Positions 1 through 64,000 of a DNA stretch of 64,000 nucleotides are shown here, in pieces. The stretch is from Dipteris shenzhenensis (taxonomy: Eukaryota): assembly GCA_047967505.1 (NCBI GenBank), contig CM106538.1; one strand, written 5' to 3'. Within the stretch, counting starts at the first letter, position 1; every line of letters starts with the position of its first letter. The translations under genes and the position numbers were made by a program. The notes under the pieces are model-generated. The model did not search any database. It saw only the letters and a program-made list of their open reading frames with translations, and had not been told where the DNA came from.

Positions 1-1639
1 TTTCTTTGGTCAGCTCTTTTTATCGGATCTAAACCTCATCCATGCTAGCTCTAGTCTCAACCTTAGGTTAATCCAAAACTCCAGGTTAAATTGCACCCTA
101 ATCCTCAGCCTTCACCGATACTGGGTTAGTTTGGTCTTAACCCTAACCCTGGCCACAGCTAACTCTAGGTTAAACTATTATTAACCCTAGATCCAATATA
201 CATCTTACTTAACTTGGCCTAGTAGGACCTAGTTAGTTCTGTTACAGATGTAACATTCTAGCTTTACGTCTGCATAGACCAGGGTAAAAAGATTGAAATC
301 TTTCAATATCTATTCCATGACTCTTTGACTATATTTCTCAGTTTGAACTCCATTCAAGTTAGTATCTACTACAGTGAGAACCATGGAATTCATCCAAGGT
401 AAAATGAGAAATATCAATCTAGAATCCAGTGAGTAGATTTAGAAACTGATTACAACCTGCTTACTGTCACTAGTTCTCTTACCTGAGAGCTGAGTCAACA
501 ATATATGACAACCTGATTAAATCTTCTGATCTTGTACTCGATCAATAACGATCACTAGAATTATTTAATAGACTGATGTAACTCTATCCAAGATCTCTAG
601 GGTACTATCATCATAGACCATCAATAAATAATCCTGACACAAGTATACTACCTCTATTTAGCCATAACTACTGAATTACCTGTTCAAGAAGATCTTATCA
701 CCAAGTCCTCAGATGACCATCCCATCTTGGTGCATCATCGTTTAATTGGATAAGTACTCTTGAAAGTGCTAAACTCAATCTATTCAGCAGTATTTGCTGA
801 AATATTAAGCGTCAAGCTATTTCATTATCCAATAATACAAACCACCCGCATTGGATAGCTCTAATTTATTTCCATGTCCTCAAAATGAAACATCCAACCA
901 CTAGTTAATCTCTATATTTCCAATATGCAACTTTCAAATGATTGTGCTAAAGCCAACTATCATCATAAGTGACGTCCACAACATGTGTTTACCATCCCAT
1001 AATTTGGTGGTAACATATAGGCTATAATCAAGTAGATCTCAGTGATGCGCTACTGTTTGTCCCCAAAAGAATACCACAATATAAAAAATGATTATAGCTC
1101 TTAGCTATCCCCACCGTGTCTCCATAAGGTATCAAACAATGACAAACGCAATTAAACATTAATCAGTTCCAATTCCTCTATCTTGGCGTCAACTTATTAT
1201 ATCTAAAAATGAATCAGTTCCACTCCCTCTATCCTGGATTCAGCTTATTATATCTAAAAATCGACCTCTTGAAAACATTATCTCCAACCATTAACTTCTT
1301 CCATTATGCTTTGGAAATCATGATTTGAGACCAATAACAAGCTAGTGATCGTTTGTTGCACACATCATTCTTTGCATAATCTTTTGCATGAGTAAATACC
1401 ACTTCATTGGTAGAGTTGCTTGCATCCCATTCAACGTCCATTGGCACTAGACCAATCAAATTCAAGTGCTCATAATAGACAACCTTGTGTAAATTTTGCA
1501 AATTTCTTACAAATCAATTTCAATTCACAAGTTCTCCATTGTCATTATATGCAAGGGGACCTAGCTTGTGTGAAGTTGTAGATGCCACTATCACAAATGC
1601 AAATCTAGAGATTGTATCAGACGGTGACCCGAAGTCTAC

Positions 1640-2530
1640 CACGGATGCCATGACACCTTCCATTGTGAGGGCTGCAAACACATGCAGGAATTTGTTGCCA
1701 TCACATACAAGCGAAAACCCAACTTCTTCAGATGGAAGTGTTGCTATTGAGCCACCATACCGAAAGTTGCCAGAGAACTTGCTACTCCAGCTACATAATT
1801 GTGGATCTGAGAACAAAAATAGATACTTGTTTGTATATCTTTCTCTTCTTGTAGGAAGGGGCATTTTCAAGACAATTGACTTGAGCTTCTTGATGGTAGG
1901 GCACACACATGAGGACATTGATGCAATGTTCAGCAGCTTCTCCGAGAGTTTGCGAGTGGGACAAACGTTCACTTTTCCTCATTTGATGGATACATTCAGA
2001 AAATTTACATAATCTTCACCAGCACCATTTCTTCTTACATGAGTTCCTAGCTTCAAGGATCATGTGGATGGTTACCTATGTGATGGGCAAGGAAATGCTA
2101 GTTGGTCATGCAAAGCCATTGCAATTTCGAATTTTCATGCAAGGTGACAGACCTAAGATGCAGTACAAGGTGCATCCAAAATCACCAAACTGGATGCCCA
2201 TTGAAGGGGGAATTCAGCTGTGGAAGAAAGATAGCAAGGGACAACCATTGTTGCCAAGAGGTTGTTTAGATATATTGCCATTGGCTGAATTTGTGAGAGA
2301 CCACTTGCAAGTAATATCAGGGATAAAGGATTACATTAAGTTTTGGGAGAGATGTGCAAGTGGAAAGAATGCATCGTATGAGTCTACATTATGCCAATGA
2401 AAGGCTACTGGAAAAACATTATCGGTGAGCTTGAATAGGAAAACATCTCAGAGACAGGAGTGCACAGAGATTTTTGGCCAAGAACACAGTCGCCTAATGA
2501 GGAGGATGATATAGATGCTTGCATTAATGA
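1640..2530 (+). pseudogene. Degraded DDE-type transposase (DUF7869-like / Sola1-related)
   Basis: Motifs LLLQLHNCGSENKN (usually LQLDNC..ENKN, catalytic D->H) and SFLMVGHTHEDIDAMFS. Stop at ~2010, frameshift near 2060, and the frame continues as GHAKPLQFR...MQYK. Confidence 0.7.
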
Positions 2531-2534
2531 GTTT

Positions 2535-3650
2535 TAACGTTTTGTGGGCTCAAGACGGAACTACCGAAGCACGTATGGAACTATGAATTCTCTCTTGCTG
2601 GTGACCAGATTGACTGAATTCTTGTACCGGAGAGGATCTTCATCGGAAACAAATATTTATTTGATGTCTCTACTCCACGTCGACCTGCATTGCTCTTTCC
2701 TCACCTGTCTTGCCATTTGCCATCATCGTCACATTGCAAGAGCCCACGTTATCAAATCTAGACGTCTCTCAAGAGATGCCGCACGACAATCTACGAAGCT
2801 TGCATGCAATTCTGAAATCGATGTCGTCTCCTAAAGCTGTTGTAAAAAAGCATCTACCTGTGCAACGCTTGGATTCCTAGAGGAAAGCCTGTGTGCTCAA
2901 TCTTCTCACGCTAGAATCAGCTCCCGTCATTTTCAAGAGTAGCAAAAGCACTCATGGAATTAGCACCATACAACTGATCGACGTATTTACTTACTATCTT
3001 GAACATGAAAGGAGGATCATAACTGAGATGGAAATAATATTCAATCTGCCGCTCAATCTCTACATTTGTGTTGCCACCATGATAACTGCCACTATCGGGT
3101 AAAGAAATTTCTTTGGCTATTCTCGGTCACATCAAATGCTTGTTTCTTTGGAGGCATAGACTTGATCAGCTCAAGTAGCCACTTACTCACAAAATTTTGG
3201 GGCTTTTTCCATTAAACCTTTATTTGAATTGAAGCTCCAACCATGTAAGATTTTGGGGCTCATTGACCGGTTTTAAGACCACCGCCTACTCGACATTTAT
3301 AACTCCCTCCCCAACTGCTCCAATGGACTTCACCGACACATCATTTGAGGACATTCATGCCGAGTGCTTCATCGACATTCGGATGCAGGATGTGCATACA
3401 TTTATATGCAGCAGCTATGCGGAGGACATCTCCATTTCGAGAGATCTACATTTTTAATTCCTTTATTTACTTTGTGTCAATAAAGCTCCTCTGCCTTGAG
3501 TAGTCCCTCTAAAATGATGTATGCTTTTGTGCCTTTGGAGTCAATAAGGGTACTCTGCCCTAGGTAGTTCCCCAAAAAGTGATTGTATTGGGTGTTTACT
3601 CTTATGGCTATGCAAGACTCCTACCCACTTCACAGTCAGGGGGGGTTACA
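2535..3650 (+). mobile_element. Possible LTR remnant
   Basis: Non-coding block that interrupts the transposase and ends in gggggggttaca, an LTR-like ...CA end. No partner LTR or TSD found. Confidence 0.3.
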
Positions 3651-3959
3651 AGTGATGGTCCTTCCTGCTGGTCGCAGCTGACTGAGAAGTCACTATCACA
3701 CGGGAGGTGTTGCATAGTTAGACTTGCTCTTTGCAGTATTGCAGTGGAGGGGGGATCGGTTTACTCCTTGCGTGTTGAGTCTCACATTCTTTGCTTTGAG
3801 GGGGGATGTTGGAGAAATCATAGTCAAAGAGTGTATTCTAGTGTGAGTGTGTCCTACATTTGTGTGGGTGTGAATGTGTCTTGTAGGTGAGCAATCAGTG
3901 CCACCTCCTAGAGTTAGGTGAGTTAGGTGTGTGAGGTGGAGGTCTAGTGACCTCACCTA

Positions 3960-6680
3960 TAATGTCAAAAGAGAAGTCTACCCAGCCTATAACGAGGCCC
4001 TATGTACTTGTTGAATCATCAATGAACATCGAGTTCATTCTGGCTCAATCCTGTGTCTATCATGTGATTGCTATCCACTTCTCTCTTTCACCCTGATTCC
4101 AACACCCACAATCTTGATAGGCTGAAATGCAATATGCATGAGCATATCATCCATAGACCTGGGCAACCTACCCCCTAGGGAGGCATCCCCGTCTGATCCT
4201 TCTAGACCTAGACAACCCGCCTCCGGAATGAACATCAAAGACCAAGGCATCCCTGTTTGATTCTTGTAGTCCTATAATGTAAAGTGAGATCCCTAATCCT
4301 TGTAGTCCTATAATGTGAAGTGGATCCTTGATCTTGTAAAGGCTCAAAGCCAAGTAGACTAAAAGTGAGGTCTATCACCTGCAAGATCCCAATCCAAGGG
4401 TATGGCTGGATCAATCTGCTGAATTCTCCATGCACTTCCTCTGAGGTGACTTACTACTTGGAGTCTACGATCACTTAGAAGGTTTTTGAAATCCTTCCAA
4501 GAATCCAAAGAGGAAGCAGGACCTCTCTCCCATCTAGACTACTACATATAAGAAGTACTAAGTGGTCAGCCATGAACAACAAGTATACCATCATTCCACA
4601 TTATAGGCTGCCTATCAGTATCTTCTCGAGAGAAAGGGGAAACTCTCCGAAGAAAACTCCTGAAGCTGACCCAAACTTTCAAGATAGCAGCCATAAAAGG
4701 GGAGGAGGGAGCTCTGAGATGGGCTGAGTTAAAGATCCACCTGGTACTGTCCATCCAATCTCCACTTATGTAAGGGGTACAAGACTATATGCATTGAATG
4801 AAAAAATACTTCCAAGGTTTTTGTCCTGACAAAAGTTCTTTGGCCACCCACCTTGCGTAATAAGGATCTACTCTCCAAGTCTAGATCTATTATATCGAGC
4901 CCTCCTTCCCACATGAGTAGGACCAAGGTCTCCCAAGCTACACTGACTCTGTTGCCTGCCAAACCATCTAGTCCACTCCAAAGAAATTCCTTATCGGCCT
5001 TTTGAGCTGAGTGATGCAATCCCTAGAATGGCACCAATAAGAGAAAACAAACCATCTTGTGGCCAGCAATACTTGGTTGACTACCACCCCCTTGGAAGCA
5101 AAGTCAAATTTGACTGAACTCCAAAACAAAAGTTTTCTCCTGATACTTTCCAACCCAAGGGCAAACTAAGAGAGGTGCGTACACCCACCTAGAAGCCCAA
5201 ATATCTTACAAAAACACCCCTTTAAATCCAAGTAAAACCAAAATTAGCCCCCCAAACTAGAGTGTCCTGGTCACTAATTTGAAAGAAAATGGATTTATTC
5301 CAACTAATATGTGCATCTACTGCAGAGCAAAATAAATCCAAGGCTGCCCTAAAAGAAGTCAGATTTTGTGGAGTGGCATCCAAAAAAAACAGCAGTATCA
5401 TCAGCCAGCTCATTATCCAAGAGCTCCCCTTCCTATCTCAGGGGAAGTCTCAGCCCAATAATGTCGACCTGAGATCTCCAAAATACAGTCATAGCTTGAC
5501 CCACAGATAAATACAAGAAGGAGAAAGAGGGCATCCTTGGCGAACTGATCTAGAAATCTGAAACCTCTCTCCCCTTTCGCCTCTAATAAGCTCTGGCTTG
5601 TACAATGAGGAAGCCCCTCTAATCCAAGCATTTGAAAATCCAAAGTTCACTCCAAAAAACCCCGATCTACTATCATGAGCTATATAAGAGTAGAATTGGC
5701 AAGGCATTGGCCACTCTATACAACCTAATGTGAAGCCAACTAAAAAGAGAAGATATCATTAAAAATGCTTCTACCATGCACGAAGACCATTTGCATATAA
5801 TGAATGAGATATGTAAGAATGGGCTGCAAATGAGACTGATAGCTTTGGATGAAATCTTTTAAAAGTTTCCAAAAGAGTCCATTGGGAAATCAAAGTTTTG
5901 CAATCTCCCTTTGGGATAGGATGAATGAGAACCTCTATAAGTGAATCAGCATAGTATCAAAGTCCCAGACACCTTGCAAGGTTGAGGTGACATGGTCCCC
6001 AATCATGTCTCAAAAAAAAAAAAGGAAGGTGTCAACCCATCTAGACCTGGGCATGGGCATTTGCCCTTGTGAAGGGCGAGAAGTGCCCTCCTGAATTTTG
6101 GATGTTGAAAGGTGCATCAAGTGAGACTCTCATTTCTGGTTCCACCAATGCTAGAATACGTTGCTAAACTCTGTGTTTGGCATCATCTCTGGCAAGTGTG
6201 CCAGAATCTATTGAGAGAAGGGAGGCATAAAATCTATTGCTATATGCAAGACAACATCATGATTTGTCTCTAGAACCCCATCTAAGTCAATAAGTTGAGA
6301 AAAACTCTCTCTACCATGCCTCAGGTCAAGAGTAGAGAAAAAGTGTTTATTGAGTCTACCTCCCATCTGAATCCAAAAGGACTCCTATGCATGAAAGACA
6401 TACTCTGTTCTCTAAAACCTGTTGAGGAGCCCTTGCTAGAGCAAGGTAGTCTTGAATCCAAGGATCTATAGGCCTTTTTTTGTCTTCCCTCTAAAGGGCT
6501 GCTAATTGTTGCCAAAGGCCCATCTCCGAGCTGAGATTTTCATGTCTCTCGGTGCTAGCAATAACATGATCAAAATCACTAATACCAGAGACGAGTCCCT
6601 CTTTTTATCTGAAGGCAAGTCCGCCATGTTAAATTGCCCTCCAATAATCCATGAGTCTGCAATGGGGTCACCTAACGGGT
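3960..6680 (-). mobile_element. Degraded L1/Tx1-clade LINE ORF2
   Basis: Fragments: WIIGGQFNM (endonuclease), SRSVRQGCPLSP, ELADDTAVF (RT ADD), KGVVVNQVLLATRWF, and EGGLDIID. Many stops and frameshifts. Confidence 0.8.
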
Positions 6681-7601
6681 GGTTTATGGTGGTACGGGAC
6701 ACTACGGATACTATCAGTGGTGGTGGACGCATCCGAATTCTTGAACAGTATATCCTTGTGATTGGACACGGTATCATTATACTGTCTAGGGTATAGTGGA
6801 TCATTTTGTTGATTGGGGGACTTGCGGTTAGTCTCCTCAACCTATTTGCCCCCAACTATAGAGGGGATCACGTCCTTTTTTGGAAGGAACTTCTCTCTTG
6901 GGCATTATTCACTTGGGACCATCGCTGACCTTGGTAGGATCCAAGACATGTTACACATTCAATCAATTATAGAAAATCATTTAGAGAGAGAGGCAAAGGG
7001 TGGAACGTAGTCAAGACCCATTCAATCAATTCTAGAAAATCATTTCGTGAGAGGCAAAGGGTGAAACATAGTCAAGATGTATCCAATGTGTCAGTCTCAA
7101 CATTCTATTATGTGAAAGTGGACCTTCCGCCTCTACCAATCATAACACGTGAGTTACTAGTTCTGGTATCTTTCCAACGTGTCTTAATCAAGATATATGA
7201 AAGCAAGCCCTCACTTGTGTCAATCATGACACATGAGCCTCCTTTCACACTATATCCATGTAAGACAATGAGCAACGCAATCAAGAGTCCCAAAAAAGAT
7301 AACCCATTATCTTTCACATAGTATTTATCCAAAAGACCAAAAAGAATAATCATTGATAGCTCACTCTGTAGTGATCAAAGCATGAGAGAATCAATCTTAT
7401 TATCACTCATGAACCTTCCTTTCTTGTTCTAACCAATAAAGCATCCCATTAGATTTCTTATCTAAAAGAAATTACTTATGTTTCACAGTTGATTATTGTC
7501 ACATGCAGCCATGTACTGGGGTGCAAGGTGACAACTGGCTTCATCGACAAAGTACAGATAGTTCATATGATAGGATATTTTGTCATATGCCATGACCCCA
7601 T

Positions 7602-8601
7602 TGTGAGCCCTTGTCCAGGGATAGTCAGGCACGACCTACGCAAGTCAGTCTCACAGCCTTAGGTCAAGGCAGAAATCAAGTCCTTCTTCACTAGTACCCA
7701 CTGGAGAACAATAGGTTAGTGTTTCCTTCTTAGGGTTCTAGATAGGTCTAGGTCTAGTACCCACTGGAGAACAATAGGTTACTGTTTCCATCTTAGGGTT
7801 CTAGATAGGTCTAGGCCTCAGCCTAGGTTAGGAGCCTAGAAGGGCCCCCTAAGGGCTGCACCAAGTGAGCTCCCATCAAGGGAGAATGGATTGGGGAAGG
7901 GATGCCTTTATAGGCTGCCCCTCCCTAGGCAATAAATAGTGGGAAAGTGAGCCCAACCAGCCAGACAACAAGCCGATTGGCTGGTCAGCTTGTTTGGGGC
8001 TAGTTGGCTCACCCCACAGCCCCCTATTTGAAGGGGGGCTGCTGCACTCATTCCTCATCCAGCTCCCCAGCAAAAAGCCTCCAGTCTCCAGCCCGGCGCA
8101 GTCCTCAGCCCTTCTAGAAGTCCCCTGCAAAACAGCAATCAGTTCAGCAGTCTCTAAGGCGTGATCAGGCAAGTGTCCACACAGCACCATAGCACAGCTC
8201 GGAGTTGAGGTTTGGTTCCTGTTTCAGCAGCTTTCTTTTACAGTTTTCATCTCTTTTCTCAGTTCTTTCCCAGCTCTCTCTAGTTCCATCTCTCTCAGCT
8301 TTCATATAGATCTCTCAAGCTCCATAGCTCAGATTTCCGTCTTCCCTTCATCTCTCACACTCACACAGCTCCGCTGCATGCCCGAGGACAGTACAAGCCT
8401 CTTCAATAGCCTTGCACAGTGGTCCACATCTTCCGTGTCGGCCGCATGGTCTTGGTCGAGACTTGGGTTGCTTCTCAGACATTTGTGGGTCAACTCTCCG
8501 TATCAAAGGGTCATCCTCAGAGCTAACTCCCGAACTCTCTGAAGGAGTATCAGTTGTATTCTTTTGCAGTTTCCCAAGTACAAAGGGGAGGGGGGTCCTC
8601 A
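7602..8601 (+). mobile_element. Probable solo LTR
   Basis: Starts TGTGAGCCC and ends GGGGGTCCTCA. TATA-like tttatag at ~7907, CT-rich downstream part, internal ~65 bp duplication at ~7690-7815. No TSD seen. Confidence 0.4.
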
Positions 8602-8847
8602 GTGGGTACAGGGACCCAATCCAGTGTCATCTACAGTCTGTCTCTAATCCTACTCTCTCTCATGGTGCATCTGCATACACCTCACACAAAAGTTTAAAGA
8701 AGGTCTTGATGCGCATTACACAATCATTCAACTTTGCATGTTACATTGGTATCAAAACTTTGGTCTGTAATCCAGCTTGACTACCACGAGTGCATGGTCT
8801 TGTTGAGACATGGAAAGGACACACACACTAGCATCATGGAGCACAGC

Positions 8848-9652
8848 AGAAAGAAAGAAAGTCTATTAACATCCACTGGAGACCAAAAGGTCTATGGGAC
8901 AGCAGTACATCTGCTTTAGGGAGGGCACATGGCAGCTCCCAAGGAGTGCAAAAAGCAACCCATATTATTTAGAGTACCTACATGATAGCTTGGAAGAGTA
9001 AACAGCCATACATCAGTTTAAGACTGAGAGTCTTTTGGTTTTGATTTAAACTCTCTGATTAGTGCTACACCTTCATGGTAAACTGCCTATTTTCCATCCT
9101 TTCTGGCAGCCTTGACTTTAGCTAATTCAGTTGCCTTAATCTTGAGTTGAGCTTGTGTAAGCTCCTTTGCTATCCATACTTTGATGCCCTTTAACTTGTA
9201 AGATTGTCGAAGAAGCTTGATCCGCATATCTTTTGACTTCAGTGTAAGGACTGCATGACCTTTATAGTGCAAAATAGAAGCTGGCCTAGAGTCGTCATCA
9301 TCTTGCTCATCATTATCCACCCAATCAATGTTGGGCAAGCTTGCTTTGATCTTTGTCAATATTCACTATATGTGTCCTCCTCTTTGTACCAATCTTTTGG
9401 GAGCCCCCTATTCGAATCTTCAGCGCATTATCACATCTAGCTTCGTGTTCTTTAATCTCTGCTTTGTTGTCCACTTCCCCGATCACTTCCTTCTTAGCAG
9501 TTTGTACTTCAGTGTGAACAAGATCTTTGACTGTAGAGACTAGCTGCGGGGTAAGGGGGGAATCCTTACAAGATTTTACAGCCTCATCAATTACTGCATG
9601 CTTACCAGCCCTTCCAGAATGTGAAGTCGGGCCTTTACTTCTGCCAGTTCCA
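8848..9652 (-). mobile_element. ORF1-only RTEX-like retroposon, copy A (5'-truncated)
   Basis: ORF1-like frame (...KLKGIKVWIAKELTQAQLK...ARKDGK*AVY...KDSQS*), ~120 nt 3' UTR, stem-loop at 8871-8900, (TTTC)n tail. Near-identical to copy B. Confidence 0.8.
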
Positions 9653-9977
9653 GAGAGAAGACGAGCATAGCTTCGCCTACCACGAAGAAAAAGAAAGTAC
9701 GCTTCCGCCAAGCATTCAAGCAATGTTAGAGAAGCTCATGGAACATAACAAACTCCTAGGGGCCATGCCTAAGACCTTTGCTTGTTTCTAAAGCCAAGCT
9801 TTTCCCATAAAGCTTTATCTTTCTTGGATCAGCTCTATCTATTGGAATCATCTTCTGTGCTTTTAGAATCAACGAAGAAATATGTTTTCTGAGCTGGTTT
9901 GGCCTGTGGGAATGGCTGATCCAAAACTTGAATTGGTCCAGATTGTGCTGGAGAAAGAATGGCTGGGGGTAACAAAA

Positions 9978-10043
9978 TCAGGTTCCATAAACATCAGCAA
10001 CCAGAGAACACAAGGGACTCACAAAAGGTCTAATGCCGTATAG
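9978..10043 (-). CDS. RanBP2-type zinc finger gene, putative terminal coding exon 6 (LYGIRPFVSPLCSLVADVYGT*)
   Basis: Acceptor tttctccttgtgtag, phase 0, matching the exon 5 donor. An internal gtgagt donor could give a different C-terminus. Confidence 0.5.
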   Translation of the reverse strand, partial: LYGIRPFVSPLCSLVADVYGT

Positions 10044-10354
10044 CTACACAAGGAGAAACCACAGCAAAAGAGATCAGAAAAGGAAACGTTCCAAATATAG
10101 AATCGTAGAACAATTCCATGTTCTTTGCAGCAATGACTTGTTACACAATGGAATGAAAATTATTTCTTGTTCTTAATGCTTGAAGGATAAGGAGAACATA
10201 ACGATAGGATGTAACTGATAAACAGAGATTACACATCAAGTTGAATGCTGAAACTTTATTAGATATCGGACCAAAATATTAGATATCAGCCCAAAATACT
10301 ATTACCAGAACTATAACTAGCAATTTGCAATGTAATATAAACAGAGCTGCATAC

Positions 10355-10757
10355 CCTCAGAAAGTCACTTGGCCGATCTTTATAGTTTTCCCATTTCAAA
10401 CTAGCTCGTAGTAGCGTTCTTGAACCTGAGGAATCGCTCATGCTGGAGTTGGAGCGGGTCAATATGTTTCCTACACCCAATACAGCAGCAGGACACACAC
10501 TTGCTCCAAAGTGGAACTGTGGCAGCATGTTTACTGTGGCATTTACCCCCATGGGAAAGCCTACAAATGTAGGAGAACCTATTGGTACAAGTGGTGAGGA
10601 GGACAGGGTGTTCTCCTCAGCCCGAAATCTTGATTTCATAGTCTGAAGCCATAATGCTGCTGATGCCAGACATTCACCTGCGTCTCCCATTGGATCAGAT
10701 GATGTGGCAAAACAGGCTACTAAATGTTCTGCAAGCCGTTTTCCTTCTGTTGCAGCA
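10355..10757 (-). CDS. RanBP2-type zinc finger gene, exon 5
   Basis: Acceptor gtgtctgtacag (phase 2, completes AG|T Ser). Open frame AATEGKRLAEHLVACFATSSDPMGDAGECLASAALWLQ...PSDFLR, donor gtatgc. Confidence 0.75.
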
Positions 10758-11044
10758 CTGTACAGACACACAGTACCAATGGAATCCTTCAGTGGGTCTC
10801 CAGGCTGCCAAAAAATATTTGCCCACACCTTTACTAAATCCCTATATTGCCCACATCAAGCTTTTCTGAATCTTTATGCCTACTCTGGAAAAATTTTGGT
10901 CCTTCTTGAAGCTGATAATGCAGTAATTGCTTGCTAACAATTCACAATTTTATGAATTCATATTTCCTTATCCTGCAGAATAAGAAAAGTGTAGACTGTC
11001 TTCCCATAAGTGCCAGGCCATGGAGATTCTTAGACTGCACATAC

Positions 11045-11181
11045 CTCAAGATACATCTGCGACCAGATAAAAACTGCTCACCATCAAAATATGATGATTC
11101 AAACTGTAGCTGTTCAAAATCTCCTTCCAGCCATGGATCGACTTCATTCATTAAGGTCGAACCAGATGACATCACCCTTTT
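11045..11181 (-). CDS. RanBP2-type zinc finger gene, exon 4
   Basis: Acceptor atgttgcag, frame KRVMSSGSTLMNEVDPWLEGDFEQLQFESSYFDGEQFLSGRRCIL, donor AG|gtatgt. Phases fit exons 3 and 5. Confidence 0.7.
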
Positions 11182-11529
11182 CTGCAACATAGAATCAGGA
11201 GAACTGAATCACAGCTGCTTCAGTATATAAGCTCGTAATGCATGATGACAAATATGTTTTAATGGAATTCTGCTGTCGAGCCACCGGAAGACAAGCTTTA
11301 GCCTTAAATAAGTTTGTACTAAAATGCAGGGAGCTTTGTTTTTCTAGCTGACAGAACTCAAATGTATCCAAACTAACACAAGACAACTTTTAAAACGGCG
11401 AAAGGAACACCTCAAAAGAAGCACACCACTCCATGTATAAACCTACCATAGAAGTCAATACATTACTGTAGAGGAAAATTTTCAAATTTAATATGTAAAA
11501 AAAAAACAAAATATGATAAACCACTTATC

Positions 11530-11860
11530 AGTTTCAAGAAGAGAAGGTTGCCAGGGAGCCTACAAAAACTCTCTCCATGGGAGATATTGGCATACTTAAC
11601 TTCATTGGGTTAAATGCCTCTAGTAAGGAAAAAGAAGGGTATTCAAGGATTATCATTTTCCAGGAAGATGTCATGATTGATCACCTATAGATACATTATT
11701 TTTAGATAAGGAGGTTCCCATGACTCCACGAAAACAATGAAATCTTGGTCATGCCATTGGGACTAGCTAATGTTGCAGTAATTTTCTGGAGGAAATAAAC
11801 GATTTGTTCGTAAAAACATAAAAATGTGCTTTTTATGGATGACCACTTGTTTATTTTTTT
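11530..11860 (+). mobile_element. Highly degraded Ty3/Gypsy RT relic
   Basis: EILVMPLGLAN...FMDDHL resembles the Gypsy RT motifs YEFLVMPFGLTN...FLDDIL. It may resume after the Copia at ~19490. Confidence 0.5.
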
Positions 11861-11893
11861 CCCCCTTTCTTGAAGGAAGGGGGGAGGGGGGGG

Positions 11894-12492
11894 GGTTGGA
11901 AATGTGGGATAGAATCACTCTAACCTCTCACCCTATGCAGAATAGGAACAGCTCCGTCTCACACACTCAATGATGCACACCATCCAAAAGAACCTCATTC
12001 AGATGATAGATATAGAAAGCATATACAAGATAGAGAATATGAGATGAACTCAGATGTATTCCTCCACCAAATAGTGGGCTCAAGATGAGCACAAAAGACC
12101 AGCAAAGGCTGGATATCTAAAGCCTGAGATCAATCCTACTCTTCCTGCTCCACGCTACCTTTGTAGGCTTCAGTAGCTGCTGTGGCTAATGCCAAAATGA
12201 GGGAGTAGGGGGGGTTTTATACAGCCCCGATGGGGCTGACCCCCTGCCTAAATCCTTGAAATGTGCAGCTTGTGGGCCGACCAGCTCCTGCCCTGCTTCT
12301 TGTGCCCTATAAAAGGGCCACCTCCAGGCCCTCTGGGCTGCTGCTTTGCTGTACACATGCAGCCTCCTGCTCTAGAGGAGCTTCCATACAGCCCTCCATA
12401 CAGCCCTAGATCCACCCCAATCCCCCTATGATCCAATGCCCCTTTGTCCCCACAAATCAAGGGCTCACAGGCGGGTGCATTGATCTCTTACA
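11894..12492 (-). repeat. Copia 3' LTR
   Basis: On the minus strand it begins TGTAAGAG directly after the PPT ttgagagggg. Aligns with 18898-19482. Confidence 0.9.
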
Positions 12493-12499
12493 CCCCTCT

Positions 12500-12595
12500 C
12501 AATGACACAACTGTGGGCTGATCCCCATGTGTCGAATGAGGTGCTCCATTTGCTCCCGTGGGAGAGCTTTTGTGAAGACGTCGGAAAGGTTGTCG
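12500..12595 (-). pseudogene. Copia RNase H C-terminus
   Basis: DNLSDVFTKALPREQMEHLIRHMGI* (ADIFTK motif), immediately before the PPT. Confidence 0.85.
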
Positions 12596-13845
12596 GGGCT
12601 GTCGGACAAGACATTGGAAGTCGTCGATGATGAGTGAAACCGGCCTTCAGTTAACTAAAGGGCAGTAAACCGTTTCTATCTTAGCATTCATACTTTTTAC
12701 AGCCGCATTGCATCATTCCCAATCACTTCCATTAATTAATTGCCACAGAAAAAAACTTAGAAATAAACTGAGAATAGTTGGATGGAGGCTAGAATGCCCT
12801 TGCTCAATGAAACATCACATGAGACACCCATTGGCCCAAATGCCTTGGCATCCCTTTCGGTATTTATTTAATTATTCTGAAAATGGATCACCCTTGTACT
12901 ATGTTTATGGCAACTCCATTGTCTGAGCCACCAAACTGCACACGTGACCTCAAAGGAAGAAATCCACACACTGCCCCTCTGGCATAAATCTCGGTTGTCG
13001 GACAGGTGGTTGGTGCTGTCGGACAATACATTGGACATCGTCGATGATGAGTGAAACCGGTCTTCAGTTAACTAAAGGGCAGTAAACTGTATCTATCTTA
13101 GCATTCACACCTTTTACAGCTGCATTGCATCATTCCCAATCACTTCCATTAATTAATTGCCACAGAAAAACACTTAAAAATAAACTGAGAATAGCTGGAT
13201 GGAGGCTAGAATGCCCTTGCTCAATGAAACATCACATGAGACACCCATTGGCTCAAATGCCTTGGCGCCCCTTTCGGCATTTATTTAATTATTCTGAAAA
13301 TGGAAAATGCTTTACAACAAGGGCTCACCCTTGTACTATGTTTATGGCAACTCCACTGTCTGAGCCACCAAACTGCACACGTGACCTCAAAGGAAGAAAT
13401 CCACACACTGCCCCTCTGGCATAAATCTAGGTTGTCGGTGCTGTCAGACAATACATTGGACGTCGTCGATGATGAGTGAAACCGGCCTTCAGTTAACTAA
13501 AGGGCAGTAAACTGTATCTATCTTAGCATTCACACCTTTTACAGCCGCATTGCATCATTCCCAATCACTTCCATTTATTAATTGCCACAGAAAAACACTT
13601 AGAAATAAACTGAGAATAGCTGGATGGAGGCTAGAATGCCCTTGCTCAATGAAACATCACATGAGACACCCACTGGCCCAAATGCCTTGGCGCCCCTTTC
13701 GGTATTTATTTAATTATTCTGAAAATGGAAAATGCTTGCTCACCCTTGTACTGTGTTTATGGCAACTCCACTATCTGAGCCACCAAACTGCAGACGTGAC
13801 CTTAAAGGAAGAAATCCACACACTGCCCCTCTGGCATAAATCTAG
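12588..13845. repeat. Three tandem ~420 bp repeats
   Basis: Units start at ~12588, ~12992 and ~13429 (ggttgtcgg...ggcataaatct). The same spurious ORF recurs at 12708, 13125 and 13550. Confidence 0.95.
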
Positions 13846-14740
13846 GTACACCCTTTGTAACTGGGTGTCGGTCCACAGCCTGAATGGCCAAAGGGGAAAC
13901 TTTGAGCAACAAAATACACAACAAGCTTCCAAAAATGACAGAATGGGAAGTAAAAGAGGGTCAGAACGACCGTACCTGCTGTCCTTGGAAGAGGGGGGAA
14001 CTCTACCCTTGCACCTATCCCCTGTCCAGGCTCCCAGCGGTGCATAGTGACCCTCAACCACGAACAAGAGTAGCAAATGAAAAAGGATTCGCCTCCCGAG
14101 GGCAGCAGATCCCAGAGCACAGGCTAGCAAGAGAAATGAGCAACCTGCCTCGGGGTGTGAGCAAGGGGCTTGTACGATCAGCCGTACCACAATCCGTGCA
14201 ATCCAAAAAATATGTCCGTACAACCAGCAAATGGTCCGCACACGAGCTTGAAATCACCTCGTTAATTAATGCATCTTGGGACTTAAGCCAAGAGCCGCAC
14301 AACAGCAGCAAATGCCTTAGGAAACGTGCAAGGAGTTCCGTACACCCCGTACGGAAGGCCGTACAGTCTGTAAGGAAAGCAGCAAGGAGATAATCGGGAT
14401 GCATGCAGCCTTACTTTGCGAGCCAACCGCCTCAAGATGCATGACGCAAACTTCCGTACGTTTTTTTTTCACGTAGCTCTCCAAGGTACCAGAGAGAGCA
14501 AAACCAGGTAGAGAGAGAAAGGTCACACTTGTCATCACATAGGACTGCCACGTGGCTCATTAAAGCCCCTAACCCTCTTACCAATGACACACTTTGGGTT
14601 CCCTTGGGCCCAACTTTATGACCCCTCTAAACCTTGCCTTGCCCCTAGCATTAGTGGGTGCACCTAGGAATTAGTGGGTGCACCTTAGGGGTTTTTCAAA
14701 GTCCACGGGATTATTTGCACACAAAAAATCACGGCCCTGC
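12588..14740 (-). mobile_element. Non-autonomous DNA-transposon-like insert in Copia RNase H
   Basis: Interrupts RNase H between ELIV (~14745) and DNLSDVFTK. One end reads CAGGGCCG (hAT-like) with subterminal ggtgcacccactaat repeats. The other end is not recognisable. Confidence 0.5.
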
Positions 14741-14742
14741 TG

Positions 14743-14942
14743 TGACAATGAGCTCCCATACGAAGTGGTAATGGACTTTGATGTGCTTCTGAAACACTGG
14801 GTTCCTCGCAATGGCTATGCAACTTTGGTTGTCACACATGACCACTTTGCCTCCTCCTGGAGTCACATCCATATTCTCAAGTATCCATCTAAGCCACAAT
14901 GTCTTGCATGCTGCAGCGCACGCAGCTTGGTACTCCGCCTCT
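14743..14942 (-). pseudogene. Copia RNase H (middle part)
   Basis: EAEYQAACAAACKTLWLR...CDNQSCIAIARNPVF.KHIKVHYHFV.E. Confidence 0.9.
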
Positions 14943-17490
14943 GGACAGTTTATACCGGTTACATGCTTTAGTTGTTCATGGGGACCATGGGCACTCCAAA
15001 ATGTGGCATGAAAGGTTTGGTCATGTCAATTACGGTACTCTTATAGAAATGCAAAAGTCCAAGATGGTGGAGGGACTTCCACCTATCAGAAATGCAGAGA
15101 AAGTCTTCCAGGCTTGCTTGGAAGGCAAGCAACACCAGGAGCGATTCCCACAGGAGGCTACATTGAGGGCTAAGGAACCATTGGAGCTGGTCCACTCCAT
15201 CATTTGCAGACCAATGTCAACCAACTCATTTGTAGGTCCACATATACTCTTCTATTTGTGGATGACTTTAGTCGGATGACTTGGACATACTGCCTGGCCA
15301 AGAATTATCAAGCATTTGAGAAACTCAAAGACTAGAAGGCCAAGGTAGAGAAGAAAACACAATTCCACGAGCCGCAGACTCTTTGAGGAGGCGAAAGATA
15401 TACCGGAATGGCAGCCTGCCATGAAGGTAGAGATGGATGCCATTGTGAAAAATGACACTTGGGACTTGGTAGTTCTCAGCTCACAGGCTGAACCTCCCAA
15501 ACATACGTGAATACAACCTTTACAAGAGCCCATTTTGGCAACATGCCACTTGTCAATTTCCTAGACTACTATCCTAATTACATGCCACATAGGGCAACTC
15601 TTGAATCTTTGTAGTCCTTGGTCACATGATGATGTAGACTCTTGCTAAGCAGCCTTAGCCTCCTTAAATGTAGGGCATTTTACCTCTCTTAGTACCTGCA
15701 GCCATTTAGTGAAACATACCCACCATGGCACCCATTAAATGTTAGCGTTTTTGCATGCAAAATAAACTTTAGACTAGTCCTAGTCACTGTGGGCATCCCC
15801 ATTAAGCACATGTGCACACAACACATAGAGAATACTTTGATTGACTGAGGTCAACCCTCTTGACCATAATTAAGGGGCTTTGACCATAGGTCATGGCGTC
15901 TTTATTAAAGCCAAGGCTCTCCAACCGAAGTTGGGAATAACTTGGTTGACCGAAGTCAACCCTCCTTGGCTAAAGCCAAATCTTGTTGGTCGAAACCAAC
16001 ACTCTTTGACTGTAGTAAGCTTTGAAATACTTTGGTTAACCGTAGTTAACCCTCTTGGCGTGAGCCAAGTCTCCTTAACCAAGGTTAGGCTTACCTAACC
16101 GAGGTTCAATATCTTTTGATCGAAGTCAATACTTTGACCAATGAAAATAACTCTTTGACCATAATTAAATAAATGAAAAACTCTATAACTATGATTAAAT
16201 AAATGGTTAACTAGAACTTTGACTATGAGTATTTACAACTTGGTGACACACCAAGTGGGTGTACAAGCTAAAGTTCAAGTGTGATGGGAGCTTCGACAAA
16301 TATAAAGCAAGATTGGGAAAAAAAGGCTATGCTCAGTCAGAGGGATTGGACTTTGACGAGACCTTTGCCCCCACAGCCCGGATGGTCACTATTCGGACAG
16401 TGATCACTTTGGCTGCCCATCATGGATGGTCCATATTCCAGATGGACGTGAAGTCAGCATTCTTGAACGGAACCGTGGAGATCAGGTTGCAGGGTCATGT
16501 CAAAGGTATGCAGACTAAAGAAGGCGTTGTACGGGCTGAAACAGGCCCCAAGAGCATGGTACCAGTGCATCGTTGTATTCTTCTCGAAGATCAGGTTGAA
16601 TCGAAGCCCGTCGGATGCGAACCTGTATCTCTTCTCATAGGGGAGTCAAAGGCTGGTTTCCCAAATTTGTCATCTCGAACTCCTCCATGAGTACCTTCTT
16701 GACCTGAGAGATCTTCCTGGTATGGTCAAAAGCGGTAAGGGTAAGATCGTCCACGTATAGGATCTCTCCACTATTTCCTTAGGATCGAGGTCAAACAGAA
16801 CAAGGACAAGATATTCATCTCGCAGGAGAAATACTGTCGGGAGACACTGAAGCAGTTCGAGATGGAGGACTGCAAGGATGCTATGACACCAATACAGGTC
16901 GGGCAGAAGTTGAGCATTCATGACTCTTTAGATCTGGTAGATGCTAGCAGGTCTTGATAGTTGGTGGGAAGTCTGCTTTATCCAACCAACACGAGGCAAG
17001 ACATCTCCTTTGCTGTTGAGTTGTTGGTCACTTCTCTACAAACCCCAGGGAGAATCACTGGAAGGCAGGTCTACGGGTGCTGAGGTATCTAAATGGTGCT
17101 AGCACATACGGGACTACATACACCACAAGATTTGAGTTAGGTGAATTCTGTGACTCAGATTGGGCGGGTGAAGTCAATTGGTGGGAAGTCTGTTTTATCT
17201 AACCAACACCAGGCCGGACATCTCCTTTGCTGTTCAGTTGTTGGTGAGTTCTCTACGAACCCCAGGGAGAATCACTGGAAGTTGGGTCTATGGGTGCTGA
17301 GGTATCTGAATGGTACTGGCACATACGGGATTACATACACCACATGATTTGAGTTAGGTGGATTCTGTGACTCAGATTGGGCGGGTGACAATGACACCAG
17401 GCATTTGATTTTAGGATATTGTTTTGTGCTTGCATCAGGGGCCATTTCTTGTCTGAGCAAGAAACAACCTTCAGTTGCCCCTTCTTCTAC
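14943..17490 (+). pseudogene. Inverted Copia pol segment (integrase HHCC, RT, start of RNase H)
   Basis: WHERFGHVN..., KWVYKLK...KYKARL...YAQSEGLDFDETFAP...QMDVKSAFLNG, and GFCDSDWAGD...SKKQPSVA. Lies on the opposite strand to the LTRs and gag. Integrase core is deleted, and there is a ~217 bp tandem duplication at 16961/17178. Confidence 0.9.
15471..16237. mobile_element. Non-coding insertion in Copia RT flanked by a 7-bp duplication (ACTTGGT)
   Basis: ACTTGGT at 15464-15470 and 16238-16244, splitting WDLV from TKWVYK. Contains many ttgaccgaggtcaac-like subrepeats. Confidence 0.75.
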
Positions 17491-18745
17491 TCCTCGACAC
17501 CTTGGGCCACGACCTGTCCGTCTTCCTTGGAAATGACGGTGATTTTCCCATTATGGAAGATACCAGACATCTTATGCTTATCCATCTGACTCACAGAGAG
17601 CAGATTCTTGCACAAATTTGGAACAAACAGCACACTGGATACTACCTTCTCTTCTGCCGCTGTGGTGATGATCGGAATACTGCCAATCCCCTTCACAGGG
17701 CATGTTGAGCTATCCCCCACGGTCACCTTCGAGTCAAGATGGGTCCCCTCCATGGTCTTGAACCACTCCTTGTTGGACATGTGTTTTGAGGTGCCACTAT
17801 CCACATACCAAGCCTCCTTGCGGTTACTCGCTGCATGAGCAGAGCAGTGCTCTATGGACAAGAAAAACTCTTCAGTAGTGACATTGGCTGTGTCTGTCCT
17901 AGGCTCCTCCTTGCTATGGGACTCCTTTTTCTTTTGATCCACCTTCTTCTTCTGACAACCTTTTGCATAATGACCAAGATTTTCACAGTACAAACATTTT
18001 ACCTTCTTTTTCTACTCTGAGTCGCTGGCCTTGCGTTTGGAGTCCTTAAACTTGCCCTTACCAGGCTTGTCCTTCACCAGAAGTGCTTTATCATCGTCCT
18101 TGTTGTACAACTTCTCCCGGGATTTCTCCTTTATAACAAGGGCCCAAGTCAGAGGCTTGGTCCTTGGTCTTGCTGTCACCGTGGTGATGAATCCCTTGAA
18201 GCTGCATGGTAAGCTCTTGAGCGTCAACACTGCCAATTGACAGGTGTCTACCTTCTGACCAACCGATGCCGGTTGATCTCTTAACACTTTAACTTTTGTT
18301 AAGCGGTCACGCACACATATTGAAAAGCTGTTGCTGGAGAGTCGAGATATGAGAAGTGTTATCTGTCTCGACAAGTCCTTCAGAGTGGCCCAGCCTCCAT
18401 TGACATGTCAGCGATCTAGATATGAGGAATCATAGAGTCCGCCGTCGTCCCTATGATTAAAGCCAGGGCTTGGGCATCTCTATCCTCCCATGCTTCGAGT
18501 TCATCTTTGTCCACGAATCCTGCCCTTGTGATGTACAACATCCTTTGACTTTGCGTCCACTCCCGTCGTGAGCTTTCACAGCTTCCGGGCCACAAGGTGA
18601 CTCTGGACCTTTACCTTCCAGATGGGATAATGTGTCCCATCTAGCTTCCCAGACTCTCCAAAGTTAGGGATGGTATAAGGGGGAACATGAATAGCGGCGG
18701 AACGAGTATAAATAGTAGTGACAGAAGAACCTTCTGACTTCGACA
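17491..18745 (-). pseudogene. Copia gag-protease
   Basis: KLDGTHYPIWKVKVQSHL, CX2CX4HX4C-like knuckle, WYVDSGTSKHM, VLFVPNLCKNLLSVSQM. Frameshifted. Confidence 0.9.
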
Positions 18746-18885
18746 TGTCTGATGTAAATTTCACACAGCAAAGAATCTCCAAATAGAACGTGCGGTAGAA
18801 ATAGAACTGTGCAAACTTGGTTCGAATCGGAGTCGCTTTCCTGAACAAGAACTCCTTCCTTCAATGTGAGAGAGCTGAGAATCAT

Positions 18886-18897
18886 GCTCTGATACAA
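18886..18897 (-). promoter_or_regulatory. Primer-binding site (tRNA-iMet)
   Basis: TTGTATCAGAGC, one mismatch to TGGTATCAGAGC, adjacent to the 5' LTR. Confidence 0.85.
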
Positions 18898-19482
18898 TGC
18901 TGGAAATGAGGGATAGAATTACTCTAACCTCTCAACCTATGCGGAATAGGAACAGCTCTGTCTCACACACTCAATGATGCAGACCACGCAAGAGAAGCTC
19001 ACTCAAATGATAGAGTATAGATAGCATATACAAGAGAGAGAAAATCAGATATCTTCCTCCACCACATAGGGGGCATGGCACAAGCTCAAGATGAGCACAA
19101 AAGACCAGCAGAGGGCTGGATACCTAAAGCCTGAGATCACTCCTACTTTTCCTGCTCCACACTGCCTTTGTAGGCTTCAATAGCTGCTGTGGCTGATGCA
19201 AAAATGAGGGAGTAGGGGGGGCTTTATATAGCCTCTGCTCCAAGCCTGCAAATCGACCAGCAAGGGGGCCAACCCCTTGCCTAAATCATTGGAATGTGCA
19301 GCCTATGACTCTTTGTACCCTATTAAAGGGCCACCTCCAGGCCCTTTGGGCTGCTGCTTTGCTGGGCACATGCAGCTTCCTAGATCTGCTCTAAAGGGGC
19401 TTCCATACAGCCTAGATCCACCCGAATCCCCCTATGATCCAATGGCCCTTTGTCCCCACAAATCGGGGGCTCACAGGTAACA
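18898..19482 (-). repeat. Copia 5' LTR
   Basis: Aligns with 11894-12492, with many substitutions and several indels. Confidence 0.9.
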
Positions 19483-20762
19483 GGTAGGGAGAGACGCTCT
19501 TTAAACATGAGAGGTGCCTTAAATCAGATTTTAGTATTTCAAGAAGAATTTGATTTCCCTTCATTAATGAGAGAACATGCAAGATCTTGAAAATTTAGAC
19601 CCGTTCTTTAGCTACTTATGTTTCTAATCAGGAATTTCAGCAAAATACGACATGAAATCCTTTCTATATCTCATATAATGTATCTAAACTTTGTATTACG
19701 ATGATATGCCTCTCAATAGGAATGAAATTAGGCAATGACAAAAATGGTCTAGTGCAAAAAACTTATAAGAAAGGTAGATGTTTCACGCGAGAGATTTCTG
19801 AAAGCAGTTAACAGCAAGTTCACTCTGCCTTCTAATGTCACAAGTTTGGGACTCATATTATAGTACCATAGGTGAAGCAAAGCCTATTCCCAAATTTTGA
19901 GTGAAAAAAAACCCGGTCGAAACCTGCTAAAATAGGCATGCCTATGCATCATCCCCATCATTGACTTTGAGACCTCTTAGTTGTCTCATAAATTCTTGAA
20001 TGTCTAGGGTGTGTTCTTGAAGATGTGTCCCCGAATAATTTCTCACACGTGCTCTAGTTCTTAGCAGTTTTTAAAATTACATTAACATGATGAAAAATGC
20101 CAAAACAAGAGCACCCATGCCAGGAACAACGAGTAACCAGCGGGAAAAACAAATGAACTACATTAACAAAGCAACAGATACGTCGACGCATGCATCATCA
20201 CCATAATTGAGTTTGAAGACTCTTCGTTGTCTCATAAATTATTGAATGTTTAGGGTTTGTGCTTGAAGATGTGCATTGTCCTCTATTTGGCATGTCTCCT
20301 CGTTTTGGGTGCAAACAAATACAAAAATTCTTGGCTTGAACAGAGGACTAAAGCATGAGACAAGGGTCCAATGCACAGGAGAGGGCACAAGCATGAGAAC
20401 TAGCCCTTTGAATGAGGATTAGTCTGTGCATTTCTCTCATGCTTTAACCATTTGTCTTTCCATTCATTTCTTTCATGCCGTTTCATTCAAATTTGCCATG
20501 AATGCAATGTGAATAATTCACCATCATTATAATGATCACCAAAAGACTAATCTATCTATCATCATCACATGCAACATTATCATAATGTTTCCTTGAGACT
20601 TTGCCCTTCTCATATTACCATTTATAAGCAACTACACTCAATTCCTCCTAAACATCACCAAAACATGTAGCATTTCAGGGAAAGTTTTTTTGTAGGCTAG
20701 AACATGTTGCTCTAGCATGACTTGCTATTGGAAAGTTTTTTCCTAACATGGAGCAAAAATCG

Positions 20763-20956
20763 GTGCAAAATTTGGATATTCTGACATCACCAATGCGTTC
20801 AGAGTGCCTCAAAACCCCTATATGTCTTTCGAATCACCAAAATCGGACTTCAAATGAGGGAGAAATGACAATTCCGATTTTGGTGATTCGAAAGTCGTTT
20901 TGGGGGTTTTGGGGCACTCTGGATGCATTAGTGATGTCAGAATATCCTAATTGCAC
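20763..20956. repeat. ~195 bp imperfect palindrome (foldback)
   Basis: Arms 20763-20847 and 20873-20956 are reverse complements with few mismatches. 25 nt loop. Confidence 0.9.
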
Positions 20957-22169
20957 ATCAAAAAATTTTAGGGATTTGAGCCACTCCAAATGCATTGATG
21001 TGGCCTTGTTTACGCAAAAATTTTTGCACAAAACTGCATCATCATTAAAATCACCCTTTTAATGAGAAGCTATGAAAGGAGCTATTCATACCACAATCAA
21101 TACTTTACTACTTGAACCTCCTACTCCAAAATGTACTTATGCTACTGTGACTACACAAATACCACTACACTGATTTCCGTTGAGAATATGCTTGTATCTT
21201 GTGTTTGGCATTGTAGCCTGCTGGTATGGGATCATCCCTCTCTATCTTTTGCTTAGGGGTCTTTGTTTGGGAGTAATTATGATCAAGTCTTCTCTTCACC
21301 TTTGAAGACCTGACAACAGAGAGAAATTTTTGCATAAATGAACACTGACATATTTGTGGTGTATGAATATGTGTGAGTGCGTCAGAAAGAAAGAAAGAAA
21401 GTCTATTAACGTCCACTGAAGATCAAAAGGTCTATGGGACAGCAAGAAACCCTCTAGTACATCTGCTTTAGGGAGGGCACATGGCAGCTCCCAAGGAGTG
21501 CAAAAAGCAACCCATATAATTTAGAGTACCTACATGATAGTCTGGAAGAGTAAACAGCCATACATCAGTTTCAGACTGAGAAAGAAAGAAAGAAAGAAAG
21601 TTTATTAAAGTCTTCGGAAGACCAATGGGTCTATGAGACTGTGAAAATCCTGATACAATGAGCTGTGGTAGTGGAGCTACTAAACGAGCGTCAATACCAA
21701 TGCAAAATGCAAAAAATGCAAAAAATGCAGAATGGCAGTACTAAGTCCTAAGTACAACATAGTCATGTCGATGGTCGACTATATATCAATCTCAGCATCA
21801 TCATCAATATCATCATCATCCCCAGCAACAGCAAGATATCAAGATGGATGAGGCAGTGGAGGCATGAAGTCGGCAATAGAGTGCTATCGGCGCACGTCTC
21901 CTGGTCGTAGCTCCTGGTCGTAGCTCTGTGTCTAACCAGGGCTACTGTGACCCCCGTCGGTCGGGCTCCAACTCTAAACAAGGAGGGGATGTCTCCAAGT
22001 GTGATCTGTGTGTCGAACCTCTGTCTGAGCTATCGGGTCACGGGCTCCGGGTCACGGTCATGTCGAGGCCTCGTCTCGTTGGGGTCCATGTGATCTAGCT
22101 GAAAGAACTCCATGATAGAGCTCTGAGAGGGATCAACCGAGGAAGAAGTCTGCTCCTGTCTCCGTGCTT

Positions 22170-24890
22170 GAAGTATCCTCTCGTAGTGTCTAAGTGCCTC
22201 ATGAATGAAACCTGCCAAACACCGCTGGTCTGGGTAGGAGAGGAAATCGGCTAAAATCCCATAACTATCTCTGAAGGGGTAGTGGAAACATCCTCGGATC
22301 TCATAGTACACAGGACACCTGAAGATGAAATGCTCCTTTGTCTCAACCTCCTATATGTCACATAGTGTGCATATGCGCCGCTCCCTGGGTAGTCGCTCTG
22401 CTCTGCCGCTCTTGATGCGAAGTCTATGTGAAGAGACCCGGAACTGCCCAAGAGAGATCCTCATCGAGTGGGGTAGGTGAATCTGTGTGTATCCTGGTGG
22501 GTCAATGAAACCCTCCGTTGTGATATGTAAGAAGTGATCTCTGTAGAAGCTAAGCTTCACTGGGAGTTCACTCGGTTCCAACCAGGTCTGAAAAGTGTGT
22601 ACCTGTAGTAGATCCTCACGGATAACCTGGTTGACCTCGTGTGATAAGAGGGGAGAGAACGGAGCATCCATGCTATACTAAAAGGGAGGTAGTCTATCCA
22701 TGTGGAGCCCCAGTCGCTCAAACCATCTCTCTGTACGTGCATACCAGCACCTCTGATCTCCTCCTGCTGCAAGTGCCATACTGTCTCAAGCTCGTCAATG
22801 TAGAGGCCAAACAAGGTAGGCGACAAAGGACACCCTTGTTTGATCCCGATGGTACTCATGATCTCGTCTGTCCACCCGGATCCTACCCGAACTCTGCCAG
22901 AAACTCTCTCGTAAAGTGCCATGACAGCCCAAATGATCTCCTGGTCATAACCCAAGTCCTGTAGGTGCCGTATGAGGCGGGCTCTCGGGACTGTGTCAAA
23001 TGCCTTGCAAAAATCCACAAAGCAACAATAAACCCTCTGCTTCCATGACCTCGCCTCCTCGATGATACATCTGAGCATCAGAATGTGGTCCATGGTTCCA
23101 TGATCACGCCGGAATCCAGCCTGTCCTGCTGCTCTGAGTCCTTGACACTCTGCAAGTCTGCTAACCTCGGAGTCAAGTACTGATGCATAAATCTTAGACA
23201 TGACATGTCCAATCATAATGGTCCTGTAGTTCTCCGGGCTCATGGGATCCCCTGCCTTGTGGATGGGTGAGATAGTGTTAATGGTCCAAGTGTGTGGAAA
23301 TCCCAAACAAACCGCTTCATTAAAAAGCTTTGCTAAGATCGGGGCTAGGAGGTTAATCCCATATGCAATGAACTCAGTGCATAGTCCCTCATGATCCTTC
23401 GCTTGGCCATTATGAAGTTTCATTACAGCATCCTTTACCCCTCCTCTAGCGAAGAGGGTGCAGGATGTGGGACGAGGCATGTGTGAGAGGCTAGGAACTC
23501 TGGCTGATTTGGGATGTCATAAAGTGTGCGTGCATAATCAAACCAGATCTGGGTGTCAGTGAGTGGCGGAGGGGACCGTCCTTCTAGAAATATCCGCCAG
23601 AAGTCCTTAGAGTTGTTACTAAACAAAATGTTCAGTAGCCCCTCCTCGTTTCGACGAACGAAGTCTAGTTTCTTCCTCCGTACCAGTCCACGGTATTCAC
23701 ATAGCGTATCTGGTGCGCTCGGAAGACTGTTTTTGGTTTCGAATCTGAGTTGACGGCGTAAGGCCTTACACTCATCATCGTACCAACTATTACAGGGTAC
23801 GGTTTCAGGGGATGGTGGGCGGGTGGAGCGGGTGGTGTGGGGAAAAGCGTGAATGGTAGCCTCGTGTAGTGAGCGGGTGACAAGGGCAGCACGATCCTCT
23901 AAAAGGGGTATGAAGTCAATATAAGCGAGAAGTATGTACAGATGGCCAGAGTAAGAAGGTGAGTGATCCCGATCAAAGCGTATATCGTGGTAGGTGGAGT
24001 AAGTACTGAGTGGGGTGGAAGGTGCTGTGCGAAGGGAGGTGGAGATGCGAAAGAAAAGGTATGTATGATCAGCCCCTGGGGGAGAGGTGCTACAGTGAAG
24101 TCAGTAATGCGAGATGTGAAGACAGGGGATCCCATGATGTAATCAACAACACTGGAGCCCCCCCCATGTGGAAAGCATGTGAAACCACCTGAAGCGGGCC
24201 ATCTGTCAAGACCATTATAGATAATGAGATCATGTATTTTGCCTAGGTCTAATAGGGCCTACCCATAGGATGAGAGTGGACCTCGCCTATCAGCCAAAAC
24301 CCGTAGCATACCTGCCTCCTCAAGGTCAACATCTGCCAGTAGAGTGGAATCATCTCTGAAATCAAGAAGTGGTACCTGACGGGCCCTTGTCCTCGCGTTG
24401 AAGTCCCCCACTAGAAGGACTTCTCTGCGGCTAGAAAAGTCAATGATGGACTGATAAAGGACAGCAAATGGGGATGTTTCATCATCACGTCGAATATCTC
24501 TGGCAAAGTGGGAGGTCTCCGGGGGGGAAGTAGCAAACTGCGACAAACAGATTCTGGCTGTCCATGTGTCGTATCCGGATCCAAAGAAATCTGGAATGTG
24601 TATCTCTCTGCTCTACTGAAATGATCCCCCGAAGTTGGATCTGAAAAGGACTGCAACTCCACCTGAACCTCGAACTCCTCCTGTACCCCTCGTCTCATCT
24701 CTGTAGGCAGACTCCCATGTATATCCGTTGACTATTGGGAGAGGGCGCTCTGGACTCTGATGTGTCTCTGTATAGAAGACTATGTCATGGCCTGTATAGG
24801 ATTCCGAGAAGTTCCCTGGTTCTGACCATAAGGTACCATTATAGTTCCAAATGGTGCAGGACAGGGTCTCGGATATCTGAGTCTCATAGG
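22170..24890 (-). pseudogene. LINE ORF2 (endonuclease-reverse transcriptase), frameshifted, RT YADD region deleted
   Basis: ORF fragments at 24259-24546, 23435-23626, 22557-23480 and 22351-22671. The frame jumps after LYIDELE. Confidence 0.85.
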
Positions 24891-24899
24891 CCCCGTTCC

Positions 24900-25940
24900 C
24901 TATGTAGGGGAGGGGGCAGGTGTCCTATGGGGGCCTGTAAGAAGTCGTCCCTCTCGTACCACTGCCCACTTCCCCTCCTTTCGGGCCTGATCCCGCTGCT
25001 GCAGCAAAGAGCGCCTCTCCTCAACCTGTAGAGGTGTGAGTTCCTCATCCATAGAGATCGTTGGCTGATCTTGAAGGACTGACCTATGTCGTAGAGCTGA
25101 AAGTCGTGCCTGAGTGTCATGAAATCGTATGATCAGGGGTTGCTCTCGGTTGGGATCTCTCCCCACCCGCCATGCCCTCTCTATCCTGTGCTCAGCCACA
25201 CCCAAGGTAGCGGTCACGAACGCAGTTGCATCTACCATGGGTGTAGCCTCAGTGCGTGGGATCCAGCGTACTCTGATGTTGAGAGCCTTACTGGCTCTCT
25301 GCTGCTGCTGCATGAGGGTAGTCGAAACGGTGACCCTTGCGGGTTCCCGTTTGGCCACGTCAACCCATCTGGAAGTCTCCTCAATAGCAGATTGCATGCT
25401 CGCAATCTGTGCCTCGACCACCCGGGTACTCCCTGGGGCAGTGTGTATGGCTGTGACCTCCTGTCGGAGCTGCATGATATCCTGTCTGAGTCCCTGAATA
25501 AGACCCGCCTGCTCTCGAATGGCCCTAGCCTGCTCTTGTATGATGTGGCTCTGCTCCCGGTTGAAGCGGACCTGCTCCCGTGCGAAGCAAGCCAGCTCCA
25601 TCTCACGCTCATGAAAACTATGTATCTCCGTGAGTAGGGTCTCACGGGCCTCTGGTGTGTCAGTCCACCCATGTCCATGCTGAAACTGTGGTGACTGTGG
25701 CATGAAAGAGTGGGACTGAGTCCGAAAACTGGACGGTGGCTGAGTGAGGAACGGAGATGACAGTGGAATGGATGAGGCAGCCCCAACGGGGTGTGGGAGG
25801 GTGGGCTGACTGAGAGGGAGAGGGGAGAGTGAAGCGTAATGCGGCACAGTGTATGACACCTCCGAAGTAGGGGTCATAAGATGTACGAGAGCTGTAACAA
25901 GAGAAGAGGGAAAGGGAACAACAACTGGCACCATGGGCAT
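24900..25940 (-). CDS. LINE ORF1 protein (Pro/Ser-rich, coiled coil, RRM-like C-terminal domain)
   Basis: 346 aa open frame: NIRVRWIP...IERAWRVG...PLIIRF...SMDEELTPLQ...ARKEGKWAVVREGR. Confidence 0.8.
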   Translation of the reverse strand: MPMVPVVVPFPSSLVTALVHLMTPTSEVSYTVPHYASLSPLPLSQPTLPHPVGAASSIPLSSPFLTQPPSSFRTQSHSFMPQSPQFQHGHGWTDTPEARETLLTEIHSFHEREMELACFAREQVRFNREQSHIIQEQARAIREQAGLIQGLRQDIMQLRQEVTAIHTAPGSTRVVEAQIASMQSAIEETSRWVDVAKREPARVTVSTTLMQQQQRASKALNIRVRWIPRTEATPMVDATAFVTATLGVAEHRIERAWRVGRDPNREQPLIIRFHDTQARLSALRHRSVLQDQPTISMDEELTPLQVEERRSLLQQRDQARKEGKWAVVREGRLLTGPHRTPAPSPT

Positions 25941-26399
25941 GAGTATGTCACTAATCGTAGATGTAGATGGAGCTGAGACTAGGAACTAGAGCTGGGCCTG
26001 AAGCGGGGACTGAAGTCGAAGTAGAGATAGAGATAGAGGGAGCTGAGGTTGGAGCTGAAAACGAAACTGACACTGTAGCGGGAGTTGAGGTTGAGGTTGA
26101 GGTTGAGGTAGAGATAGAGGCTGAAGAAGCTGAGGCGGGTCCTACCTTTGCCTTGTTGTTTACCCCGAGTCCACTTCGGTTGTAACGTGTGTTCACATCC
26201 TCCAAATTCAGTTGTGTCGTTTGCTTTTTTGTTGTTGTTGTTATTTTCGTCTTTCTTGGCTTTGTCCCCCATTCTCTTGGGGTGCGGGTACAGATCTTAG
26301 TGTTAATGTTCAGACGGTGGGAGCGGGAGCACCGGTTGCCCCCCCATAATGGGAGGCACGTCCAGTGCGAGGTGGTGGAGAGGTAGTGCGGAAGCCTGA

Positions 26400-27236
26400 A
26401 GTGGAGAGGTAGCCAAGAGGTGGAGAAGGAGGAGAGGCTAAGATGGCGAGGATTTTATTTTAAAAAAAAAAAAAAAAAGGTGGTTGTGGTTTCCTTTTTT
26501 TTTTTTGCCCAAAAAAAAAAAAAAAAGAAGTGGCGAGGGGATTAGAGAAAGGGGGGGGGGGGGCGGTGGATGAGTGGAAAAGGAGGGAGGGAGGTGGCTG
26601 AGTGAGGGGGTAGTGGGGAGCGAGGGGTGGCTGAGGGGAGCGAGGGGCTGAGCAAGGGGTAGCGGGGAGCGAGGGGTGGTTGAGGGGAGTGAGGGGTGGT
26701 TGAGGGGAGCGAGGGGCTGAGTGGGAGCGAGGAGCGAGAAGGGGGGGTGCGGGTAGCGAGAAGGGGGGCTGAGCGGGAGCGAGGAGCGAGGGGCTGAGCG
26801 GGAGCGAGGGGCGAGAAGGGGGGGTGCGGGTAGCGAGAAGGGGGGCTGAGCAGGAGCAAGGGGCGGGGGGCTGAGTGGGCTGAGGGGAGCGAGGGGTGGC
26901 TGGGGGGAGCGGGGGGCTGAGCGGGCTGAGCGAGAGCGGGAGCGAGGAGCGAGAAGGGGGGTGCAGGTAGCTGCAGCAGCACCCAGGGAGGAGCTGGAGC
27001 GGGAGGAGCAGCGCCAACGGAGGGGCCGAGCAGGGTGGGTAGGTAGGCTGAGCAAAGGGAGGCTGAGCAGAGCGGAGCGGAGGAGCGGGAGGTAGAGGCG
27101 GGGGGGGGAGAGGCGGAGGAGTGGGAGGTAGAGGCGGGGGGGGAGAGGCGGGGGGGGAGAGGGAGAGGGAGAGGAGAGGGAGAGGGAGAGGGAGAGGAGA
27201 GGGAGAGGAAGAGGGAGAGGGAGAGGGAGAGGGAGA
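26400..27236. repeat. Purine/G-rich low-complexity repeats at the LINE 5' end
   Basis: Reiterated gagcgagggg, gggagagg and gcgggggggg motifs, with A, T and G homopolymer runs at 26456-26565. Confidence 0.9.
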
Positions 27237-27293
27237 GTCTTTTGGTTTTGATTTAAACTCTCTGATTAGTGCTATGCCTTCACAGTAAACTGC

Positions 27294-27842
27294 TCATTTT
27301 CCATCCTTTCTGGCAGCCTTGCTGACTTTAGCTAATTCAGTTGCCTTAATCTTGAGTTGAGATTTTGTAAGCTCCTCTGGTATCCATACTTTGGTGCCCT
27401 TTAACTTGTAAGATTGTCGAAGAAGCTTGATCCGCATATCTTTTGACTTCAGTGTAAGGATTGCATGACCTTTATAGTGTAAAATAGAAGCTGGCTTGGA
27501 GTTGTCATCATCCTGCTCATCATCATCCACCCAATCAATGTTGGGCAAGCTTGCTTTGATCTTTGTCAATATTTCACTATATGTGTCCTCGTCTTTGTAC
27601 CATCTAGCTTCGTGTTCTTTAATCTCTGCTTGAATATCAGACTTACTTGCTTTGCTATCCACTTCCACAATTACTTCCTTCTTAGCAGTTTGTACTTCAG
27701 TGTGAACAAGATCTTTGACTGTAGAGACTAGCTGCGGGGTAGGGGGGAAATCCTTACAAGATTTTACAGTCTCATCAATTACTACCTGCTTACTAGGCCC
27801 TTCCAAAATGTGAAGTCGGGCCTTTACTTCTGCCAATTCCAA
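27294..27842 (-). pseudogene. ORF1-like protein of the ORF1-only retroposon (copy B)
   Basis: C-terminus KVWIPEELTKSQLK...ARKDGK(W->stop)AVY aligns with the LINE ORF1 SMDEELTPLQ...ARKEGKWAVV. Confidence 0.75.
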
Positions 27843-28441
27843 TCATAGCTCTCTCACTGTCTGTTGCAGATAAAATATCTGATCCTGTTGCCCGAGGATG
27901 GGTCGTTTTGAGCCTTCTTATTGGTAATTCTGTGCATATGGAGAGGGTGTCATGGCTGCAACTGTAAAGTACCGAGTCCTGATGGATGTTGAAGGAGTTG
28001 AGGGGGACTTGGAGGAGAGGGTAGGCCAGTCCATAATTGGCTATCTGTTGAACCCCCTAGCTTAACCTAACCCCCGGCGGACCTCCACCGGGTTGGGTTG
28101 GGGGTTTAGCCCAACTCGGGGTTAGGGTTAGTTTGGCTGCTTCTAACAGATTCAAAGGGAGAGGTACGGTCGAAGAGGTTCGGGCTGCTACTATTGATTG
28201 ATTGTACGGTTTGGGCTGCTGCTAACGGTTGTATGGACGGGGGAGAGGTACAAACGGGAGGACTAGGACTAGGTACAGACAGAGCTGTTGTGATGGGGGG
28301 AGGTACGGCCGTACGGCCCTGGGCCGTGGTACGGACGACGAAGCACTGTGGTACTGACGACGATGAAGGTACGGACAAACGTATGGATGGAGGTACAACG
28401 AAGGTACGGACGGACTGTACGGTATGGGAAGAGGCTATACA

Positions 28442-28444
<3 letters not shown>

Positions 28445-28500
<56 letters not shown>
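28445..28500. repeat. (AG)n microsatellite
   Basis: Perfect dinucleotide run abutting the 5' end of copy B. Confidence 0.95.
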
Positions 28501-28501
<1 letters not shown>

Positions 28502-29410
28502 ATGCCCACAGTTGATGATGTTGATGGGATCGTTTCTAACCGTGTTAAAACTTAGTCTTTGTTTTGCTTTACATGATTGAATTTAGGCCCATTCCTTTCA
28601 TCCTTCTGGGTTATTCTACTGCCTACTTGTACATCTTAGCTTTACTCAACCTAGGCTCCCATTCCTTTCATACTCTGGGTTATTTTACGGTCTACTTGTA
28701 CATCTTAGCTTTACTCAACCTAAGGCTTTTATCACTCTTAATCAAACTTAGTGTTCGGTGTCCATATCTATGATTTAAAACTGCACTGTGGTTTACTTCA
28801 AATCATGAGTTGGGGTGGTTTCTTGTTACATCTAGATATATACTTGTATCCATAGAGCTTAGGTTTACCCAATTTTCAGAGCTTATCATTACTCAATCTA
28901 CCTTAGGCTTGGTTGTCAATATTCATGATTAACAACTTTACTCAAATATGCTAGTCTGATTTGATAAGAGTGCAGCATATGTGATTGGGTTAGATATTAG
29001 CTATTTCTTGTCAATTTTGAAAAGCTTTGCCATGTGACCCCTCTACCCATGCACGCAACTAATTAACATTAGGTCTACAACAAACAAAAATTGCTCGTAT
29101 ATTATTTATTTGACATATGATAGGCAAATGACTGATTTTCCCAGTAATGGATAAAATTTTGCGTATGATTGTCATGCCACTTTCCATTCTATCAACTCAG
29201 GGATGCACTGGGCATCTCTAGTCCACTTGATCATGGTGGGTTTGGAACGCACAGTATATCTTTGGCCTTTCAAAGACAATAATAGATCTACCTCTTTTAA
29301 AGACAATACATAACAAGAATGACAAATGTGATGTTTATACAGAGGTAAGAGAGCAGCAAGCCATAGCAAGTAACAATAAGATTTTACATATTTGGGGATT
29401 GCAAGATAGT

Positions 29411-30422
29411 TGCCTTAGCTACTTTGAAATGGAAGAGGAAGAGGAATGCATTGATGAGGAAAAGATTATCCAACTCAAGAAGGTAGTGCCACAAATCGGT
29501 TGGAATGAAAATGACATAAGTCTTATCACGTGAAAGGGAAACCAAGCACATATTTATTTCAAAGAAAGGATTTTAAGAACCAAGATCCTTAGAGAAACCA
29601 ACAAGCTCAAGGGTACTAAGATTTGGATATTTGAAGAGCTCACTCCGACCCAACTCAAACAAAGGGCAAATGAACTTATCAAAGTGAAAGAAGCAAGGAA
29701 AGAAAGTAAATGGGCGGTTTATCAAGACGGGCAAGCACTCATTAGAGATTTTAAACCTAACCCCAAAGAGTCTCAGTCTTGAACTGATGTTATTCAGACC
29801 ACCCTTAATATAGTACTTGAATGTAGTTATGCTATGATAATTTGGGGTTGAGCTGCTGTACTCCCCCATAGACTCTCAGTCTCTAACTGCCTTAGCTATT
29901 TTGAAATGGAAGAGAAAGAGGAATGCATTGATGAGGAAAAGATTATCCAACTCAAGAAGGCAGTGCCACAAATCGGTTGGAATGAAAATGACATAAGTCT
30001 TATCACGTGAAAGGGAAACCAAGCACATATTTATTTCAAAAAAAGGATTTTAAGAACCAAGATCCTTAGACAAACCAACAAGCTCAAGGGTACTAAGATT
30101 TGGATATTTGAAGAGCTCACTCCGACCCAACTCAAACAAAGGGCAAATGAACTTATCAAAGTGAAAGAAGCAAGGAAAGAAAGTAAATGGGCGGTTTATC
30201 AAGACGGGCAAGCACTCATTAGAGATTTTAAACCTAAACCCAAAGAGTCTCAGTCTTGAACTGATGTTATTCAGACCACCCTTAATATAGTACTTGAATG
30301 TAGTTATGCTATGATAATTTGGGGTTGAGCTGCTGTACTCCCCCATAGACTCTCAGTCTCTAACTGATGATGATTTTGGTGTGCATTTTGTCCCATAGAC
30401 CCGTGAAGTCTCCTGTGGACGT

Positions 30423-30426
<4 letters not shown>
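29411..30426 (+). mobile_element. ORF1-only RTEX-like retroposon, diverged subfamily (copy D), with a 477 bp tandem duplication
   Basis: Frame KLKGTKIWIFEELTPTQLKQRANELIKVKEARKESKWAVYQDGQALIRDFKPNPKESQS*. Units 29411-29887 and 29888-30364, stem-loop at 30390-30420, then (CT)n. Confidence 0.8.

Positions 30427-30463
<37 letters not shown>
30426..30463. repeat. (CT)n microsatellite
   Basis: Perfect run directly after the 3' end of copy D. Confidence 0.95.
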
Positions 30464-30465
<2 letters not shown>

Positions 30466-30743
30466 CATTGCATGCTTTATGCAGTTGGGAGACTACCAAA
30501 TCCTGTCACCTATCATCTATGGGTTCCTTGATGCCCACTACTTGAGCTCGATTAGCCTTTTATGCCTTTTGTTCTTCAAAAAGTAGGGAGGAGTTTCTTA
30601 GCAGTCTCATATGTTGCAATTTCCTTCTTTGTCTCCTAGATAGACCCCAGGGGGTCTTGGGATATGCCAAAACTTAGAGGGCAGCTTATGTTTGGTATTA
30701 ACTTGGAACATAATTGTTGCTTTGCTCACTTTCTGGCCTGGTG

Positions 30744-30749
<6 letters not shown>

Positions 30750-30783
<34 letters not shown>
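30750..30783. repeat. (CT)n microsatellite
   Basis: Perfect dinucleotide run. Confidence 0.9.
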
Positions 30784-30786
<3 letters not shown>

Positions 30787-31179
30787 GTAACACACACGCG
30801 CGCGCGCCTTTTTAGTAATCAGGAGGTCAGTCGCCTTTGTCCTCAGTCATACTGGGGGTCCTTCAAGCTGGCTGCTTCAGCTCAAGGGACCTTGAAAGGG
30901 TAGCAGTCCCATCACACAACCCGCAGAGTCTTGGCAGTGTTTGGGAGGAACAATAGCTTTCTCACTAAGGAGTAGGATGCCATCCAAGAGCAGGCCCCCC
31001 TTTCTTGTGTTCCGCTGTAACTGTCTAATCTAGCCCACTGTAGGTTGGGGGTGTCCGTATGCCCAATTGAAACTAGAAAGCAGCAAGGCCACATAAACTC
31101 ATAGAGAAAATGTGAAATATAGACAAGCTCAAAACCAAGACTTCTGGGAGGAAGCAAGCAATTAAGAAGAAGAAGTCAC

Positions 31180-31450
31180 ATCACTTGTAGACTGCTAACA
31201 TCACCTGGCTCCCTCGACCTTGGCGATTCAGATAATTTCAGCTTAAACTGAGTTTGGTTAAGGCCTTCAGCTATCCAAATATTGTATCTTTCAGTTTTCT
31301 TATTGTCAGAAAAGCTCAACTGTGTACTCCATGCCTTCATCATTTGATTTTTGGTATCATTATATCAATTGCCATTCGATAGACCTATTCTAATGTATTG
31401 TGCCTTGACTGTCCTCTCTCCTGCTCTCTGAATTCTTGCTGCACTTTTCC
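31180..31450 (-). pseudogene. Old relic of the same ORF1-like protein
   Basis: QEFREQER..., YIRIG, NIWIAEGLNQTQFKLKLSE, AKVEGAR..AVYK across frameshifts. Confidence 0.5.
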
Positions 31451-33499
31451 CATCAATGTGTTATCATATTCACCAATTGCATAGTTTCTGAAGGAGAGAA
31501 CTTTGTGTGGTGTGTTGTCTTTACATTCTTCCATAGAACTTCCATGGCACGAGTTATGCATGCGCTTAGCCTGAGCTGCGGGGCACTTTTGGGCAGTCTC
31601 TGTGCATGCCTTGTGTGCTTGGGCTTAACTGCTAGGGATTACAAGACCCCCTCTTCCTCACAAGTAGCCCCGAACTGCATCAGTGGGTCTCAGAACACCC
31701 ACCCCCATTTACACCTGTGCACCCACCTGCTGCAGCAAAACAAATCAGCAAAGACTTCGATGCTCAGGCTAGGAAACTTGCATCTGAAACACACCCTGTG
31801 CAAACAACAATCAAGCAGGATCAAGGGAGGAAACAGGAGGCACCTAGACTAACAATCCTGTGCACCCTTATCTTGCTGTAGCAGAAAATTTGATTATTCC
31901 AGAATTGATGCGAGGTGATCTTTCTTTCATTTCTTTCAGGATGAGTAGAGATAGCTGGTGGGGTGGCATTCTCAAAGGTGGAAGATGCACTGAAGAAACT
32001 GGTCACAGCTAAGATTGTATCTCCAATGAGCGAATACATAACACTTCTAAAGGATTTCCCTATGATGGTCTGTTTGCAAGATATATGCTGAGGATTCCGA
32101 ATATAGCTTACTTTATGAGGAAAATCAGTTGCTTAAAGAAGGGAACACCAATTGTGAAATTTGTGGAAGACCGGTCTATAGGAAAGTGCGATTTCCATGA
32201 AATGCTAAAAATTTGGCAGTGAGAGAGGGATAAAGAAAATCTGCAAGTATCTCAGTTGGTAGTTTTGTCTTTTAGGAGAAATTCGATATGTGCTCTTGAG
32301 CGGTATGTTCTTGCTGCCCAGGGTGCAGCAGATAGGAAGGTTGAGGGAGATGCAGAGTTATAATTTACAGTATGTATAACATAGAATTACAAACAAGAGA
32401 ATGGGAACAAAAGCTCAATTTATTTCCTGACTCTCAAAGCTGGAAATGTTGAGTTGGTGTGGCTTAGCTTCATTGATGCTCAAGTGCAAAGTGCAGCAGA
32501 GAGCTGTGTCCTCTCCCAATATAAGTCAGTTGCAAAGCTAACAATAGGTTGAGACCCCATGTGAAGGATTCCTCGCCTTGCATGAACGGAGCAAAAAAGG
32601 AATAATGTCAATCCCATGTATCTCTGCTACCTTAAAGTGACTCACCTCAAGGTACAGCTAAACCCAGCACACTCAGGATGACTGACAATACTTTGCATTA
32701 AATATCTAAGGTAGCAATTAGCTTTCTTATATTGACCATTTCAATGAAGATGGTAACATGGATTAAGGCTATACTTACTGTCTGGTGTCTTACAACTTTT
32801 TGACATGTGCAATCCTGAAGATTGATTATCTCACTGTTTGATTTACAATAGCTAAATAACTTCTTAAGGATACTTGTGAATGACGTTTGAAGCCTGGGAG
32901 CATCTTTTTTCATGCTGAATATTACCATCTCGACATATATATTCACCACCACTTAAATCCAATTATGACGTCTATAGCCAATTGCAATCTGTTGCGATGT
33001 TTTGAGGTGTTCATTTTCTTTCCATTACCATCTTGGCATGGGGGCTATAGCGCTTCACATATGACTTCATCTTTGGCCTACAAAAGTTTCAATGAACTTA
33101 TTCACATGTCCCTTGTATTCTAAGATGACTAGCCCTCCTTTCTCTACTATGAAAATTGTAATTTAACATCACACATACAAACCTTCTGTCTTGGATGAGC
33201 GGTCTGTTTTGATTTTCATATTGTTCTCTAGCATACTCTAGTGCTCATTTGTATGTGCATCACCATGAGACAGAATTTTGACCCGATTCAATAAACATAC
33301 CAGATAGAGGAACAGCTGAACACGGTCTTTTAACAAACTTTGTGTTGCAGATTCAGAGTCTCATCATCCATCGTACCTACGTCACCTACAGAGGGACAAG
33401 GAGGGAGACGTGTATTGCCCAAAAGCTGATTTTTGGAGAAGGAAAGTGTTATGTCGACCATAATAATAGAATCTTATAACTTGGTTATGGAAAGGAGGG

Positions 33500-35250
33500 A
33501 AACCATGAGGGCTCGATGATGTTTGCATAGATGGAAATTACTTGCTATCAGGTAAAAGACTAGGGGCAATGTTAGGCCTAGGTAATAAGTTTGGACATGG
33601 AATTACTAGGTCCAAAGAGAGAATGGATTTACTAAGGTCCAACTTAGGAACATGGCCCTCAACGAGGTCCCATTTGGCAACATATTGCTAAGAGAGTAAT
33701 CCACATAGTTCTAAAGGAGGCTACCAAAAAAAGGCCCATAGTGCCAATGAGGCAACACTGACAAAGAATGAAGGGAGTTTGTGGCTGAGTGGTATGAGAA
33801 TCAGGGGCCCTCTATGTGGTTGGAGGGTGCAAATGTAAGTTTGAGAGTGCAATACTTGCAACACTAGTAGCAGAGCAGTTAGTGTTCCATGTCAGGAACA
33901 TAGAGGATTCTGATGGTTGATGGCAGCATTGCCGACGTGACTTGCATAAACAACAGATAGTGCAATGGAGAAGTCATGCAATAATGAAGCAGACAAGTTG
34001 TATAACGTTTGCCAATCGTTCAGCCTGAGTTTATTCTCTATGGGCATTGCAAATTGGACATCTTTATTGGCAGCATTCATAGTTGAAGTGAACCCCATTT
34101 GATCACTTTTTTTCATCGTCCTTGTACTTTGCTTCTCAATTATAGCTTTGGTCGAAGCTGTGCGCCAAAGTTGAGGTTTTTATTTAGTCACACCCACTGA
34201 AGTATTTTGCTTGTCTAATGGAGAAGTAAGCATATAAATGCTGGATGAACCTTAGAGCGATGGATAAGATCCCAAAGTATTGGTTGAGTTTGAACAAGCC
34301 TTCTTAAAAGAATGTTTACCTGCAAATGACCTTGAGAGGACATGGAAAGTTTAAAGTAGTTGTTATATGGGTAAAAACTCGCGAGTCCAATATAAATCTA
34401 ATTATAAAGAGACGGTCCTCAAGTTAAAAGGCATTGATGATTTTAAAATTTCATGAGGGGTCTAGACTCTAAAGTCATTTACAAGGTAGAGATGATAAGA
34501 AATTCTCCCAAAATCTTTCAAGAATCTATCAAGTATGCTGACTAGAAGTGGAACAGCCCAGAAACTCTGAATCCACTTTTGAAAAAAGACAACTATGAAA
34601 AAGTTAAGCAAGCAAATCTTTCCCTTAAACTGCCTTAAAAACCAAAAGGCGGGAGCTAAAGCCTCAAATAAACCTCAACAAAAGAGGCACATGCGGTGCA
34701 GGTATTACTGCTCAAAGGTACTTAAAAGTACACAGAAGTAGAGATTTATCATGGGGATAGCACCCATGTGTGTTGTTTATCATCATCAATGTGGTAGCCC
34801 ACTTTTGGCCCTCATGATTTAATGAGGATGCATGAAAATATCGAGGGGCAAGAAGTAAGAATAAGGGTCGATGATTGTGGCACAATTAATTTCTTAAACT
34901 TTTTCATTAGTTAAGAAAATGAAGCTGCTTGAGATTTCAAGTGCCCACAAATCTGTGGTCTTTCTTGGAAAGGCAATGATAAGAAAGTTTGGGACACCAT
35001 GACACATGGTGGAGAGGTGGACACTCAAGGCTATCAGGAATTTTCGGATTTTCAAATTATGCATCTCAAGAGAGCAGATGTTCTTCTAGGTCGAGAATTG
35101 CTTTAGAATGTCAATAACATAATGCCTCCAACTTTTCATGGCAAGGTATTAGCAAAAGAGCTCGTTCTGCAATATAGGTATAGTGTCACTAACAATTTTC
35201 TTAGAGTCCCCTTAAACTCTGAGTGAGATTTTCCGAGCCAAGAAGAAACT
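33500..35250 (+). mobile_element. Degraded Gypsy-like gag-protease relic
   Basis: Protease-like RVDDCGTINFL (~34860) and DVLLGRE (~35080). Heavily mutated. Confidence 0.4.
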
Positions 35251-35615
35251 AAGGAAAACCCACCAAAATGACAACTAACATTACTGTACAGAGGGAATCT
35301 GGTTTAGGCAAAAAAATTAGCCATAATCATCATCATCATCATCATCATCATAAAAAAATTGCTATTTCCTCAAGTGAAAATCAATTTTAATGATAGGCTG
35401 ATCCTAGGTGCTTTATAAACGTAGCATATGGTTTTTCAAATTCCTGGGAACTCTCTTACAATGGAAATGGCAGGCTTGACTTAGTCCATGTCTGATGTAA
35501 ATGTCACAAACACAAAATTAGGCACGATGAAAAGGCATACTAATCCCCACTAGACTTGTGCCCCAAGCAAGAAATCCCACAAGATCTCAGTAGTATTTTA
35601 GGTGTGCTCTCTTAC

Positions 35616-35735
35616 CACAGGATGAACTATCCTGGCTGGATGTACTGGTTCACCCTTGACCATTCTCATTTTCTCTACGTAGGCCTTGACTATAGCATCA
35701 CCAATGGGACCTCGACGCTTGCCACATTTGAAACA
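35616..35735 (-). CDS. RanBP2-type zinc finger gene, exon 3 (CFKCGKRRGPIGDAIVKAYVEKMRMVKGEPVHPARIVHPV)
   Basis: Acceptor ttttggtacag, donor gtaag. Supplies the last CxxC of the finger. Confidence 0.9.
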
Positions 35736-35850
35736 CTGTACCAAAAGTCAGCGCATAAGTGCCACTATCGATCTGAAGCTTGCAAGCAAGAGTTAATATG
35801 AGCTGTCAAGTAAAGCATCCCTCCACTCAAAAATACATATTCGATAATAC

Positions 35851-35977
35851 CTCTGTCCTGCGAGGATAATTCACATTTCCACAGTGTGGGTCCTCGCAAA
35901 TCCAGTTGCCATCTTCTAGAGGGCGTGGCTGTTTATTCCAGAAGTTAGTGCTTTTCTGCTCTGACATTCCGTGGGCT
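35851..35977 (-). CDS. RanBP2-type zinc finger gene, exon 2 (AHGMSEQKSTNFWNKQPRPLEDGNWICEDPHCGNVNYPRRTE)
   Basis: With exon 3 it forms W-x-C-x4-C-x3-N-x6-C-x2-C, the RanBP2/ZRANB2 signature. Acceptor ctggcag, donor gtatta. Confidence 0.9.
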
Positions 35978-37005
35978 CTGCCAGTAAATTTCACATTAGT
36001 ACTGGTCCTTCAATGAACAGACAGGATCAAAATTTTATGTTCATTGTATTTCCTCATAAAAATTCTCCAAAAAGGTTTGACGAAACCCTGTCATTGAAAA
36101 CATTCATCTTTAGTGTGAATAGCCAAAAAAGGCGGTCCCAGCAAACACAACAATATGTATCCACGCAGGTATTAGAGCCATCTGTCTCCTTTGCCCAAAA
36201 CCCCCGTGTTTTCTGGGAATTAAATGGTTTTGCTACATTGCAGCGGGGAAGTAAAATACATGCCTTATCTAAAGGGTTGGATTTGAATTCCGCGTGTACT
36301 ACAAATGTCAACCATGACCTCGGTCTCTCTATTGCATTGCTCATGGGAAGGCACAACCTCCATAAGACTTTCCCTCCCGTATAACTACTAGACGAAGACT
36401 GTGCGAGTTCCCTTGAAAGGTAAGACGCATTGCGCAATACAAATTACATAATTCGACTTTTGCATATTTCAGCTGGCAACATAGCAAGTTAAGAACTGGC
36501 CCATCTCGTTGCATCTTCCAATCATCCACAATAGAGGACAAGTTTCAAATTCCTTTCGATAGTACATCGACTTGCAGGACCTTCGAAAGCAACTTCTTGT
36601 CGCGGGATAAGCCTAACACGATAGTAAGGCACTTCTCCTCATCGCAAAGGTGTCTTCCAAGGACGGAATCCACTTTTTATGATCCCCACGCAATAGGTGC
36701 AATGTCAAAATGGGACGTCAGGATACATTACAACATGTCATAATGACGATCATCGCAGTTTGGTCCAGACTCCAGAGAGTGATGGTGCAAAATGCAGGGT
36801 AAAGAAGCCATTAAAGACGAATTGCGACGCGCAGAAAGCGACCCAAATACAAATAACTGCACAGAAAACCTCCGCGACAGGTAAAGCTATTGATCTGGGA
36901 ATGCCCAAGATGCATTGACAAAAAACGAGCGAAATCGGGCTATGTTGAATCACAATCTATGTAGCATTTTGAAAACAAGATAGAGGATTCCAAAACAAGA
37001 TTAAC

Positions 37006-37034
37006 CTGGAGGAAGGGCGCGAGTGTTTGGGCAT
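37006..37034 (-). CDS. RanBP2-type zinc finger gene, putative exon 1 (MPKHSRPSSR)
   Basis: ATG at 37034 and donor AG|gttaat splice in frame to exon 2. Translation could instead start at the ATG at 35967. Confidence 0.55.
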
Positions 37035-38807
37035 TGGATGCTATGCTTGAGGTTTGAGGAAGCTCTCAGAGACAATAGCAAATGGAAGCATAGGAATCCT
37101 TTCAACACGCACGGAAAGCATGGCAGTTAGAGCATCTATATTCTTAACCAACCTCAGCTCACCCTCTTATGCCATGAACCTCTCAGTCCTTTGTTATTAT
37201 TATTAGCGGTTTCGTTACACTTTTCATAAAAAAGTGCCACACCATTTTTCACCATGTGGCCCCCTATTATTTCGGTTTTTTCTCTTTCACTCTGTGTGTT
37301 ACGGAGTTTGCAAATCATTCGGACTTTCCTATACACGGGCTTCCATCATAGGTGTTGCAAATTAATCATTCATTCTTCTTGACAATTGTTTTCCTTTGAC
37401 ATAACCAATTGCCTTGACATAACCAATTGAAGGCAATGCTCACGAGTACTTGTACTCCTTTGTTGCACATGTAGACATTTCAGTAGTAGTCTCATAGTAG
37501 CTTTTTGACAGCCTCTTCCCTCCACGGCCCTGGTTTGCAAGCCAATTGGCTGCCAAATTTCAAACTTGGTTCACTCGTTGGCTCTTTTTTTTTGGGTGGA
37601 AAACCTGGTTCTCTAGCAGAAAAGCCAATCACTATAAGTCAGCCTGGACAGCGACGACATGGTGGTTTACATACCACCCATCTCACTTGAATAGGCTCTT
37701 ACACATAAGAGCAATATTCCGCTTATTATTATTATAAGAGCAATAGTCACATAAGAGCAATAGTCAACTTATCATTATTATAGCTTTTATTTTTTGTAAC
37801 TTGCCCACTTGACTTGCTTGAGACCTACACACCCACGTCCCATGAGTGTAGGCCCCTCAAGAGAGGGCACATCACACCTCTCTTGAGTGCACGAGAGGAT
37901 TTACCCTCCCCTGTCCCCTTATATGAGAGTCAGTGAGACCCAATGGCAACCATAGGCTATGGAAGCACTCAAGGTTGGTGCCTCCAACCATTCTCAGCAT
38001 TGGAGACTCTCTTATATACATCCCTTCAAAGAATCAAAAGGTTTATTTGACCTTCACTACAAGGGAAACCTTAGTGTGAGCAAACAATTTGTCATGAAGA
38101 GTACATCTTTTAAGGAAGTCAAGTTAGGTAAACCGAAGAAAATGGCTAATAAGAGAAAACAAATACAATTTATGTATATGTAAAGTACGTGGTAAAAAGT
38201 GTGTCAAAAGAAACAACAATCATTCGTCAGCATCCATATAATGCATGTAAAGTGGGCGAGGACTTGTTGGTATGATAAGCTTTGTGCAAGTTTTGTTAAT
38301 TACTCTACATTCTCTCTAAAAAATAGGGTCACTTATTACTCATTCCATTTACAACATTTGCTACGTTGATAGATAAAAAGGATAAGCGACTATCCACATG
38401 TGCAACGTCATTTTTTTCTCATGGCTATAACATTGGAACTACTGCGGGAAAGAAAGTTAAAGGTCTTTAACTAGAGCTGTTGCCACCGTTTAGAGGTTCA
38501 CTCCATGTATACTATAGCTAAGGTATGCACACTCCCAGGCAAGGTAATTGAAATCAGATACTGCGTAGTCCACGTGGCACCTCCACTAGTTAATATATGC
38601 CCAGATATGTATGAGTGCATTCTGAGCATAGGCAATTGTTGTAGTTAGATGCTTCTTTAGTATACAAAGAGGAAACACATATAATAGGTAGGGGGACATA
38701 TTTCTAGGCCCTTAGTGCCGAAATACCCATAAGAAACAAAGGCAACAATTGAGGTAATAAAATACAAAACAATATAGTTGAGACTCAATCTCTATTCGAG
38801 ACAAGGG

Positions 38808-39559
38808 TATTGACATGCGCATACGTTCAAGCCATGAGGATTATGGAAGGGACTAAAAATGGAAATTTCCTATGCCTCTTCTCTCCTGGTTGGCTGCGTG
38901 GTAGCATCAGCAATGTCCATCATGAACTTCATGTTATATGTGGAGCTAGATCTTTTTTTCGAGATTTTTTTTGGGCCATGCTTTGGACCCAGGCATGCTC
39001 ATACCCATTCCGTGAAGGGGAGGTAGGGGAGGCAATGCCCCCCCTAGGACGTTGCCGGGGGGTTCTAAGGGGGTTTGACGACATGCATTAGGCCCCCCTT
39101 GGTGGGGGTTTGAGGGCAGGCCCCTGAAGCTAAAAATACATCAAAATTGATGCATGAGTTGCTCACAAGTTGTGTGGTCAAGTTTGTAAGATAAGAAGTG
39201 TGGCTCACATAGCAAGAAAGCACTAGATATAATGCTTGTATCTTGTATCTTCTCGCTAAGTGAACCATGCATATTGGTGTCTCTTTGTCTTTTCCATTCT
39301 GTGTGTTTTCTGTATTGTGTATTTTACGTGTTCCACGTCTTGCATTGTTGCTCCGTTATCACGTTGCTCCTAATAACTAGTATCAAAGCATTTGTTTTAG
39401 CAATGTCCATTGACTCGTTAGGAAGGAGTGGGAGCAATGACAATAGAAGGCAAGTTAAAAATTGAAAAGTTCAATCACAAGAACTACCAGTATTGGAAGC
39501 TACAGATTGAGGATTATTTATACCAAAAGAATTTTTCTTGCCATTAGGCAGGATCGCAA
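38808..39559 (+). mobile_element. Truncated Copia: 5' LTR, degenerate PBS and gag start
   Basis: PBS-like tagtatcaaagc at 39378-39389. ATG at 39437 gives MTIEGKLKIEKFNHKNYQYWKLQIEDYLYQK (Copia gag N-terminus). Confidence 0.8.
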
Positions 39560-42500
39560 ATGCTTTGGATGGTTGAAGTAGCCCCAAACCCCATTTTTCA
39601 CCAAGTGTTATGCACAACCGGTAAAAAACACGCTTTGAGGTTTGTTATTCAAACACACTCATTCCTGATGTTACTGATACTTTGCACCTATATCAATCCC
39701 AAATATGTTGATGCATGTGCAAAGTATCGTGCCCATCGGATAGCTTTGGATTGTCAAAGTCACTACAAACCCCATTTTTGACCAAGTGTAATGCACAACT
39801 GTCAAAAAATAATATCTGAGGTGTGTGATTCCAATGCACACATACCCGATGGGCATGATACATTGCATGTGTGTGAATCCCATCTATGTTGAGATGCATG
39901 CAAAGTATCATGCCCATCAGATATGCTTTGGATAGTCAAAGTCGCCAAATCCCCAGTTTTCACCAAGTGTCAAAAAATAGTACCTGAGGTGTGTTATTCG
40001 AACATGATCATACCCGATGGGAATGATACTTTACATGTGCCTAAATACCATTGAATCTGAGGTGTGTGAAAAGTATCGCGCCCATCAGATATGCTTTGGA
40101 TGGTCGAAGTCGCCATAAACCCCATTTTCAGCAAGTGTTATGAACATCGTAAAAAAATAGTGATGTGAGGTGTGTTATTCGAACACAATCATGCCCTATG
40201 AGGACCCTATGGTCAGGATACATTGCACTCACATCAATACCACCTACACTGAGGAACGTGCAAAGTATCATGCCCATTGGATAGGCTTTAAATGGTCGAA
40301 GTCACCACAAACCTGTTTTTCACCAAGGCAAAAAACATGCTCTAAGGTGTGTTATTCGAACACGATCATACTCGATGGGCATGATAATTTATATGCACAT
40401 AAATCCAACATATTTTAAGGTGTGTCCAATATATCATGCCCATTGGATATGCTTTGGATGATCAAAATCACCACAAACGCTGTTTTTGACCAAGTATTAT
40501 GCACACCCGTCAAAAAATAGTATCTGAGTTGTGTTATTTGAACGTGAACATACTTGATGGATAGGACACTATGCACACATGTCAATACCACCTATGTTGA
40601 GGTGTGTACAAAGTAACGTGCCCATCGGATTTGCTTTCAATCGTTGAAGTTTCCATAAACCCCCTTTTGCGTAAAGTGTTATGCACATTGTCAAAAAATA
40701 CAATCTGAGGTGTGTTATTCGAAAGCGCTCATACTAAATGGGCATGATACCTTGCATACAAGTCAATCCCACCTACTCTTAGGCATACACAAAGTATCAT
40801 GCCCATCGGATATGCTTTGGATAGTCAAAGGCACCTGAAACCCCATTTTTCACCAAGTGTTATGCACAACTGCCAAAAAACATGTTCTGAGTTATGTTAT
40901 TCAAATGCGCTCATACCCGATGGGCATAATAATTTTCACATGCATCAATCTCACATATGTTGAGGTGTATACAAAGTATCGTGAATGCTCTCATACCCGA
41001 TGGGCACTTTTCAAAGTAATATGGACAATTGTTAAAAAACTGTATTCGAGCTGTGTTATTTGAACGCACTCATACCCAATGGGCATGATAATTTTCACGT
41101 ACATTAATCCCACCTATTTCGTAAAGTGTTATGCACACTGTCAAAAAAGACAATCGGAGGTGTATTAGTCAAGTGCGCTCATACCCGATGGGCATGATAT
41201 CTTGCACAGGCAGCAATCCCACCTACGCTAAAGCACGTATGAAGTAGAGTTCCCATTTAATATGCTTTGGATGGTCAAAGTTGCCACAAACCCCCTTTTT
41301 CACCAAGTGTTATGCACAATAGGCAGAAATATACTCTGAGGTGTGTTATTGAAACATGCTCATACTCAATGGGCATGATACTTTGCATGCACATCAAATT
41401 TCAATCTCACATATATTGAGGTGTGTGAAAAGTATCGTGCCCATTGGGTATGATTTGGATGGTCGAAGTTGCGACAAAGCTCATTTTGACCAAGTGTTAT
41501 GCAAAACTATCAAAATTTATGCTATGAGGTGTGTTATTCGAATGCACACATACTCGATGGGCAGGATACTATGCATATGAGTCAATCCAACCTATGTTGA
41601 GGTGCATGCAAAGTATCGTGCCCATGGGACATGCCTTGGATAGTCGAAGTTGCCACAAACCCATTATTTAGCCAACTATTATGCAAAACAGTCAAAGAAT
41701 AGTATCTGAGGTGTGTTATTAGAATGTGCACATACCTGATGGGCATGATACTATGCATACATGTGAATACCACCTAGATTGAGGCACGTGCAAAGTAAAT
41801 TTCCCATCAGATATGCTTTGGGTGGTCGAAGTCACCATAAAATCCCTTTTCTGTAAAGTGTTATGCACACTGTCAAAAAATACGATATGTGGTATGTTAT
41901 TCGAACATGCTCATACCTGATGGTCATTATACCTTACCTGCAAGTTCGTAATACTAATATGAGGCATGTGCAAAGTATCTTGCCCATCATATATGCTTTG
42001 TATGGTCGAAGTCACCACAAACCCCTTTTTTAACCAAGTGTTACGCACAATTGGCAAAAAACACGCTCTGAGGTGTGTTATTCGAACACGCTTGTACCCG
42101 ATGGGCATGCTACTTTTCAAGTGCATCAATCACATAAATTTTGAGGTGTGTGAAAAGTATTATGCCCATCAGATATTTTTTTGATGCTCGAAGTCGCCAC
42201 AAAACCCCATTTTTGACCAAGTAATACGCACAATCATCAAAAAACAGTATCGAAGGTGTGTTATTCAAATGCACTCATACCCTATGGGCATGATACTTTG
42301 GATGCACACCAGTACCACCTATGTTGAGGTGCGTGCAAAGTATCATGCCTATTTGATATGCTTTGGATGGTCAAAGTCGCCACAAACCCCATTTTCCACC
42401 AAGTGTTATGCATAGCCGGCAAAGACCATGCTCTGAGGTGTGTTATTCGAACGCGCTTATACCCAATTTGCATGATACTTTGTACATGAATCAATCACAC

Positions 42501-42700
42501 ATATGTTGAGCCACATGCAAAGTATCACGCCCATCGGATATGCTTTGGATAGTCAAAGTCGCCACAAATCCCGTTTTTCACTAAGTGTTATGCACAATCG
42601 TCAAAAAATAGGTATTGGAAATTGGAATTGAGTTGAAAATTCACCAAGTGTTTTTCAACAAGTGTTATGCACAATCGTCAAAAAATAGGTATTGGAATTT
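39559..42700. repeat. ~180 bp satellite array (~17-18 diverged monomers), each with an internal inverted repeat
   Basis: Recurring atgctttggatggtcgaagtc...accaagtgttatgcaca...tgaggtgtgttattcgaa...ccgatgggcatgatactttgca-N~30-tgcaaagtatcatgcccatcgg. Confidence 0.95.
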
Positions 42701-45412
42701 CAAAAATGCTAAGTTTCTGTTATATTAGCAAGGTAGAGGTAATACGGCTCACATGCAAATGCATCATTAAGCAGAACAGACTTGATACTAATCCACATTT
42801 ATAAGTTCACAATACTATCAAATGGGAGTGGTGTTTTAAAATAAGGCTTTATCTAAAGCAGCAATATTCAATGTAGCAAAACTTTCAAAATACAATCATT
42901 ATGACCATGATTCAAACAACAACATTTTTATTTTCTGTGTACAAAACCCATATTCTAGAAAAACGATTAGAATTGCATTTCATAAATTTACATTAATTCA
43001 AATTACTTATGTAGACCTTCCTTAAGCTAAGGGCAATACTTGATTAACCTGGCCTAGCCTAACCTAGCTAATCTAATCTGCTAACCCAACCTAACCTAAC
43101 TTGACATTAGGGAAGGGGAGGCTTTGGCAACATCATTGCCTAGGGCATAGACTAAGCCCAGACGCAAAAAGGATCGCGAATAGCAGACCAACATGCTAAG
43201 AATTCAACCCATTCATTTTGGTAGCTCACCCTTTCTCTTGGTATCCCTGCCCCAATCCAATTCAGCTAAAGCTTTCTGCCTGAACCCTCATGCTTTGTTT
43301 TGGATAGACGAAATGCTTTCACTTCGCTTGTTTGGTCATGGATCGCTCTTCAGCTCTAGGTTGTAGAAGTGGAACCAATGGCTTGAGGGTTTGATGGTCT
43401 AGAGGGGCTCTTTTGTGAAGTAGCAATAACTCTCACAAGATGGGGTGTGTTATTTGCATTGCCACCTCTCTTCATGCTTCTTGTCTACAAGCATCGGTAT
43501 TACCATTGCACTGCTTGCCAGCATACCACTAATGTTGTAAGAAACTAGGACAACCTATCACATGGGCCCAATGGATGGTCTTTTAGCACACGTTTGCTCA
43601 AGCCATGTTTGGACATTGCCAATTTGTGATTCAAGATAAAGAAATGCATCAGGCTCTTAGTTTACCATGAAGATCACGGGTTTGGACATCCTGTTCTAGC
43701 ATTCTCTTCATGTCCTATATAACCTTGGTCTTGAAATTATGCAACCTACCGGCGCTCTCTATCACAAGTCTCCATCTCTCTCTCGTACAATCTTTTTCTT
43801 TGCTTTAGTAACTACTCTCAAAGCATCTAGTTAGGGAAAGGGACAAAATATTTGCCCATTGGTGACTATATGAAGGATTTTAAAATTGCATGGGTGAAAG
43901 CATTTAAGTAAATTTAAGGAAAGGGAGGGACATAATAGGCTTTCGGTGGTATCCTTATAAGCTTAGGTAGGGGTGTTTTATCATCTCACAAGGACTGTGC
44001 ATAGGGGGCTTTCTTGAGGTATATGCACATAGGTGATGTCCCCTTTATTAAGAGTGACCCCCCCCCCCCCCCCCCAACTCTTCTCATGACTAATTGTGGT
44101 CCACCTTATGTCAACATGCTAGGTACAAAGCTATGGACTATAATCTCACTCGACAATATGAAGTCTACCGGTGGTAAATTTATTCGATTAAGTGGCTTAA
44201 TTTTTAGTTACCAATGTCATGAGATTACTCTTACCTTATTTGTGATCCCAATAAACAATGCATTCACACAAATGTGAAAACGTTGATGAAATCACTTGTT
44301 TTGATTTAGTGCTACATAGACTCTTTAAAAGGGTAGTGCGAACATTAAAAATTGCTTGTTCTCAATGAGTAAGAAAGCATAGAATTGTCCCGAGGGGGGT
44401 CACTATGTAATAACCCCATATAGCATGTACGATCCTCAATAGGTATTTGTATACCCCTTATACCCCTAAAGTATGTATTTTTATGTAACTCCACAAGAAA
44501 ATCAATCCCTCTCGTTGATTGCATGTGCTACCCTTCCACGAAATTCTAAATTTTGATGGGGAATTCAAAAAATTCCATTTTTCTTAAATAATTCTATGAA
44601 ATAATACCAAGTTATCTATAAGTCTCATTTTCCAAAACTTTGTGGGATAATACTAAGAATAATATGGTTCTACTCCATTAAAAAAGTATGGCATATACAA
44701 TAATAGCCTTGATTTGTTAAGAAAATATCCCTCTCTAAAGGATATGCTCTTTCTTTGAGAAAAAATTAATCTTCAAAGAGTGTTTTCTTATGTTTTTCCT
44801 ACACCTATATATTTAGTTCCTTTTATTGCTTCCTTAGTTGGGATAAGATGATAGTAGTGCTAGAAGAAAGTTGTTTATTATGAAAGTCGAGAATAAAGGC
44901 CAATGGCTTGTGTTGAAATCTAACTTGATAAAAAGCATATTTGAGAAATTGGTGCGTGCCCATTATGTGCATAAGTATACTATATATAATCCAACGCTTA
45001 CCTTTTGAAGGCCATGAGAGTCTTGTTACATGTCGAAGAAGAAATGTATGCAGACTGTCTTTTAAGCTGTACACAATTGTGAACCATAAGATTGTCTATT
45101 AAGCTCTACACAATTGCGAACCATAGAATGAATATATGGGGAATATATGGTTGTTGAACTTGTAACGTAGTGCACCTTTGACGACCCACCATTGTTGTTG
45201 ATAATGCTTGTCTATCTGAAATATAAAGGTTGTGTGACTGCAACTGTACACAAAAAGTGGGCCTGTGAAGGCAATGCAAACTTAACCAAGCCAAAAGCAG
45301 CTCTGTGCTTGAACGTGGAACCTGGGATGAACAATAATGTATCGCCAGCTTATGGATAAGATTGGTGATCGACATCTTTCTTGCAGGACGCCTTATCACC
45401 TTCTGTAACCCG

Positions 45413-45420
45413 CCTATAAG
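45413..45420 (+). promoter_or_regulatory. Candidate TATA box of the MIR536-like locus
   Basis: cctataag about 130 bp upstream of the first hairpin arm, followed by a pyrimidine-rich leader. Confidence 0.35.
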
Positions 45421-45530
45421 TCACCTACGCCTCTTATCTAGAGCTGCACTCCACACTACATATCTTATCATCTTGTCTTCAGCCTGAGAGAGAGAACAAT
45501 GCAGATGGAGTTTTTGGGTTGTCCAGAGTC

Positions 45531-45851
45531 CATGCAAAGGCCATGTCCTGCTCATTGGGTGCAGCAGCTTCGCACAATGCGTCTCCTCAAATCTCAGTGC
45601 TGCAAACTTTGCATATCGATTCCTCTATTATCTCCTCTGCTCAGCCTTCATTGCACTCGGATCACCTAACTCTCGTCGAGGTTTCACACACATGCAAAGG
45701 CCATGTCCTGCTCATTGGGTGCAGCAGCTTCGCACAATGCGTCTCCTCAAATCTCAGTGCTGCAAAGTTTGCATATCGATTCCTCTATTATCTCCTCTGC
45801 TCAGCCTTCATTGCACTCGGATCACCTAACTCTCGTCGAGGTTTCACACAC
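45531..45851 (+). repeat. 160 bp near-perfect tandem duplication covering the miRNA star arm
   Basis: Units start at 45531 and 45691. One difference seen (gcaaaCttt vs gcaaaGttt). Confidence 0.95.
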
Positions 45852-45972
45852 TTGCCTTTGCTTCACCTGCTCCTAGCTTTCATCAGGGTGCCTTTGCCTG
45901 CTTCTCCAAGCTTTGCTGCACTGACGGTGGAACGCATTGTGCCAAGCTGCATGCACCAAATGAGCAAGAACA
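45704..45972 (+). ncRNA. MIR536: MIR536-family microRNA precursor; candidate mature TTGTGCCAAGCTGCATGCACC at 45937-45957
   Basis: 5' arm gctcattgggtgcagcagcttcgcacaatgcgt...tcagtgctgcaaag pairs with 3' arm ctttgctgcactga...acgcattgtgccaagctgcatgcaccaaatgagc. The mature candidate shares the GTGCCAAGCTG..TGCA core with moss miR536, as recalled from memory. Confidence 0.8.
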
Positions 45973-46902
45973 ACATCCCAGTAAAGCCTTGAAGCCTCAG
46001 AGTTCGCCTCCAAAAGTTTCTCTTGGAAAGGGCTCATGAATGCACAGGATGACCAAATTCCGTGGCTGATTTGCGCTTCCAAAGTCAACAAGCCTTTGGA
46101 TGCAATACTCTCTCTTGTGTATACCTTGCATGCTTCCCATATGCTCTTCGTACCTTTTTATTTGCTATCGTATCAAAATTACTTATCGCAGAAACGCACG
46201 CAGTAGGTCACTACCATCTATTTCTATACTGGTTTGAAATAGGTGCATGTGTTAAATTGCATGGGTCTTTCATTCTAACGAGTTAAACATCTTTACCTCG
46301 AAGGCACTTGGCGCTCTCTTTTGGTGAGCTTTTTGTTTTCCCCAACGCCTTCACGACCACATTCACTCGTTCATGCTCGCACACCCATCACTCACTCATG
46401 ATACCCTTTGGGTGGTATCCCCCTCCAAATTAGCCAAGCAATGTATAAATACCATCAAGAACGTCGTGTTAGTTATGCACCAATTGAATGCCATATTCAT
46501 ATAGATTTGATATCAAATGTTAGTTATGCACCAATTGAATGCCATGTTAGTGTCCCCTAGAAGCTCAATGGTGGCTATGGCTGAAGGCATGTAGAGTCTA
46601 GAAGTCATCATGATTGGCATAAGTCAAGATAGGCAAGATGGAACACTACACAAATCTCAATGAAGACCTACATATGGGTAGGGTAGCCTACAAGTGTCCA
46701 CATAACTTGCAATACATCTTGGTGTTCATTGAGACTTCACCCAGGACCTTCCAATGAGAGGCAATTATTTCAGCCACTTGCAATATAAGCTCAAGGATCT
46801 TTCAATGTTTCTAGATTAGATGGTATTGAATGTAATTAGATGACATTGAATATCTCACGTTGTATTAATTTTGGTCATTGCACTACATACCAAAGGACTA
46901 TA

Positions 46903-47051
46903 ACCATGTGTTAAATGGCATGAAGTTTCATGTCTCCTAAAGTAATACTAGTAATAGAATGTGAGACTTCACACACCATATGTTAAATGGCATGAAATTT
47001 CATGTCTCCTAAAGTAATACTAGTGATAGAATGTGAGACTTCACACACCAT
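46903..47051. repeat. 72 bp tandem duplication
   Basis: accatgtgttaaatggcatg...gagacttcacac occurs twice. Confidence 0.9.
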
Positions 47052-49472
47052 TAAAACGTCAATTTTATGAAAGATTCGCATTCACTTTATATTGAAAGGA
47101 GAAATTATTCAGATTGATAGTTTACAACATCTTAATCTTTGTTTGAAACACATACTTATGAATAGTCTATATAAGGATGATAAGATTGCGTACATGGCTA
47201 TGAGTCATGACACATCTTTCTAACATGATTACTAAACCAAATGTTTTGATTTTGTGGCTCTTTTGTGAGATAGTGATAGGTATCAAGTGTGACCTTGGAG
47301 ATGTGTTAATGACATGACATTCTTTGACATGACTAGCTTAAGGGGAAATTCTAAGGAGTTACTTTTTCTTTTCAAATTCTAACTTCATACATTGCATCGG
47401 ATTTAGCCATACTTGTCTTCTTTTTTTGCACGAAATTTCCCCTCTTGAGCAAGGTATAGCAAGTGACTTGTTCGTTTTATCTGCCAAAGCTTAATAGGAC
47501 TCCCTAAAGGCCTCATGCATGAATTAACTCTGTTTCAATGTTTAAGTAACATCTAGTAATTTTCATGATCATGATTTACTATGGTAAAGATTGCGTACAT
47601 GACATAGGAAATTCTTACACTATGTCTTCATGATGAATTTTAATTTAATATTTTGATGGATTTCAATTGATACAAATAGTGCCTATAATAAATTCTCTAA
47701 TTGTAATTTTAACATACTTACAAGGTCATTAATAACATATTCTATAAAAGTAACCCTTTGGCTATCTTTAAAGGCCTTGCACCTAAAGGTTATCTTTAAA
47801 AGTAACTATGTGGTTATCTTAAAGGGTTCACCTAAAGGCCCTTAGTTGAGCTAGACGATATTTGGTTTTAAACTTATTCAAGAACTTCTATGCTTGGATG
47901 CTTCACTAGATCAAATATATAACTAGTCTCCACATTACTAGACTTCTAGCGCCTCCTTGTACCCCCCTTGGAGGAAATGGAAGAGGCATTTTTTCCTTCA
48001 TCAATGTTTATAATACTTTGATGGCTTATATTTTAAATTTGACCTTGTCATCTTGCATTATATGCTTTAATATGCTCTCTCTCTCTCTCTCTCTATGCAC
48101 ATGCATGCACGCATGCATGCACATGCACACACATCCACTTGCCTAGTTCTCCGTACAAATGAGGGGGAGTATTACCCTTTGGGATGAACTTGGAGAACAT
48201 TGATACTTTCCTCCTTATAAAGGTCATTTATATATAGTTGGGTACCATTTTGTGCCACTAGAAGCTCTTTAAATAAAGTAGAGCATTACTTTTATTTCTC
48301 CACATATATATGATTAGAAGCTCTTTAATAAAGAAGAACATTGCTTTTATTTTCTCCACACATGTATGATTAAAATGGGGAGAATGTATAAGAATGTATG
48401 AGTTTCTTAGAGATGGAGGGAGATTAAATTTATTTTTAATCACTATGCTATTTATTCTACCATGATATAGAACAACATTTTGATTCATGTATCCTTAATT
48501 GGGGCCTACTAAGCCAAAGTGGAAAAGTGAAATTATAGAAATATGGGATTATTTAGTTTAAAGTTTATGCTTTACTGTGTAATAAATTTAGTACTTAAGA
48601 TTTTGTTTATACAAAAGGAAAATATCACCAAAAAAAAAGGAAAAATTGGAGTTTTAGTCCTTTTTATGGTTTGTGCATAGGATTAAGCCACATCAAGGAT
48701 ATACTCACCCCCTTGTAATGACAAGTTTAAAAGGAATGATCAATAGCGCACATTGGAACACTCAACCACCTTGTTGGCATTAAGGTAGATTAGTAAGCCC
48801 ACTAGACTGTATTTGTGATGGGAGCATCTTGAATCCAGAGGTAGGAAAACGTGTGAAAAGAAATTCCAAGTTTTTGAAAGGCATGTAGTACTATACTTTA
48901 CTCTTTTATGAATTGAAAAGACCATATGAGAAGATAATCTCCCAATAAATGTAGCAGCAATGATTCTAGAGAATATCGTGCAAATTGAGTTTAGAGACAC
49001 TTGGCACAGGGCTCAAGAAACTCGGCAGTTTTCAAGGATATAGTATGGTAATTATGGCATTGGGCAAGGACCGCTCACCCCTCCTTTTTTTACGATTAAG
49101 TTTTAGCTAGAAAGATATGCTGATTCTTACTACCACTCTACTCTATATTACAACGTTTCCTTTCCTTTACCAAGCATGGGAACAATGGGAGGATAGTAAC
49201 GACCTCCTCTTGAATGATTCACTTATTATAACACCTACCTTTTCTTTCTTAACTTGCATACATGAGCACTATTTAGGGAGACTTGGCTTGTGGGCTCTAT
49301 TGAGCTGGGTACTGCGTCAAAGACATGGATGCATACATGTTTGGTTGAACTAAAAAGAAGTGTCCATGGACAATGCTTTGTGTGTGTGTGTGTGCATTGT
49401 CTGCTCTTCTAAGCTCTATCTTTTTTCAATTCTTTGTCAGCACATTGCTTTAACACTATTTTGAGAGCACTA

Positions 49473-49475
<3 letters not shown>

Positions 49476-49542
<67 letters not shown>
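49476..49542. repeat. (CT)n microsatellite
   Basis: Perfect run. Confidence 0.95.
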
Positions 49543-49545
<3 letters not shown>

Positions 49546-50749
49546 CTGTCTTTTCTTATAAGCTCTGCGTTTCTTGTACTTCTTTCTTTGCCAACGAAAT
49601 GGTAGGTTTTTTTACTGCAAGAAATATATTGGATTTTTTGTTCTTGATTGATCTTTTAGAATGAAACTAGTGATACATGTAGTGATCTTTTATGTTTCTT
49701 TTTTGTAGGTGCATCTAACGTATTTGCCTTTTACACTAGAGGATGTCAATGCAGGGACACGAACACATCCGACTGATCGAGAACAAGAGGTAAGCACTCT
49801 AAGAGAATATGAGGCTGCAAAGAAAAGAAACGATTGACAGAAAGCAAGGATGAAGCAACAAGCTATTGCAGATCAAGCTAATGTTGTTCAAAGTAGGATA
49901 TCTTTAAACAAATCATTTCTCATGTCCCTGTGTCAAGCATTTACATAATGCAAACGATGGACTTCAGTTGTAGGGAGAAATTACATCCAACTTTTGCAAC
50001 ACCTTAAGTCATGTCAAGCAGCTGCAAAATTCTTCAAAAGGTCAAGCGCCTTAAGTCATGTCAAGTAGCACCTTAAGTCATGTCAAGAAGCCACAAAAAT
50101 CTGATGAAGTTTTCTTCAAAAGGTCTACCATGATGATGGTGATGAATTCTAATGGACCAAAAAACTAGGAATTTAACATTACAAAATCCTCAAAGCTTTT
50201 GGGTATCCATAGAAGGAATTTTTACTCTGTAAAATCTCATTTATTCGTCAAAGATTAGGGAATGTTGTTGCTATTTGTGTGTCGAAGACAACAACAAAGA
50301 TGTAGTAGCATTACACAAGAGGTTTGGGATATTGTCTTTGCATTTTGAACTCAGGAAACAAGGGTGTCCCCAATAAGAAATATGTATTTCAAAAGAGGTT
50401 AGGCATAAAAAGCTGCATGAAACATCTTGTCCATCTTCTCAAGGAACCTCAGGCCAGTGCACTCACTGCTTTGTAGCTTTCATGGGATTGCTATTGGGCA
50501 ATTCCAATAGACATAATAATGCTTTACACATTCATTGTCCCCCCATGAACTATGGATTTTTAGATTGGTTTTGATTGAGGCCATTTTTGATTTCTTTGAA
50601 AATGCTATGTGGCTACTGGAAGCCATAATGAAGCTCACATGCAATAAAGCTAGCAATTCTTAGTGCTTTTTGACTTTTTTGGAATTGCTTGGGGCCATGT
50701 GGACTCCCCCAAGCTAGCGGTCACATAGACTCCCCCAAGCACCAACTAA

Positions 50750-51930
50750 ACCTTCTTTTGGGATTGTTTGAGAGTGCTTTCAGAATCCTTTATGGGCTAG
50801 AGCCATGATAAAGTGCCTTGAGGTTGTTTGAAATTGCTTTGAGAATGCTTTGTGGTTGGAGCCATGATAGAATACTTTGAGATTGTTTGAGGCTGATTTG
50901 TGGCTTGAGCCATGATAAATTACTTTGAGACTGATTGGATCCATGATGAGCTACACTGAGAGTGTTTTCAGACCGCTTTCTAATTGTTTGGAGCCTTGAT
51001 GAACTGCTTCGAGCATGCTTTCTGATTGGTTGTGGAGCCATGATGAACTACTTTGAGATTGTTTTCAGATTGCTTTTTGATTGTTTGTATCCATGATGAA
51101 CTTCTTTGAGAGTGTTTTCACACAATTGCTTTGAGATTGCTTTGAGTAACTGCTTTGGGACTGCTTCCAATAATTGCTTTGGACTGCTCACAATGCACAA
51201 AGGGGCCACAAAGTGATATGATAGTTTTGGCCACAAAGGAACTTGTGGGATGGAATGATGAACTACTTTGAGAGTTGCTTCAGATTGCTTCCTGACTATT
51301 TTGAGCCATGATGAACTACTTTGAGAGTGTTTTTAGATAGTTGCTTTGAGACTGCTTTGAGTAACTACTTTGAGACTACTTTCAGTAACTACCTCGTAAC
51401 TGCTTTAAGACTGCTTTCAGTAACTACTTTGAGACTGCTCACAATGCACAAAGAGGGCACAAAGTGATATGACAGTTTTGGCCACAAAGTAACATATGGG
51501 ATGACATGATGAACTGCTTTGAGAGTTGTTTCAGATTACTTCTTGATTGGTTGTGGAGCCATGAAGAACTACTTCGAGAACTACTTCGAGAGTGTCTTTA
51601 GATAGTTTCTTTGAGTAAATGCTTTCAGTAATAACTGCTTTGCTCAACTGCTCACAATGCACAAAGGTAGCATAAAGTGATATGATAGGCTTGGGCACAA
51701 AGAAACCTATGAGATGGTATGATGAAGTGCTTTGAGAGTTCTTTTAATTTGCTTCTTGACTGGTTCAAGACATCATGAACTACTATGAGAGTGTTTTCAA
51801 ACCGTTGCTTTGAGACCTGCTTTGAGTTTACTATAGTAATTGCTTTGAGACTGCTCACAATGCACAAAGGGGGAACAAAGTGATATGTCAATTTTGGCCA
51901 CAAAGAAACCTATGGGATGGCATGAATGTT
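50750..51930. repeat. Complex tandem repeat region upstream of or within the Sola2-like transposase
   Basis: ctgctcacaatgcacaaag...gtgatatg...ttggccacaaag at 51184, 51435, 51648 and 51851, embedded in tgctttgaga/gagccatgatgaac subrepeats. Confidence 0.85.
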
Positions 51931-52099
51931 GGACTTGTTTGAAGTCAACCTTGGTTGTTGTAAAGCCGGTGAGTCTCTGAGTGAGAGCACTATTGTTATT
52001 ATGTAATGAGACCATAGTGCCGATGTTTTTTTTAAAAAGTAGATAATTGACAGCCTATGTTACTACTTATGAGAGCTTCCTTGATTTGTACAATGCCAT

Positions 52100-53898
52100 A
52101 GGTTGACCTCTTCTAGTGATTCAAGGACACCTTTCTAGAGATAAAAATTCAACAATGCTCATTTGAGTGCTTGAAGCCCTATTTCATGCAAAAACTAAAG
52201 GACAGGTGCACATGCTATTGCATTTATCATGTGTAGATGATTTTTATCAAGGATGTAGTCAATCAGCAGAGTTTTGATCTTCATGGAGCATCTTGCAACT
52301 GTGATTGTCAGATATGTGGATATAGAATAGGTTGCAAAGCTTTTGGACAAGCTTACAAGGGTGTCACTCCCATCTACGAGTCTGTGGTGTGCCCCAAAAT
52401 TCTTGGAGCCACATTCCACTGTCATCAATGTCTATTGGATGAGTGCAAAAAATGTGGTCCAAAGAACATGTCATGTTGCCCTCATGAGATGAATCAAGTT
52501 TCCAAAAAGGCGATGGTGAAGGTCTTCCAAAATTTGGACATAGGCACCACTATGAATGGGAAAGAGAAGCAAAGGAAAGACCTTGTGAGAAAGGAGATGG
52601 ATTGCAACGATCTTATATGGATAATGAAGAAGCACCTCAAATATTCATCAAGCACAATCACACTTATAAGTGGAAAGTTGAACCGTTCAAAACGTACGTG
52701 CTAAGATTTTCTAAAGATGTGGTACTTTTGATGATCGACTTTGTAGAAAACTACTCTTTCAAGGAGCAAAATGAGATTCAATCCATGCATTGGCACTCTA
52801 GCTAGGTTATAATTTTTGTGCACATAACATACGTTTATATCAGAAATGAGGTGGAGAAGACATTTCACTTCTTTATTTCAAATGACAAGGTTCACGGCAC
52901 CCTCTTTGTCCATAGCATTGTTTTATGCTGCATCATAGGTGGTTGATAGATCAAGCGTTGGAGCTTACTAGGAATTGGGTTTGGTTAGGCTAGAAGGCCT
53001 TTCTATTTCATCTCTAGATTTGAATAGCTCATAGGTTTGAAATTGACATGGAATTTCTTTGGATCTGGGCATGACAAGGGCGAGCATGATGGAGTTGGGG
53101 CTGTTGTGAAGAGAGCATTGACACATGAATGGCTTAAGGAAAATGGAGTCATCGTAAATTGTGCATCTGATGTCATGGTCTTCTTGAGGACCAAGTTGTC
53201 TCATTGGAGTCAAGCTAGTTATGCATCTAAGGAAAAGAATGTAGCATGAGTGTTTTGGGAGGTTAAGGAAGGAGATGTTGATAGATCTATACAGTGGGAC
53301 TGTCAACTTGTGACTAAGACACAATCCATGCACTACATCATCAGAGGAGCTACACAATGGGGCTAGCAAGGAAATAGCAATGAAAAGGTTGTCATGCTAC
53401 TACAATGCTTGTATCCAAGAGTCTTGGAGAAAGTGCACCAATTGGGAATATCACATCATTGTTTGTAATGATGACGGTGATTTGTGTATCAATGATGAGC
53501 TCCTTAACGAACCTATGTATGTAGGGCATCATGATGCAAGTAGTGATGCTCTTTGCATGGGGGACAATTTTGCAGTGAATGCAGAGGTAGACAATGAAGA
53601 AGGTGTAGACTTCTACATATTGAAGTGTACCAAAGCTTAAGAGTGAAGCAAAAAAGCTATGCAAGATGGTTGGGCCAACATAATAGCAAAAAAATCCTCT
53701 GTTATGAAGGGTTTATTCTATGGCCATCAAGATCATCGTAGCTTTAAGCTTCTTGATGATCAACTTAAAGACTTCTTATACTCCCATCTTGTAAGGTCAT
53801 TCAAGTTTCCACTAGAAGCTATCGAGGGAGAGAGCTTGTACTTGCTTCCACTTGAAGTGTATGAGGTAATCTACAAAAGTATGCCTTATGATCTTTAA
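52100..53898 (+). pseudogene. Sola2-like DDE transposase pseudogene
   Basis: Cys-rich region (CNCDC...CLLDECKKCG), IDFVENYSFKEQNEIQSMHW, WNFFGSGHDKGEHDGVGAVVKR, C-terminal DNFAV...FYILKC. Stops and frameshifts present, and the middle catalytic SDG/DNC block appears deleted near 52985. Confidence 0.75.
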
Positions 53899-54399
53899 TA
53901 TATTTTTCCTACCTTGCTTTCATTTCTAGCAACATTTCTTTCTTGCCATATCTTAGACAAGGGTGTTGGCTGGTCTATATATTGTCTGTGGATATGCAGT
54001 ATCATAACAATGGATGATAAATTGCTTTTATAAAAAAAGAAAAGCTATGTGAGTGCTTGATCAAGGTTTTGTGACTGTTCTAACAATGCTCAGTAGTGCA
54101 CTGTGACTGTTATGAGACTTCTTGGAAGTGCTTTGTGACTGCTTGGAATTGCTTTGTGATAGTCATGTGAGTGCTTTGTGATTGTCATATGAATGCTTAG
54201 TAGAGCTTCGTGAAGTTATGTGAGTGCTAGGTGATTGCTTGGTAGTGCTTTGTGAAAATCAAGCAGTCTCATAATAGTGACAGCTATGTGAAATTGATAT
54301 AAGGCACAACACATTTGATCAAGGAGTCATGGCCAATTTTTCATGAGTAGAGCTAGTGCAAGGGACACAAATCTCATCGTAGGCAAAATGATGTTGGAA

Positions 54400-55420
54400 C
54401 CATACAAGATATTTTGCAATTGAACTTTAGGAAATTCCAAGTATATATATTTGATGTGAAAGGGTTTACTAGACCGTCCTTCTTAGCTTCTATCCAAATA
54501 CCTTTGGATTTATTCCAATTGACAAGTCCTCCAGATGCAAGGTGCAACTTATTAATGGATAAAGTGATGGTAGTCAGAATAAGCTGGTCACCTCTAACTG
54601 TAACTAATGTGTCATTTGGTGAAATCTATATGCAATAGCTCCATCTCCTATCTGATTGGAAGAGAAAGTACTAGGGTTCCCTAATTGGTAGCCTATATAT
54701 AGGAGACAAACTGTCCTTGCCTAGGCATAAGGATGCTCCTATAAGGCATCTGTGATCTCCTGAAGATTAAGGGGGAAACCTTACATATGTCTCATCATGT
54801 CTGAGACAATCTAGGGAACATGGCTCCACACCTCCTCTCTCACATGGCTATCTCATTAGTGACTAGATCTACAATGAAAATCCTAGAGTAGAAGTCAAAA
54901 GTGATGTCCACAAGGCAATGTTTATAACACTATTACATCATTTGTGAGTCTTCTCAAGATTTCTAAAGAATACCTCTATCCAACCACCCTAAAGAACTCT
55001 TTAGAGCACCTATCACCTGCCTATCATATGACCATTTGCACCATTAATAAATCTCTTAGCATTCAGGCCCCTCACATTCAAAGAAATAATAGATAATCTA
55101 GACATCAACTGGAAGTGGGGGTGTGCCACTATAAAAAATATGTATATCTCTTTTAGTAGGGTCTGACCATAAGTGACCCCTAACCACACACCAAGCCTGA
55201 TGATTGAATTGGTGTACAATGAAATCCTCACTAGGAAAGGTACATAGCCATGCATCAAGATACAAAAAATCAAACTTGTGTGTGCATCTGTCCAAATTAA
55301 TATCACCTTGAACCAAAAAGAATAGAAAGCACAAAGCATGATAGGGAGACTAGGTTGAAGAATCCTATTACAGGGCATGAATCTAGAAACCCACCATACC
55401 ATCAATAGCTAAAGTTTGAA
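54400..55420 (-). mobile_element. Degraded L1-like endonuclease fragments
   Basis: RLSIISLNVRGLN (~55060-55105) and LVQGDINL (~55300). Confidence 0.55.
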
Positions 55421-56733
55421 TCCTAGGCATGACTTGTCTAACAATCTCACTGTCTATCATCTCGGGTGACCAAACCTCACCCTCGGGAAAGCAAAAATTG
55501 CAAGAGGTGGAGCTTGAGATGTGGGCCTATTTCGAGGAAATTGAAGAGCCATGTACTCCGTGATCTCTCCTGACCATCTGTAAAAAATGGAATCAGCTCA
55601 AGATAAAGATAACCTACCTCTACATCACCTCAAGAGAAAAGGGTCCCAAAATTGGAGGGGAGATCATGATTAGCCATCCTAGAGGCAATCTTGGAGACAC
55701 TCCTCTATAGAGAAACTATCTCCTTAAGACTGGAATCAATAACTAAGGCAAAGGACTGATATGGTGATGCTATGCTCCTTTTCATACTCCATCTTGTGGC
55801 TTTCTAACTCCTTAATTGGGTACTTTGCCTCTTGATGGGCCCTGGGTTTAGATTTGGCTTCATGGATTCCAAATCCTGGTTGCACTCTTTAACATCCATG
55901 ATTTGGCTTCTATTTCTCTTGGTTGAATAGGAAACATATGTGGCATATCCATGCTTGGATGTTTTTATTAAATGATGGATAGCAAACATCCATCCTTGCT
56001 AAAGAGCCTAGTTGCATCCATAAAAAATCCTTGTTATAGCTTTGATAAAAACATCCATGCCTGGTTGCACTCATATCTCTCCTAATGATGAATAGTGGGC
56101 TCCAAAGTCCTAGATGGATTTATTGGCTTCAATAATTTTGATGGCTTCCAAGTCGTGGTTGAACTCATTGCCTTTGATCTCTCCTAGTGAGTTCTAAGCT
56201 CCAAATTCCTAGATGGATTTAGTGGCTTTGATCTTTGCTTGATGACTTGTGGGCTTTGAGTTGCAGGTGGACCTCGTGAGCTTGTAGTCATCTTGGCACA
56301 AGGTCCTATTGGGTTGGGGACCACGGACTTGACAAGCCAAGTTGGTTAGTGCCTTGAATATGCAATTGCATGGATGGAATTAATGACCTAAAAATTTCTA
56401 GATCAGCCTTAGAGGATGATCACAGTTATTCCTCCTAATGGAGCCCCTATGTTTTCCACCCATTTCAATAGTTATGAGAGACACACCCACTCTGGATTTT
56501 CCTTTGTTTAAGAGAGTAGGCACTCCTTTTCAGCTTTTGCAACATAGTGTTGTGACCATATCTAGCTTATTGTGGAGAATTTTCAAAGTCCATTCCCTTT
56601 GTTTAAGAGGGACTTACCCACTCAGGATCTTCCTTTGCTTAAGAGAGTGGGCACCCCTTTTCCCTTTTCATAGTTATGAGGGACACACCCACTTAGGTTG
56701 TTCCTTTGTTTAAGACAGTAGGCAATCCTTTTC

Positions 56734-58785
56734 CCTTTTTTTTTTGGGTTAAAAAAAAAGTTGTATTATATTATATCATCATCATAAATATTCAAAGTAC
56801 ATGTTCTTTAGCATAGAATAGCCAGTCCCCATGGGGAGAAGTTTCTTTACCAAAACATTTCTGACAGATACTCATGAGCTTGAGGGCTTTTGAAATTGTC
56901 ATAGCAGTAGCAGAGTTAAAAGAGAGGTACATATGAATCATCTGTGTCTTCATCATTAAAATAGTCAGAGTAGTTGAAGTTCTCTAAATCATGAGAGCTG
57001 TTAGAGTCATCTGTGGCAGTAGCCTGGGCTTCACTGGGTGACATTGGCTCCTTCTTTACAGTTGGAGGGGGGTCCTCTTTAAGAAAATCAATAAACTCAA
57101 GGGGGATTTCAAAAGGTGTGGTGTTGTCAATCCCAAAAAGCTTTGAATATGGTCTTGAAGGTTAGCATTAAAGAGGGCAGCCTCAGTTCTAAATTGGTTT
57201 ATCATTTCTATAATTTTCCTTTGGTCCTGTTCAGCCAATTGAGAAAAAGCAAGTCTGCATACAACACAATTTGATTAAACTGGAAATTGTTTCTGGTTAT
57301 CCAAATAAACCAAAGTGCATGTGCTCTGATAGGTGTTAATAATTCCTGTTTGTCCTTGCAGAGTCTTCTAGTCATATGGCCTTCCAATTTATCAGCTCCC
57401 CTATTTCAAGTTGTACTATTTTCCACACCTTTCTAGCAACAGGGCAGGCAATAAAGAGGTGGAAAATATTTTCATTTGTATAGGGGCACCTCATGCATTT
57501 GCCATTTCCCTTTCCAATCCTCACTCTATTGTTAGTCCACATAGCTTTATGTATTATTAGCCAAAGCAAGGCAGACATTTTGTTAGGGATTGAGCTTGAC
57601 CAAATGGAACAAAATCTGAATTTCCATTTGCCCTTAGAGTCCTATAGTTTCCACCTAGTATTAAGGACCGTGCAGAGATCTCCAATGTCTTCGAGGCTGT
57701 CAAGGTGATGGCAGATGGAAAAACACCAGGAGAGGATGGATTGCTAATTGAATGTCAATAATGGGAATCTGCCTACTCATATTAATGGGGGTGTTATTAA
57801 ACTTATTCCTAAGGAAGGGGATAAGGAAGAGCTAACTGGAGGCCTCACTTTGCTAAAACACTAGCTCTGAGAGTAAAGAATAGAAGTGAATACTTCCAGA
57901 GTAGAAAGGCTTCTTCTTGAATCCGTTATCAATATCTGGGAGGGATGTGAGAGAAACAAAGCAGGTTGACTTTGATAAAGCATATGATAGACTTGAATGG
58001 GACTTCATCATCCAGACTTTGGCTAATATGGGCCTTGGCATATATTAAACTCCTTCTCACTAATGCTTTAGCCAAAAGATTTGTGTCAATGGGATCATGA
58101 TCCTTTATCCTCAAAAGGTCTATAACCCAGGGTTGCCCATTGCTCCTTTACTTTTTGCAATTGCTTCAACATCAGAGTCAAGAAGGAAAGGTGAAAGGCA
58201 TTGAGTTACCTTATATGCCAACCGTTTGTAAAGCTTCTGGTTCTAAAATCAACCACTCCAAAACTGGATATGCAACTCAAAGGGGATGAACAGGCTACTA
58301 GAGAATCAAACATAGCACAGTCTTCAGATTATTGGATACCCATGTTCTTGAATAGGTTTCAAAACAAGATTGAGAAATGGAGAGGGTTCCAGGCTAGTCT
58401 AGCTGGAAGAAGAATTGTTCTCAACCACTGCATATAACTTATTGTCTAAATTTGTAGATGGGAGTTCTGTATCAAACCAAGTAGGAAGGAGGCATAAATG
58501 TGATAGATATAGAGCAGGCTGCTCTGAAACTATCCTCAACTTGGATAATTAAGGAATGTCAAATCCCTAAGACCTCTAAGAGCTCCCAAGTGGAAAAAGT
58601 ACCCTATGCTATCAGCTATATGTAACCTTGAACCCTGCAGAGCTAAAGGTAGTTAGCTTTGGATCTCACTTTTAAAAGGGACTGCAATGCTAGGGTTAGA
58701 GCTGAAACCAGATTAGGAGAGAGTTCAGTTTAAATAACCAAAGCTAGGCACTTGTCTTGAATAGAATTCAACATTGGTTTACGAT
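56734..58785 (-). mobile_element. L1-like LINE with an inverted 5' segment
   Basis: Poly(T) at 56736-56745, zf-RVT on the minus strand (KCMRC...ENIFHLFIACPVARKVW), RT on the plus strand at 57670-58700 (GKTPGEDG, DFDKAYDRLEW, QGCP). 21 bp flanking repeats at 56713-56733 and 58786-58806. Confidence 0.75.
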
Positions 58786-59439
58786 AGAGAGTAGGCAATA
58801 CTTTTCAATTTGTGCAATATAGTGTCGTTACCATATCTAGCTGATTGTGGTGGAGACTTTTCAGAGTCTACTCCCTCCACTTTTAGACAATCCTCCTAGG
58901 CCACTAGGCTTTAGTAGCACATTGATTTTTTAGCTTCAATGGACTTTTTGCCCCTTACTTATGCTAGGAAATTAACTACACATGGGGAATACTTGTATCA
59001 CTTATAGGTCTAGAAAGCAATTCCAAGCTTCCTTGTTTCACAAGAAGAACCATTAGCTAGAATATTCAAGGGTTGGATGATGTTCCCCATCATGGATTAT
59101 TTTTTCATGTGAGTTTCGTTAAGAAGTGAAAATTTTATATTGTCATCAAAAGTTTGTATGCTCTAATAAAAATAAAATTTGAAACATTCACTAAGATTTG
59201 AAACTCTTATGCAAAAATTTTAAAAGTTTCGCTAGGAGTTATATATTTTATCTAGAAATTCAAAAGAAAATATATAAAATTGTACTATATTTTGCTAATA
59301 TCATGAAAATAAAAAAATTATCTTAATAAACATTCGCTAATATTTTATATTAATATAAAAGTATAGCTTCAATAAAAACATCCATGTTCCTCATTGCCAT
59401 TGTAGATAATTGATTCATAATCAGCTAGATCTAGGTATT

Positions 59440-60480
59440 TTAGATGGTTCTAGAGATATTATTTTTCTTCAAGAACACAAGTTTAATGATGTGGCTAGCC
59501 AAAAATCGGGCAACCTTCTTTCTATTTGAACTTTTTAGTTAGGTGTATCAAGTGGCACTAGGGGAGAGACTTGCATATTAATTTCAGCTTCCATTGATTC
59601 TCTAGTTGTTGGTTGTCATCCATTCTAGAGCTCAATGGATTATTCTTGCTCTTGATGGGCACAAAATTGGTTTTCTTGGTTATGTGTGTCTAGTAACAAT
59701 AATGAACATATAGTGTCTTGGCAAGAATTACTTTCATGAATTTAGATGGTATATTCATGGATCATTTTGGGGTGACTTTAATATGGACCTGCTCACATAT
59801 TAAAAAGGGGTATAGAAGGTGGCATTCACTCTCCTTTGCAAGCCTCATGGGATGCACTCATTTTCACTTCAAAGGTAGAAATGTTGGCCTGATAATGTTT
59901 CTCATGCTTTCCACCACCTTGCTTCTATTTCTCTTGGTTGAATAGGAAACATATGTGGCCTATCCATGCTTGGAGCAATAGATTCTATGTTGATGATTAG
60001 GGTTTAAATAGAGGTGGCACTATCTGTATTGCCCCAAGGGTTTCCACTTTGGAATACTTTCCTTTTGAGCTGTATGTCTTCTCACAATCAATTAATGATA
60101 GGATTTTAGTAGAGGAGGATCTCATTGACGATTCTTGTTCTCCAATTTCTTTGGTAGTGATGATATTACATGCCCATGTTTTAATCATTTATATCCAGGA
60201 CTAGTAGACATGATTCTCTTAGGCAAGAGGTAGCCATCCATCAACTAGTTGTTAGCCTTGGAGAGTGACGAATAGGAAGGGATTTCAGAAGGTATGGAAG
60301 GAATGATTCCTAGCTCCTCTACTTTATTTGTTTAATCTCCTTCCTTAGATCTCAAAGAGATGATATTATTGACTTGAAGCTCCCCATCAAATAGGATGAG
60401 GAGCTCTTAGACAATGGGCTTGCTAGTTATTTGGATGCCTTACCACCTCTTTTAGGTTGGCCTTTATAATTGATAATGTT
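59440..60480 (+). mobile_element. Degraded L1-like endonuclease region
   Basis: IFLQEHKF, GGDFN-like ggggtgactttaat, and IDRFYV-like atagattctatgtt. Confidence 0.6.
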
Positions 60481-60499
60481 CATACTTAGTACAAAAATA

Positions 60500-61250
60500 T
60501 ACTTTAGGCACATCTTCTTTTCTAATTTGTACATGGTGATATCCAGATTTTGAATTAAATTTATTAAATATTTAGCCCATTGCAATTGATCAAAGAGATC
60601 ACCAATGTAATGCTGAGATATGGTGCCATGAGCACATAGATTAAAGGCTAATGTGGACTACATGATGTGGAGATGTGGATTGAGGACATCCACAAGGAGA
60701 GATGTGGATCAGAGGATCCCACATGTGTTGACTATTCAAAGAGCTCTCTCTATATAAGAAGCCTATCATGTATTGCTGATTACATATTGCAATAGATTGA
60801 GTGTTTGCTTCCCTATGTCTCTCTTGTTGTGCTTTGATCCTCCTTGATCCCATATTTTGTCATGTAAGACATAGGATATTTATTTCTTATTGTGATATCA
60901 ATAATCTATGCATGAGTATCCTTTTTCTTTACCAATAATATTGGTAAAGACCAAGGTGAGCTACTTGGTTGAATTAGGACTTTTCTAATTCAGTTATTTG
61001 TCTTTTTACTTCACGTTCTCTCACATAACTAAGTCTAGAAGGGGATTTACAAACCTGGGTAGATCCAAGAAATGTATCTATTTTATTATATACTTCTCTC
61101 TTAGGGGATAAATCATCATACAAGTTAGATGGAAAAACATCTTTAAATTCAACCATCAAATCATTGAAAGAAGGTTTATCTTTTTTTAACAACATTAAGT
61201 TTAAGTTTATATTTTTTCAAGTGCAAAAGATATAAAATTATGAACAAAAA
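60500..61250 (-). mobile_element. Degraded Ty3/Gypsy pol relic
   Basis: EFKDVFPSNLYDDLSPKREVYNKID...PSRLS...EVKRQITEL, a typical pre-RT region. Confidence 0.65.
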
Positions 61251-64000
61251 TAAAATCACAAATATATACCTCACATTCTTGTTGGTGTAGAAGTCACTCC
61301 AATTTCATCAAACAAATAAGTGGAGAATTAGGGACATTATGTTTCTCTTGAATAACATGATGTAATTATTTAAATAACTCCACTGTACAAGCTATGTCCA
61401 ATACTATAGCCATTATTGACCTAGAGCAATATCTATTTTGCTGAGATGCATAATTCAAATGTCCAAAGCATCTTTATGGATTTGAATATCCACCTCTATA
61501 TTATGGTGCCCTCTACCTTTTTATCACTATCCTTTTCAAGAAAGAGTACATAATTATTTGTTCTTGCATCTCTCAAGCATTATTTATCTATTTTTTTGGG
61601 TTTCAATTCCCCTCACTTGTGGAAACGTTTCAATATCATTGGATATTTAATAGACCCAATGCGTGGGTTTTATCTGGAAAAGGTAATGTATTCTCCCTCA
61701 ACAAGGTAAATGTAAACGAAAGATCTACTGATACATTCCCTGAAGAGATTCCTGAATTATACAAATAATATAATCTTCTGTTACCTTGTGAAAAATGAAC
61801 TAGATTCGTGGATACTGCATAGGAAAAACTGTGACACCCTTAAGATTAATAAACAATTACTGACTCAATATCTAGTGACAAATAAAATTATTTCCAAGTA
61901 TGAATCAAAATTAAATTCCAATTATGATTCATTGAGCCATGGGATTAATCACGAATTCCCCCTAAAAGAAGAATATAATCTTTTGTCATACCTACTTTGG
62001 ATTCGTCAAAATGATTTATCGAGTTGTAGGCACTTGGAGTCTCGAGCAACTTTAACTTCTCAACAACTAACAAGTAGTTTTTGGATGGATGATGCCTTTG
62101 AAACTTTGCCTCATTTTCTCTTGCTCTTGTGGTCAAATAGGAAGCTGCATATGCCCAGCATGCATGGATTAATAGGAACAGAGGTAGTTTGATATGCATT
62201 GCACCAAAGATTTCCATTTAGATTACACTTTTGGTGGTTTTTAAAATTTTTGAGCCTATTGCAAGGTGCCATTCTACTAGTATTAGGATTTTGGATGCCT
62301 TGCATGTAGATGGCCTCACAAGTGATTTTTTGTAGATTTGGGTGTCTCATTTATAGGGTTGATTGTCTTCTTGTGCACATGTGGTGAAGCCCTATACTAT
62401 TTGCTAGCACCAGGAGATATGATATTCTTAGGCAGGCCTCCATACGCAGCTAGCAGTCCTTTAGAGGAAACAGAAAAAAAGTCCTATAGATGCTTTGATT
62501 CCATAGTACCTTGTTGTCAATAAATTATTTTTCTCTACCCTTGGCCCGAGACACAGTAGAGAAAGTTTTTCTCAGATTATTGATTTTGTATCTCATCATC
62601 AACAAGTAAAGGGTCCGTCGATATGTCTATTTATGTGGTACTCTACGCATGGATGGAGTAAGTGGCTCCATTCCCATGTGCACAATCTTTAATCTCTCCT
62701 AAAATTCATGGAACTGGCCTTCAGTGGAATTATTAGTCATTTCATAATAAGCTAGATCCATATACATAAGGGCTAGGGTCTTTGCTGCAGAGAAACTTGA
62801 AATCCTTTACATTTGTGTCTAATAATAAATATTTATCTAATTCCTATCTAATTTTGGTTCCACAAAACCGTCCTCTTCCTTTTGATTTTCTGCTACGATA
62901 GTGAGGTGGTAGTTCCCTATTTGAAACATAGTTTGAATATCTATACACATAACATATTCTCTACCACCAATAAAGAATGTGGGGAGGACCAAAATAGGAA
63001 TGAACTATGGATCCTCTAAGTTTGAAGGATCATGGAGACTAGAAACCACTTCGGAGGTTTCTCTTCTCTCTGCTTCAATATCGACCCCTTATTGACCAAA
63101 TCAATTAACACCTTCCATGCTTTGGTGGCATTTGGATTTAGGCAAGTGTGCATGCTAGTATGACCGATGCTATAGCCCTTGTGACAACAATGTTTCAATT
63201 TTGACTCCTGTTAGTGGGAAGGGACCTATTGATGTGCTTAGACTCAAGGATAATGTATTATATCAGTACTCAAAACCTTGGTTGAATCAATTGGTGAGGA
63301 TGAAGTGGTTTTGAGGCTGGGTGCTGCTTTAGAATTATAGCAAGAGACTATGTACTTTGAGGATTACCTTCCCCAGTTGTCTGGGAGCATGTTTTTGTGT
63401 AGTTTTCCACTATAGAGGGAAAGGGAGGGGAAAGGTTCTTGTGTAACTCCCCTGTCCGATTGTGGAACTTCATTAGGCTTTTACCTTGGGGGACAACTCA
63501 TCATACGTGGAACCCAAATGCATAAATTACCATCATAAATGTTTTGGGCCCGTAGTTTACTTGGATTCTATTTGTCTATGTGGGGGTGGTCGATTGGGTA
63601 GAGGTGGTGGTCAATGTTGAGGACATTTGGGCAAACATATGTGCTTTTGCCCTTCGTAATAGCCTTGTCATTTGTTGTCTCGACTTCGTGCCCATGTTAG
63701 GGCCAATGCCACTATTCATTTGTTGTCATGGGGCTCGTATCCGTTTGGTCAATGACCCATGTTTTTACCAAGAAGGTGAGGTTTTTGTGTGACCTTTTTC
63801 GATCTCTTCATCATGTCCACGCTGCCATCTTTTTACCAAGGAGGTGAGGTTCTTGTGTGGATCCCCCCTTTGGTCTCTTTGTTGGTTGGCTCGCCATTCA
63901 TCTTCTTGGAATCTTGTGTGCTAAAAGGATGTGAAAGTGCACAATACTCACCACTATACTACAACAACTCGTCACTTACTTGCATGAGTGGCAACCTTGT

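Follow-up and report, generated by a model that had tools for sequence, protein, structure and literature searches.

The window, by which we mean the whole 64,000-nucleotide stretch of DNA analysed here, is eukaryotic and transposon-rich. Three insertions in it, called A, B and D, have the same order on their sense strand (Table 1): a frame of ORF1 type is followed, after 115-128 non-coding nt, by a hairpin module with two stems and then by a microsatellite of pyrimidines. This is the layout proposed in the initial annotation, an ORF1-like frame with a stem-loop and a pyrimidine tail behind it. The distance from stop codon to hairpin is 115 nt in A (9017 to 8903) and 128 nt in D (30260 to 30387), and the tail is (CTTT)n in A and B, and (TC)19, not (CTTT)n, in D. 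All frames had been said to end in K[DE]SQS*. This holds for A (KDSQS*) and D (KESQS*), and fails for B, where the TAA stop has become GAA and KDSQS is followed by E.

Table 1. Positions of the ORF1-only copies A, B and D and of the LINE nested in copy B, in window coordinates.
Element	Feature	Position	Strand	Remarks
Copy A	whole copy	8848-~9655	-	5'-truncated ORF1-only element
Copy A	tail	8848-8861	-	(CTTT)n
Copy A	hairpin module	8862-8902	-	
Copy A	3' UTR	8903-9017	-	
Copy A	stop codon	9018-9020	-	
Copy A	ORF1 remnant	9021-~9655	-	TAG at W codon, frame breaks
Copy B	3' piece	21384-21581	-	tail, hairpin module, 3' UTR and last ORF1 codons, stop changed to GAA
Copy B	tail	21384-21401	-	
Copy B	hairpin module	21402-21442	-	
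Nested LINE	whole element	21582-27236	-	full-length, defective, inside copy B; 5.65 kb
Nested LINE	tail	21582-21600	-	(CTTT)n
Nested LINE	hairpin module	21601-21642	-	
Nested LINE	ORF2 remnants	22030-24924	-	at least six frame pieces; EEP-type endonuclease, RVT_1
Nested LINE	ORF2 C-terminal Cys/His stretch		-	read by eye
Nested LINE	ORF1	24900-25985	-	361 aa stop to stop
Nested LINE	5' region	to 27236	-	pyrimidine-rich, low complexity
Copy B	5' piece	27237-28444	-	ORF1 remnant, then putative 5' UTR
Copy B	ORF1 remnant	27237-~28036	-	
Copy B	open stretch	27294-27842	-	182 aa; stops upstream
	(TC)28	28445-28500		sense strand, beyond the 5' piece of copy B
Copy D	whole copy	≤29306-30463	+	diverged subfamily; ORF1 homology from 29306
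Copy D	stop codon	30257-30259	+	
Copy D	hairpin module	30388-30426	+	
Copy D	tail	30426-30463	+	(TC)19

The copies lie at three separate sites, and A is 5'-truncated. In a BLASTN comparison within the window, A and B, at two separate sites, were 87.7% identical over 635 nt and 90.2% identical over 194 nt, as befits the close relatives (about 88% identity over about 825 nt) that they had been taken for. Copy D matched A and B at 69-72% over about 211 nt, and was rightly assigned to a diverged subfamily. What did not hold for D was the extent given for it, 29411 to 30426, and its presumed simple structure: a 477-bp stretch is duplicated in tandem within it (29411-30366, 2.0 copies, 98% matches), and since its ORF homology reaches upstream to 29306, position 29411 is the start of a repeat unit and not that of the element. 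The 5' limit of copy B lies somewhere in 28170-28444. The part shared by the family may stop near 28170, and a contig from sequencing run X1 tracks copy B only as far as 28169.

The absence of endonuclease and reverse transcriptase (RT) between ORF1 and tail was confirmed by TBLASTN: the endonuclease, RT and C-terminal pieces of the nested LINE matched that LINE alone, so that A, B and D are without ORF2. Homology of their frame to the C-terminus of the full LINE's ORF1, also part of the first description, was recovered for copy D, at 37% identity over 75 aa (E 3e-6). The nested LINE is itself decayed, with its ORF2 in at least six frame pieces. Among the 15 of 62 joints listed for contigs of runs X1, X2, X3 and X7 over 21000-30700, none bridged 21581 to 27237. 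In run X7 (organism coded E) the summed contig depth was 31298 in the bin 22944-23267, far above neighbouring bins; this peak over the RT core probably arose because the conserved RT is matched, at 80% likeness, by LINEs of many families.

Each of the three window copies is defective and dead, and for this reason they are silent on present activity. In both A and B the W codon of KDGKWAVY has been turned into a stop, TAG in A and TGA in B, in addition to other stops and frame breaks, and in D each of the two repeat units has a TGA in frame. Copy B is also without the RRM beta-1 stretch ...NALKIRIGG..., which is kept in A and in outside relatives. The two W-codon stops (9090-9092, and the region of 27294-27296) are different G-to-A changes in A and B, a difference more in keeping with C-to-T decay of the opposite strand than with a stop inherited in common. 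Several contigs of the organisms coded A and E overlap the body of copy B, with 5 contigs of run X1 over position 27294.

No Pfam family scored above threshold for any ORF1, and a word-based search with the 182-aa frame of copy B found no homologue. A profile made from the window's own ORF1 pieces, searched against 1.84 billion representatives, matched 216 proteins at E<=1e-3, 40 of them at E<=1e-10. These relatives were mainly of two sorts. The first comprises ORFs of 196-269 aa with an initial M, found on contigs 0.6-1.7 kb long (e.g. P0002, P0008, P0010), which stop a few residues past ...GKWAVYRxGxAxIxxF..., just after the CTD. The second comprises longer ORF1s resembling that of the window LINE (e.g. 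P0026), and the profile also matched ORF2-linked ORF1s. Longer fused forms were not found at E<=1e-5 in a word-based search with the ORF1 alignment, which is weak evidence, and the protein atlas gave no useful lead for ORF1. A word-indexed library gave 16 matches, of which the 6 named ones are all hypothetical proteins of Adiantum capillus-veneris (e.g. GOP47_0019267, identical with P0020, 250 aa) or Adiantum nelumboides. As all six come from Adiantum, they point to a fern family.

The AlphaFold model of P0002, computed from a 19-row alignment, had a mean pLDDT of 86.2. It shows helices at 27-129, a beta-alpha-beta-beta-alpha-beta unit at 132-209, and a helix with a beta-hairpin at 213-246. 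The best 10 PDB matches of this model were all human LINE-1 ORF1p, followed by ordinary RRMs. Matches to the trimer entries 2ykq, 2yko and 2ykp had E values of 3.6e-6 to 5.6e-5 over 175-184 columns, and the match to the RRM-CTD entry 2ldy had an E value of 1.5e-3. Compared with the PDB at the level of the sequence profile, ORF1 gave coiled-coil matches only, at profile positions ~20-100, that is in the N-terminal part. On the basis of the domain order in the model and of its fold matches to human LINE-1 ORF1p, the frame is predicted to be an L1-type ORF1p, with coiled coil, RRM and CTD in that order.

Elements of the same kind were then sought in other sources. A first metagenome scan gave 34 pattern matches, 0 of them confirmed, and viral contigs scanned for the ORF1 of these ORF1-only, or half, elements contained none. 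The second metagenome scan yielded ten loci. In L001 (JAEIGA011463846.1, 1076 nt), an ATG at 77 opens an intact 240-aa ORF ending at 796, followed by about 200 nt of UTR, GTCCCATGGGCCGACGTTAATACA, (CTTT)5 and 30 nt of flank, with the module at 997-1023. No EN or RT matches were found in L001, which is a complete half element from an independent metagenome contig. In locus L002 a 5' UTR follows (TC)n and leads into an intact ORF of 242 aa, and the contig stops 55 nt past the stop codon. L003 to L007 are full LINE relatives in which the endonuclease starts within about 20 nt after ORF1, and their RTs are 53-56% identical to the RT of the window LINE. One of them, L006, is intact, with an ORF1 of 357 aa and an ORF2 of 1233 aa (EEP 7.9e-7, RVT_1 3.6e-34); its 3' end reads GTCTTATAGGCCATTTTGGTCTCTTACAAGACGTTAATATAT(CTTT)4, the module being as in the half elements. 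L008 (364-1779) and L009 (1-1413), 98.9% identical over 1405 nt, are internally deleted LINEs, in which the C-terminus of a LINE-type ORF1, 74 nt of ORF2, the 3' UTR and the hairpin are left. They represent a second, younger type of non-autonomous derivative, present in a relative's genome, and serve as an example of a plain deletion derivative in this LINE group, with LINE-type ORF1 and ORF2 fragments kept. A further candidate from genome contigs, L011, was rejected, as it was a chance GKWAVYRGG in a 733-aa bacterial membrane-type ORF with 65.5% GC.

At their 5' ends, the 5'-complete half elements (B and L002) and the full LINEs L003, L004 and L005 have a (TC)n stretch, at 28445-28500 in the window, 5-32 in L002, 82-99 in L003, 667-704 in L004 and 68-109 in L005; the window LINE has (TCTCCC)n-like repeats at its 5' end (26585-27237). 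The (TC)n stretches vary in length and have differing upstream flanks, and the 3' flanks are mostly not (TC)n. They could be part of the element, as a pyrimidine-rich promoter or 5' end, or could reflect a target preference. Beyond (TC)n, no 5' similarity was found between half element and LINE. Clear target-site duplications were found for none of A, B and D; by eye, A showed a weak candidate with 8 of 9 positions matching, and the nested LINE an ambiguous one of 2-4 nt.

Other repeats were noted in the window. A 425-bp tandem repeat (12587-13847, 3.0 copies, 90% matches) has a similar open frame in each unit. At ~14000-18900 lie pieces of an LTR retrotransposon that looks Copia-like by eye: a frame with a gag zinc knuckle on the minus strand (17487-18011) and an RT-like one on the plus strand (16247-16690). 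As these pieces are on opposite strands, the remnants are rearranged. A 217-bp x2 repeat is found at 16961-17388, and a 69-bp direct repeat (28588-28727, 2.0 copies, 91% matches) lies just past the 5' side of copy B.

The 3' ends of the copies had been described as matching that of the nested LINE. By BLASTN, B and the LINE are 84% identical over 57 nt, and A and the LINE 81% over 53 nt. The match stands for the last ~45 nt plus the tail; the remainder of the 3' UTRs does not align. The likeness is not due to chance: with E values of 5e-11 to 7e-9, a covariance model of the module recovered exactly four sites in the 64 kb, those of the LINE and of copies A, B and D, whereas the best match elsewhere in the window had an E value of 0.22. 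Rfam gave 0 matches over the window. The module consists of two stacked stems making up a hairpin of ~35 nt, then GTTAAT and (CTTT)n or (TC)n. Base pairs were counted on 7 sequences (A, B, D, the window LINE, L004, L006 and L008). Among 68 cells, 91.2% were paired, versus 30-52% when the 3' partner was slid by 1-3 columns, and two-sided changes were seen in 3 of the 10 pairs (UA x4/CG x3; AU x4/GC x2/GU x1; UG x3/AU x1). With z values between -0.1 and -2.6, folds of single sequences surpassed their shuffles only mildly. Covariation thus lends moderate support to a conserved hairpin, moderate because the sequences are few and mutually related. The model also detected L005 (E 0.0014) and L009 (E 0.0022), both outside the training set, and gave a weak score (E 0.15) to the shortened module of L001. 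The module is common to the half elements, the window LINE, L004 and L006. Its outer stem is GUCC/GGAC in the half elements and GUCU/AGAC in the nested LINE, and in view of this difference the window LINE need not be the actual partner of the half elements; their true partner may belong to another subfamily.

A quick tree was built on the RRM+CTD region (95 rows, 140 columns kept; the root was not inferred). It grouped A, B, D, L001, L002 and 19 library proteins into a 24-row half-type set with an SH-aLRT of 98. None of these 24 rows is ORF2-linked, versus 9 of the 71 rows outside, namely the window LINE, L003, L006, L007, P0051, P0055, P0063, P0067 and P0144; in the last five, the CTD continues into an endonuclease. 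P0082 and P0103, which have an ORF2-like stretch ahead of the ORF1 domain, are also outside the half-type set. In a careful tree of 92 rows, from which A, P0051 and P0144 had been dropped as under half filled, the same half-type set was found with 23 rows and a support of 100/98, separate from the ORF2-linked ORF1s. The ORF1 of the window LINE was placed in a 25-row set (99/94) with 5 ORF2-linked rows, and 20 more distant rows form a group beyond both sets. A and B belong to a different subclade from D. Absence of ORF2 is directly visible in four copies, the 19 library proteins of the clade being proteins without genomic context. In these four (A, B, D and L001, spanning three subclades) ORF2 was never found between ORF1 and tail; its presence there in most copies had been named beforehand as an outcome that would speak against the proposal. 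Heterogeneous junctions were not seen either, the ORF1-to-3' UTR layout being the same across subfamilies and in the copy from another source.

Substitutions were counted by the Nei-Gojobori method over 80 codons. Between A or B and D, pS was 0.77-0.78, which is saturated so that dN/dS is not computable, and pN was 0.24-0.25. Comparison of A, B or D with L001 gave a pS of 0.73-0.74, a pN of 0.28-0.32 and a dN/dS of 0.12-0.15. Between A and B, where changes are few, the values were a pS of 0.018, a pN of 0.048 and a dN/dS of 2.7, in keeping with decay once the copies had inserted. A saturated pS with a low pN, together with the many intact ORFs, leads us to reject neutral evolution of ORF1 between subfamilies, the third outcome that had been named as contrary to the proposal, and codon comparison indicates strong purifying selection on it. 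The proposal that the ORF2-less form had been propagated and is long-lived is largely supported, by the single clade, by selection and by the identical layout of L001.

We consider it likely that an ORF1-only non-autonomous non-LTR retroposon family, sharing its 3' module with an autonomous LINE lineage, has left A, B and D as dead copies. Alternatively, the half-type ORF1 might be the first ORF of an autonomous LINE family that we did not see, with the copies as ORF2-deleted or truncated products of it. The 19 clade proteins lacking genomic context leave room for such a family, little weight attaches to the null result for longer fused forms, and internal deletions do occur in this LINE group, as L008 and L009 show (98.9% over 1405 nt). 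We nevertheless find this unlikely, given that 0 of the 4 visible copies (A, B, D, L001), from three subclades, have ORF2, that 0 of 24 clade rows versus 9 of 71 outside are ORF2-linked, and that the ORF2-less form keeps intact ORFs under purifying selection. It is more doubtful still, and in our opinion very improbable, that the ORF is a host gene for a domesticated ORF1p-like RNA-binding protein, whose mRNA was retrocopied into processed pseudogenes. The annotation of the Adiantum homologues as hypothetical proteins and the purifying selection would suit such a gene, but the divergent subfamilies and the copy from another source all end in a LINE-type hairpin and microsatellite, which fits a 3' module borne by the element and not a cellular mRNA. 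The copies are moreover many and divergent, and contigs of several runs lie over the body of copy B (5 of X1 at one site). Finally, we give next to no credence to independent local internal deletions of ordinary full-length LINEs, in spite of the ORF1 homology and 3' module that LINE and half elements have in common, since the ORF1s of A, B and D are only ~37% identical to that of the LINE over 75 aa and belong to a different, strongly supported clade, the 3' UTRs are unlike outside the last ~45 nt, A and B have the same structure at separate sites with 88% identity, and the true deletion derivative L008/L009 retains a LINE-type ORF1 and ORF2 fragments.

In the ORF1-only family, a full element measures about 1.0-1.4 kb and comprises a 5' UTR, often after (TC)n, one ORF of about 230-265 aa, a 3' UTR of 115-200 nt, the two-stem hairpin of ~35 nt, GTTAAT and (CTTT)n or (TC)n. 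It would be transcribed by Pol II, possibly via the pyrimidine-rich 5' end, and its RNA would be coated by the element's own ORF1p. The ORF2p of a partner LINE would recognise the shared hairpin and microsatellite in trans, by 'stringent' recognition, and, by target-primed reverse transcription, would turn the half-element RNA into a new genomic copy. The autonomous lineage with the same hairpin and tail encodes ORF1, an EEP endonuclease and an RT, and the LINE inside copy B is one decayed member of it. As for the broader picture, we lean, though by no great measure, towards ferns harbouring an ancient and diversified ORF1-only lineage that has lasted as an evolutionary unit of its own beside a microsatellite-tailed LINE with an L1-type ORF1, each ORF1p being under selection and a 3' recognition hairpin of ~45 nt being all that the two share.

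Which LINE clade the partner belongs to was considered from its RT and ORF1. For the RT of L006, the match to R2 proteins (E 1.7e-21) is about as good as that to human L1 ORF2p (E 1.4e-19). RTEX is among the clades with an esterase-type ORF1 (Schneider 2013, PMC3905857). The table of Ohshima (2013, PMC3747384) has only L1 and RTE for flowering plants, and has RTEX, with microsatellite tails, in green algae. With a predicted L1-type ORF1 here as against an esterase-type ORF1 in RTEX, the RTEX label is not favoured for the partner.

If the broader picture of a fern lineage is true, half elements and LINE would in effect make up a two-component LINE system of long standing, and plants would have their first described non-autonomous LINE that encodes ORF1. 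No ORF1-only LINE of plants or ferns was found in the literature searched; subscription papers and Repbase are outside this scope, and an earlier description is possible. The known ORF1-only cases (HAL1, HeT-A, Ag-Sponge) are all animal. What a plant example would add is one deep clade, clear purifying selection on ORF1p and a covarying hairpin common to the presumed partner. ORF1-only derivatives raise the question of why a LINE parasite would retain a packaging protein when SINEs do without, and the plant case would be an independent system for tests of the cis-preference of ORF1p, of stringent 3' recognition by ORF2p and of co-evolution between a LINE and its dependent element. For annotation, the Adiantum ORFs are filed as hypothetical, and TE pipelines tuned to flowering plants would miss or misfile such elements.

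L1 and HAL1 end in poly(A). Here a conserved hairpin is followed by (CTTT)n or (TC)n instead, and the RT of the partner is about as close to R2 as to L1, so that the half elements are not HAL1 proper; the hosts also differ, a mammal for HAL1 and a plant, apparently a fern, here. HeT-A and Ag-Sponge belong to other LINE clades with different ORF1 architectures, and HeT-A is telomere-specialised, whereas the insertions described here lie at separate sites and their predicted ORF1p is L1-type. Likeness with these systems lies in their coding content. HeT-A (Jockey), HAL1 (L1) and Ag-Sponge (CR1) have been classed together as 'ORF1-present' bipartite non-autonomous LINEs (Kojima 2018, PMC5786205), and HeT-A and Ag-Sponge encode one ORF1p-like protein (PMC5786205), as do the half elements. 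HAL1 encodes ORF1p alone and depends on an autonomous LINE (PMC5753468, PMC5786205), and the ORF1p of the fern family is predicted to have the L1 ORF1p fold too. Several independent origins in mammals are given for HAL1 (PMC5753468), whereas the half-type ORF1s form one deep clade. At the 3' end, a hairpin with compensatory changes, common to a LINE and a non-autonomous element, has been described for stringent-type LINEs, including a plant L1 lineage (PMC3747384). A short conserved 3' hairpin in common with a LINE thus likens the half elements to such SINE/LINE pairs (PMC3747384), with the difference that the dependent element is here protein-coding and about 1-1.4 kb long, and not derived from a small RNA. 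The family is a plant, and apparently a fern, counterpart of the mammalian half-L1 elements.
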